Shown one piece after another: positions 1 to 64,000 of a stretch of 64,000 bases of DNA. The notes below the pieces were generated by a model, which was not told where the DNA came from, did no database searches, and saw only the letters and a list, made by a program, of their open reading frames with translations. The position numbers and the translations under genes were made by a program. The stretch spans positions 416,001 through 480,000 of the forward strand of contig OY759746.1 of the NCBI GenBank assembly GCA_963662795.1, read 5' to 3'. Within the stretch, counting starts at the first letter, position 1. Every line of letters starts with the position of its first letter. Source of the stretch: Spirochaetia bacterium. Its GTDB lineage: Bacteria > Spirochaetota > Spirochaetia > CADAEX01.

Positions 1-864
<864 letters not shown>

Positions 865-1021
865 ATATTACTTTTTAACCCTTCTCTATATTCTCCGTAC
901 TACTTTTCTTTCATACAGGAATCTTCTTTTTAAAGACCGAAGCCATTGATGGCGTAGGTGCAGGATTTTTATCCCGTTTACCGGGATTTCCACGGATGGT
1001 TAAATCCTGCCTGATTTTCTC

Positions 1022-1095
1022 TGGAGGCACAGGGACTCGAACCCTGGACCCTCGGCTTGCAAAGCCGATGCTCTAGCCAACTGAGCTATGCCCCC
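1022..1095 (-). tRNA. tRNA-Ala(TGC) in the 16S-23S spacer
   Basis: GGGGGCATAGCTCAGTTGGCTAGAGCATCGGCTTTGCAAGCCGAGGGTCCAGGGTTCGAGTCCCTGTGCCTCCA folds as a cloverleaf; anticodon TGC, G3:U70 pair; CCA not encoded. Confidence 0.97.
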
Positions 1096-1297
1096 TAGTC
1101 GGGGACAATCCCCTGTGACAGAGGGTAAACCCCATCGTATGCCAAGTATTTTATATTCAACATACATATATTAAAAAAAGAGGGAGACCTGAAGCTTAAA
1201 TGGGCCGCCTTACCTTAATTTCCTGTGATTGCTCACATTCAATTTAATAAGGACTTTATTTTACCCTGCTTAAAAAAGCAGAGCTTTATACCTTTCT

Positions 1298-2848
<1,551 letters not shown>

Positions 2849-2943
2849 TATTCCATCAAGCCTAAGCTTGATAGTTTCTAATTTCGTTTCTCTCCCAGCT
2901 TCACTCTTACAAAAAAATGAAACTGTCAAAAATTACTTCTTGA

Positions 2944-2982
2944 CCCGCTTCAGGTCCCTTCTCTTCTTCTTTTAAAGAACAT
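2944..2982 (-). promoter_or_regulatory. rrn leader: boxA antiterminator and 5' arm of the 16S processing stem
   Basis: Minus-strand TGTTCTTTAAA (boxA); the leader segment gcttcaggtcccttctc is complementary to the spacer segment gagggagacctgaagc at about 1180-1195. Confidence 0.6.
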
Positions 2983-3292
2983 ACCATTCATCCTGTAATG
3001 CAGGGTAAATGGTTTTCCACCCTAGCAACTTATGTGCCAAAATGCTCAATATTTGTAGCAGAAATTGATTTTTATGTCAATCAGTTCCTGTTATTTTTTG
3101 ATAAATGCATATTGGACTGTTTTTTGTTTTATCTCATTCAATAAATAAGATAAAACACATTTTCCAATATTTTTACAGACAAAAAAATCCCGACATTTTT
3201 ACCAGTTCGAGATTGTTTTTTTCTTTGGAACTATAAGCAATTTGAAAGGCTTGACAATTCCCATCCCACTGCAGAATCATTCTGCGCTATGA

Positions 3293-3321
3293 ACACTATC
3301 TTTTTATCGGTTTTATGTCAA
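3293..3321 (-). promoter_or_regulatory. Putative sigma70 rrn promoter (P1-like)
   Basis: TTGACA-17 bp-TAGTGT on the minus strand; a second weaker TTGACA-17-TACAAA lies at 3052-3080. Confidence 0.5.
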
Positions 3322-3460
3322 TAATAATTTATATCTTTTAACTCCAATTTATAATAAATGAACAACTATTTCAAATTATTTTACTTTACACTTTTAAGTG
3401 AAAGCACTGTAATTAAACAGATATAACAATGTCTCTTCAGGTTAAAACCATATTGCCCGG

Positions 3461-3694
3461 TCAGTCCTGCTTATCAGTTTTCACGTTCTTTTTTTTTCTA
3501 AAAACAGAAAGACTTTTTACCATATATCCGGCAGAGAATCCGACAAAAAGAAGCGCAAATATCAAAATGATAAGCGGAACTTCTATAGTATAAAAAAAGA
3601 TTACAAACGAAACCGGCTGAAGGTTCATCATTGAAATTATTGTAATAAGAACTACAAACGCAATTATCAGAAAATTAACTATTTTTCTAATCAA
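3461..3694 (-). CDS. Small two-TM membrane protein, LapA/DUF1049-like
   Basis: 77 aa, N..pVs..fff...evPLiiLi....fvG pattern, basic C-terminus. Confidence 0.7.
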   Translation of the reverse strand: MIRKIVNFLIIAFVVLITIISMMNLQPVSFVIFFYTIEVPLIILIFALLFVGFSAGYMVKSLSVFRKKKNVKTDKQD

Positions 3695-3787
3695 TTTATT
3701 TCCTCTTTGCTGATAATTTATTATTGATCAGCACTATAATTATCGCTTATTTTTTCCTGAATTTCTATTGGAATTTTTACTTAATAA

Positions 3788-4294
3788 TCAGGATTTTTCT
3801 TTCAATCTGTTTCTGAATATTTCTTTTATACCTCCTGATTCAAGAATATTTAAAACATAATCTGAAAGTTTTTCCGTCTGCAAGGTTTTCCCTGTTGTTG
3901 TATTTATTATTTTTCCTGATTTAATGTCAGCTGTCAGCTGATCGCCATTTTTAACCGCTGAAGAAATGCCTCTGCATACTAAAAGCGGCAATGCAAGATT
4001 AATGGCATTCCGATAAAATATTCTGGAGAATGATTCGGCAATTACAAGACTGATTCCAGCACTTTGAATTGTAATGGCGGCATGTTCCCTGCTTGATCCA
4101 CACCCGAAATTAGGTCCGGCCACAATGATATCGCCCGGGTTAATTTTCATTACAAAATCAGGATCAGCCCCCTCAAGACAATGAAGAGCAATTTCTTCAG
4201 GTTTAACAAGCTCAAGATATTGACCGGGATAGATTTCGTCTGTTGATACATCTTTTCCTAATAAAAATGCTGTACCTTGAAATTCTGCTTTCAT
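3788..4294 (-). CDS. 3-isopropylmalate dehydratase/homoaconitase small subunit-like (LeuD/HacB family)
   Basis: DVSTDEIYPGQYL, GPNFGCGSSREHA, AESFSRIFYRNAINLALP; true start MKAEFQG at 4294. Confidence 0.9.
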   Translation of the reverse strand: MKAEFQGTAFLLGKDVSTDEIYPGQYLELVKPEEIALHCLEGADPDFVMKINPGDIIVAGPNFGCGSSREHAAITIQSAGISLVIAESFSRIFYRNAINLALPLLVCRGISSAVKNGDQLTADIKSGKIINTTTGKTLQTEKLSDYVLNILESGGIKEIFRNRLKEKS

Positions 4295-4295
4295 T

Positions 4296-5555
4296 TTAGT
4301 TTTCCTTAAAATATTCCCGCGGATCTGTAATTTTTCCTGCGACAGCAGATGCGGCAACGGTTGCCGGTGAGGCGAGATAAATACGCGCTTTTGAACTACC
4401 CATTCGTCCTGGAAAATTTCTATTTGTCGCAGAAATGCAGACCTCATCATCAGCCAACAGACCTGCGTGAGTTCCGAGACAGGGGCCGCACCCTGGTGTG
4501 TTAAACACAGCGCCAGCGGCAATAAGATCACTTACATAACCTTTCTCAAGAGCTTTCAAATAAACTTCACGGGAAGCCGGTGTGATAATAAGCCTTGTCC
4601 CTTTATTAACATGATTATTTCTCAGAACTTCTGCAGCCGAACAGATGTCCTCAAGTCGACCGCCGGTACAGGAACCTATAAAGGCCTGATCAACATGAAC
4701 ACTTGTTACATTTTCAATTTTTTCAACACTATCAACCCTGTTTGGGCATGACACCTGAGGCGACAGGGAAGTAACATCAAATTTGAATTGATTGAAATAG
4801 TTGAAATCACGATCAGTCTCATCAATTAATATTTCTTCCTTCATCCGTCTTTTAAGATACTCAAGAACTTTGAAATTAGGTTTCATATATGCAGTTTTTG
4901 CACCCATTTCCACAGCCATATTGCATATAGTCATCCTTTCAGCAACATCTGCATTTTCAACATATTCACCGCAGAATTCAATTGCCTGATAAACAGCAGC
5001 ATCAGATTTCAATTCTCCAAGTATTTTAAGAATAACATCCTTGGCAAATACTCCAGGTTTTAATCTTCCGTTTATCTCAATTTTTATGACTTCAGGAACC
5101 CTGAACCAAAGTTCACCGGAAATCAATACAACAGCCGCATCCGTCGCACCAATCCCGGTTCCAAAAGCGCCGAAAGCTCCGTGAGTAGTAGTATGTGAAT
5201 CGGTCGCGACAAGGATCATACCAGGGCGTATGATTCCAGCTTCAGGCATGACCTGATGACAAACTCCGCATTCAACGTCAAAATGATAAGTAAAATTCTG
5301 TTTCTTTGCGAACTCCCTCATTTCCTTATGAATCTGGGCTGTTCTTATTGTCGACGCCGGAGCATAGTGATCAAAAATAAATGAGACTTTATCTGGATCA
5401 CGGACTTTATCTCCACCCATTTCGTAGAATGATCTGAGAACCTGTAAATATAAATCGTTAATCTCAAGAAAATCAATTTTGCAATTAAGTATTTCCCCTG
5501 CTGTTACATCAGATTTACCTGATGCCCTTGCAAACATTTTTTCAATGGCATGCAT
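4296..5555 (-). CDS. Aconitase-family large subunit (LeuC/HacA-like)
   Basis: FDH, GVCHQ, DSHTTTHGAFG, GSCTGGR, PGCGPCLG, ATNRNFPGRMG; three Fe-S cysteines. Confidence 0.93.
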   Translation of the reverse strand: MHAIEKMFARASGKSDVTAGEILNCKIDFLEINDLYLQVLRSFYEMGGDKVRDPDKVSFIFDHYAPASTIRTAQIHKEMREFAKKQNFTYHFDVECGVCHQVMPEAGIIRPGMILVATDSHTTTHGAFGAFGTGIGATDAAVVLISGELWFRVPEVIKIEINGRLKPGVFAKDVILKILGELKSDAAVYQAIEFCGEYVENADVAERMTICNMAVEMGAKTAYMKPNFKVLEYLKRRMKEEILIDETDRDFNYFNQFKFDVTSLSPQVSCPNRVDSVEKIENVTSVHVDQAFIGSCTGGRLEDICSAAEVLRNNHVNKGTRLIITPASREVYLKALEKGYVSDLIAAGAVFNTPGCGPCLGTHAGLLADDEVCISATNRNFPGRMGSSKARIYLASPATVAASAVAGKITDPREYFKEN

Positions 5556-5624
5556 GAATAGTCCTTAATTTATCATTAATAATCCGGTCATAATTCAACA
5601 ACCGGATTATTAGGCTAATAGCTC

Positions 5625-6935
5625 TTACAATCCTACGCCAATAGTTGAAGCTAGAATACTGGCAATAATAATAATCAATGCACCGCCGATTCTGCTTGAT
5701 ATTTGTGCAAAAGGCATCAATTCCATTCTTTTAGCAGCTCCGAGAGTAGCAATATCACCGGAACCTCCCATGTTTGCCATACACAATCCTGCTGTTATTG
5801 AGGATTCAACTGGATAAAAACCAATAAGTTTTCCGACAATCCATGCACCTGCAACAGCGCCTGTCAAGGTAGTGAAAACCAGTATCAGATAGGTAAAAGT
5901 CAAAGCTTCAAAAACAATTGAAAGATCTGTATAAACAAATCCGATGCCGAATAAGACAGCAGGAATAGATACTTTCATGATAAATCCGTACCACTGTGTA
6001 ATCTGTTTTTCAAGCTGTTTAGGGAAAAACCCTGATATTTTTACTGCCGCTACTGCTATAATTGTCCATGCATAATAATGTATTTGAGGAATAATTTTAT
6101 TTAACATAATGCCAATTGAGAAAAATATTCCGGTTATAATGATACCGGTACCCATATACATATAATTTATTTCTTCTTTTTCTTTTTTTGACTCTTCAAG
6201 CTTAACGCCTTTTATCAGCATTCCGTTTCCTGTTGTAGTCGGGTATTTTGTCCCAATTTTATTCATGAATCCGGCAAAAACAATTGCAAGTGCATTTCCC
6301 AGCGCAACAGCAGGCATCAACAATGATAAATAATAAGTATTATCCTGTGAAAGAATAGAACCGTACATTTGTGATGTTGGAACAGCTCCTGCGGATGTAC
6401 CTCCTCCCATTATCGGCAGTGCAATAAACATCACGGCCTGTTTCCAGCCGTAACCCATCAGCTGTCCAACTAAACCTGTTAAAGCAAATGCTGAAACTAT
6501 AGCAGTTATAATCGGAAGAAAGTATAAACTACCTGCTTTAATCAACAGTTTGCGATCCATGCTCAGTATACTTCCGCAAATAAGAGCTCCGACAGCTAGG
6601 CCGATATAATCCATAGGTTTAATAAAATCAATGATTACTTTACTTGTCCCTTCAGAAAATAGTTTAAAATATGCAAGTGTAGCTGCTGCAAAAATGGCAA
6701 CGAATGGACCACCCCCAAAATAATCTTTTATTATCGGAATATTATCTCCCAATTTTTCCAATAAGAGACCAAAAATGGTACAGATAAAAAATCCGCCAAG
6801 AAATCCTTTTGGTGTAGCATTAAACATGACCCCAATTATTGTAATTATCAGAAAAATAATGAAATATCTTGTCTGGATAAATCCAAAAAAAGTTGTATCC
6901 AAAATACTTTTTTTAGCTTTTGTATCATCACTCAT
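5625..6935 (-). CDS. 2-hydroxycarboxylate transporter (CitS/MaeN, 2-HCT family)
   Basis: PIMGGGTSAGAVP, GLCMANMGGSGD, RMELMPFAQISSRIGGA motifs; multi-TM. Confidence 0.93.
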   Translation of the reverse strand: MSDDTKAKKSILDTTFFGFIQTRYFIIFLIITIIGVMFNATPKGFLGGFFICTIFGLLLEKLGDNIPIIKDYFGGGPFVAIFAAATLAYFKLFSEGTSKVIIDFIKPMDYIGLAVGALICGSILSMDRKLLIKAGSLYFLPIITAIVSAFALTGLVGQLMGYGWKQAVMFIALPIMGGGTSAGAVPTSQMYGSILSQDNTYYLSLLMPAVALGNALAIVFAGFMNKIGTKYPTTTGNGMLIKGVKLEESKKEKEEINYMYMGTGIIITGIFFSIGIMLNKIIPQIHYYAWTIIAVAAVKISGFFPKQLEKQITQWYGFIMKVSIPAVLFGIGFVYTDLSIVFEALTFTYLILVFTTLTGAVAGAWIVGKLIGFYPVESSITAGLCMANMGGSGDIATLGAAKRMELMPFAQISSRIGGALIIIIASILASTIGVGL

Positions 6936-6975
6936 AATAACTCCTTATTTTTTTTTGATACGAGGTAATTCTGTA

Positions 6976-8163
6976 TTACTGATCTACTACTGAACCATCA
7001 GTATTTAATCTTGTATTAATGGGTTTTCGTTTATAGAGATATTTTTCTTCTATCCCATCAATTAAATCAATTCCAATTCCGGGTTTATCAGATAATACCA
7101 AAAATCCGTCTACTGTTTTAGGAACCCATGTTACAAGATCACTTTGTTTAAAATCATTTTTCTTAATTGCATCTGTACTGCAGAATAATTCTGTAGCGCC
7201 GACCTTTTCGTGATCAGGCAGTTCCTGTAAAGCAAAATTTTCCGTTGAAACGGCAATTTGCATACAAGCTGCTGTACTAACCGGACTTAAAGGATTATGC
7301 GGAACAATCATTATCCCGCGAGCCTCAGCTATAGCAGCAATTTTTTTGGTTCCGGTTATTCCGCCGCAAATACAAACACTTGTCCGTGCATATGCCATTG
7401 CATTTCTTGAAAAAAGCATTTCATATTCCTGAATTGTATGTATTCTTTCCCCTGTAGCAATTGGAACATTGATTCTGTTTGCAATAAGAGCCATGGAATC
7501 AAAATTATCAGGAGCAATAGGATCTTCAAGAAAGAAAGGATTATATTTTTCCACAGCATGCGCAAAAGAAATTGCCTCAGCAGGTTTCAATCTTCTGTGA
7601 AGTTCCAGACACAAATCTACATCGTCGCCAACGGCATCACGAATCATTCTAACCCTATCAGCAGCTTCATTTATCATTTTTGCATATGGCAGAAAATAAG
7701 GTTTACTTCTTGGTTCATCGAGAAAGGGAGATAAATGGCCAACCGCGTTATATCCCAATTTCTTTGCTTTAACGCATTCTGCTATCAATTCATCTGTAGT
7801 CTGTCCCATTACATGATAATAAGTCCGGATTTTATCTCTACATTTACCACCAAGCAATGTATATGTAGGTACATTAAACTTTTTACCTGCAATATCCCAT
7901 AGTGCAATATCAATAGCGCTTATTGCCCCCATAATTGCGGCGCCCCTAAAATGATAGCATCTGTACATGTACTGCCAGTGATGTTCTATGTTCAGAGGAT
8001 TTTTACCTATCAGATATGCTTTAAAAGAATTGACTGCTTCAGCAGAAGCGTCAAGAAATCCCCACGCTCCTGACTCACCCACTCCCGAAAATCCTTCATC
8101 CGTAAAAATCTTGACATACATAAACATATTAGCCTGTATTACTTTGATTTCTGTTATTTTCAA
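6976..8163 (-). CDS. Mandelate racemase/enolase-superfamily acid-sugar dehydratase (DgoD-like)
   Basis: GVGE, AISAIDIALWDIAGK, LLGG..RDKIR, EDP, TGER, PHNP, PGIGI; TTG start with GGAGG RBS. Confidence 0.9.
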   Translation of the reverse strand: MKITEIKVIQANMFMYVKIFTDEGFSGVGESGAWGFLDASAEAVNSFKAYLIGKNPLNIEHHWQYMYRCYHFRGAAIMGAISAIDIALWDIAGKKFNVPTYTLLGGKCRDKIRTYYHVMGQTTDELIAECVKAKKLGYNAVGHLSPFLDEPRSKPYFLPYAKMINEAADRVRMIRDAVGDDVDLCLELHRRLKPAEAISFAHAVEKYNPFFLEDPIAPDNFDSMALIANRINVPIATGERIHTIQEYEMLFSRNAMAYARTSVCICGGITGTKKIAAIAEARGIMIVPHNPLSPVSTAACMQIAVSTENFALQELPDHEKVGATELFCSTDAIKKNDFKQSDLVTWVPKTVDGFLVLSDKPGIGIDLIDGIEEKYLYKRKPINTRLNTDGSVVDQ

Positions 8164-8182
8164 TAATCACCTCCTGATTTTA

Positions 8183-8245
8183 TTGGTAGTACCTCTTACC
8201 TCATACCACTTTAGGCAGAATAAAATACAATTTCTGATCTGTCAA
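8183..8245 (-). promoter_or_regulatory. Promoter of the dehydratase operon with a candidate FadR-type operator
   Basis: TTGACA-17-TATTCT on the minus strand (8217-8245); TGGT/ACC(A) half-sites at 8183-8208 just downstream. Confidence 0.5.
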
Positions 8246-8357
8246 GAAATATTTGTTAATTTTTATGCACTATTTTTAGTTTTGCTCTTATTGATATTAA
8301 ACAGTTAATGGATTATATTCAGGACAGTCACTTTTTATATATAGAGAGTTTTGAAAC

Positions 8358-9062
8358 ATGGAATCAATCAAGAAAATTGTCATTTATGAAGCAGTAGTCA
8401 GCGAAATTATTAAATATATAAAATCAAACAATTTAAAAAATGGAGATAGAATTCCAACTGAACGGGAAATGTCATATCTGTTAAATGTTAGTAGAAATTC
8501 AATCAGAGAAGCTCTCAAAATCCTTGAAGCAAATTATATTATAACTATAAAACATGGCAGCGGGATCTATGTAAATTCTTTTAACAGTCTTGAATTTAGC
8601 CTTTATGAAACATCCAATGAGCAAAAAAATGTTCTACTCAATATAAAACAATTAGCTGAAGCAAGGCAAATGATAGAGACCTTTTGCAGTATAGAAGTTT
8701 CAAAAATTATCACTAAAGAACAGTTAAATACTTTATTTGAATATGAGGAATATGAAAATATGTTAATTTCAAGTGATAATATAACAGATATCAATAAAGT
8801 TTACCCTGGTTTCGGGCTGGAGTTAATGATAACAGATATATTTGGTAATCCTTTTATTAAAAATAATCATAAAAGAATGGAAGATTTATGGAGAAAGCAG
8901 CTGAGTCTGATCAATTCGGTTCCATTTCCTTTGGAATTAAGACATGATGATCATATTGAAATAATTACTTCGATTAAGAACAAGAATAAGAATAAAATAG
9001 AAAAAGCTGTAGAAAAACATATAAAAAGAACTGTTACTGCTATTGACAGATTATTGTCTTGA
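8358..9062 (+). CDS. GntR-family regulator (FadR subfamily), divergent from the catabolic operon
   Basis: GDRIPTEREMS..LNVSRNSIREALK..HGSGIYV HTH; FCD-like C-terminus. Confidence 0.92.
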   Translation: MESIKKIVIYEAVVSEIIKYIKSNNLKNGDRIPTEREMSYLLNVSRNSIREALKILEANYIITIKHGSGIYVNSFNSLEFSLYETSNEQKNVLLNIKQLAEARQMIETFCSIEVSKIITKEQLNTLFEYEEYENMLISSDNITDINKVYPGFGLELMITDIFGNPFIKNNHKRMEDLWRKQLSLINSVPFPLELRHDDHIEIITSIKNKNKNKIEKAVEKHIKRTVTAIDRLLS

Positions 9063-9196
9063 CTTCTTATTGCATTAAAATATTTTTTGATAAAATCCCA
9101 GCATATATTATATAATTTTCAATTTTTATAAATACTTGTTTTACCTTTATTTGTTCCTTATAATCAAGTTAGCATGTAGACTGTTTGGAGGTTCAT

Positions 9197-10207
9197 GTGA
9201 AATACAAAATATTAGGCAATACCGGCGTGAAGGTGTCTGAGCTTTGTTTCGGAACCATGTCTTTCGGGAGCACTGCTGATGAAAAAACTTCCGCGGAATT
9301 ATTTAATACATGCCGTGATGCAGGGATAAATTTCTTTGATTGCGCTGATGTTTACCAGAGGGGAACAGCGGAAGAAATTTTAGGCAGACTGATTAACAAC
9401 TGCAGAAGCGAACTGGTTATAACAACAAAAGCAGGATTTCCGATGAATGATGACGTAAACGGACATGGAAGCAGCCGCAGGCATCTGATGAAGGCAGTTG
9501 ATGATAGCTTGAAACGACTAAAAACAGATTATATAGATATATACTTTCTGCACCGCTTTGATGATGATACTCCCATAGAGGAAACACTGCGAGCCCTTGA
9601 TGATCTGGTCAAAGAGGGTAAAATACTTTATCCAGCAGCAAGCAATTTTGCAGCATGGCAGGTTGCCAAAGCTCTGGGCATCAGCGCCAGAGAGGGATGG
9701 TCAAAGTTTGTCTGTATACAGCCGATGTATAATCTTGTAAAAAGGCAGGCAGAAGTTGAACTTTTCCCGATGGCTGTTTCAGAAAACCTTGGTGTTATTT
9801 CCTACAGCCCTTCCGGGGCCGGACTGCTTACCGGTAAATATGGTTTAACCAAACGGCCTGATACCGGACGTATTATCGAAAATGCCATGTATAAGACCCG
9901 TTACGCGGAGAACTGGTTATTTAAGACTGCGGAAGAATTTACTGCCTTCGCTGAAGAAAGAGGGTATAATCCTGCAGCACTTGCCGTAGCCTGGGCCGGA
10001 AGTCATCAGGCAGTTACAGCACCTATAATCGGCGCTCGCACTGTATCTCAGCTGAAAGACTCTCTTGCTTCCACAGATATAAAAATGACAGCCCAACTGC
10101 GATCAGAAATAAGCAGACTTTCTCCGGAACCGCCTCCGGCAACCGACCGCAGTGAAGAGAAGACAGAAGAGTTTACTTTTAAGGCAAGGCTTAAGGAAAA
10201 GCATTAA
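9197..10207 (+). CDS. Aldo/keto reductase
   Basis: LGNTGVKVSELCFGTMSFG, FFDCADVY, SLKRLKTDYIDIYFLH, QPMYNL, PIIGART; GTG start after GGAGG. Confidence 0.93.
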   Translation: MKYKILGNTGVKVSELCFGTMSFGSTADEKTSAELFNTCRDAGINFFDCADVYQRGTAEEILGRLINNCRSELVITTKAGFPMNDDVNGHGSSRRHLMKAVDDSLKRLKTDYIDIYFLHRFDDDTPIEETLRALDDLVKEGKILYPAASNFAAWQVAKALGISAREGWSKFVCIQPMYNLVKRQAEVELFPMAVSENLGVISYSPSGAGLLTGKYGLTKRPDTGRIIENAMYKTRYAENWLFKTAEEFTAFAEERGYNPAALAVAWAGSHQAVTAPIIGARTVSQLKDSLASTDIKMTAQLRSEISRLSPEPPPATDRSEEKTEEFTFKARLKEKH

Positions 10208-10295
10208 TATGTAATTCCTGTAAAAGACAGGTTAAAAAAAATGAGGCATTATTTGCTTTTTATTTAATTATAAGTTAACTTGAATTTATAAATAA

Positions 10296-11090
10296 ATGCT
10301 TATGGAACTGCTTAAATATTACACAGTAAGGAATAATGTTACTTACAGCTGCAAAATAGGATATCTTGAATTCTGGATAAAAAAATTATCAGATGAATGG
10401 ATGATTGCCCATACTCATGACGAGGAAATGAATGAAGATCATATCATTGAAGCAAAGGGCAAACCTGACCATATTGACTGGACAAGGATAATTTCTAAAA
10501 ATTCTTCAAACAGAATTATTCTAAAACCCGCTATGCCGGATAAACCTGTAATTGTGCAGTCACAGGAAAAAATCATAATTCTTGAAAAACAGAAATCAGT
10601 CATTACTGTCAAAATCCCCGCCAGTTACAGGCTTGTTACAGAGGTAAATAATGAAGAAAAGATATTATTTGAATTCCCATCAGAAATAATGTCAAAAACA
10701 TGGTTTGGAGAGCTGCTGACCGGCATGCTGGCATACTCTCTGAATACAAAGATTATCGCAGGCAGCATTTTTCAGCCGGGTGATAATTACGTTCATTGCA
10801 GAATAAATATCAGCAATACCGCAAAAAAACCATTCGTTTTCAGAAAATTATCAGTTCCTGTGAATAATATGAATATATATGAGACAAACAGTAAAGATGA
10901 AAAGATATTTATAACGGACAATCTACTGATTGATTATGCGGATGATGATAAAATTAAAATAACTGTTGATGATATTGAACTTAAAAGTGGAAATAATAAA
11001 ATAGTTTATGAAACGCAAAAATCCATACAGGATAAATATATTCTTATAAAAGGAGTTACATCATTTATCAAAACTGTAACAGGAATATGA
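10296..11090 (+). CDS. Conserved hypothetical protein, DUF432-like, upstream of mscS
   Basis: LKPAMPDKPVIV and MSKTWFG...GMLAY motifs resemble DUF432 proteins. Confidence 0.6.
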   Translation: MLMELLKYYTVRNNVTYSCKIGYLEFWIKKLSDEWMIAHTHDEEMNEDHIIEAKGKPDHIDWTRIISKNSSNRIILKPAMPDKPVIVQSQEKIIILEKQKSVITVKIPASYRLVTEVNNEEKILFEFPSEIMSKTWFGELLTGMLAYSLNTKIIAGSIFQPGDNYVHCRINISNTAKKPFVFRKLSVPVNNMNIYETNSKDEKIFITDNLLIDYADDDKIKITVDDIELKSGNNKIVYETQKSIQDKYILIKGVTSFIKTVTGI

Positions 11091-11105
11091 TAAACGATTT
11101 ATAAA

Positions 11106-11954
11106 ATGTTTACGGAAAAAGGATTCAATTTTCAAAATTTTTTTACCCAGGATTTTATCTACAATTTTACTGTCTATTTACTTATAGCAGTAACAGGATT
11201 GATAATCCTTCGGATTATAATGCTGCTTGTCAGAAGAACCACAAAGAAAATACTTACTCCCCAGACAGCCATGATTATTAATAAAACAATATTCTACACG
11301 GGAATCGCGGTAATAGTAGTTATGATTCTTAACAGAATGGGAATAAGTGTTGCCGCTATTATCGGCGCGGCTGGTATTGTTGGTGTAGCGCTCGGTTTCG
11401 CATCACAGACAAGTGTTTCAAATATAATAAGCGGTTTATTTTTGATATCTGAAAAATCATTTGAAATCGGAGACCTTATAAGTGTCGGTAATTCTACAGG
11501 CGTAGTAATTTCGATAGATCTCCTTTCCGTAAAATTGAGAACACTTAATAATCAGTATATGAGAATCCCCAACGAATTAATTATAAAAAATGAATTAACC
11601 AACATTACAAGATATCCTATCCGGAGGATTGATATTAATGTAAGTGTTGCCTACAAGGAAGATCTAGAAAGAGTAAAAGATCTATTGATTGAAATTGCCT
11701 TACATAATCCATATTGCCTTGATGAACCCGGACCTCTTTTTTTTATCAAGGATTTTGGAAATTCAGGAATTGATATCCTTTACGGAGTCTGGTGTGTTAA
11801 AAGCGATTATCTTGCCCTGAAAAATTCCATTATGATAGATGTAAAAAAGCGTTTTGATGCAGAGGGTATTGAAATTCCGTTTCCTCATTTGTCCATATAT
11901 ACAGGGGAAGCTACAAAAAGTTTTCCTGTAATAATTAGCCGGAAAGAAGAATAA
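11106..11954 (+). CDS. mscS: Small-conductance mechanosensitive channel
   Basis: GIVGVALGFASQ..VSNIISG, FEIGDLI, IPN, GIEIPFP. Confidence 0.92.
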   Translation: MFTEKGFNFQNFFTQDFIYNFTVYLLIAVTGLIILRIIMLLVRRTTKKILTPQTAMIINKTIFYTGIAVIVVMILNRMGISVAAIIGAAGIVGVALGFASQTSVSNIISGLFLISEKSFEIGDLISVGNSTGVVISIDLLSVKLRTLNNQYMRIPNELIIKNELTNITRYPIRRIDINVSVAYKEDLERVKDLLIEIALHNPYCLDEPGPLFFIKDFGNSGIDILYGVWCVKSDYLALKNSIMIDVKKRFDAEGIEIPFPHLSIYTGEATKSFPVIISRKEE

Positions 11955-12102
11955 TCCTTCGTTATTGGCTATCCTTTATGGTCGGCGTTGTCACATCCAT
12001 GAAAACCGCTGTGCAGCATTACGGGTTTAACACGCCTGAAGCAATATAGTTAAAACATGAACGGATAAAAAGAATCCCTTAATATACAGTGGAGGTTTGG
12101 AA

Positions 12103-12391
12103 ATGAAGACGATAGTAATATTACTCATAATTATCGGTATAGTTCCCCTCCACATGGCTATAAAAAAGTCAAGGAAACCCTCAAACCTGGGGGTCATCCA
12201 CGGGAAACTATATACATACAGTAAGTACCGCACCCAGGATAAAATATCACGATGATCTTGAGTTTTACTTTGATAATGAAGCAGAGCTGATACATTTCCG
12301 TTCTGCATCGCGGTGCGGTTATTCAGATATGGGATTGAACAGTGAGCGGTATAACCGTCTAAGAAAAATATATTCAGATATGGAGAGTTAA
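12103..12391 (+). pseudogene. DUF1499-family gene with an internal deletion and frameshift
   Basis: GGAGG RBS plus MKTIVIL...PSNLGVIHGKL, then in another frame DDLEFYFDNEAELIHFRSASRCGYSDMGLNSERY (RSASR.GYSD.G.N signature); middle part missing. Confidence 0.75.
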
Positions 12392-13261
12392 ATGGAATTC
12401 AGTTCAGAAGTTATGAAAAAACTACTCAGAGAACAGCAGGATGAGATAAACGCCCATGAACTCTATAATAAGATTGCCGGGCTTCTGAAGGATCAGGAGA
12501 ATAAAAAGACAATGGAGTTAATAGCCAAAGATGAACTGAAACACTATCAGAGGCTGAAAGAGTTGACCGGAAGGGAAATGAAAGCCCGGAAGTTCAAGGT
12601 TCTTCTGAATTACTGGTTTGTCCGTATTTTCGGTATTACATTCGGCATAAAAATGCTGGAGCAGGGAGAAAGCAGCGCAATTGTCAGTTACGGCGAAGAG
12701 GATGAAGCCCTTAAGTATATGGACGAAATTATCAGGGACGAAAAGAGGCATGAGAATGAGCTGATCGACATGCTGGATGAAGAGCGCCTCAAGTATGTAG
12801 GCTCTATTGTCCTGGGTCTCAACGATGCACTTGTGGAGCTGACCGGAGCCCTGGCAGGTTTTACTATAGCCTTTCAGAACACCAAACTGATAGGACTGAC
12901 CGGTCTGATAACCGGAATCAGCGCCTCCTTCTCCATGGCGGCCAGCGAATACCTGTCGACCAGGCATGACGGCGGGGACAACGCCGGAAAATCCTCCCTT
13001 TATACAGGGTTGGCTTATGTTTTTACAGTTATTTTTCTGGTTCTGCCTTTCGCAATTTTCACCAATCCCTTTGTATGCCTGGCAGCGACTCTCTTTATGG
13101 CGATTTTTATAATCTTCTTTTTCAATTTCTATGTAGCAGTAGCCAAAGGGTATAATTTTAAAAAAAGATTCTTTGAAATGGCTGGAATTTCGCTGGGTAT
13201 TGCGGGGATTTCCTTTGCTATCGGTATTCTGATCAAGGAATTTATCGGGGTGGATATCTAA
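12392..13261 (+). CDS. Rubrerythrin-like/VIT1-CCC1 fusion iron transporter
   Basis: N-terminal DE..H pairs (DELKH, DEKRH); VLGLNDALVELTGALAG and SMAASEYLS VIT1 motifs. Confidence 0.9.
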   Translation: MEFSSEVMKKLLREQQDEINAHELYNKIAGLLKDQENKKTMELIAKDELKHYQRLKELTGREMKARKFKVLLNYWFVRIFGITFGIKMLEQGESSAIVSYGEEDEALKYMDEIIRDEKRHENELIDMLDEERLKYVGSIVLGLNDALVELTGALAGFTIAFQNTKLIGLTGLITGISASFSMAASEYLSTRHDGGDNAGKSSLYTGLAYVFTVIFLVLPFAIFTNPFVCLAATLFMAIFIIFFFNFYVAVAKGYNFKKRFFEMAGISLGIAGISFAIGILIKEFIGVDI

Positions 13262-13494
13262 ATACGGGAGCGGCGGCCTGCCGTTCCCTGCATGAGCAGA
13301 ACCTGTCATTTTGAGAAAGAAAAGAGCAGTTCACCAATTTTTCAGTTCTGAAAAGTTCAGATAATAGTAAATACTGCTTTATCAGGCAATCTTTATTTCA
13401 TTTTTATTTTTATATGTAATAATATTTTCATGTATTTATCTTTTACCGGAAAACCTATATAATCATCCATCAGTAATCACCAAGGATATTAATT

Positions 13495-14673
13495 ATGAAT
13501 AATGAATATTTTTCTAAAGAATTATTTAAAAAAATGAAAGAGATTAATCAGGGTTTTCTGAATCTTGAATATCTTGAATTTGAATATCTCCTGAAAAGTC
13601 TATGTCCTGAAAATAGAAAATGGGAATCTGTTGAGGCTCCCGGAAAAGAAAAAATAGAAAAGCAGATAGAAGAGGATGAATTTTATTCAGAAATCAAAGT
13701 AAATCAAAAAGTTAATGAAATAACTATTCTGGATAAAAACGTAAAGACCTTAACTCAGAATATTTTTGCAGGAATGGTACAAAACAGTTACAGTCCTGAA
13801 TGGATAAATAAATATTTTTATTTTGACATTAGAAGTTTTATTTTTTATCCCAGAACTTCTTATTTTAATAATAAGGTTAAAGATCATCTCAACGAAAAAC
13901 CATTCAAATCATTTGAAAAGAAACAAAAAGTTTTTGAAAGCTACCAGGGGATTGGTTATAAAGACTTCATGAATGCCAATAAGGATATTGATAATGAATT
14001 TATTTCGATTGTCCAAAAACTTATATCTATAAAAGGTACGCCTGTTGTTATTGGAATTGCCGGACCTACCGCCGCAGGGAAAACTGAAATAGTGAAGCGA
14101 TTAAAAAGCTTATTTCAGGAACAGGGTAAGATAATTACAACTATTGAGATGGATAATTTTTTTACAGACAGGGAAACCAGGGAAAAGAAAGGCATTCATT
14201 CTATGGGGAAAGAAGCTTTGCATTTTAATCTGCTTCTGAAATCAATAAAGGATATCAGCGAAGGTAAAAATATTTTTATCCCGGAGTATGATTATTTGAC
14301 TGAGTCATCCAGTTTTGACGAATCAGGAAAATTAAAAGAAGGCAAAAAAGCAATTGAAATTAATCCTTCGGACATTATCTTTATCGAAGGGAACTTCCCC
14401 TTTCTTTTTGAAGAAATTATAAAATATATAGGAATTAAAATCGTTTATCTTACAGATGATCCTGTACGGCTGAAGAGAAAATGGAAAAGAGATATAGATT
14501 ATCTTAAAAAATATGAACAGATATATTTCATTAACCGATATTTCCGAACCCAGAAACCGAAAGCAAAAGCATGTTACATTCCGCAGCTCTGTACATGCGA
14601 TTTAGCTGTATATACTACAGATTCCGAATTGTGGCTCAGCAGAGAAACAAGCAATATTCCTGGAATCACTTAA
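13495..14673 (+). CDS. Uridine kinase-like P-loop kinase with an N-terminal extension
   Basis: IGIAGPTAAGKT, EMDNFF, PEYDY, IFIEGNF, RLKRKWKRD. Confidence 0.8.
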   Translation: MNNEYFSKELFKKMKEINQGFLNLEYLEFEYLLKSLCPENRKWESVEAPGKEKIEKQIEEDEFYSEIKVNQKVNEITILDKNVKTLTQNIFAGMVQNSYSPEWINKYFYFDIRSFIFYPRTSYFNNKVKDHLNEKPFKSFEKKQKVFESYQGIGYKDFMNANKDIDNEFISIVQKLISIKGTPVVIGIAGPTAAGKTEIVKRLKSLFQEQGKIITTIEMDNFFTDRETREKKGIHSMGKEALHFNLLLKSIKDISEGKNIFIPEYDYLTESSSFDESGKLKEGKKAIEINPSDIIFIEGNFPFLFEEIIKYIGIKIVYLTDDPVRLKRKWKRDIDYLKKYEQIYFINRYFRTQKPKAKACYIPQLCTCDLAVYTTDSELWLSRETSNIPGIT

Positions 14674-14830
14674 TACAATCTGCAGCATGGGGCTGTTGAA
14701 TTATTAAGTCAACGATATTTGTCTCATTCTTTTTTCTTACCTTCCATACTTTACAATACCTTGTTATCCATATCGGTTGCCGCTGTTTTTATACTAACCG
14801 ATATTACAATACACTTTCAGCTATGTAAAA

Positions 14831-14916
14831 ATATAACGCCTCACATCACCTGCAGCAAAAAGCAGAGCGAGGGACGAGCGGCGTTTTTACGGTCCGAGGA
14901 CAGGTAATTGCTATAT
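14831..14916 (-). repeat. Degenerate attC site downstream of the hemerythrin cassette
   Basis: Minus strand: ATATAGC (R'', AAC to AGC) just after the stop, imperfect central palindrome (AAAAAGC/GCGTTTTT), GTTATAT (R'). Confidence 0.65.
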
Positions 14917-14920
14917 GGGC

Positions 14921-15328
14921 TTATTTCAGTCCCTTTTCATTGAAGAATTGAGAATATTGGATATCAACCCCTTTGATGTGTTTTAGCAACCAATCCATCA
15001 GGAAATTCATTACATCGATACTAAGAGATTGCTGCCCTTTTTCAAACCCATCTTTAAACTCTGAAATCTTTTGGACAAAGGCAGCATGTTCTTTTTTATG
15101 ACTATCTGTCTCAGGATATCCAAATTGGTCAAAGTATTTCTCTTCGGTTTTAAAATGTATTGCAGTATAGCTGATTAGACCATTGATCAACTTTCCCAAA
15201 ACATCTTTTCCTCTTCCCTGTCTCATGGCATCATGAAGCTCATTGATCATAGACACCAGCTTTTGATGCTGCTGATCAATCTCTGTCACCTTTACACTGT
15301 AACTGTCATCCCATTTGATTAAAGACAT
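14921..15328 (-). CDS. Bacteriohemerythrin (single domain)
   Basis: W...YSV....IDQQH, H.F..EE..F, HKKEH, W..KHI...D. Confidence 0.95.
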   Translation of the reverse strand: MSLIKWDDSYSVKVTEIDQQHQKLVSMINELHDAMRQGRGKDVLGKLINGLISYTAIHFKTEEKYFDQFGYPETDSHKKEHAAFVQKISEFKDGFEKGQQSLSIDVMNFLMDWLLKHIKGVDIQYSQFFNEKGLK

Positions 15329-15363
15329 CTTAAACCTCCATATGTTTTTTTATTAGTTCTGCC

Positions 15364-15455
15364 ATATAACGATGGAACCAAACCGCCGCAGCGTGGCGCG
15401 GAATTTGCCTTTTCCGTGAAGCACATAACACGCATCGCATCGGCTTTTGTTATTT
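15364..15455 (-). repeat. Degenerate attC site upstream of the hemerythrin gene
   Basis: AATAAC...GC-rich hairpin (GCGGAA/TTCCGT)...GTTATATGGC; this R' is nearly complementary to the downstream R'' GCCCATATAGC. Confidence 0.55.
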
Positions 15456-17070
15456 ATTCGTAAGCGTCAATTAAACACACCCTGTTAAAAAAAGCCTGTT
15501 TCAATTCTTTGTCAGAAATATTCCAGGGAAGCATAGACTGCCAGTCTTCATTAGAGTCTTCACATGGTGTTTTTTTTAAAATATAATGTAAATATTCATA
15601 AGGATTTAATTTACTCTGTTTTGCTGTTTCAATTAGGGAGTATATTCCGCAGGAACTTTCTGGCCCTTTTTCTGAACCTGCAAACATCCAGTTTTTCCTG
15701 CCCACGACAAAAGGCCTTATTGCATTTTCAGCCGCATTATTGTCAGGGGTTAAATGCTCACATTCCAGATACTTTATCAGTTTATCCCACTGCCCTAATG
15801 TATGGAAAACAGCTTTACCGAGTGAGCTTGAGGGAAGAAGATCAGATGATCTTTTTATGAGCCACTGATTAAAATTTTCAATAACAGGCGATGTCTCTTC
15901 TTTTCTCTTTAAGAGAAATTCATCTCCTTCAAACTCAAGTGTTCTTAACCTTTTTTCAATAGCATAAAGCTTTGCTATATATTTAAGAGCTTCTTCAGCA
16001 CTCCCGGCTTTTTTGCTTACCTTGGATGCTTCAAAGAACTTTTTCCTTGAATGGGTAAAACATCCCACATGGATAATCTCTTTTAAATCTTTTAAGGCGC
16101 AATCATATCCTTCATACCCGTCTGTATGAAGAAATCCGTTATAACTATCCAATAACTCTTTTACATGCAAGGCTGCTCTTGTTTTCCTGTAGAAATAAAG
16201 AATAACAGGATTTTCAGGAGGCCCTCCCCTGATCAGCCACATATAGGATTTTTTAGCATTCTCCCTTTCCGGCTCATTTAATACCTGTACAGTTGTCTCA
16301 TCCATCTGCATAAGAGAACCTTTTAATATTTCACTATTCAAAAGCCTTAAAAGCGGTTTTAATTTATCATGGCATTTAATCTGCCAGTTACTCATATCCT
16401 GTCTGCTTAAATGTATTCCTATTCTTTCAAAGCTTTTTTCCTGCCGGTAAAATGGCAGATGATCTACATAATTACCTGTAAAAATAAAAGCAAGAAGATC
16501 CGGCGTTGCTATCCCTTTAGGTAGTATTGAAGAAAGAGCAGACGCGATCCTTACTGCTTTTTTATCCTCATCACCTGAGCCTTCACAATTTTTGCAGGCA
16601 TATTTTATCCTGATATGCTTTTCCACCCACATCTTTGGCGGAATAACATGAAGCTTTTCCGATACCTCTTCACCTATCTTTACAGGAGTATCTCCGCAAG
16701 CACAGATTTTTTCTTCTTCAGCAATATCATGTATTACTTCTTCTCTCGGTATTTCAGGCGACATAGGTTTTCTTCCAGCTTTTTTTCTATCATACCCTTT
16801 TACTGATATTTCTTCATTTCTATAAGCAGCGGTAGCAGCAGAGTTTTTTCCTGCTTCATCCCCTTCAGGGGTAAATAAAAGAATCTGATCATTCTTAAAC
16901 TCTTCGCTTGCTTTACAGTATTTCTTATATAACAGCAGTTTATATTTTTTCTGCAGATGCTCATGTTCCAATTCAAGTATTTTCAGTTTTTCTGATTTAT
17001 CTTCAAGAGTTTTTATGTATTCTCTTACAGATGGGGAAAGTAATTTAATTTCTTCCTTCATGGACTTCAT
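15454..17070 (-). CDS. tnpC: IS66 transposase TnpC
   Basis: KIGEEVSEKL, DHLPFYRQE, MDETTVQVL, TDGY, DNNAAENAIRP..GRKNW. Confidence 0.93.
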   Translation of the reverse strand: MKSMKEEIKLLSPSVREYIKTLEDKSEKLKILELEHEHLQKKYKLLLYKKYCKASEEFKNDQILLFTPEGDEAGKNSAATAAYRNEEISVKGYDRKKAGRKPMSPEIPREEVIHDIAEEEKICACGDTPVKIGEEVSEKLHVIPPKMWVEKHIRIKYACKNCEGSGDEDKKAVRIASALSSILPKGIATPDLLAFIFTGNYVDHLPFYRQEKSFERIGIHLSRQDMSNWQIKCHDKLKPLLRLLNSEILKGSLMQMDETTVQVLNEPERENAKKSYMWLIRGGPPENPVILYFYRKTRAALHVKELLDSYNGFLHTDGYEGYDCALKDLKEIIHVGCFTHSRKKFFEASKVSKKAGSAEEALKYIAKLYAIEKRLRTLEFEGDEFLLKRKEETSPVIENFNQWLIKRSSDLLPSSSLGKAVFHTLGQWDKLIKYLECEHLTPDNNAAENAIRPFVVGRKNWMFAGSEKGPESSCGIYSLIETAKQSKLNPYEYLHYILKKTPCEDSNEDWQSMLPWNISDKELKQAFFNRVCLIDAYE

Positions 17071-17500
17071 AATAAAAATTTATCAGAAAGTAAAATAAAT
17101 TAATACCCCTTTTCTAACTGATTTTCTTATAATTTAATCTTTCATGCGCCTCAAAAAAATCTATTCCTGAAAGAAGCATCTTAAGCTCTTCAAATCAAAG
17201 TCAAGAATCATAGGGAGGCCATAACTTCAAGGATTTCTTTAAGCTCTTTTTTTCCAATCCCAATTCAAGTGTTATTGTTATTCCGCTTTTTTCTATTGTT
17301 AAATATCTTCCAGCAATTATTTCAGGGGATTTTCTTTTTTTAGCTAACTTTACAAAACCTTGTTTTTCTTTTCACTTTTCAACCACCCGTAAAAGGTTGT
17401 AGTTTTTATTCCTTTTTCCCTGCAAAACAAGGCTATAGATTTTCTGCTTCGGGTTTTACACCTTAATCACACCTTATTTTTTGTCTTTTTTTCTGAGCTC
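15460..17500 (-). mobile_element. IS66-family element, partial (tnpA/tnpB decayed)
   Basis: GTAAGCGTC terminus at 15460; tnpC ORF; tnpB tail and tnpA-like FCREKGIKTTTFYGW remnants at about 17090-17500; other end not found. Confidence 0.85.
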
Positions 17501-17508
17501 ATATTACA

Positions 17509-19500
17509 TCAGTAATTTTCAGGCACCGTTTTTTTAAAATAATTATAAAGCTCTTGAAATTTCTCTACATGATGTTCAAAGACACCAATAATTTCTGGAT
17601 CGAAATGAGATCCTTTATTCTGAATTATCATCCTAACGGAAATGTCAAAATCAAAAGCCTCCTTGTATGGTCTTCGGGTTGTAAGCGCGTCTAATACATC
17701 GGCGATTGCGACAATACGGGCTTCAAGCGGAATTGATAACCCAGCAAGACCTGAGGGATATCCTGAACCATTCCACTTTTCGTGATGAGATGCGGCTATA
17801 CGAATACCGATCTGAAATAAAGTTCTTCCGCTTCTAGCAATATTGTTTTCAGCCTCTTTGAGGACATTAGCTCCGTATAGAGCGTGCGTTTTCATATGGG
17901 CCATTTCCTCTTCATTCAGTTTCCCCGGCTTAAGTAGTACGTTATCCCTAATTCCAACTTTTCCTATATCGTGCATTGGACTGAATCGTTCGAGTCCATG
18001 AATATATTCTGGTGTTAGCTGCTCATCATAGACATGCTCTTCCTTCATGCATCTAGCGAGCTGTACGGTATATTGCTTCATTCTATCCAAATGATCTGCT
18101 GTATCCTCATCCCTTGCCTCCGCCATTTTCGCAAGAGCAAGAGTACTTGAATATACGAGTTCATCAACGAAAATGTTCTTTTCGAACGACAATGCAATCG
18201 CATTACTGATATTTCGGAGAAAAGCGAGGTGCATGTCAGTATAAATGTTTCTTTCCTTGCTGGAAAAAAACAAAAAACCGAGAGGTTTTCCATTCACAAT
18301 TAGTGGCAGAGTTATCGATGAAAGAATGCCTTCTTCCAGAATTATTTTTGTATATTCTTTTATTTCATTTCTTCCAGCATAGTCCTGAAGATCATTTATA
18401 ATTCGGGGTTGATTAGAAATGATAATTTTCTTCAGACTGGTTTCTTCAATGTTTACCGATTGATTCATTAATCGTTCCGGTAGATCTGGAAAACTTCCGT
18501 CCGACTCTCCGTAAGGTGCAATCAGAATGTTGCCCGAATACCCGTCAAATATAGTAACCCCTATATAGTTAAATGGGATATAATTTATGAACGTTTTAAA
18601 AACAAGATGTAATGTTTCTCTGAAAGAGCTTCCTTGATTTATGGTACCAATTATGTTGACCATTTCGCGTAAAACCGCAAATGTTTGATTGACCTCCTGT
18701 ATCAGAGGTGAATTAAAGTTATTTATATTTTTTTTATTTTCTTCAGCTATTCCGAGTGTTTTTATCCCATTATAGAATATTTTGTAAGGCTCGATTATAA
18801 ACTGGTATGTGCCGAAGAGTATCCAGAGACTCAGAAAAACAAGACAAATAATCAGGAAAATAACTAGTACATGAGTTCTATGGTTATGAGTGTAAAAATT
18901 GTGAAGTACAAGAGCACTTAGTTTCTCTGATAAGTCTAATAATGATTCATTATTCTCATTGATATAGATCAGAGCCTTTCTGAATTCTTTGTCATACATC
19001 GCCTTTTCTATTGTTATAAAAACTTCTGCTTCAAATAACATCCATTCCCGTTCAATATCCTTGATTAAATACTTGAACTCTTCCTGAGATGGACTGTAGA
19101 GAATGATCTGTCTGGAATAAAAACTAATCTTACCCTGCTTTATTTGTTGGTATGTCTCATCAAAACTCTCACGCGATTCCATGAGATTTTTCCGAGTCTT
19201 AGATGTTTTTTCCATAAGCTGTTCAATCGAACTAATTCTTTCCGAAGATTCAATTGCTTCATATAACGCGGAAAGCAAGTTTACATCTTTTACTATTTTC
19301 TGTGTCAGCATTTTTTGTCTACCAAGAATATTGACAATATAGTTTTGTTCATCCTCATGTCTACTCGATATAAAAACTAAACCGATTACGATACCTATTA
19401 ATATCAATAATGAGAGTACAACAACAGTGATACGAATACGGAAGAAGTTCGTAAAGTACGAATTGCGTGCTTTAAACAAAGAGTTGAATTTCCCTGACAT
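17509..19500 (-). CDS. Membrane-anchored PilJ/NarX-like sensor + GAF + HD-GYP c-di-GMP phosphodiesterase
   Basis: TM-VNILGRQKMLTQKI-TM; GAF (SSITLPLIVNGKPLGFL); HDIGKVG, HHEKWNGSGYP, ADVLDAL..RRPYK. Confidence 0.9.
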   Translation of the reverse strand: MSGKFNSLFKARNSYFTNFFRIRITVVVLSLLILIGIVIGLVFISSRHEDEQNYIVNILGRQKMLTQKIVKDVNLLSALYEAIESSERISSIEQLMEKTSKTRKNLMESRESFDETYQQIKQGKISFYSRQIILYSPSQEEFKYLIKDIEREWMLFEAEVFITIEKAMYDKEFRKALIYINENNESLLDLSEKLSALVLHNFYTHNHRTHVLVIFLIICLVFLSLWILFGTYQFIIEPYKIFYNGIKTLGIAEENKKNINNFNSPLIQEVNQTFAVLREMVNIIGTINQGSSFRETLHLVFKTFINYIPFNYIGVTIFDGYSGNILIAPYGESDGSFPDLPERLMNQSVNIEETSLKKIIISNQPRIINDLQDYAGRNEIKEYTKIILEEGILSSITLPLIVNGKPLGFLFFSSKERNIYTDMHLAFLRNISNAIALSFEKNIFVDELVYSSTLALAKMAEARDEDTADHLDRMKQYTVQLARCMKEEHVYDEQLTPEYIHGLERFSPMHDIGKVGIRDNVLLKPGKLNEEEMAHMKTHALYGANVLKEAENNIARSGRTLFQIGIRIAASHHEKWNGSGYPSGLAGLSIPLEARIVAIADVLDALTTRRPYKEAFDFDISVRMIIQNKGSHFDPEIIGVFEHHVEKFQELYNYFKKTVPENY

Positions 19501-19706
19501 ATTTTAAACTCCATTTGGGCAATATAATTCTACAACACAGGTTTTATTTATTTTAACTATAGTGATCAATTTTTTAAATACTATTTTGGATGTCGTAGAC
19601 AAATGATATGGTTGGAATTTAGAAGGAAATTTTGAAAAAATCAAGAATAATTATAATAATTATCAGTATTAAATATTCTTAAATCGATTAATCACCCAAC
19701 TGTCTC

Positions 19707-20825
19707 GAGCCTGTAAAGAATTCTGTGTAACTGACTTTTCATTCATCAGAAAACCGCTCTCCATATTCCAATAAAAATAGGTTCACAGCTGGTTTTCACT
19801 CACGGAGAGGCATGCTCCATTTCTTTGAAGCCTGCTTTACAGCCAGGTATATGATTTTAAATGCCGATTTGTCATTGGGAAATATCCTGCGATTTTTTAT
19901 GGCTTTTCGAATTACACTGTTTAAAGATTCAATTGCATTTGTAGTATAAATTATTTTACGGATTTCATCAGGATAATCAAAGATTGTTATCAGGTTTTCC
20001 CAGCTTTTCCCCACATTCTGCTGATCGATGCATATTGACTGTCCCACTTATCTGAAAATATCACTAATTCCCTTTCTGCTTCATCAAGGGTTATTGAAGA
20101 GTAGATTCTTTTCAAATCCCCAGCCAGTTCTTTACAGTCTTTATAGGAAACGTATTTCAAAGAGTTCCTTACCATGTGTACAAATGCATAATCAGATTTT
20201 TGTTTTGGGAAATACTGTATTTATCTCTTCAGGGAAGCCTGTAAGTCCATCCTCACTTGCAATGAAGATATCTTTTACACCTCTGGGAGTGAAGTTCCGT
20301 TAGTATAGAAAGCCAGAACTTCACTCCTTCGTTTTCTGATATCCAGAGTCCCAAAAGTTCCTTAATTCCTTCTGTGGTAACACCCAGGGCTAGATAAACA
20401 GCCTTGTTGATTACTCTTTTATCCTGATGCACCTTTACGACAATGCAATCAAGGTAAATTATCGGATAGACACTCTCTAGTGGACGGTTTTGCCGCTGCT
20501 CAACTTCCTCAAGAACCGCATCGGTTATTACTTTTTTGCCTGTACGGCCACCATTACGGCTGTTCAGTTTATTACGGCCCTGGCTTGAATGCTTCTCGTA
20601 ACCTAAGTGGCTATCCAGTTCTGCATTAAGGGCTTTCTCAATTGTCAATTTCATCAGCCGGCCTAAAGGGTTTGCAAGATCCGATTCACTCTTGACCCCT
20701 TTTGCCGGTTCTGTTGCCATTTCTTCCAAACGCTCTTTATCCATCATAATACTGCTCATTCTATATCCTTTGCCTCTGTGAGGCTATTTAGAATTTTGCA
20801 GTTACACAGTTTTTATTACAGAGTT
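19707..20825 (-). mobile_element. IS256-family element, degraded
   Basis: IRs GAGCCTGTAAAGAATTCTGTGTAAC / AACTCTGTAATAAAAACTGTGTAAC; fragmented transposase (YLDC, YTTNAIES); internal deletion; no target duplication. Confidence 0.9.
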
Positions 20826-20906
20826 AATTTCTTATATAATTTTGCATTTTCTCAAACTTCACAACATTACTCTTCCCGCTATAAATATCATCAGTTTTGT
20901 CCAATC

Positions 20907-22037
20907 TTAAAATTCCGGCCTATTTGATCCCTCACATCCTTACACTACAGCAGAAGAGTTTCCGGATCTCGATGATTATATTCCTTTCTATAGCTTGTAT
21001 GACCCATAAGAGCATTAACTTTATCCGTATCCAGGTGCTGCAGCATTTTTATATCAAAGGTGTTCCGTATTGAATATTGCGGTCTGCCCTCCGGATACAC
21101 TCCGTCTCTTTCACATAATGCCTTAAAGTGCCTGTTTGATACCTCCGGCGTCAGCCCTCTCCCTTTGCTTGAAGGAAAAACCAGATCGTTTATATTATCT
21201 GTTCTTCTTCAAGATACTTATCAAGATGATAAATGGTAATATCACTCAAGTACCCGATTTTATAGTTCTTCCCTTTTCCTGATTGTTTTAATCCGTTCCT
21301 GAACTGATCCATTTACATAATCAATCGATTGTTCAGTATAAAGACCAGTAATTTTTTCTTGTAAGACCTGCGATTTCCCCCGGGCGCCATCCTGTATCGC
21401 GCATAATCAAAAAATAAACAATCCATTTCCTCAATAACCATATTTTAAACAGCTCTTTTTCATCTTCAGGAAAAAGTTTTCCCATTCCAGTATCATTGAA
21501 ATATTGTCTGTGCTTATTCTCCTCAGTGATTTTTTATATACTTGAAATTGGGTTTTCTTTGATAATTTTTTTCCTGACAGACATTTTAAAAACATCATCC
21601 CCGCAGGACAGTATTTTGTATTATCTGACAGAGGCTTCGCTGATTTACATGAGCATATATCAAGATACCAGTCGTCAATCATGCCAGGAGAAATTGCTGT
21701 TATTAAAACATGCCCGAACTGTTTTATCCAATAATTATCAAGTCGTGACTGCTGGATCTTTCAGTATTCATTTTTAAAATATTTCTTTTTTTTCTCAAAC
21801 TGTTTACGATACCATGACTGTCATCAATATAAAATCCGGTAGCAAATTCTTTAAAAGTTGGAACAATTCCGGAGGTCAATCTTTGATCAAAATCATTAAG
21901 ATAAATATTTGCAAATCGGTGAGCCTCTTGCTCGTCAGTAGTCCCTGTTGAAATTTCTTTTCCCGGAAGTATTTTAAAAATAACCTGTATATTCCGCCCT
22001 TTTCTTTTATCAGATTATAATAAGTCTGTAGTTTCAT
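20907..22037 (-). pseudogene. Tyrosine recombinase (island integrase), frameshifted, with stops
   Basis: Fragments read YFLIMRDTGWRPGEIAGL (box I) and YSIRNTF...ALMGHTSYRKEY (box II); adjacent to the att repeat. Confidence 0.85.
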
Positions 22038-22149
22038 GCAGTCGATTGTTTTACAGAGATTTTACGGACACTTTGCCTTGCGGCAAAGTTTTAAATAAGA
22101 TAAGTGTTTATAGTATAAGTATTTATTTTTTACATGTTTAAAAAAATAT

Positions 22150-22166
22150 TGCCGAAGACCGGACTT
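22150..22166 (-). repeat. att core: copy of the tRNA-Leu 3' end
   Basis: TGCCGAAGACCGGACTT, identical to 42376-42392. Confidence 0.92.
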
Positions 22167-22612
22167 TTTATATAAGGTTAAGTAAATAAAATATCTACAG
22201 AATGCAAAATAATAAGGAAGAAAAATACAAGCATTAATGATTATTTTTTTTATTATTTTTATAAGATTACGGACATTTAACGGACAGAAAAAAACGGGCA
22301 AAAGCCCTATGGCTCTGCCCGTTGAAAGTAATATAAATTTTCAGCTAATTATTGTCAATAGGATAATTTGCAGTAAAAACTTCTGTCTTTTTTCTTTTCT
22401 TCTGCCCCTGGGAAGCTCCCGTGAATTCGGTATACATCTACTTGTTAGCAGAAAAAAACCAACAATCAATCACAATATTCTGTAACAATTTTAAATAATT
22501 AAAAGTAAAGGAATATTAAAAGTTTTTAAATCTTTATGAATTTTTCCATACTGATCTTCGTATATATATAATGATTATATACAGATTGGTTAATTAAAAA
22601 TACTTGATTATT

Positions 22613-22640
22613 TGTTTAATATGTTATAACATATTAAACA
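22613..22640. promoter_or_regulatory. Perfect 28-bp palindrome, candidate GntR operator overlapping its own promoter
   Basis: TGTTTAATATGTTATAACATATTAAACA; core ATGTTATAACAT repeated at 30719-30730. Confidence 0.75.
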
Positions 22641-22660
22641 CTTATGGATTTAAAAGAAAA

Positions 22661-23323
22661 ATGATAAATTTACCAAAAACAAAAGAAGAAATCGCTTATG
22701 AATTACTTAAAGATTTAATATTACGTAATGAATTACCTAAAAACCAATTCTTGTCACAAAGGATGCTAGCTGAAAAAGTTAAAACTAATTTAAGTACAAT
22801 ACGCACAGTACTAAGACAATTGGAAAGTGATAATTTAATTGAAAATGTTCCTCAATGGGGAGTAAGAATTCCTGAAGAAACCGAAGAAGTACTCAGAGAC
22901 AGATACTATATCAGAGAACTTCTTGAGGTTGGTGCAGTTAAATTAATTGTTAAAAATAGAGAAAATCCAACTTTTAATAAAAAAGCAATTATTGAAAAAG
23001 CGGAAATATGCGATGCAATATCACGTGAACTTCCCAAAAATATCAACAATTTTGCTCAGGCTCATTTTGAGTTTCATTTAGAACTCGCAAAAAAAAGCGG
23101 TTCTGCATTGCTCCTTCAGAATTTATCACGTCTTCATTTCCAGAGTTTTATACTACAAAATGCACAGCGCGGATGGGCATTTGGAGCTTTTATTAATCAT
23201 ACCGATATGGTTAATATAATTCTAAATGGTACTGAGAAAGATGCTGTAGCCTTTACAATAAAACATATTCGTGGTGGTTTGGAAAGCGAATTGCAAACTC
23301 TCTTAAATCAAAAAACATTATAA
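22661..23323 (+). CDS. GntR-family regulator (FCD-type)
   Basis: AYELLKDLIL..ELP..QFLSQRMLAE...STIRTVL..LE..NLIE.VPQWG; FH..LA..SG; likely start at ATG 22661. Confidence 0.88.
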   Translation: MINLPKTKEEIAYELLKDLILRNELPKNQFLSQRMLAEKVKTNLSTIRTVLRQLESDNLIENVPQWGVRIPEETEEVLRDRYYIRELLEVGAVKLIVKNRENPTFNKKAIIEKAEICDAISRELPKNINNFAQAHFEFHLELAKKSGSALLLQNLSRLHFQSFILQNAQRGWAFGAFINHTDMVNIILNGTEKDAVAFTIKHIRGGLESELQTLLNQKTL

Positions 23324-23331
23324 AATAAGTG

Positions 23332-23382
23332 TTCCATTTCCTTAAAAACTACTATACATAATAATTGTAAAAGGAAATGGAA
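23332..23382. terminator. Inverted repeat between convergent genes
   Basis: TTCCATTTCCTT ... AAGGAAATGGAA. Confidence 0.45.
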
Positions 23383-23387
23383 AACAA

Positions 23388-24353
23388 TTAAGGATAGAAA
23401 TATTCTGGAACAGGATATTTAGGTTGTTTACCTTCAAGCACAGCCAAAACATCATTAGAAAGCATTATACTCGAATTTTTCATGGCTTCTTCAGTATGAG
23501 CAGCAATATGAGGTGTACCAATAAAATTATCAAGGGCTAACAAAACATTATCTTTACAAATAGGTTCTTTTTCAAAAACATCCGAAGCAGCACCAGCAAT
23601 CCATTTTTCTGACAATGCTTGGAATAAATCAGCCTCTTTCACTAGAGATCCTCTTCCAACATTAATTAAATAAGCATTACTTTTCATTTTTTTTAATAAA
23701 TCAGAATTTATAATACCTATGGTATTTGCTGTTAATGGAAGATTAATCGAAATAAAATCTGACATCGAAAATAACGTTTCTGCTGATACCTGAATGGCAT
23801 TAAATTCTTTCTCAAATTCAGGTTGTTTTAGAATATCATAATACTGAATATTCATGTTAAATCCATATTTACAAATTCTTGCAACATGTTTTCCAATTCT
23901 TCCCAGTCCCATAATTCCTATATTTTTTCCATACAATTCAACTCCCAAAAAATCGAATGGATCTTTTTTCCATTTCCCATTTCTAATAAGTAAATCACCT
24001 GAATGCATTTTCTTAGCCAGCATAAGACTTAAAGTTATAAAATGTTCAGCTACACTTATACTGTTTGAATCCGGGGTGTAGGTAACTTGTATATTATGTT
24101 CTTTGGCCGCAGTAAGATCAATCATATCAATACCAACTCCATGTTTGGTAATTACTTTTAATCCACTGGAGTTTTCTATTGTCTCACGATTAACCTTCCC
24201 ATTTCTTACAATAACTATAGCATTAGCATCTTTAGTTTTTTTTGTAAAATCTTCAGGTGAATCAGCATAAACAATGTTACACTTTTGTTTTAATAAATCA
24301 ATCCCGGATGATTCTATAGGATCAGACAATAAAACATTATATTTCATATTCAT
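23388..24353 (-). CDS. D-isomer-specific 2-hydroxyacid dehydrogenase (SerA-like)
   Basis: HGVGIDMID, GIMGLGRIG, INVGRG, DVFEKEP, TPHIAA. Confidence 0.93.
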   Translation of the reverse strand: MNMKYNVLLSDPIESSGIDLLKQKCNIVYADSPEDFTKKTKDANAIVIVRNGKVNRETIENSSGLKVITKHGVGIDMIDLTAAKEHNIQVTYTPDSNSISVAEHFITLSLMLAKKMHSGDLLIRNGKWKKDPFDFLGVELYGKNIGIMGLGRIGKHVARICKYGFNMNIQYYDILKQPEFEKEFNAIQVSAETLFSMSDFISINLPLTANTIGIINSDLLKKMKSNAYLINVGRGSLVKEADLFQALSEKWIAGAASDVFEKEPICKDNVLLALDNFIGTPHIAAHTEEAMKNSSIMLSNDVLAVLEGKQPKYPVPEYFYP

Positions 24354-24356
24354 TTT

Positions 24357-24734
24357 TTAGTCCTTTGACACAACAGCAATAAAATCATTCTTAAGCGGGG
24401 GTTGAGTATAAAATTCAATAAATCTTACTTCATTATTACTTTTATTATAAATTAAATGTCGTTCTTTTGCGGGAATAAATATAATATCACCAGCTTTAAC
24501 ACTATATTCTTTCCCTTCAACAATTTCGATTGCCTCGCCACTTAAAATAATTAAAACAGACTCTCTGTCTTTATGATAATGGTAAGGAACCCCAGAACCC
24601 GCACTCAGTAAACCAAACATTCCACCAAGTGATTTAGCACAATCTTCCTCAGTAAGAACCTCGGGCCTATAAGTGGGTTTCTCTGAATCTGGATTTTTTA
24701 TATTTATAAGTTCTTCAAACCTATATATCTTCAT
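24357..24734 (-). CDS. Cupin-domain protein
   Basis: PYHYHKDRES..ILSG, GDIIFIPAKERH. Confidence 0.88.
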   Translation of the reverse strand: MKIYRFEELINIKNPDSEKPTYRPEVLTEEDCAKSLGGMFGLLSAGSGVPYHYHKDRESVLIILSGEAIEIVEGKEYSVKAGDIIFIPAKERHLIYNKSNNEVRFIEFYTQPPLKNDFIAVVSKD

Positions 24735-24744
24735 AAATAATTCC

Positions 24745-25515
24745 CTATATATCTTCTGAATTAATAATCTTAATAGCTTCTTTTAATTTACGTCGAAGGA
24801 AAGGAACTATGTGTATTGATAATATTTTTGCTCCTTTTTTTATCCAATAAATTCCTTCAATTTCATCTGTTGCAAGCATTAAGGGTATTCCAGCTGCAAT
24901 AGTTACATCTGCTACTTTTTCGATTGCTTTTTGAACTTCAGCATCTTTTGTATTCCCTTTACATCCCATAGACATTGATAAATCATTTCTTCCGATAAAA
25001 ACGGCCTCCACTCCTTCAACTTTTACGATAGAATTAATATTTTCTACTCCTTCGTAATCTTCAATTTGAATGATAACCATTGTTTCATCATTTGATTTAT
25101 CTACATATTCGATAGAATTCATTCCAACATATCCAGGAGCCCTAGCCGTCATAGCCATCCCCCTGATTCCAACAGGGGGATACTTAACATACGATACAAT
25201 ATTTTTAGCATCTTCTTGTGTTTTTACATGTGGACATATAATTCCCATAACACCAGTATCCATAGTTCGAAGTATTATTTCTGGTCTCGATACAGGAATT
25301 CTGGCTAGAGGAGTTATCCCTGTCACTTCACAGGCACGAACAAGATCTTCAATTTGTCCGAGTTCTAAACTGCCATGCTCAGAATCAAAACATATAGCAT
25401 CAACATTACAATAACCTATAAGTTCTGTAAGACCTGTTGAATAAAAAGGCTGCATAATACTAACGCAAAGCTGTCCACTTGAAAGTTTTTCTTTAAATAA
25501 ATTTTTTTTAAGCAT
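24745..25515 (-). CDS. HpcH/HpaI class II pyruvate aldolase
   Basis: FDSEHG, YPPVGIRG, IQIED, FIGRNDLSMSMG. Confidence 0.92.
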   Translation of the reverse strand: MLKKNLFKEKLSSGQLCVSIMQPFYSTGLTELIGYCNVDAICFDSEHGSLELGQIEDLVRACEVTGITPLARIPVSRPEIILRTMDTGVMGIICPHVKTQEDAKNIVSYVKYPPVGIRGMAMTARAPGYVGMNSIEYVDKSNDETMVIIQIEDYEGVENINSIVKVEGVEAVFIGRNDLSMSMGCKGNTKDAEVQKAIEKVADVTIAAGIPLMLATDEIEGIYWIKKGAKILSIHIVPFLRRKLKEAIKIINSEDI

Positions 25516-25561
25516 AAATACCCCTAAGCAATATAATTTTTATTGAATAACTTTAAAACAA

Positions 25562-26650
25562 TTAACACAGTATGATTTGACAGGGATTAACTGCATTATA
25601 TTTTTCTTTATTCCCTGTTATTTCAAAGGCCTCCTTTAATTTTTCTATTCCATAAAGTTCATGTGTAATAAAATGTTTTATATCAATTCTATTGTTTTCA
25701 ACCCATTCAGCACCTATCCTCATAGTTTCTTTACCATGACCTTTAGTAAAAATCCATTTTATTCCTTTAACACGCAATATATCCGGATCTGTATTCACTA
25801 CACCAATTAAAGCTGCAATCTGAACAACACTTCCACCGTAACTTACCATTTTAAAAGCCTGATGAAGTGTTGTGTGACCAGCAAGGCCTTGATCAGGATG
25901 TCCTCCTGCACATTCAAAAACAATGTCCACTCCTTTTCCATGAGTCAATTCCATAATTCTTTCAACAGGGTCTACTTCTTTTGCATTGATACAGGCATCT
26001 GCCATATATTTTTTACTAAATGATAAAGCTTGATCTCTAACATCTATTACATAAACAGCACCAGCACCTGAGATTCTTGCTGCCTGCAACATATAAAGCC
26101 CCATTACTCCTTGTCCTGTAATTACAACACTTTGTCCCGGTTTTATTTCAGCATCCCTTATTCCAGCTACCGTTGTTGATAATGGTTGTAAACATACAAT
26201 TGAAGCATCATCCATATTTAAAGGAGGTTTATAGAGTGAATTTTCAGGTAATGAAACAAACTCTGCAAATGCTCCAGGAATCGTAATTCCAACATGCAAT
26301 TTTTTTGTACACCATGAATCATAACCAGAAAAACAATTATAACATGAATCACAAGAAGCATGCCCCGTGGTACATACTATATCCCCAATCTTATATTTTT
26401 TTACTCCTTCGCCAACATCAACAACTTCTGCGCTCATTTCATGTCCAAGTAATTGTACTGGAGCCTGTTTTTCAATTATCTTTTTCATTTCATCTATACC
26501 CATTGTTGCTATACCAATTGCACGTTGGGCATCTGTTATACTTGGTTGAACTCTTCTCACTTTACATAATACCCAACCAGGTTTTACTTCTGGGATTGGT
26601 ATTTCATCAAGACGCATATCTCCAAATCCATAAAAACGCCATGCTTTCAT
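25562..26650 (-). CDS. Zinc-type alcohol/polyol dehydrogenase (MDR family)
   Basis: LGHEMS, CDSCYNC...C structural zinc site, GQGVMG. Confidence 0.9.
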   Translation of the reverse strand: MKAWRFYGFGDMRLDEIPIPEVKPGWVLCKVRRVQPSITDAQRAIGIATMGIDEMKKIIEKQAPVQLLGHEMSAEVVDVGEGVKKYKIGDIVCTTGHASCDSCYNCFSGYDSWCTKKLHVGITIPGAFAEFVSLPENSLYKPPLNMDDASIVCLQPLSTTVAGIRDAEIKPGQSVVITGQGVMGLYMLQAARISGAGAVYVIDVRDQALSFSKKYMADACINAKEVDPVERIMELTHGKGVDIVFECAGGHPDQGLAGHTTLHQAFKMVSYGGSVVQIAALIGVVNTDPDILRVKGIKWIFTKGHGKETMRIGAEWVENNRIDIKHFITHELYGIEKLKEAFEITGNKEKYNAVNPCQIILC

Positions 26651-26713
26651 TTTATTACCTTCTATTATTTTAAAAAATTAATTCATACAAAATAATTAAA
26701 GAGCGGATATTTT

Positions 26714-27718
26714 TTATTGCTTATTCACTTCTACAATTGATCTTGTTTTAGCAGATTTTACTATTGCTTCAATTACTGCTACAGCATTTAAACCTACCTC
26801 ACCAGTAACTTCTGGAATTTCTCCAGTTTGAATGCATCTTCCGAATTCTTCCATTTCTTCCTGTAATGAAGAAATTCTCTGAGCATCTGCATCAGGTAAG
26901 GAAAATCTATTTAAGACCTCTTCACCTTTTTTCTGGAATGAAACAGATCCTCCCTCTTCATCAATATAAAGAACTCCTTTTGTTCCATGAATTTGAAAAG
27001 TATTTCTATCTGGGGTTATAAAACTTCCCCCGACATATCCTAGAGCACCATTCTCGAACTCGACAACAGCAACGGCAACATCATCTGTTTCTGCAGGACC
27101 ACAAATTTTATTAATAAATGAACTAACCTTTTTTACTGATCCAATTAAATTATTCATATTATCAGTACAGTGCACAGTAAAACTGGTAAGAGGTCCTCCA
27201 GGACTTTCACTACGGTAATATCTCCATATTTCTGGAGTAAGACGCATTCCAAGATCCCCTGTCGAAGAAGCTTCTACAAGGATTATTCTTCCTACAGATC
27301 CATTTTTAATTAACTCTTCAGCTTTTCTGTAACGCGCCATTCTCCGAGAATTATGACCCACCATTAACACCACACCATTAGTGTTAGCTGCTTCAATCAT
27401 TTTTTTACAATCAAGAGTATCCAATGCCATTGGTTTTTCCACATATATATGTTTCCCACTATTTGCAGCTGAAATTGCTTGCGTTGCATGCATTGTATTT
27501 GGGGTAGTAATAATTACAGCGTCAATATTTTTATCATTTAATATATCGTTATAATTATTTGTTGATGAACATCGGTACTTATTAACAAAAGAAGTTCTTT
27601 TCTCCTCAGATCCTGAACAGCAAGAGACAATATCAATTCTTTCACTTTTTTGAGTTGCATCTGCTAACATATTAGCCCACCAACCCAAACCGATAAAAGC
27701 TACTCTGACCTTATTCAT
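26714..27718 (-). CDS. Gfo/Idh/MocA oxidoreductase
   Basis: IGLGWW, TPNTMH, GKHIYVEKPMA, VGHNSR. Confidence 0.92.
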   Translation of the reverse strand: MNKVRVAFIGLGWWANMLADATQKSERIDIVSCCSGSEEKRTSFVNKYRCSSTNNYNDILNDKNIDAVIITTPNTMHATQAISAANSGKHIYVEKPMALDTLDCKKMIEAANTNGVVLMVGHNSRRMARYRKAEELIKNGSVGRIILVEASSTGDLGMRLTPEIWRYYRSESPGGPLTSFTVHCTDNMNNLIGSVKKVSSFINKICGPAETDDVAVAVVEFENGALGYVGGSFITPDRNTFQIHGTKGVLYIDEEGGSVSFQKKGEEVLNRFSLPDADAQRISSLQEEMEEFGRCIQTGEIPEVTGEVGLNAVAVIEAIVKSAKTRSIVEVNKQ

Positions 27719-27733
27719 TATGCTTTTCCTTTA

Positions 27734-29239
27734 TTAATGGATTTTTTTAATTTTCTTAATAACAAAACTAAAATAGGGACTAACAATTACAAAAATTGTC
27801 ATTATCAAAAAAAAACATGAAAGAGGCCTATTGAAAAAATCCCAAACATTGCCATATGATAAAATTAATGCCTGCCTGAAATTAATCTCAATAAGTTTCC
27901 CCAAGATAAATCCCAATATTAGTGGAGGAACAGGAATTCTAATCTTATTCATTAAATATCCACCAATTCCAGAAAATATTAATATCCAGATATCGAAAAT
28001 AGAATTCCGAACACTATATGTACCAACAATTGCCAAACATAAAATCATGCTCACTAGAAATGCTCTTGGCAATGTAATAACTTTAGCAAAATATTTTGCA
28101 CCAAAAAGACCAAAACATAGAAAAATAAAATTACTTAAAAACATTAAAATAAAAATTGCTGAAACTAAATCCATATGATTCTTAAAAAGCATTGGTCCAG
28201 GTGATAATCCATGAAGCATTAATGCTCCGATCAAAATAGCAGTTACAACGTCACCAGGTATACCTAATGTCATCATTGGAATCATGGCACCTCCAGTAGC
28301 CGCATTATTTGCACTTTCCGGACCTACTATGCCTCTCGGTTCACCCTTACCAAAATTTTCAGGATTTTTTGCCAGACGTTTTTCAACTCCATAACTTATT
28401 ATGGAAGCAATAGTACCTCCTGTTGCTGGAACGGCACCAATGAAAACACCAATTATTGATCCTCTTATTACTGTCCCAAACATTTTCTTTATCATATTAA
28501 AACTAGGAAGAGTTCTATTGATTTTTGACAATATATTAACTTTTTCTTTTCTACCTTCGATCATTTTTAATACTTCTGCGATACCAAAAACACCTACCAT
28601 GATAGGAATCATTTCAAGGCCACCAAGTAATTCAATATTCCCATAGGAAAATCTTGAATATCCTTCTACAGGATCCATCCCTATTGTCGACAATAAGAGA
28701 CCAAGAAAACCACTAATAAATCCTTTCAGCATTGATCCTGTACTGATATATGCAATTACGCTGATTCCAAAAATGCATACCGCAAAATATTCATGGGCAC
28801 TAAACTGCAGAGCAAATTTAGCGATTAAAGGTGCAAAAAATGCCAAAAAGAATACACTAATAATACCACCGATAAATGAGGATGTAGTTGCTAAACCTAT
28901 TGCTCTTTCCGCCTCTCCATTTACTGCCATAGGATGTCCATCTATGCGTGTCATAACAGCAGCTGGAGTTCCTGGAATATTAATTAATATTGCACTAATT
29001 GAACCACCATATATAGAACCACAATAAACACCTAACAATAAAGCAAAAGCCATGTAAGTATCCATTGCAAATGTTAACGGAGTAAAAATTGCAACACCAA
29101 TTGTTGCTGACAAACCTGGAATAACACCAAAAACCATTCCTATTGCTGTTCCAGCAATAAGAACAAGCAATATATCTGGTTGTAATATATTTAGTAGTCC
29201 AGCTGAATATAAACTTAAAACATTTACACTTTCAAACAA
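27734..29239 (-). CDS. tctA: Tripartite tricarboxylate transporter large TM subunit
   Basis: GVIPGLSAT, YGGSISAILINIPGTPAA, ESANNA, TLGIPGD; TTG start after GGAG. Confidence 0.93.
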   Translation of the reverse strand: MFESVNVLSLYSAGLLNILQPDILLVLIAGTAIGMVFGVIPGLSATIGVAIFTPLTFAMDTYMAFALLLGVYCGSIYGGSISAILINIPGTPAAVMTRIDGHPMAVNGEAERAIGLATTSSFIGGIISVFFLAFFAPLIAKFALQFSAHEYFAVCIFGISVIAYISTGSMLKGFISGFLGLLLSTIGMDPVEGYSRFSYGNIELLGGLEMIPIMVGVFGIAEVLKMIEGRKEKVNILSKINRTLPSFNMIKKMFGTVIRGSIIGVFIGAVPATGGTIASIISYGVEKRLAKNPENFGKGEPRGIVGPESANNAATGGAMIPMMTLGIPGDVVTAILIGALMLHGLSPGPMLFKNHMDLVSAIFILMFLSNFIFLCFGLFGAKYFAKVITLPRAFLVSMILCLAIVGTYSVRNSIFDIWILIFSGIGGYLMNKIRIPVPPLILGFILGKLIEINFRQALILSYGNVWDFFNRPLSCFFLIMTIFVIVSPYFSFVIKKIKKIH

Positions 29240-29252
29240 ATTACTTCTCCTT

Positions 29253-29702
29253 TTATAATTTCCATTGAGGTAAAGGAACATTTAATCCAATAGCAAAAAT
29301 TAAATAAATAACAACTGTCATTGAAAATGCAATTATAAATGATATCTTATTTTTAGCAGCCATTATCTTCATTACTATGAATATTATTAAAGGAGTTGTA
29401 ATTAAAAAACCTATTCTCTTAAGTAGTATTAGATATATTAAAATGATTACTACTAAAAACAATGGCATCTCAATCTGCTTAAAAGTAATTTTTTCCTTTT
29501 CAATATCAGTATTTTTTCTAATTTTAAAAATACCAATAACAATAAGTAACAAAGACAAAACAGCAAGTACAGCAGAGTAGAGACCAGGCATAAGACGTGG
29601 CCCCATACCTGCTGTTATTCCCGCTGATGGAAAATCTTTAATTAAAAAAAAAGTTAAAAATGAAAGACTCATGAAAAAAATTCCAGATAATAGATCTAAC
29701 AT
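29253..29702 (-). CDS. tctB: TTT small TM subunit
   Basis: 4 TM, GP..MP, IGFLIT, F...LNVPLP. Confidence 0.88.
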   Translation of the reverse strand: MLDLLSGIFFMSLSFLTFFLIKDFPSAGITAGMGPRLMPGLYSAVLAVLSLLLIVIGIFKIRKNTDIEKEKITFKQIEMPLFLVVIILIYLILLKRIGFLITTPLIIFIVMKIMAAKNKISFIIAFSMTVVIYLIFAIGLNVPLPQWKL

Positions 29703-29707
29703 TTTTA

Positions 29708-30670
29708 TTATTTCTCCATAGTTGATGCTAATATTGGCATCATTCTTTCTCCGTATGAATTATATTTTTTTGTAAATTCTTCTCTTCCAAGAAAATCATT
29801 GGTAATTTTGTTTTTTTCCAAAAAGGCAATATATCTTGGATCTTTAGAGACTTCTGTAAAAGCCTTTTCCAATATTTCAATTCTTTCTATTGGCGTTCCA
29901 ACTGGAGCAATAATACCTCGGAAATTTCCAAGAGAAATATCTTTTCCTATTGATTCTTTTATTGTGGATATATCTGAAAAATATGAATCTCTTTTAGGTG
30001 CACCAAGTGCCAATATTCTCAACTTCCCAGTATCAAGTACATTTGTCATATCACCGATTGATACTGAAGTAGCATCTATATGATTACCAAGCAATGCTGT
30101 TACCGCATTCCCACCTCCCTGAAAAGGAACCGGAAGTAATTCTACATTAGCCTCTTTATTAAATGCCAATGCAGCAACATGCCATGTTCCACCAGTTCCT
30201 GAATTACCCGTTCGAACCTCTTTTGGATGTGCCTTGACATATGCATAAAATTCTGGAAAAGTTTTCCATTGAGAATCTGAATTAACAGTTATTGCAAAAT
30301 AATCTTCAGTAAGACTCACGATTGGTTCAAATTTTTTATAATCTACAGCACCTTTTGTTGTATGTGTTACGCCAAATATTGATGCAGATTCAACACCAAT
30401 GGTATAACCATCTGGATTCGCTTCCTGCAATTCCTTCATTCCTACAGATGTTCCCCCTCCAGGCTTGTTTTCTGCAATTATTGGTACTCCAAGTTTCTCT
30501 GATAAAATTGGTTTTAACATCTCAATCATAACAGGTCCCAACCCACCTGGTGCCCATGGAACAATAATTCTAATCGCTTTACTTGGATATTGTTCTTCTG
30601 TTGTTCCATTTGCACTTAGTGAAAAAACAACAAGAAAAGAAATCAAAACACATAAAATTATCTTTCTCAT
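29708..30670 (-). CDS. tctC: TTT substrate-binding protein
   Basis: YPSKAIRIIVPWAPGG, ENKPGGG, PDGYT, VPFQGG..A.TALLG; spirochaete-type signal peptide (SANG..E). Confidence 0.92.
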   Translation of the reverse strand: MRKIILCVLISFLVVFSLSANGTTEEQYPSKAIRIIVPWAPGGLGPVMIEMLKPILSEKLGVPIIAENKPGGGTSVGMKELQEANPDGYTIGVESASIFGVTHTTKGAVDYKKFEPIVSLTEDYFAITVNSDSQWKTFPEFYAYVKAHPKEVRTGNSGTGGTWHVAALAFNKEANVELLPVPFQGGGNAVTALLGNHIDATSVSIGDMTNVLDTGKLRILALGAPKRDSYFSDISTIKESIGKDISLGNFRGIIAPVGTPIERIEILEKAFTEVSKDPRYIAFLEKNKITNDFLGREEFTKKYNSYGERMMPILASTMEK

Positions 30671-30718
30671 AACAGTTTTCTCCTTGATCTAATAAAGATC
30701 TCTAAATTAGTGATAGTA

Positions 30719-30767
30719 ATGTTATAACATCTATAACAACTATATCATCACATTTTATCACTGTCAA
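30719..30767 (-). promoter_or_regulatory. tct operon promoter plus operator
   Basis: TTGACA-17-TATAGT with extended -10 TG; ATGTTATAACAT palindrome immediately downstream. Confidence 0.75.
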
Positions 30768-31481
30768 CAAATTATTTTATCAAAAGACAATAGAATTTTT
30801 ATTTATTTGTGTTGGGTAATGTGAATTATTTTTTAGTGTTATTATAAAATAAATTAGTATAAGTGTTATATTCAATAACCCCGATAGTCCTTACCCTTAT
30901 TAGTGCAAAATTTAGGCGAGAAATCATACCTGTTATACCCACTTTAGACCTCAAGGTCTTCATATCTTCAGGTAGATCTCTCGCCCAGGAACTCTCTCTA
31001 CAAATAGTGACAAGGATCAAGAGTCCTTAATTCCGTCATAAACCCCTTAAATATAATCTGTCAAGTCAGGGTCCATTATTCCTTTTCACCCGTTTCTCCA
31101 GAACATTCTTCCGAACAATTATTTTCCTGATCTCCACAATGTGCCCCTGGTGTTTTGTTATGGAGATCTGGATCTCCCCATATTCAAGCGCGGGCTCATC
31201 AATTTCAGACACATTCCCTCCCAGTTGTATTTAAAAAAATTAATATCTTAATAAAATCTGTAACTTCATGTAGATACACTTGTTATTGTTATATACTTTT
31301 TCAATAGCCTTCGGGCTATGCAGTTTCTCCTATTTTCTGTTTTTTGCTACTGCGACCGGCCTCATAAGCCGGTCGCCTCTTTACTGCCTCAGGCGCTCAT
31401 ACTTCCTGATAAAGCTTATCGCATCATTCTCACTTGTGAACGTGAACTCAACAACGTACTGGTAATCATCTGTGCCGGCAA

Positions 31482-32718
31482 TGTATAATGGACCCGTGCT
31501 TTAGGCCAGCGACTTAAGTTTGGTGTATCCTATAAATACGGAGATTTTTGTGTCAAAGAAAAGAAGGGAATTTAGCAACGGATTAAAATTCACAATCGTA
31601 TTAGAAGCGATTAAAGGTCAGCGACAAATATCAGAAATTGCTGCTGAATATAATGTGCATCCAAATCAAATAACGACTTGGAAAAAACAGTTTATAGCTA
31701 ATGGAGCTGGTGTCTTTGGAGTAAAATCTGATGATAATACACAAGAGCTTGAAAACACTCAGGAAGACTTATTCAAGAAAATTGGTCAGCAGCAATATGA
31801 AATTGACTGGTTGAAAAAACTTGAACCGATTGGAATCATGGAGAAAAGAAAAATGATTGCGCCTGAACCAAAAATTAGCTTGTCGCGTCAGTGTGAATTG
31901 ATAAAACTTTCTCGAAGTTCACTGTATTATAATCCCAGATCTGCATCCGATAAAAATTTGGGCATTATGAAACGGCTTGATGAAATATATACAGACAATC
32001 TGGATTTTGGAAGCCGGCAGCTTCGTAATGTCCTCAGACGGGAAGGACATAAGATCAACCGCAAGCGAGTCCAAAGACTTATGCGTATTATGGGTATACA
32101 GACGCTTTATCCCGGCAAAAACTTATCTAAACCAGGAATCGGTTCAGAACATAAAATATATCCCTACCTTTTACGAAAGCTGAAGATTTCCAGACCAAAC
32201 CAGGTATGGTCAACCGGCATTACATATATTCGCTTAGAATACGGTTTTGTATATTTAGCAGCGATTATAGATTGGTATAGTAAAAAAATACTGAACGGGG
32301 AACTTTCAACTACTATGGATCAAGAGTTCTGTTTATCAATATATCGACGTGCTGTAAATCTCTGGGGCGTTCCCGAGATTCTTAATTCTGATCAAGGTAG
32401 CCAGTTTACTTCAAAGGATTATAGAAAAATGGTTAAAGAATCAGGAGCTAAATTCAGCATGGAGGGTAAGGGACGGCCCCTTGATAATATTGCTATTGAA
32501 AGATTTTGGAGAACGCTAAAATATGGAGAAGTCTACTTGAAGGAGTATCAATCGGTAAATGAAGCAAGAACAGGAATAAATACTTATATTGAAAAATATA
32601 ACAGTTTCAGACCGCATACGGCTCAAGGAATTCAGACCCCGGATGAAGTCTATCGAATGGCGGCATAAATCAAATTAAAAAAGTTGATTTATTGTCTTGA
32701 CGATGGGTCCACTATACT
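31482..32718 (+). mobile_element. IS3-family element; single fused OrfAB (31520-32668)
   Basis: IRs TGTATAATGGACCC / GGGTCCACTATAC; HTH plus integrase core (NSDQGSQF, IERFWRTLKYG). Confidence 0.9.
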
Positions 32719-32801
32719 GGGCAACAACAGAAGAGGATGTTAAGAAATCAGTTAAATCAATTATTTTAGCAAGAGAGAATGTAAGAAAAAAACTTCTAAC
32801 A

Positions 32802-34393
32802 CATATAAGGCCCGGGATGTCAAGGAGAAGTTAAAAGACAAAAAATTAACGGCGGCTATCCAGGAAAAGGAGCCTGCAGCAAAGAGCACAGATAAAGTCC
32901 ATTTTGTTTAAAAAACGTTGTTTGAATCGTAATTCACCGGATAGTGCAATCTGGTAAACGCAGTTTGCACCAAACACATATCGACGGTCATGCAAAAACA
33001 TGTCGTAGAATCACATCGTTACCCGGATTCCGCCTGATGCAATTGAATGGATTCAAGATCCAGTTAGGTCCGCAGGTCAGACCGGGACAAACTACGAATA
33101 TAAACAAAACAAATCACATATAAAAAAGGACCGGAATATCAGTCTAATCAACACGCAGGGAATCGCGGTTTAATAAGCAGGATACGGGAAAACAGTCTTG
33201 CTGTAGTTGTAAGGTGTATCTTAATGTGAGCTTACCGCATGGTGTTCCAGTTAGGTGACAGGCTCTGATATTCCGTCCTGGAAAAACTTGTTAAAGCTGA
33301 ACGGTTGTGAACGTCTTAGCATGTAATAAACGACACGGCCAAGTTTTTGAGCAATTATGGATAATGCTTTTGACTTGCCATATTTGTTGACCATTTTCTG
33401 ATGAAGTTTTTTAGCAGGTTCATTTTCACGCAGGAATAATACTGCTGCTTCACTGAATGCCCACTTCAGATGAGAGTTGCCAATTTTGTTGTTTCCACCC
33501 TTCATGCGTTTACCTGCAGATTCATGGGAACATTTGACAAGGCGGCTGTATGAGATAAAGTTCCCAACATCAGGGAATCGGTTGATATTCTGAATTTCGT
33601 AAAGAATGACTAAAGAGAGTATTTCCCCGATACCAGGAATACTTTTCAAAAGATGCAGAGACACCGGATCATGATATTTTGCCTGTCGTTTGATTTCGGC
33701 TTCCAGGTCAAGTATCAGCCTATGGAAAGCATCAGCGAGAAACATGTCGGCTTGTATATTTTTTTGAGCTAAAGGATTACTGAACTGTTCTGGAAGGGTT
33801 TCCCGATATGAAGAGCTTCGAAGCCGTTTTTCAAGCGGGGTAAAATTGTACTGCGAATTGGTATTCTGGATGTGAACAAACAGTTCCGCCTGATGTCGGA
33901 CAAAGTATTCCCGTCTTCGCAGAAGATCTCGGGTTGCCCGCATTTCTTTTGGATAGACATACGCCTCAGGGAACATCCCGCCCCTGAGCATAGAGGCAAT
34001 TTTTTCTGAATCGATACGGTCATTTTTTGTTTTGCCGCCGTGAATTGCTTTCATGTATAAAGCATGTCCAAGAACGAATGGAATTGCCTGTTCCGTACAA
34101 AAATCAGCAATCCAATACCATGTGAATATGCATTCGACACCAATGACGATGTCTTTTCCGTAAGGGGAAATTGCATTGAGCAGCTGCTGAGGATTTGAAG
34201 GTACATTTTTATGCAGGAGAATCAATCCCTGATTGTCGATTACACAGATGTACATAGTTCTTGCATGCAGATCAATCCCAATGTAGAATTGATGCAGTTC
34301 TTTATAGAATCTCATAAAGGTTCCTCCATGGTTTGTATTTGATGGTCAGTGGTAGTTTACCACGTTTTCAATCGAGGACCTTTATGAGTATCA
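32802..34393 (-). mobile_element. IS110-family (IS1111-like organisation) element inserted in an attC site
   Basis: CA core duplicated at 32800-32801 and 34392-34393; TTGACATCCCGGGCCTTATATG end; about 450 bp non-coding region downstream of the transposase. Confidence 0.85.
33251..34315 (-). CDS. IS110 DEDD recombinase/transposase, intact
   Basis: YIGIDLH, GVEC, KNDRIDS, SIPGIG, HESAGK, GN.HLK. Confidence 0.95.
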   Translation of the reverse strand: MRFYKELHQFYIGIDLHARTMYICVIDNQGLILLHKNVPSNPQQLLNAISPYGKDIVIGVECIFTWYWIADFCTEQAIPFVLGHALYMKAIHGGKTKNDRIDSEKIASMLRGGMFPEAYVYPKEMRATRDLLRRREYFVRHQAELFVHIQNTNSQYNFTPLEKRLRSSSYRETLPEQFSNPLAQKNIQADMFLADAFHRLILDLEAEIKRQAKYHDPVSLHLLKSIPGIGEILSLVILYEIQNINRFPDVGNFISYSRLVKCSHESAGKRMKGGNNKIGNSHLKWAFSEAAVLFLRENEPAKKLHQKMVNKYGKSKALSIIAQKLGRVVYYMLRRSQPFSFNKFFQDGISEPVT

Positions 34394-43532: not shown

Positions 43533-44351
43533 TTATCTGCCTTTTTTCAGCAATGACTTTATTCCCGCAAGCGCCCTGTTATACCTGGTGGTCTGGCTGA
43601 ATACCATCAGGACAATTATCAGAAAAAGGGTCAGCGCAACAGGCCCTGGAAGAACAGGCATAAGGCTGCCTTTTGAAATCATTAAAGCCCTTCACAGATT
43701 GCTGCCGCACATCTCGCCGAGTATAACGCCTATTACAAGAGGAGCTATAGGGTACTTAAGCTCCGTAAGCATGTAGGCAATTATACCGAATGGTAACATC
43801 AGGTAAAGGTTGAATATCTTGTTGCCGAGCGCGTAGGAACCTATAATACACAGCACACCGATAATCGGCATAAAAAGCGTTATCGGTATTCTTAAAACCT
43901 TTATAACCTGCCTGGCAAGAAACATACCGCAAAGCCACATTACAATTGAGGCAAAGAAAAGAATCGCTGTAATCTCCAGAGAGAATCCGGGATGGTCTGT
44001 ATTGAACATCGGCCCCGAATTATAACCGCGAAGAAGCAGAACTCCGAGAAGCATCGCAGTCCGGAGGGCTTCCGGATACACCGAGGCTAAGAAGAGGTAT
44101 CATAGCACCGGCTGATACAGGCGTTATTTGACATTTCAGTCACGACTACGGCCTCTTCGGCACCTGTCCCGAATTTATCGCTGTTTTTACTCATCTTTTT
44201 GACTGTCCCGCAAGAGACCCACACTGCGTTATTCTCACCTAAGCAAGGTACCCGCTGTCAAGGTCGCTCAAATACGTAGGTAAGCGCGGTTAAAAGAACT
44301 ACTCCCAAAGTCGCAGTAAGTCCTGGTATGACTCCAAAGATAATTCCCAAA
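43533..44351 (-). pseudogene. Degraded tctA-like permease
   Basis: Fragments LGIIFGVIPGLTAT, KFGTGAEE, GPMF, IGSYAL, PIAPLVIGVILG with deletions and frameshifts. Confidence 0.8.
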
Positions 44352-45326
44352 TCAGCTGTAAATCTCAGGATTAATACAATCCCGGGGTTTTTCTCCTTTT
44401 ATCATGGCTGTAAGGTTAAGCGCGGCCTTTACCGCCATTCCGTTACGCGATGATACAGTAGCTGAAGCGGTATGCGGCGTCATTACGACATTACTCAAGG
44501 TCCCGAGTTCCGGTTCCGCTATCGGTTCTCTTTCATACACATCAATCCCGGCGCCGGCTATCAGATCCGACCTAAGCGCCTGGACAAGTGCTTTTTCATC
44601 AATAATAGGGCCGCGGGCTGAATTGATTATATAAGCTGTCCTTTTCATCTTTTTAAACTGCTCAGGACCGAACAGGTGTCTTGTCTCCGGCATTAGGGGT
44701 GTATGTATGCTTATATAATCGGAATTTTCAAGCAGATATTCAAACGGCACCCTTTCCGCATTCACCTCATCATCAAGCACTTTGTTTATAAAGGAATCGC
44801 TATAGAGCACTCTCATTTTAAATCCTTTTGATTTAAGCGCCATCGCTGTACCGATCCGGCCCGCCCCTACTATGCCGAGTACCGCACCAGTTATATCCCC
44901 TCCGATATACTGCATGGGGCCCCAGCCTTTCCACTCTCCTGACCTCATGATTCTGTCAGATTCCACAACCCTTCTTGCAACAGAGAAAAGCAGCGCCCAT
45001 GCCATTTCGGCAGTGGCGTCAGTCAGAACATCCGGAGTATTTGAAACCGGGATTTTATATTCAGTTGCTTTTTTAACATCAATATTATCGTATCCAACAG
45101 CATAGTTGGCAAAGCCCCTGACTTCAGGTGCCGTTTTAAAAACCTCTTCATCTATCCTGTCTGTAAGAAGACACAAAACCCCGTCTTTCCCTTTTATGTT
45201 TTTAAGGAATTCCTCCCGCGCAAGCGGTCTGTCTTCCATATTGATTTCAACATTGAATTCTTTTTTCAGGATTTCAATCCCCGGCTGCGGGATAAGCCTT
45301 GTTACATATACATTTTTTTTTGACAT
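44352..45326 (-). CDS. Glyoxylate/hydroxypyruvate reductase (D-glycerate dehydrogenase family)
   Basis: NYAVGYDNID, NTPDVLTDATAE, GAGRIG, NSARG, TPHTASAT. Confidence 0.93.
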   Translation of the reverse strand: MSKKNVYVTRLIPQPGIEILKKEFNVEINMEDRPLAREEFLKNIKGKDGVLCLLTDRIDEEVFKTAPEVRGFANYAVGYDNIDVKKATEYKIPVSNTPDVLTDATAEMAWALLFSVARRVVESDRIMRSGEWKGWGPMQYIGGDITGAVLGIVGAGRIGTAMALKSKGFKMRVLYSDSFINKVLDDEVNAERVPFEYLLENSDYISIHTPLMPETRHLFGPEQFKKMKRTAYIINSARGPIIDEKALVQALRSDLIAGAGIDVYEREPIAEPELGTLSNVVMTPHTASATVSSRNGMAVKAALNLTAMIKGEKPRDCINPEIYS

Positions 45327-45715
45327 AGTCATCTCCCTTTGATAGGAATATTTTCGTCTATAAATTGCCATGTTTCAAGAAAATAATTTCCCTGGACAAC
45401 TTTTTTAAAGATGGGTTTTTAAAGTCACGAGCTTCAGGAACTCCATACGGATATACAACTTCAACTCAGTCAGGATATTCCACGTCAGAGACAAGCTGGA
45501 ATTTTTCATCAGGCGTTTCAGAATTATTGCACCGACAAAAAAGGACGACCGAAAAAAGACATCATCTCTACTGCTGCACCATCCCTTTAAAACACGTGAT
45601 GCTATTAACTCAAATTACATTTTATGAAATAATATTTCCGGGTTCAGCCGCACTGCATTTATTCCAGCGGGCTGACATGTTAAAAACCACAAACTCCTTA
45701 TATCGGAGATGACTA

Positions 45716-46534
45716 ATGCTATTGGAATTACCGCTTATTCCGGGAATGATTGATTCACATTTCCACTACCTTGAGATGCTTAAGAAAGAGCTTGACCCAC
45801 AGGCCCTGCTTACGGAATGTTTTTCCGCGGGAATGACAGCGGCAGTCGATATTGCGACAAATACGGCAAATTTTGAAAGGCGCCTTGAGTTCGCAGCCCG
45901 TTTTGACAATATTTTCGTCACTGCGGGTTTAAATCCGGGAAAAGCCGAAAAGGATACTGAAGAAATTGATAAAATGCTTGATACACTCGAGTCCCAGATA
46001 GGAGGGGCAAGGGGACACGGCAAACTGATTGGAGTCGGTGAAACAGGGATTGACTGGTACTGGAAATACGGGACAAGGGAAAAACAGATATCGCTTTTTG
46101 AAGCTCAGGTTGACCTTGCCGGTAAATACGGCCTTCCAGTGATTATTCACAACAGGGAAGCTGATGAAGATGTGCTAAGGATCCTGAACATGAAAAAACC
46201 GGAAAAGGGAGGGATAATTCACTGCTTTTCATCTGATTATAATTTTGCATCCTCCTGTATCGATCTTGGCTTTCTGATCTCTTTCGCCGGAAACGTGACA
46301 TATAAAAAAAATACAGTTATGCAGGATGCAGCCCGCAGGATTCCGGCCGCCTCCATTCTTGCCGAGACAGACGCGCCGTATCTTTCTCCGGGGAAACTGA
46401 GGAGCCTGCCCGGACATCCCGGGTTTGTCTCCCATACCTATAGTTATCTCGCTGAACTTAGAAATGAAAAAATCGAAGATTTTACCTATACTGTTAAAAA
46501 AAATTTCAACACGCTGTTCGGGATGGATTTATAA
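45716..46534 (+). CDS. tatD: TatD-family hydrolase
   Basis: IDSHFH, VGETGID, IIHNREA, IIHCFS, ETDAPYL. Confidence 0.92.
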   Translation: MLLELPLIPGMIDSHFHYLEMLKKELDPQALLTECFSAGMTAAVDIATNTANFERRLEFAARFDNIFVTAGLNPGKAEKDTEEIDKMLDTLESQIGGARGHGKLIGVGETGIDWYWKYGTREKQISLFEAQVDLAGKYGLPVIIHNREADEDVLRILNMKKPEKGGIIHCFSSDYNFASSCIDLGFLISFAGNVTYKKNTVMQDAARRIPAASILAETDAPYLSPGKLRSLPGHPGFVSHTYSYLAELRNEKIEDFTYTVKKNFNTLFGMDL

Positions 46535-46601
46535 GCTTTCAAACCACTATCCGGTACCTTAAAATCCGGTGCACTCACCCGGAGTACGGAGGAGGAAGAA
46601 T

Positions 46602-46633
46602 AAAAAAAGAGGAGCCGTGCATAACACAGCTCC
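46602..46633 (-). terminator. Rho-independent terminator of the transaldolase-like operon
   Basis: GGAGCTGTG-TTATG-CACGGCTCC followed by TCTTTTTTT on the minus strand. Confidence 0.75.
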
Positions 46634-46686
46634 CCATATTGTTCTGTCCTTTCTCCATTATCAGTTGAGGATAATGTCGAAAATAA

Positions 46687-47862
46687 TTATACGTATTTAC
46701 CTACAAAATCAATCATCTCATTTGTAGCTTTGGCGAAAACAGCGGCATTTTCAATCAGCGATGTAATTTCATCAAACTGTTCGATTGCGTAACCATCTTC
46801 AGCATAACCTTTAACAAAATAGGGCACCTGATTGAGTTTTTTCATTACATCAGCGGGAACCGGAGCTTTCCAGCCGTCTTTTACGCCTCTGTTCCTGTAA
46901 TGATAGAGAATATCACCAATCATGTCAGGAGGACATGTAAATACCATCGGAGCTCCCGCAAACATGTCAAAATGGGGATAAAATACATTCCCTTCAAAAT
47001 CATGATGTTTTCTTGCTGAACACATTAGCATTTTGAGCGGCTGCTTTCTCTCTTCCATCAGCTTTATACATTTTTTCATAACAGCGTTTGAAGCCTGTCT
47101 GAGTTCAAGAGGATCAATAGCGAGGTTTTTCTTTTCGATATATCCCCTGAAAGCGGCTGAATCTTCAAACCTTCCGGACATCTGTGTAATAACAGCTCTC
47201 CAGCCGTGTCTTTCTTTTCCGGCCTTTCTGTGAGCGGTAATACCTTCTGTAACTGCGTTTGCAACTGCCATGATCTGGGGCACGTTAAAACAGGTTGTCG
47301 CGTTTGTCGCGATACCTTTTGAGGCAAGATATTTAAATACCGGTATACCTGATGTTGAAGCCGGGATCTTGATCATTACGTTGGGGCCGAGGGAAGCAAG
47401 CTCGTCAGCCATTTCTTTCATGGCAGCTTCATTCTTGATAAGGTTCGGGTCTACCTGGCCTGAAATATGGCCGAGTTTTCCATTGGAAGCTTCAAAGAGA
47501 GGAAGAAAGGCTTCAGCGCCTCTTTTTACAACTTCTTTATATACTTCCTTGAAAAGGCCGTACTGGGACTTGCCTTTATAGCTTTTTCTTTTATCTTTGA
47601 TAATGGCAACCCATTCATCTGTCCTTTTCTGTAAAACAGCCCAGGAAAGGGGCGGGTTTGTAGTACATCCCCTGAACGCCCAGTCTTTAACAGGAGCTTC
47701 AAGGAACATGCCGGCAACTTCTTTTTTAAACCATTCCTGATCTTCCGCGGGAAGACCTTTATAATAGCTTTCAGTAAAATTAGGCCATACAAGAGGTGAT
47801 GAATCCCACCATATTTCTGTTTCAGGATTTAAAGCCTGAACACTTCTCCATACGTTTTCCAT
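46687..47862 (-). CDS. Transaldolase/FSA-family protein, atypical
   Basis: WWDS, GCTTNPP, ISGQVDP, NVMIKIP (Schiff-base Lys), NATTCF, MSGR. Confidence 0.85.
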   Translation of the reverse strand: MENVWRSVQALNPETEIWWDSSPLVWPNFTESYYKGLPAEDQEWFKKEVAGMFLEAPVKDWAFRGCTTNPPLSWAVLQKRTDEWVAIIKDKRKSYKGKSQYGLFKEVYKEVVKRGAEAFLPLFEASNGKLGHISGQVDPNLIKNEAAMKEMADELASLGPNVMIKIPASTSGIPVFKYLASKGIATNATTCFNVPQIMAVANAVTEGITAHRKAGKERHGWRAVITQMSGRFEDSAAFRGYIEKKNLAIDPLELRQASNAVMKKCIKLMEERKQPLKMLMCSARKHHDFEGNVFYPHFDMFAGAPMVFTCPPDMIGDILYHYRNRGVKDGWKAPVPADVMKKLNQVPYFVKGYAEDGYAIEQFDEITSLIENAAVFAKATNEMIDFVGKYV

Positions 47863-47946
47863 TATTTAACTCCTCGTAAAAAAATCATTTAACCCTTCAG
47901 ATAAGCCTGTTTGGGCAAACCTGAAAGGTTAATTACATAATTTACA

Positions 47947-49065
47947 TTATTTTTTCATTTTTGCAACGTATTCTTTTACGCCTTCCACAAAGTTTTTGTT
48001 ATCTTCTTTTGTCGAGATTGTGATTCTGAACCAGCCGTTTCTTCCGTACATATCGTTCTGGTTTCTGAGAATAATTTTCTTCTCCTTAAGGAAGAAATCA
48101 ACAAGTTCTTTTCCTACAATTCCGGCATCAGTTCCGTCAAACAGCATGTAATTGCCGTATGATTCAAAAATATCAAGTCCTTTTATTGCTGAAAGCTCGT
48201 CGCTTATCATTTTAACCTGGTTATTGTTGAAATCAACCCTTTCCTTAAGCGCTTTTTCATCGCAGAATGCAGTATAGCATGCCCAGAGAGCTATTGTGCT
48301 TACGTTCCATGGGATAAGAGTAGCAGAAATCTGCTTGATTACATCTTTGTCCGCAAGCATATAGCCGAATCTGATACCTGCAAGGCCATAAGCCTTTGAC
48401 ATTGTCCTTGTAACCATTACATTCTGAAATTCCTTGATAAGCTTTGTCATTGATCTTCCGTAACCTGCGAACTCTATATATGCTTCGTCAACTACAAAAG
48501 GAATGCCGGTTTTTGCTATTTTCCTGAAATCATCTCCGCTCATGAAGTTCGCTGTCGGGTTGTTGGGGTTGGCAACAACAATTATTTTTGTTTTGGGAGT
48601 AATTGCTTTGATAATAGCATCAGCATCAAAAACGAATTTCTTGTTTTCAAGCTTCATTGGAACAGATACAAGTTTTCCGCCGTTTATGTCACATCTGAGT
48701 TTGTAGATACCGAAACATGGTGTGTGCTGGATAACTTCTTCGCCCTGGCCGGGTACAAGAAAGCTTCTCCATATCATGTCGTACACTTCGCTTGATCCGT
48801 TTCCGATAAGAACATTTTCAGCTCCTGCAAGGCCGTTAAGTTCAGCGATTTTGCCTCTTGTTACAAGTCCCTGATCAGCATAGATGTTCCCTTTTTTTGC
48901 GTAATCATTGATAGCTTTGAGAACTGATTCAGCAGGCTGGTTGGGATTTTCGTTCGACATCATTCTGTGAAGAGACTGATCCTTCCATGCAAGTTCGATG
49001 TGGGGGGATATATACATTGGAATTCCCTTGATCCACGGTACAAAATACTCTTCCATTTTTTTCAT
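47947..49065 (-). CDS. PLP-dependent aminotransferase, HisC/CobD-like
   Basis: SNENP, GNGSSE, NPNNPT, DEAY, RTMSKAYGLAGIRFGY. Confidence 0.9.
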   Translation of the reverse strand: MKKMEEYFVPWIKGIPMYISPHIELAWKDQSLHRMMSNENPNQPAESVLKAINDYAKKGNIYADQGLVTRGKIAELNGLAGAENVLIGNGSSEVYDMIWRSFLVPGQGEEVIQHTPCFGIYKLRCDINGGKLVSVPMKLENKKFVFDADAIIKAITPKTKIIVVANPNNPTANFMSGDDFRKIAKTGIPFVVDEAYIEFAGYGRSMTKLIKEFQNVMVTRTMSKAYGLAGIRFGYMLADKDVIKQISATLIPWNVSTIALWACYTAFCDEKALKERVDFNNNQVKMISDELSAIKGLDIFESYGNYMLFDGTDAGIVGKELVDFFLKEKKIILRNQNDMYGRNGWFRITISTKEDNKNFVEGVKEYVAKMKK

Positions 49066-49152
49066 TATTTTCTCCTTGATTATGTAAATATTTAAAAACG
49101 GCTTATGCCTATTTACAAACAAAATAATAAATTAAAACATGTAAATTATAAT

Positions 49153-49905
49153 TCAGGTCCGGACATAGCTTCCTGTTTCGACCTGGAAAACATACCGGTC
49201 TCCCCTGTAATATGAGTGCAGTACTTCTATGCACTCCCCCTTTGCATTGAACGCTCTGCTTTTATAAAAGATACAGGGAATATCCCGTGATATCATCAGC
49301 CTTGAAGCAATCTCCTTCGAAGGACGAACGGCCTGAAGCGTTCTGACCGAATGATCAAGATCAATACCGAATTTATCTGTAAGCACCTGGTACATGGAAC
49401 CTTTTATCTGCATATCCAAAAGCCCGCTTAGTTTTGTAAATGAATAGTACTGTATTTCATACAGGAACGGTATTTTATCAGCAACACGTACCCTTTCAAT
49501 TTTTATGGCAAAATCTCCGGCCGCTATATCAAGCGCCGCCGCTATATCAGCGGGAGGAACAATTTTCTCCTGTGATATTATGGCGCTTTCTGTATCAAGG
49601 CCGTTTCTGGCATCAAGTTCGAAATCATCAATAAAGCTTGTCATTTTTCCAAGCTGTCTGACAGGAGCAAGGGGTTTTTTCCGCCTTACAAAAGTCCCGA
49701 CCCCTTTCTGTTTTTCAAGCAATCCCTGCTGTACCATTATTGAAATTGAATGCCTGATGGTATTTCTGTTAAGCTGGAATTTTTCAGCAAGCTCCCCTTC
49801 TGACGGGAGTTTTGATCCAATATCATATTCAGAACTTTGCAGCATGCTTTCCAGCCAGTTTGCAACCTGTAAGTATAGCGGTACAGGATTGTCTCTTTCT
49901 ACCAT
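49153..49905 (-). CDS. GntR-family regulator (HutC/UTRA subfamily)
   Basis: PLYLQVA, LPSEGELAEKF..NRNTIR, GVGTFV; UTRA C-terminus (YRGDRY.F). Confidence 0.93.
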   Translation of the reverse strand: MVERDNPVPLYLQVANWLESMLQSSEYDIGSKLPSEGELAEKFQLNRNTIRHSISIMVQQGLLEKQKGVGTFVRRKKPLAPVRQLGKMTSFIDDFELDARNGLDTESAIISQEKIVPPADIAAALDIAAGDFAIKIERVRVADKIPFLYEIQYYSFTKLSGLLDMQIKGSMYQVLTDKFGIDLDHSVRTLQAVRPSKEIASRLMISRDIPCIFYKSRAFNAKGECIEVLHSYYRGDRYVFQVETGSYVRT

Positions 49906-50000
49906 AAACTCCCTTCTACTTGTCTACCTATGTAATTAACTATACATCTTTTTTATTTTTATGTCAAATACCTATCCTGTTGTCAAATAAAAAAATAATA

Positions 50001-50232
50001 CATAGCTGTCCAAAATAAAAACAGCATTGAATTGAGCAAACAAGCTAATTCTTTACAAATAAGGGAAATCATGCAATGAACTTTTTAAGGATAGCATATT
50101 CAGGCAAATACTTCAAATCCTTCCGGGATATGAATTTGAAAAAGCCGTAAAATTACATAAAGGAGAGCATGCGCCAAAGGGTTTTACCTGCAAAGAGAAG
50201 CTATCAACAATGCTCTTTGCTTAAGCTTTCAG
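50001..50232 (+). mobile_element. IS4-family left-end remnant
   Basis: CATAGCTGTCCAAAA end similar to the IR of 54410-55684; decayed transposase N-terminus (QILQILP..EFEKAV....PKGFTC). Confidence 0.7.
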
Positions 50233-53200
50233 GACTCTGTAATTAAAACTGTGTAACTGCAAAATTCTAAATAGCCTCAAAGAGGCAAAGGATATAGAAT
50301 GAGCAGTATAATGATGAATAAAGAACGTTTAGAAGAATTGGCAGCAGAGCTGGCAAAAGGGGTCAAGAGTGAATCAGATCTTGCAAACCCTTTAGGGCAG
50401 CTGATGAAATTGACAATTGAGAAAGCACTTAATGCAGAATTAGATAACCACTTAGGTTACGAAAAGCATTCAAGCCAGGGGCGTAATAAACTGAACAGCC
50501 GTAATGGCTGTACAAGCAAAAAAGTAATAACCGATTCCGGAGAACTTGAAATAGAAACACCCCGGGATCGGACTTGTGACTTTGAACCGCAAATCATTCA
50601 AAAAGGCCAGCGCAGGTTTTTAGGATTTGACAATCAAATCCTCTCTCTCTATGCCAGAGGCCAGAGGACACGGGATATCGCAGCCACACTTAAGGAAATG
50701 TACGGTGTAGATGTTTCTGCATTCCCTCATTATCTGGTGTAACCGATGCGGTTATTGAGGAAGTTGAGCAGCGGCAAAACCGTCCAATAGAGAGTGTTTA
50801 TCCAATCATTTATCTGGATTGTATTGTTGTAAAGGTTCATCAGGATAAAAGAGTAATCAACAAGGCTGTTTATCTTGCCTTAGGTGTTACTACAGAAGGG
50901 ATTAAAGATCTTTTGGGCCTCTTGATATCAGAAAACGAAGGAACCAAGTTTTGGCTCTCTATATTGACAGAACTCCAAACCAGAGGTGTAAAAGATATCT
51001 CATTGCCAGTGTAGATGGACTTACAGGCTTCCATGAAGAGATAAATACAGTATTTCCCAAAACAAAAATCCAATTATGCATTGTACACATGGTAAGGAAC
51101 TCTTTGAAATACGTTTCCTATAAAGACTGTAAAGAACTGGCAGGAGATTTAAAGAGGATATACTCTTCAATAACCCTTGATGAAGCAGAAAGGGGATTAG
51201 TGATATTTTCAGATAAATGGGCCAGTCAATATGCATCGATCAGCAAAATGTGGGAACGGAACTGGGAAAACCTGATAACAATTTTTGATTATCCTGATGA
51301 AATCCGAAAAATAATTGTAAGCGTCAATTTAACCACAGGGTAAGCTTAATTTATTGATATTATCCTTATCACAGTTCCAGGGCAGTAATTTTTCATAATC
51401 TTTTTCATCTGAAAAGAAAGGGACCTCTTTAAAAATATAATAAAGGTATCCATAAGGATTTAAGCCATTCTGTTTTGCAGTTTCAATAAGTGAGTACATG
51501 AAGCAGGAGCTTTCCGCTCCTTTTGTGCTTACAGAAAATAACCAGTTTTTTCGCCCCAGAACAAAGGGCCTTATTGCATTTTCACAGGCATTATTATCAG
51601 GGGTAAGGGATGCACACTCTGAATACTTCATTATTTTATCCCACTGAGAAAGAATATATTTTACAGCCTCTCCCACCTTACTGCTTTCCCTGATTACAAG
51701 AGCCTTGTTATCAAGCCATTTCTTGAACCTTTCCATTACAGGTTTGATAAGTTCTTTTCTTTTTTCCAGAAATTCCTGTTCTGATAAATCTTCTTCCCTG
51801 AGTTCATTTTCAATAGAGTAAAACTTTTGAATCATCTTAAGGGCTTCATTAGAACTCCCCGCTTTTTTATTTACCTTTGAGGCTTCAAAGAATTTCCTCC
51901 TTGCATGAGCAAGACAGCCGACATGAACTATTTTGTCATTTTCATTTAATGCCGCATCATATCCTTTATATCCATCTGTCTGAAGGTACCCTTCAAACCC
52001 GGTGAGAAAATCTTTTACATATTCTGCATGTCTTTTAGGATGATATTCATAGTAAATGAGAGGTTTTGAAGGATTTCCTCCCCTTGCAAGCCATATATAA
52101 CTTTTTGAAGAGTTTTTTGAGAGGAAGTAACTTTAAAAAGCTTTTGTTATTCCAGTTAACCATGTCCTGACGGCTTATTCTTACCCCGATCCTTTCAAAC
52201 CGTTTTTCCTGCCTGTAAAAAGGGAGGTGATCACAGAACTTATTTGTAATGATAAATGCAAGCAGACCGGGAGTTACAATGCTTCCTGGAATTATTGATT
52301 TCTCTGTTTCAGCTTTTCTTACTGCCTTTTTATCTTCATCTGAAGAGCCTTCACAGTTCCTGCAGCCGTATTTCGGATAGATATGTCTTTCAACATAGAT
52401 CTGCTCAGGTATTACATTCAGTTTTTCACTTACCTCTTCACCTATCTTTACAAGCTCAGATCCGCAAGCGCACTTTTTCTCTTCTTCGCTTATGCCATGA
52501 ATGATTTCTTCCCTCGGGAGTGAATCATCAAGCTTTTTTCTTCCGGCCTTTTTTTTCTTGTATGGGAGAGGACTGTTATTACCTCTTCAGTATCTGAAAT
52601 CTCATCTGATTCAGTATCATTATTTTCATCTTCAAACAGCTGCATCTGATCAGGATCATCTTTTTCACTTGATTTGCCATATTTTCTGAAAAGGGCAAGT
52701 TTCAGCTTTTCAAGTAAATATTCAATTGTTTCTTTAAGAGCAGTATTTTTGTTTTCAAGAGTATTTATGTATTTTAAAACGTCTTCAGGTAAAGACTTTT
52801 TCTTCTCTTCATCCATCCTTATTGAAATTCTAACATTTTTAAATTTTTATGGGAATTCCTTTCAGTTAACTTCTTCATAAAAAACTCTCTTGTGAGCTTT
52901 CCAGAAATCTATTCCGTCAAAAAGCATCTTCAGATGATCAAAGGAGAGTTCTTCTGCCTCATCTTTTGAATCAGGCCATGGGAATTTGTAATGTTTTTCA
53001 AGTCTTTTCTGCCAGAGGCAGAATCCGTTTCTTTCCCAGTAAAGTATTTTCAAGAGTTTCCTGTCTCTGTTGCAGAAGATAAAGATGCTTTCAGAAAATG
53101 GATCAAGTTCCATATCGCTTTTTACTATCTCAGAAAGACCGTTTACTGCTTTTCTTAAATCTGTTACTCCGGGATGGGCATAAATCCTTACATTATCAAA

Positions 53201-53538
53201 ATTAATGAGCATTTATGATAATGCCTTTATTATCTTTTCAAGATGACTTTCTATCAGGTTTGCTGGCAAATTTATTCTTAGAGTTCCTTTTTCAATTGAA
53301 ATTATTTCTGAAACTGAGTTAATTACCAGCTTTACTTTTTTTCTTTTCTCTTTTTATCCAGCCGTAAAATGTTGTCGGTCTTATCTCTTTTCCCCTGCAG
53401 AACATGGCTGCACTTTTTCCGCTTTTTTTCCATTCTGCCAGCAGCTTTTGTTTTTCTTCTATTGATAATTCAGTCATCTTAAAATCCTCCATGATGAGGA
53501 TTTTACTTCCAGAGGTGTTTCTTTGTAAGCGCTAATTA

Positions 53539-56423
53539 GGGTTTGCTGAAAAACAATTAAGAATTTACATAGAAAAGAATTAGTGGTAAAATTCCCTCTG
53601 TAGAAGTGCACGAAAAAAGCTTGAAAAAGACAAAACCCCGTGCACCTCGGAGAATGTGATGTATAGACTTGATGATAAAAAGCAGCTGGAGCTGGAAGAT
53701 TTTATATTGCCTTTCGGTGGAAAGCTTAATAGAAAGAACCGTTGGATCCTGCTATCGAGATTGATCCCGTGGGAAGAGTTTGAAGAAGAATATGCGCAAC
53801 AATTTTCTGACAGCGATGAAGACGGGGCACCTGCAAAACCGTTTCGAATGGCATTGGGCGCATTAATAATCAAGGAGAAAATGAATCTTACCGACCACGA
53901 AACGGTTGAGCAGATTAGAGAAAATCCATATTTACAGTACCTGATAGGTAAAGAAAGCTTTAGTGATGAAGAACTGTTTGATTCATCAATGATGGTTCAT
54001 TTCAGGAAAAGAATAACCGGTGAAATGCTTACCGTGATAAATGAACGCTTATATGTGGAAGAGGTAAAAAAAAAACGAGAAATTGAAAAAGAAACTGAAG
54101 AGAAAGAAAAAGCTGAGATAGAAAACAGCGGCAAGCTGCTTGTAGATGCGACCTGCACACCAGCTGATATTAGTTATCCGACGGATATTTCACTACTCAA
54201 TGAAGCCCGGGAAAAAACTGAAAAAATAATAGATATACTGCATGAACCGCTTAAAGGGAAGGAAAAGAAGGTAAGAACACACCGGCAAATAGCGAGATAA
54301 GGAATATTTGAAGGTATCAAAGAAAAGAAAGCCCGGCAGCAAAAGGATTGGAAAAGGTATAAAGAAACAGCTGCAGTATCTGAACCGTAATTTGAATTAT
54401 ATCAATGAACATAGGTGACTAAAACAATCATAACAGCTCCAGTTGAATATTAAAACTACTTTTTCTAGTCTGTTCTGATGGCGGTTTATTGAGAACAGTC
54501 CAGATATCTTTTCTTGATGTCAGTATTACAGGAATCAATTTCATCAGTGAAAAATGAGTCCATTTTCTACATGAAAACATTTTAAGGAACTGAAGTAACA
54601 GAAAAGCAATTAGGGCAATCCAGATTTGTGTCATTACAGCATTTCTGGAAGTACCAAAGAATTTCTTGATCTTGAGGTTCTGTTTGATAGTTTTAAAAAA
54701 TATTTCAATCTGCCATCTGTCTTTGTAAACAGCAGCAATTGTTGTTGGAGACCAAAGGAAATTATTGGTAAGAATTACAATATATTTACCGGTTTCAGGA
54801 TCTCTGCTTCTGATTCGTCTTAATTTTAACGGGCATTTTTTACTGGTGTAAAATCCTTTCATTTCTATGATCTGATCAGATGTAATATTTTTAAAGGAGG
54901 AGGTATCTTTTCTCTGGACAATTTTATAATCAGCATTCTTTTTTAACCTGGTAACAAAATAAATACCGGTATTACAATAATTTGCGAATAATTTAAAGTC
55001 AGTATAACCACGATCAAACGTGATGACATCGCCTTTGTTGAAAGCCATTTTTTTCAAGGAATTGACTTCATGTGTTTTTGCAGTTGTAACTGATACAAAA
55101 GCTGGAATATATCCACTATGGTCAAGTTTTACATTAAGTTTTATTCCGCCTTTATATTTTCTGAAATTTGCCCATGGAAAGAGATTTAAACACAAGTCAA
55201 TAGTTGATGCATCAACACTGTAAAGAGGATTTTTAAATTTATGTTTATGCGCTCTCTTCATGGATAATATCTTATCAAGAAGATCAGTGAAAACATTTTC
55301 ATAAACTTCACAGCTTCTATTATTATTTGCGTAAGATAATGTAGAGCGTTTTACCTTTTTTACACCCATATGATAAAGGTGGTTACTGATTGATTCAAAA
55401 GAGTTTTCAATGCCTCTTAACCCGGTCTGTCCTGAAAGTTGTGCAAAGAGCATGGAGACAAAATGCTGCCAACAGGTAAAACCTTTGGAAGCGAAGTCGC
55501 CATTATGCTTTTTTACAGATTTTTCAAATTCATGTCTCGGAATTATTTGTAGAATTTGTTTTAAAATGGTATTATTGTAACTCATTGCCTGATTTCCTTT
55601 TCCTGTAAAGAATTAGCCGTCCAAGCTTAATTCATTATAGTTGGGATTTCAGGCAATTAATAGTCCTTGTTTTGGACACCTATGATCAATGAATTAAAAT
55701 CAAAAACGCCGTTAACCGAGGTGAATGGAAAGCTGTATAAGGATTTATTGGTTGTATCAGAATTATATCGCCAACAGAAAGAAATGTACGATGAGAATAA
55801 GCGCAGTATAGAGGGCCGTATCGTAAGCATAAGCCAACCGCAGGTGAGACCTATAGTCAGGGGAAAGGCCAAGGCCGCTGTAGAGTTTGGAGCCAAGATA
55901 TCAGTTTCGCTTGTTGACGGTTATACCTTTCTGGAGAAACTCAGCTGGGAAGCATACAATGAATCAAATGATTTAATTTCACATATTGGGAAGTATAAAG
56001 AAAGATTTGGATATTATCCGGAATCGGTACATGCAGATGGTATTTATCGTAATCGAGACAATCTAAAATATTGCAGGAAAAAGAAAATACGGCTATCCGG
56101 CTCCCCATTGGGGCGGCCGCCGAAAGACATTGAAGTATATAAATCGATAATGAAGCATGCGCGAGAAGATGAAATTGCCCGGATTCCCATTGAAGGTGTA
56201 TTTGGAACTGCAAAGCGTCGATACGGTTTAGCTCGTGTAAAAATGAAATTACAGGAAACTAGCGAAACTGAAATAAGCATGACAATTCTATTGATGAATC
56301 TTGAGAAGACACTAAAGCGTCTTCTTTTGCCCTTTTTCAGGTTCAAAATACAGGCTGGTATTTTGGAGTTTCTCCAACCAAAATACTATCAAGAAGCAGC
56401 TTGATGGGTTTTTCAGCAAGCGC
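53539..56423 (+). mobile_element. IS5-family element (transposase split by IS4), inserted in the IR of IS66-B
   Basis: IRs GGGTTTGCTGAAAAAC / GTTTTTCAGCAAGCGC, (T/G)AATTA duplication; ENPYLQY, DATC, VEFGAK, IEG.FG. Confidence 0.88.
54410..55684 (-). mobile_element. IS4-family element, apparently intact (transposase 54428-55585)
   Basis: IR CATAGGTG.C.AAAACAA, perfect 9-bp duplication ATCAATGAA; DAS, FDRGY, YKDRWQIEIFFK (YREK motif). Confidence 0.93.
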
Positions 56424-56444
56424 GAATTAAACCGCGTATCCTTT

Positions 56445-58019
56445 TTAAATATGAATGTTCCAAGGAAGAAGAGCTTCCATATCCGATTGGTCATCCAACT
56501 CGATTAATGGAAGCATTTCAAAAAGGTGGTAGAGATAATCCTGGGGCTCTAATTGATTAGCCTTTGCCGTTTCAATAAGGCTATAAAGTACAGCGCTGGC
56601 ATGAGCACCTTTGGGCGTATCAAAAAAAATCCAGTTTTTTCGTCCAATTACGAATGGCCGAATCGAATTCTCCGCCAAATTGTTGTCAGGAGTTACATAG
56701 ACATATTTCAAGTACCGGACCAATTTCTTATATTCATTGAGTGTATAATTTACGGCTTCTCCCAGCTTTGTTTTAGGAGGAATTGAAATCTCCCATTTCT
56801 TGAGGAGTTGATGGAATTCCTGCCAGAGAGGAATTACCTGTTTTCTACGCTCGGCAACAAAGAGTTCGTCATCAAGATGTTCTGCTCTGAGAGTTTTCTC
56901 TGCTTGATAGATTTTCTGGATAATCTTCAGAGCTTTATCAGCATTGCCTTCACCCTTTGTTATGGCAGCTGCTTCAAAGAATTTTCTTCGGGCATGGGCC
57001 AGGCACCCAACATGATAGAGTTTATATTCTTTGGAGGCTCTGTTATATCCGACATATCCATCTGTCTGGAGAACTCCTTTGAATCCATCCAAAAGGGAAA
57101 GAGGGATTTCTTCTCTTCTGGTCTGAGAGTAATTGAAAAGGACAATCTTCCGGTTCTGATCAGAACCGACGGTTACCCACATAAAGGATTTGTTTTCCGG
57201 TTTCCGGCCGGGTTCCTTTAAGACCTGAACAGTCGTTTCGTCCATATTTATAAGAGGACCTTCACGGGTTTTCTGCCGCATCAGTTCGATCAGAGGTTCA
57301 CAGGCTAAAGCAGCTTTGATTGCCCAGTTAGACATATTTGAACGACTGATTTCGATATCCAATCGTCTGAAAATCCTTTCCATTCGGCAGAAAGGCAGGG
57401 CATCACAGAATTTGCTGACCAGGATATAACTTAACAGACCCGAGGAAGCGATACTTCCGGGAATCAGCCGGGGTGGTACTGGTGCTTTTAGAATTACCGG
57501 GAGTGTCTCATCGTTCTGAAACTCCTCACATTTACAGGGACCATATTTAAGACGAACATGTTTTTTAACAATGATTTTCGCCGGAATAAACTGCAGTTCT
57601 TCCGATTCTTCTCTGCCGATTTCCAGCCTGTCGTTTCCGCAGCAGGGACAGGCTCTTTCTTCCGCCGGCAGTTCATAAATTATTTCTTCCCTGGGAATAT
57701 CCGCGGGAAGTGGTTTTCTTCCTGCTTTTCTTCGGGGATAGGTTTTGATTTCTTCCTGCTCCGGAGAAGATTCTGGTCCCTCAATAGTAGTTGCTGTTTC
57801 TTCGGCTTCATTGAACAGAACCATCTGCTGTTTATCTTCGGGTGTCCATTTCTCGCTGGTTCTGACGTATTTCAGTCTTTTCAGAAGAGCCACTTCTTCC
57901 CAGAGGGTATGAATAACAGACTCTTGTTGCTTCTGTTTTTCCTGGAGGTCCAGAATGAGTTCTTTCAGCTGAGTGACATCATTCGGCAATGATGATAATT
58001 TATTCGCTCCGCTAATCAT
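56445..58019 (-). CDS. tnpC: IS66 transposase TnpC
   Basis: MDETTVQVL, QTDGY, CLAHARRKF, DNNLAENSIRP..GRKNW. Confidence 0.93.
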   Translation of the reverse strand: MISGANKLSSLPNDVTQLKELILDLQEKQKQQESVIHTLWEEVALLKRLKYVRTSEKWTPEDKQQMVLFNEAEETATTIEGPESSPEQEEIKTYPRRKAGRKPLPADIPREEIIYELPAEERACPCCGNDRLEIGREESEELQFIPAKIIVKKHVRLKYGPCKCEEFQNDETLPVILKAPVPPRLIPGSIASSGLLSYILVSKFCDALPFCRMERIFRRLDIEISRSNMSNWAIKAALACEPLIELMRQKTREGPLINMDETTVQVLKEPGRKPENKSFMWVTVGSDQNRKIVLFNYSQTRREEIPLSLLDGFKGVLQTDGYVGYNRASKEYKLYHVGCLAHARRKFFEAAAITKGEGNADKALKIIQKIYQAEKTLRAEHLDDELFVAERRKQVIPLWQEFHQLLKKWEISIPPKTKLGEAVNYTLNEYKKLVRYLKYVYVTPDNNLAENSIRPFVIGRKNWIFFDTPKGAHASAVLYSLIETAKANQLEPQDYLYHLFEMLPLIELDDQSDMEALLPWNIHI

Positions 58020-58064
58020 GTGGATTAGCCTACCAGAAGAAGGAATATATTAATAGTGGTTTCA

Positions 58065-58412
58065 TCAGGAAACAGAAGAATAATTCAACTGTTTATGGGC
58101 ATGCCAGAAGTCGATTCCCTGTAAAAGCATCTGCAATTGTTTAAGGGATATTTCTTTAACATTTTCTTCTGTGACAGGCCAAGGAAAACGATCCTTCTCC
58201 AGTCGTTTGTACCACATGCAAAATCCGTTTCTATCCCAATACAGAACTTTTAAAAGCCATCTCTGTTTATTACAGAAAAGAAACAGAGAACCGGAAAATG
58301 GATCTTGTCCCAGATCTTCTTTGACTATCACAGATAATCCGTTTATCTGTTTCCGCATATCTGTTACCCCGGGCCTGACAAAAATATTTAAATGGGAAAG
58401 GTCAAGGATCAT
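58065..58412 (-). CDS. tnpB: IS66 accessory protein TnpB
   Basis: TDMRK.INGL, DPFSG.LFLFCN, YWDRNGF..WYKRLE. Confidence 0.93.
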   Translation of the reverse strand: MILDLSHLNIFVRPGVTDMRKQINGLSVIVKEDLGQDPFSGSLFLFCNKQRWLLKVLYWDRNGFCMWYKRLEKDRFPWPVTEENVKEISLKQLQMLLQGIDFWHAHKQLNYSSVS

Positions 58413-58526
58413 GATACTTTTCTTAAGGTGTTTAATAATCGAATTAAAGTACTTTCATCAAAATCAGAAGGAACAATAATTCTGGCATCCCCGATAAATA
58501 CTTCGATTGAACCCAACCCAGGTTTT

Positions 58527-60148
58527 CGGAATATGTCAACATAGATGAAGAATGATCTTTGAAATAATTAAGCGGCGGTAGCCCCTTTTTGAGACTTACT
58601 CTTAATCATAGTATCAGCAGATGGATTCAAGTATACAACATGCTCTTTGGGCAGCATTTTAACATGTTTACTCCATCTCAAAGGATTCTTTTTGTATGCC
58701 TTCATCATAGTTTTATTTCGTTTTGTCGCGATCTCTTTGTATTCGCCATTTCTCATCTGTATGGGTGTAATAAAGTTTATTCCTGAGTGACTATGACTGG
58801 TATTATAGAAATCAACAAATGTCGAAAACCATGTTCTTGCCTCTGAAAGTATTTTGAACTTGCCAGGATACGAAACATGATATTTTAAGGTTTTAAACCA
58901 TGATTCAATGAATGGATTGTCATCACTGACTCTTGGCCTGGAATAACTATTACAAATACCAAGATCATAGAATAGAGCCAGTAATGAGATACCTTTCATG
59001 GGATTTCCATTATCAGAATGAACAAAGACATCAGCATAGTTGTTTTCCTTCAGGGCGGCATCAAAAAGTTCTTCTGATAGAGAATCATCCTCTCTATCAT
59101 GAATAGCCCATTTGACGATGCTTCTATCCCAGATATCAATGATGACATATGCGTAGTAGAAGAGGCCTCTGACATTTGTTGGCAACCAGGTTATATCCCA
59201 GCACCAAACCTGATTAGGTCCAGCTGCGACTCTTTCTGGTGGCTTATTATGACTTGTCCCAGGCCTCGTGTTTCCTCGATGATGAATAAGTCTGTTTTTC
59301 TTTAATACTCTATAAAAGGAGCTAACACTGGCAATATAAATGCCTTTACTAAGAAGAGATGCATGAATTTTGTATGGATTATCATCCTTATATTCAATGC
59401 TGCAACTAATTTCGATAATTTTGGCCTCTTCTTCTTTTGATAATTTTCTGGCCACTACTTTTGAACAGTCCTTGCGATTATCAGAAAGATTACCACGTCG
59501 CCATCTTTCAAAAGTGCTGGTTGAAATTTCAAGAGCTTCACAAGCTTTATGAATTCGGGCTCCTGCAGCAGATGCTTCTTTTATCAATTTAACTGCTTCC
59601 TGCCGCATATCCATCGGAATCAGTCGTCCTCTTCGTCCCCCCAAAGAGCTTCTGCTTTTTTTTTAAGAGTATAGAGTGCAGCCATTTCAGCAAGAGCTTT
59701 TTCTTTTTTATTCAGCTCTTTTTGCAGTCGTTTATTTTCTTTCTGGAGATTTTTGATTTTCTGTTTTTCTTTGTGACCTTTATCTTCTACCATGTCTCGC
59801 AGTTCCTGTTTATATTGAGTGATATGTTCAGTGTGCAGACCTTTTTCACGAAGCCATTTCCCCTGATCCTCATTTTTAACAGAACCGGATTCTATAACCA
59901 GATTCAATTTTTCTCGAGGTGACCGATCGGCACTACTTACAGTATTCAGACTATCAAGTGTACCTTCTTTTGCTTTATTCAACCAGTTCCGTAATGTCTG
60001 ATCAGAGACTCCAGATTCAATTGCTATCACATAAGCGGATTTTCCATCTGATTCGAGTACTTTTCTTACTGTTGATTCTTTAAATCCTAAACTGTATCTC
60101 ATAATTGAAACCTCCATATTGGTGCTTTAACTATGTTGACACATAGGG
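58527..60148 (-). mobile_element. IS3-family element, copy 2, intact (orfA 59620-60117, orfB 58568-59644)
   Basis: Near-identical to 35722-37343; TTTT(C) target duplication. Confidence 0.93.
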
Positions 60149-60249
60149 TTTTCCGGAAGTCATATCCCTGATATTTAGCTTTAGCAAATTTTTAGTATTG
60201 GGAATATCCTGTTTCTGTATTTTTATTCGCCATTGCCTGAAGCTCCAGT

Positions 60250-61529
60250 TAAACTGCGCCCTTTTGTCAACACACTTTTGACAAGTGTTTAAGGTGTATC
60301 ACGCCGCCTGTTCTGCCAGGCTGACAGCCTGAAATGATTCATGTATTTCATCAGGAGTCCTGTATTCAAGACTCTGGTGGAAACGCCTGGTGTTAGAAAA
60401 ATTAAAATATTGCGTTACTCCTTCCTTAAGTTCTTTAACTGTTTCATAATGTTTTATATAAATATCTTCGTACTTGAGTGATCTCCAGAGCCTTTCGACA
60501 AAAATATTATCAGGCGCACGGTTTTTCCCGTCCATGCTTATTCTTATGCCATAATCATGCAGTACTTCTGTCCAGCAGGGTGAAGTAAATTGGCAGCCCT
60601 GATCAGTGTTGAAAATTGCAGCCACTCCATACTTTTCAATTGTTTCATGTAAGCAGTTTGCAAATATTGGCGCATCAAGTGTATTGGTTATTATCCAGTT
60701 AAGCACTTTGCGTGAATAAAGATCTATTACCGCCATCAGGTACACATGCCCTGATGGCAGTTTGATATAAGTCAAATCAGCAGCCCAGACCTGATTCGGG
60801 TATCTTATTATTTCCCCTTCAAGCAGATACGGATACTTCTTGCTTTCCTGCCTTGCTTTTGAAAGATTCTCTCCGGGAAATATTGCCATAAGCCCTGCTT
60901 TTCTCATGATTCTGCGTATCTGTTTCCGGGATACACTTAAGCCTTTACTATTGATCTCAAGAGCTATTTTTCTATAGCCATAAAATGGCAGGAGAATTAA
61001 TGTTTCCCTTATCTTTTTAAGTATCTCAATATCATTTTTCTCAATTTTCCTCCTGCTTTTGTAATATGCTGTACTTCGTAAAATAATCAGTGCCTTGCCT
61101 TGTTTTTTTACACTCATGTTTTCATATGCCTTTTCAATCAGAAGGGATCGTTTCCGTATAGTTGTTTGTACTTCTTTTTTAGGAATTCATTTCCGATCTT
61201 CATCTTTCCGAGCGTTTTGAGTGCATCATCGTACTTCTCCTCGGCTTCGCGCTCTGAATCGCTTTTTTTATTGGGCCTTTCAAAGATATCCGGCAGGTTC
61301 TCTATTGCCTGCTTTTTCCATAGGCTGATCTGGTTTGGATGTACGTCATATTTTTTCGCAATTTCCTGTAAGGTTAGTTCCTCTCGAAGTGCATCCAGAG
61401 TTACTTTTGCCTTGAATGCCTTGTCAAATCTTTGTCTTTTTTTCATTGTGTTTTCCGCTCCTTAAATTATAGCGGGTTTTACACCTTAATCATACAGTTT
61501 TTTATGTCTTGTTTTCTGGGCTCATTATA
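60250..61529 (-). mobile_element. IS3-family element (orfA 61138-61446, orfB 60299-61117)
   Basis: Imperfect IRs TAAACTGCGCCC / TATAATGAGCCC, AGT duplication; WAADLTY, NTDQGCQF, VERLWRSLKYE. Confidence 0.88.
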
Positions 61530-61932
61530 AGTAGCTCAGGTTTTCTGCTCGGCAGAACTCCGTCATGGAAAGTTGACTCAGTTTCCATTTTTCTATTTCT
61601 TTTTCCCAGCTTTCTTTGGTCATATGACCTCCTTGCTGGAAAAAAATACAATTTCTAATCAGAGTCAGATAGATGCTGGAGAATTAACGCTTACTTTCTT
61701 TTTTAAGGGGTGGTGAAGTTGACGCTTACTTTAAAATTATATACTTGGCGGTAAAGCAGGCTTCAAAGAAATGGAGCATGCCTCTCCGTGAATGGAAACC
61801 AGCGATGAACCAATTTTTATTGGAATATGGAGAGCGGTTTTCTGATGAATAAAAAAGTCAGTTACACAGAATTATTTACAGGCTCCTGCTTTCTCATTAG
61901 ATTTACGGAGTCCAAAAATTTTACAGGCTCAG

Positions 61933-63735
61933 TTAATATGGAATTGATAAAATAATTTTAGTTCCCACTCCAATTTTACTTATTATCTCAATAGTGCCAT
62001 TAATTTTCAACATAATATCTTTAACAATAGAAAGCCCTAATCCTTTATTGTTAGTATTCTTATGTTTTGTAGAAAAGAAAGGATCAAATACTTTCTTAAT
62101 ATTTTTTTGATTAATTCCGGATCCATTATCAATTATAGTTATATTTAAAATATTTTTTAAATTATAGCAATCAATTTCGAGTAATCCTCCACTTTCCATT
62201 GCTTCAATACTATTAATTGAAATATTATATAGCACTTGCATAATAAGAATATAATTTAAGCTATATATTTTCTTAAAAGGATACTTAATCTCACATTTTA
62301 TATTTTTTTCATTAACATATGGTTCAATTTTATCCAATAAAGTCTTCATCAATTGCCGGATATCAACCCGAATGTTTAGTTTTTTATTATCTGTATACAA
62401 TTGAATAAAATTAATAATTGCTTTTTGCAAGCGTAATATTTCATTTTCAATCTGACATATATGACTTCTTTTATGAATTTCTTCTTCTGTAGATTTTTCC
62501 AATAATTTTAAATAATTCAAAATAATATTTGACGAATTACTAATCTCATGATTGAGTTTTTGTATAAAAATATCATTATATTCACTATATTTTTTATTGA
62601 TATTATATTTTTTTCCATTCATAAACAAAAATAATATATTTCCAGTATTATCTGCATATTTAAAATACTTATTTGTTAATGAAATAATTTCAATGTGACA
62701 TTCTTTTTCATCAGGGAAAATACTTGGTTTAACATCTTTAATTGTCCTATAATTCACCTTTTCAAATAAATTATTTAAATCAATGTTAAGTTTTTTTATA
62801 TCCAACAAATCAACAATATTCTTTCCTGAAATTGTATCTTTTGATAAATTTATTTTATATAAAAAATATTTATTTACAAAAATAATTTTAAACATTGAAT
62901 TTGTTACAAGCATAGGTATATCAATATTTTCTAAAATAGTACTCATAAAGATATTTTCTTCAAATAACTGATTGTTGTGTTCCTCCAGAGTTGATCTACT
63001 AATTAAAGAAGAAAAATAATTTTTCACAAAATCTTCTTTGTTGATTTCATATTGCACCAATTGCTTGGTCACATCTATTATTTTCCCATCATCTAAAATA
63101 AATATTTTTGAAGCGAATTTACTGATTTTATTATCTATTTCAGTTGCAAAATATAATATTGAAATACCTTTATCCCTTAATAGGGATAATAAAAAATATA
63201 ATTTTTCGATCTCATCTGTGTTTAACCTATCTGTCGGATAATTAAAAATTAATAATTTAGGTGAAAAATAAAATACTTTACCTAATTCCAGGAACAATCT
63301 ATCAACTCTGTTATACTTATATATTTTTTCATCCAAATTAAATGAAAGTTTTAAGTGATTGAATATATCGAGTATTTTTTTTTTTGCTTTTTTTATTGAT
63401 GGCAGCAATATTTTTATATTATTACTTATTGTATAGTTTTCTATTATATTTAGATTATCAATTAATCCTGATTCTGAAAATATTGCAGATATTCCAAGGC
63501 GAATTGCTTTTTTAGGTGTTAATTTTTGTATTTTTTTATTTAATATAAAAATATCCCCTGTGTAATTGTGACTCATCCCATAAATTATTCTGGACAATAC
63601 CGATGTACCTGAATCACGTTTTCCCACTATAACTGCTATTTCATCCGGATAAATTGTTAGATTTATATTTTTAATAATATTATTTGTTTTTGTCGTATAT
63701 ATATTTTTCAGTTTTAAAATACTACTCATAATCAT
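61933..63735 (-). CDS. Histidine kinase with an N-terminal degenerate ABC-ATPase domain and a PAS-like domain
   Basis: RbsA/MglA-like N-terminal 215 aa; ILENIDIPMLVTN...IIFVN (PAS); LNHEISN, NISINSIEAM, DNGSGI, FDPFFSTK, GLGL. Confidence 0.85.
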   Translation of the reverse strand: MIMSSILKLKNIYTTKTNNIIKNINLTIYPDEIAVIVGKRDSGTSVLSRIIYGMSHNYTGDIFILNKKIQKLTPKKAIRLGISAIFSESGLIDNLNIIENYTISNNIKILLPSIKKAKKKILDIFNHLKLSFNLDEKIYKYNRVDRLFLELGKVFYFSPKLLIFNYPTDRLNTDEIEKLYFLLSLLRDKGISILYFATEIDNKISKFASKIFILDDGKIIDVTKQLVQYEINKEDFVKNYFSSLISRSTLEEHNNQLFEENIFMSTILENIDIPMLVTNSMFKIIFVNKYFLYKINLSKDTISGKNIVDLLDIKKLNIDLNNLFEKVNYRTIKDVKPSIFPDEKECHIEIISLTNKYFKYADNTGNILFLFMNGKKYNINKKYSEYNDIFIQKLNHEISNSSNIILNYLKLLEKSTEEEIHKRSHICQIENEILRLQKAIINFIQLYTDNKKLNIRVDIRQLMKTLLDKIEPYVNEKNIKCEIKYPFKKIYSLNYILIMQVLYNISINSIEAMESGGLLEIDCYNLKNILNITIIDNGSGINQKNIKKVFDPFFSTKHKNTNNKGLGLSIVKDIMLKINGTIEIISKIGVGTKIILSIPY

Positions 63736-64000
63736 TTATAATAATTACTTATGTTAAGTTCTTTTATCCTTGTGTACAATGTTTTTCTGCTTATTTTCAA
63801 AAGTTTTGCAGCTTTTTCTTTGTTTCCTTCACTTTTTGTAAGAGCTTCAATAATTATTTTCTTCATAAATTTTTTATCATAGTCATCAAATGCAATATCA
63901 ATGTTTTGTTTTTGATTACTTTCTGTATCAATATAAACTTCTTTTGAATATTCAATAATTCTATCTGGAAGATTTTCCTCAGTTATTTCCCGATTATCAC
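63732..64000 (-). CDS. C-terminus of a Fis-HTH activator, probably sigma54-dependent NtrC type (partial)
   Basis: EITEENLP ... IIEALTKSEGNKEKAAKLLKISRKTLYTRIK; TGA overlaps the kinase ATG (ATGA). Confidence 0.85.
   Translation of the reverse strand, partial: DNREITEENLPDRIIEYSKEVYIDTESNQKQNIDIAFDDYDKKFMKKIIIEALTKSEGNKEKAAKLLKISRKTLYTRIKELNISNYYK

Follow-up and report, generated by a model that had tools for sequence, protein, structure and literature searches.

Sensing through a transporter is known for a few systems, Bce, PhoR-PhoU-Pst and DcuS-DctA among them, in which it took genetics to find where transporter and kinase touch. The Bce transporter is an exporter-like resistance pump and the Bce regulator is of the OmpR type. 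Among the PAS kinases that work with sigma-54 activators, AtoS and ZraS are membrane proteins. In the BceRS-BceAB modules of Firmicutes the kinase is reported to sense through an ABC transporter (PMC4513084; PMC10314905), and BceS is described as a membrane kinase that touches the permease via its transmembrane helices (PMC10314905). CbrA and CrbS, according to the reports on them, are fusions of an SLC5 symporter domain to a kinase (PMC7096432; PMC5715377). A full-text literature search, with subscription journals and supplements outside its scope, found no description of a fusion between an ABC NBD and a histidine kinase.

The window analysed here is a stretch of 64,000 nucleotides from a Spirochaetia bacterium (assembly GCA_963662795.1, contig OY759746.1, positions 416,001 to 480,000). 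Close to its right edge lies a gene for a kinase that combines a degenerate ABC NBD, a PAS-like domain and a histidine kinase core in one chain (Table 1), with its stop codon at 61933-61935. The 600-residue protein contains no membrane helix, the highest 19-residue Kyte-Doolittle mean being 1.26, in agreement with the first-pass annotation, which had seen no obvious transmembrane segment. The TGA of a regulator gene and the ATG of the kinase gene overlap as ATGA at 63732-63735 (read directly from the sequence). The coupling to a Fis-type HTH activator that had been noted earlier thus stands; the gene order needs correction, the activator lying upstream of the kinase gene. The regulator gene extends past the window, to position 4102 of the query locus in its own numbering (L001), and the sequence beyond 64,000, where the earlier reading had advised to look, holds the rest of a REC-AAA+ sigma-54 regulator and the genes of a CUT2 transporter. 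The full regulator is composed of Response_reg, Sigma54_activat, AAA_lid_14 and HTH_8 (Pfam) and retains the acceptor D60, GAFTGA and a Walker A motif, GESGTGKE (read from the sequence). With a REC domain that has its Asp, a GAFTGA-bearing AAA+ sigma-54 domain and an HTH of the Fis type, it is an NtrC-type regulator.

Table 1. Features of the kinase gene and its surroundings (window positions, except the promoter, which is given in the numbering of the query locus L001).
Feature	Position	Strand	Basis
Island left flank, three insertion sequences	56445..61446	-	Pfam DDE_Tnp_IS66, TnpB_IS66, rve/rve_3, HTH_Tnp_1
IS66	TnpC 56445-58019, TnpB 58065-58412	-	
IS3-like pair	58568-59644 with 59620-60117	-	
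IS3-like pair	60299-61117 with 61138-61446	-	
Whole kinase gene, 600 aa, soluble pseudo-NBD / PAS / histidine kinase	61933..63735	-	ORF, Pfam, NCBIfam, full-length homologues
Catalytic ATP-binding (CA) domain, residues 455-599, holding the N, G1, F and G2 boxes	61939..62373	-	HATPase_c, family columns
DHp helical hairpin, residues 379-450	62386..62601	-	Helices 379-414 and 419-450 (AlphaFold2)
Putative phospho-acceptor His396, H-box HEISN	codon 62548-62550	-	Alignment to nearly invariant family columns
N-cap helix (247-270) and PAS-like domain, residues 247-372	62620..62997	-	AlphaFold2, Foldseek, weak PAS_9
Linker, residues 226-246, matching the helix after NBD1 of tandem CUT2 ATPases	62998..63060	-	Tandem-ATPase alignment
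Degenerate ABC NBD, CUT2 first-NBD type, residues 1-225	63061..63735	-	Pfam, NCBIfam, fold, NBD1 profile
Walker B remnant LLIFNYPT	63232-63255	-	Motif alignment
Walker A remnant GKRDSGTS	63601-63624	-	Motif alignment
Sigma-54 response regulator, last 88 of its codons (456 aa in all)	63732..64000	-	HTH_8, E 7.6e-12
Sigma-54 promoter of the query operon	L001 15269-15284		

The N-terminal part of the kinase matches ABC_tran (PF00005) over residues 22-165 (E 5.2e-12, 47 bits against a cut-off of 25; Pfam). Residues 17-242 correspond to the N-terminal half of CUT2 sugar ATPases, with AlsA as the top NCBIfam match (E 9.5e-28), followed in order by LsrA, YtfR, MglA, XylG and RbsA. These scores lie far under the equivalog cut-offs (97 bits against 772 for AlsA), and with this and a single NBD per chain the protein falls outside the CUT2 tandem ATPases themselves. 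In a tree of the NBDs that also took in both halves of tandem ATPases, plus one outgroup, the kinase NBDs were not resolved as a single clade; the tree was set aside for this reason, and a profile comparison took its place. Profiles built from the first or the second halves of tandem ATPases gave the query 161.9 bits (NBD1) and 116.0 bits (NBD2); every one of the 88 kinase NBDs scored better on the NBD1 profile, the mean margin being 91.5 bits. Judged by these profiles, the kinase NBD is of NBD1 origin. In the AlphaFold2 model (mean pLDDT 83.8, residues 1-225 mostly above 90) the N-terminus superposes on FtsE (6z63; TM 0.83, rmsd 2.8 A, 225 columns) and on MalK (rmsd 2.4 A, 222 columns) in Foldseek; it has the NBD fold of a RecA-like core and a helical subdomain. 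Profile and fold together bear out the proposal that the N-terminus is a first NBD of the RbsA/MglA type. It had further been claimed that every catalytic motif of this NBD is replaced, and each change is seen both in alignments with real tandem ATPases and in those with 85 family members: Walker A has become GKRDSGTS, with Lys44 changed to Thr, the Q-loop Gln87 is Ser, the signature region reads YNRVDR, Asp165-Glu166 of Walker B are Asn-Tyr and the H-loop His198 is Thr. Since all five catalytic residues are replaced, ATP hydrolysis is predicted to be lost, and ATP binding probably as well. The domain is best described as an ABC NBD homologue by descent and fold that would lack ATPase activity. 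In the linker that follows, L236 is nearly invariant across the family and pLDDT falls below 50 at residues 226-245; this low-confidence stretch is easier to see as a tether than as a rigid route for a signal, which counts against the mechanism proposed below.

The remainder of the protein resembles PAS-containing kinases. Foldseek superposes the non-NBD part on the PAS-kinases WalK, VicK and YF1, with alignments of about 380 columns to 4i5s, 4gcz and 9a5d, and AlphaFold2 models residues 275-372 as a five-stranded sheet. A PAS domain in this position could bind a cytoplasmic metabolite, a point that counts against sensing via the transporter. In the kinase core, HATPase_c matches residues 497-599 (E 7.2e-19, 68.7 bits against a cut-off of 26.4; Pfam), and N504/N508, D536/G538/G540, F550/P552/F553 and G565/G567 are all retained on nearly invariant family columns, as are H396, E397 and N400. 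Residues 255-599 match AtoS (E 6.3e-32, 110.7 bits against a cut-off of 646; NCBIfam), and the Foldseek matches to solved kinases span the DHp region. Where the first-pass annotation had read a PAS-like segment followed by a complete HisKA/HATPase unit, the boxes and the HATPase_c profile agree with it, whereas PAS_9 at 274-326 reaches 21 bits, under its cut-off of 27, and Pfam HisKA is not listed at E <= 1, although H396-E397 still align to the invariant H-E of the family. Among solved structures, 22 PDB chains were hit at E <= 1e-8, none of which covers more than one half of the query. The gene product is, by prediction, a soluble class-I histidine kinase.

The fusion is widespread. A word-indexed protein search had returned only the query itself at full length, as a one-off chimera would, and this candidate explanation was dropped when HMMER and genome searches revealed a family. 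In a HMMER scan of 1.84 billion protein representatives, 85 of the best 150 matches have the same architecture, counting as members proteins of 560-680 aa that fill, in the family alignment, the columns of the NBD motifs and that of the kinase H-box. A match at E <= 1e-140 was present in about 68 of 301 sampled Spirochaetia genomes (roughly a quarter, counted from the table), and the carriers often hold several copies, so that this search covers more than 100 loci. A pattern scan with a 17-row alignment was dominated by the kinase pattern; 5 of its 80 kept loci were full-length, one of them duplicating L012. Database names of the members are generic ('ATP-binding cassette domain-containing protein', 'sensor histidine kinase AtoS', 'PAS domain S-box-containing protein'). 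The query covers positions 6-607 of the 610 in the family profile with 474.8 bits and is the lowest-scoring complete member in the 301-genome search, the other complete ones reaching at least 543.7 bits; its full-length identity to the 85 representatives is 20-30%. Walker A Lys is kept in 80 of the 85 relatives and all five catalytic residues in 37. The idea of a dead NBD as input module hence holds for this copy and not as a hallmark of the family, of which the copy is a degenerate offshoot. Its nearest relative, P0070, is 46% identical, has the same five catalytic losses and shares the new motifs GKRDSG and YPTD.

The genomic surroundings connect the family to sugar uptake. In 14 of 14 related loci (10 of 10 relatives and 4 of 4 named ones, from a KSB3 bacterium and from Spirochaetaceae, Treponema and Sphaerochaeta MAGs) a sigma-54 regulator lies directly upstream of the kinase, and in the same 14 a CUT2 tandem-NBD ATPase adjoins the pair. 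A permease is recognised in 13; in the remaining locus (L024) the contig ends within the ATPase gene. In a genome with three paralogues each has its own transporter alongside. The predicted linkage to sugar ABC transporters and REC-AAA+ regulators was thus found throughout, the query locus included, and with this, the ABC profile and fold matches and the many homologues of the fusion, none of the results by which computation could have refuted the first-pass annotation turned up. Promoters were scanned for with GG and GC held constant and a minimum of 9 matches to the 11 consensus bases. In 14 of 15 loci the scan places a -24/-12 element that is directed into an adjacent CUT2 transporter operon; its other matches number 18 in 264 kb on both strands. 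In L017 and L018 the promoter match falls within the 5' end of an ORF as called. The genome encodes rpoN. At the query locus the promoter TGGCATATATTTTGCT lies upstream of the first gene of the operon, and immediately ahead of this promoter, within L001 15293-15346, stand three copies of a 12-bp palindrome, ATAAGTACTTAT. Chance alone would give about one copy in the 3.93 Mb genome, the rest of which contains none. These palindromes may belong to another regulator, because only 9-63 bp separate them from the -24 element downstream, while inverted repeats in several related loci sit at roughly -77 to -140. No upstream activator motif was common to the 14 promoters searched. With full-length alignment, upstream regulator, adjacent transporter and promoter, the query locus has all parts of this uncharacterised module of NBD-PAS-kinase, sigma-54 regulator and CUT2 transporter, and we place the kinase, on alignment and gene order, in a large unstudied family that resides beside CUT2 sugar transporters. 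At this level of evidence, synteny and promoters establish regulation of the transporter operon rather than sensing through the transporter.

How the NBD might serve as an input was approached with a complex model. A permease dimer modelled with NBD residues 1-245 gave a median score of 0.66, against 0.00 for the best of three controls; of 80 solved complexes 58 attain that mark, and of 110 mismatched pairs 2. The runs share at least 87% of their contacts, with a partner pLDDT of at least 79. Contacts were modelled at permease residues 192-215 and 271-272, including the invariant G203, N205, A208 and G213, and at NBD residues 52-54, 73-78 and 84-111. The predicted permease interface contains L91, L95, E99 and N100, which are among the columns invariant in the query, in a separate NBD-GAF kinase (P0011) and in five real tandem ATPases. 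Identity between the query and P0070 in the predicted interface (14 of 27) is no higher than over the whole NBD (115 of 222). The score may only echo solved NBD-permease complexes and as such points to an NBD-like groove, not to binding by this copy. The operon's own tandem ATPase should fill both coupling loops of the permease, which speaks against docking, and the kinase would have to compete or alternate with it. Docking on the coupling helices, as first suggested, is favoured by synteny and by this one model, from which we infer the physical contact; the direction of signalling and the ligand are likewise proposals. We consider the following reading the best explanation as a whole and give it somewhat better than even chances. 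The kinase input would be a descendant of NBD1 from a CUT2 importer ATPase of the RbsA/AlsA/MglA type, with PAS-DHp-CA replacing NBD2. Via its Q-loop and helical-subdomain groove the NBD would dock on the conserved cytoplasmic coupling loop of a CUT2 permease and hold the kinase dimer at the transporter. There the kinase would read the permease conformation imposed by the substrate-loaded binding protein, and the conformational state would travel from the linker helix through PAS to DHp, so that the activator is phosphorylated while substrate is delivered. Kinase and translationally coupled regulator would control the sigma-54 promoter that heads their own 13-gene operon. With the ATP site gone, as in the query and P0070, the NBD would act as an ATP-independent docking and transducing module. 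Reading the transporter itself is probably how the kinase turns on the uptake operon. A tentative extension, which we find possible but would not bet on, sees in these proteins 'motor-capture' receptors: a kinase dimer with two NBD1 domains would replace the ATPase on the CUT2 permease dimer, giving a non-transporting signalling complex of binding protein, permease and kinase that is switched by coupling-helix closure on substrate delivery. If so, the dead-site clade would show that this coupling needs no ATP, and an ABC permease could relay the occupancy of a binding protein to a cytoplasmic enzyme purely mechanically.

The strongest rival holds that the NBD is unrelated to the transporter protein and serves the family as an ATP-dependent dimerisation or energy switch, of which the query keeps a structural remnant with no role beyond aiding dimerisation or folding, while the PAS domain binds the transported sugar or its phosphorylated product in the cytoplasm. 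Most members do keep an apparently working ATP site, a PAS fold sits between NBD and kinase, the connecting linker is flexible, and promoters and synteny are equally explained by regulation alone. We nevertheless regard this as unlikely, since it leaves several observations unexplained. The captured domain is always of the CUT2 NBD1 type. Walker A Lys was lost in three separate, well-supported clades with the domain kept; from three independent losses it follows that the retained function would need no ATP binding. The query and P0070 agree more closely over the dead NBD (52%, 115 of 222) than over the PAS region (40%, 46 of 115), and the dead NBD is under constraint. The groove residues L91, L95, E99 and N100 are kept where all five catalytic residues are gone, and the complex model puts the domain on the coupling loop. 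A second rival lets the pseudo-NBD pair with the real ATPase of the transporter, a pairing also raised in the first reading, or replace one half of it, the kinase reporting ATPase cycling and therewith flux in a Bce-like manner instead of binding the permease. NBDs naturally form head-to-tail dimers, all 14 related loci and the query operon contain a gene for a tandem-NBD ATPase, and flux sensing via an ABC transporter is described as established for BceAB-BceS (PMC4513084). However, the tandem ATPase already has both halves in a single chain, and the Walker A, signature and D-E motifs of the ATP sandwich are all absent from this copy, so that the usual glue of an NBD dimer is removed; we judge such pairing quite improbable.

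The kinase gene is the last of a 13-gene, IS-flanked, low-GC catabolic island. Its operon runs from a FGGY sugar kinase, a sugar-binding protein, the tandem-NBD ATPase, a BPD_transp_2/RbsC-like permease, SDR and TIM to a DRL oxidoreductase, E1 alpha/beta, a lipoyl protein, E2, the regulator and the kinase. In the numbering of L001 the permease gene occupies 10044-11027, the ATPase gene 11048-12574 and the gene of the binding protein 12645-13706. At the kinase gene GC drops from about 0.39 to 0.21, and within the island GC is lowest in this gene (0.222). All 13 genes have a GC3 of 0.17-0.25, in a genome of GC 0.397; the low GC hence belongs to the island and not to the kinase gene alone. An orthologue of the kinase is absent from both same-genus genomes examined. 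Horizontal origin, suspected at first from AT-richness, is therefore supported by the IS flanks, the low GC3 and the missing orthologue. That the kinase is a decaying, non-signalling passenger of this island, its motif loss and AT content reflecting relaxed selection, might be read from its GC minimum, its bottom family score, the flanking IS elements and the absent orthologue, but we reject this pseudogene reading as highly implausible, given the intact 600-codon frame with all kinase boxes and the phospho-acceptor His, the intact and still translationally coupled regulator (D60, GAFTGA, HTH), the GC3 common to all 13 genes and a 46%-identical relative that shares the five substitutions and the new motifs and whose NBD is 52% identical.

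On the preferred reading, that of a kinase docked on the permease by an NBD1-derived input, the docking domain of the transporter is part of the kinase itself, and the contact surface is thus predictable and directly testable. In the ATP-dead copy nature provides a separation-of-function variant; should this copy still signal, the role of the NBD in the family would be docking and transduction, not ATP sensing. The system would be a compact sugar-responsive switch made of one kinase, one activator and one sigma-54 promoter, which the IS-flanked island has carried along together with the catabolic operon.

With the other NBD-PAS-kinases the query shares full-length alignment, neighbours and promoter type. 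Unlike them, the query and P0070 are without all five ATP-site residues, and the regulator-kinase pair of the query closes the transporter operon at its 3' end instead of standing divergent from it. The NBD1 profile match, the fold and the helix after NBD1 are common to the query and the CUT2 ATPases (TC 3.A.1.2; RbsA, AlsA, MglA, XylG, YtfR, LsrA), from which the query differs by a PAS-kinase in place of the second NBD and by the replacement of all five catalytic residues. Similar to kinases of the NtrB/AtoS/ZraS type, the query has an AtoS match, a REC-AAA+(GAFTGA)-Fis HTH partner and sigma-54 promoter targets, and the family H-box is HEINNPL-like as in these kinases; they, however, carry no ABC NBD. 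CbrA and CrbS, as described, also have a transporter part covalently fused to a histidine kinase as input, yet there the fused part comprises the entire membrane permease of a secondary transporter, while the query contains only the soluble motor domain of a primary (ABC) transporter and the permease is a separate protein. From BceS the query differs as a soluble kinase with a covalently fused NBD, a binding-protein-dependent sugar importer and a sigma-54 activator as regulator, and the hydrophobicity maximum and the RbsC-like permease place the locus outside the Bce-type modules, so that the likeness is one of logic only. In both cases a kinase without its own ligand-binding sensor domain stands beside an ABC transporter whose expression it controls, and in the logic proposed here it would read the transporter rather than the solute.

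We show here that the 600-aa histidine kinase begins with an ABC nucleotide-binding domain (NBD), recognized by profile as well as by fold. In the NCBIfam ranking AlsA is followed by LsrA, YtfR, MglA, XylG and RbsA; no NCBIfam model is reached at its cut-off, all scores lying far under the equivalog cut-offs, and the Pfam search lists no HisKA. An alignment of 87 sequences underlies the AlphaFold2 model (mean pLDDT 83.8). In Foldseek its N-terminus superposes on solved NBDs (FtsE 6z63, TM 0.83; MalK, rmsd 2.4 A over 222 columns) and the remainder on the PAS-kinases WalK, VicK and YF1, and none of the 22 PDB matches at E <= 1e-8 covers both halves. There is no membrane helix, 19-residue windows peaking at a mean hydrophobicity of 1.26. 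Motif states were read from alignments with real tandem ATPases and with the family, that is the NBD-PAS-kinases aligning full-length with our copy. Walker A reads GKRDSGTS, with Lys44 replaced by Thr, Gln87 of the Q-loop has become Ser, the signature region reads YNRVDR, Walker B Asp-Glu is Asn165-Tyr166 and His198 of the H-loop is Thr. Nothing is missing from the kinase core: H396/E397 and the residues of the N, G1, F and G2 boxes all fall on nearly invariant family columns. Thus, every motif replacement listed in the first-pass annotation, its complete kinase boxes, its ABC-type N-terminus and its lack of an obvious TM helix hold true.

Features of the kinase, its operon and the island (L001, the kinase's own locus read past the window, is genome 477001-497000; window position = L001 position + 61000)
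Feature	Position	Strand	Detail
Kinase gene	window 61933-63735	minus	intact 600-codon ORF
ABC_tran	residues 22-165		47 bits, cut-off 25 (Pfam)
PAS_9	residues 274-326		21 bits, sub-threshold, cut-off 27 (Pfam)
HATPase_c	residues 497-599		68.7 bits (Pfam)
N-terminal half of CUT2 monosaccharide ATPases	residues 17-242		AlsA best, E 9.5e-28 (NCBIfam)
AtoS	residues 255-599		E 6.3e-32 (NCBIfam)
Confident NBD	residues 1-225		AlphaFold2 model
Low-confidence linker	residues 226-245		AlphaFold2 model
Helix	residues 247-270		AlphaFold2 model
Five-stranded PAS-like domain	ends residue 372		AlphaFold2 model
DHp hairpin	residues 379-450		AlphaFold2 model
CA domain	residues 455-599		AlphaFold2 model
Operon gene 1		minus	FGGY (xylulokinase-like) sugar kinase
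Operon gene 2		minus	RbsB-like binding protein
Operon gene 3		minus	508-aa tandem-NBD ATPase
Operon gene 4		minus	RbsC-like permease
Operon gene 5		minus	SDR
Operon gene 6		minus	triose-phosphate isomerase (TIM paralogue)
Operon gene 7		minus	DRL-type oxidoreductase
Operon genes 8-9		minus	PDH-like E1 alpha, E1 beta
Operon gene 10		minus	separate lipoyl protein, 80 aa
Operon gene 11		minus	E2 catalytic domain, 212 aa
Operon genes 12-13		minus	regulator, then kinase
E1 alpha/beta, E2 split in two, TIM paralogue, DRL-type oxidoreductase	L001 4151-9231 (window-equivalent 65151-70231)
Left island flank	window 56445-61446		one IS66, two IS3-type elements
Composition change	window 61447-61932		right after kinase stop codon
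Right island flank	L001 15747-19888		two IS66 transposase fragments, DDE_Tnp_1 fragment, IS21 istB/istA
Sigma-54-type element	L001 15269-15284		TGGCATATATTTTGCT
Palindrome, three copies	L001 15293-15346 (genome 492293-492346)		ATAAGTACTTAT, 12 bp
TGGCAY-N5-TTGCW, exact match	window about 3024-3039 (genome 419039)	minus

A homolog and domain-architecture search had been proposed earlier. While a word-indexed protein search returned the kinase itself as sole full-length match, HMMER, run exhaustively over 1.84 billion representatives, found the architecture in 85 of its best 150 matches (560-680 aa, with the alignment columns of the NBD motifs and of the kinase H-box filled). The length filter excluded 58 proteins in the range 470-550 aa, namely the 550-aa kinase-type fragment P0084 and 57 others as long as tandem ATPases (479-545 aa); it also excluded five of 851-1624 aa, the nearest relative P0070 and the kinase itself. 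Full-length members occur in a KSB3 bacterium, Candidatus Thalassospirochaeta, a Spirochaetaceae MAG, a Treponema MAG and an uncultured Sphaerochaeta locus, and source databases name family members generically only. When 301 genomes from the same class were searched with a profile, scoring at most four candidates in each, the scores were bimodal; about 68 genomes (counted from the result table) have a match at E <= 1e-140, several carry four or more copies, and our kinase is the lowest-scoring complete member (474.8 bits). Seven listed family matches (genomes G288, G215, G099, G111, G088, G206) each carry one in-frame stop codon (TAA or TAG), which may point to a pseudogene, a sequencing error or recoding.

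Among the 85 representatives the Walker A Lys is kept in 80, the Walker B Asp in 77, the catalytic Glu in 74, the Q-loop Gln in 66 and the H-loop His in 40, all five together in 37; Lys loss falls into three separate, well-supported clades of the family tree. Our copy and P0070, a 373-aa fragment 46% identical to it, retain none of the five. Both have new motifs at the same places (GKRDSG and F-x-YPTD), and their identity is 52% in the NBD (115/222) and 40% in the PAS region (46/115). Since the NBD is the better conserved of the two, the dead domain is, to judge from these identities, under purifying selection. As for its origin, the 58 proteins of 470-550 aa were all cut into first-half and second-half profiles. 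All 88 kinase NBDs score higher on the first half (mean margin 91.5 bits), in a comparison whose tandem ATPases were themselves chosen by similarity to our kinase, and the helix following NBD1, the first of the tandem NBDs, is retained as the kinase linker. Hence, the family resembles a CUT2 ATPase in which PAS-DHp-CA has replaced the second NBD; a quick tree gave no resolution between single and repeated replacement. Another NBD-kinase fusion, P0011 (618 aa; Bacillota MAGs; ABC_tran - GAF - HisKA_2 - HATPase_c), keeps the Walker A Lys, is degenerate in signature, Walker B Asp and H-loop, and is labelled 'ribose transport system ATP-binding protein' in the sources. This different fusion suggests that kinases captured an NBD more than once.

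The kinase ATG is overlapped by the TGA of the upstream gene, which is the Fis-HTH activator of the first-pass annotation; it encodes a 456-aa REC / sigma-54 AAA+ / Fis-HTH regulator in which D60, GAFTGA and an unaltered Walker A are present. Both are the last genes of a 13-gene minus-strand operon that runs past the window end. Its E1/E2/TIM/DRL set is an unusual catabolic route within a sugar operon; the oxidoreductase has no NCBIfam match at E <= 1e-10. IS elements lie on both sides, GC3 is 0.17-0.25 in all 13 genes versus a genome GC of 0.397, and neither of the two same-genus genomes holds a full-length kinase homologue. Transporter, pathway and two-component system therefore appear to have arrived together, in agreement with the horizontal origin suspected earlier. 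Few 1.8-kb stretches of the genome are as AT-rich as the kinase gene (GC 0.222). Directly behind it the composition changes abruptly and short ORF-like remnants follow, placing the island boundary at, or a few bases from, the gene end.

Just upstream of the ATG of the first operon gene lies the sigma-54-type element, and the genome encodes rpoN. The palindromes stand directly upstream of this element, beyond the right end of the window, and lie 9-63 bp upstream of its -24 element. No other copy exists in the 3.93 Mb genome, where about one would be expected by chance, and the three are candidate regulator sites, albeit unusually near the promoter for an enhancer-binding protein. The pattern TGGCAY-N5-TTGCW has 18 exact matches genome-wide. 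Ten loci fetched from relatives and four further named loci were compared, and they contain both neighbours to which the first-pass annotation had pointed, sugar ABC genes and a REC-AAA+ regulator. The sigma-54 regulator is immediately upstream of the kinase in 10/10 and 4/4 loci, respectively, and a tandem-NBD ATPase adjoins the pair in all 14, usually divergently. The permease was recognised in 13 (the L024 contig ends inside the ATPase gene) and the reference binding protein in 11, and in one genome each of three paralogues stands next to a transporter of its own. A scan that held GG and GC constant and required 9/11 consensus bases or more placed a -24/-12 element pointing into a neighbouring CUT2 transporter operon in 14/15 loci, the KSB3 locus having none; it gave 18 other matches in 264 kb, both strands. 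At L014, which has two flanking transporter operons, the element belongs to the farther one rather than to the one divergent from the regulator, and at L017 and L018 the matches fall within the 5' end of a called ORF. Synteny and promoters thus make it as good as shown, by comparison across loci, that the system controls the transporter operon.

Most economically, the NBD would dock on the coupling loop of the permease and report permease state to the kinase. This reading draws on the motor-derived domain, the transporter that is always adjacent, the loss of the ATP site together with conservation, and L91, L95, E99 and N100, which are invariant across our kinase, P0011 and five real ATPases. 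Modelled as a complex, the permease dimer and NBD residues 1-245 reached a median score of 0.66 (best of three controls 0.00), a mark attained by 58/80 solved complexes and 2/110 mismatched pairs. Contacts are shared between runs to at least 87%, with a partner pLDDT of at least 79. The predicted interface joins permease 192-215 and 271-272, segments holding the invariant G203, N205, A208 and G213, with NBD 52-54, 73-78 and 84-111. However, solved ABC transporters show such docking too, so the pass may reflect likeness to them only and is not proof of binding. Alternatively, sensing could in fact lie with the PAS domain. Against docking speak the operon's own ATPase, which should hold the same permease loops, the flexible NBD-PAS linker, and interface residues that are identical between our copy and P0070 at 14/27 positions, no better than the rest of the NBD. 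What the first-pass annotation observed is confirmed and its interpretation is supported in part, docking as the proposed sensing mechanism being plausible.

No description of an NBD-kinase fusion was found in the full-text literature searched, which comprised the main texts of openly accessible articles. The Bce module has a transporter and a regulator of other types than our locus. Its kinase senses through an ABC transporter (PMC4513084, PMC10314905), which makes it the nearest described logic to the one proposed here. The Bce kinase is reported to touch its transporter via transmembrane helices (PMC10314905), whereas our kinase has no membrane helix. This window contributes a family member whose NBD is ATP-dead yet conserved, and a locus in which regulator and kinase share the operon of their transporter; the system probably represents a further form of transporter-coupled two-component sensing.
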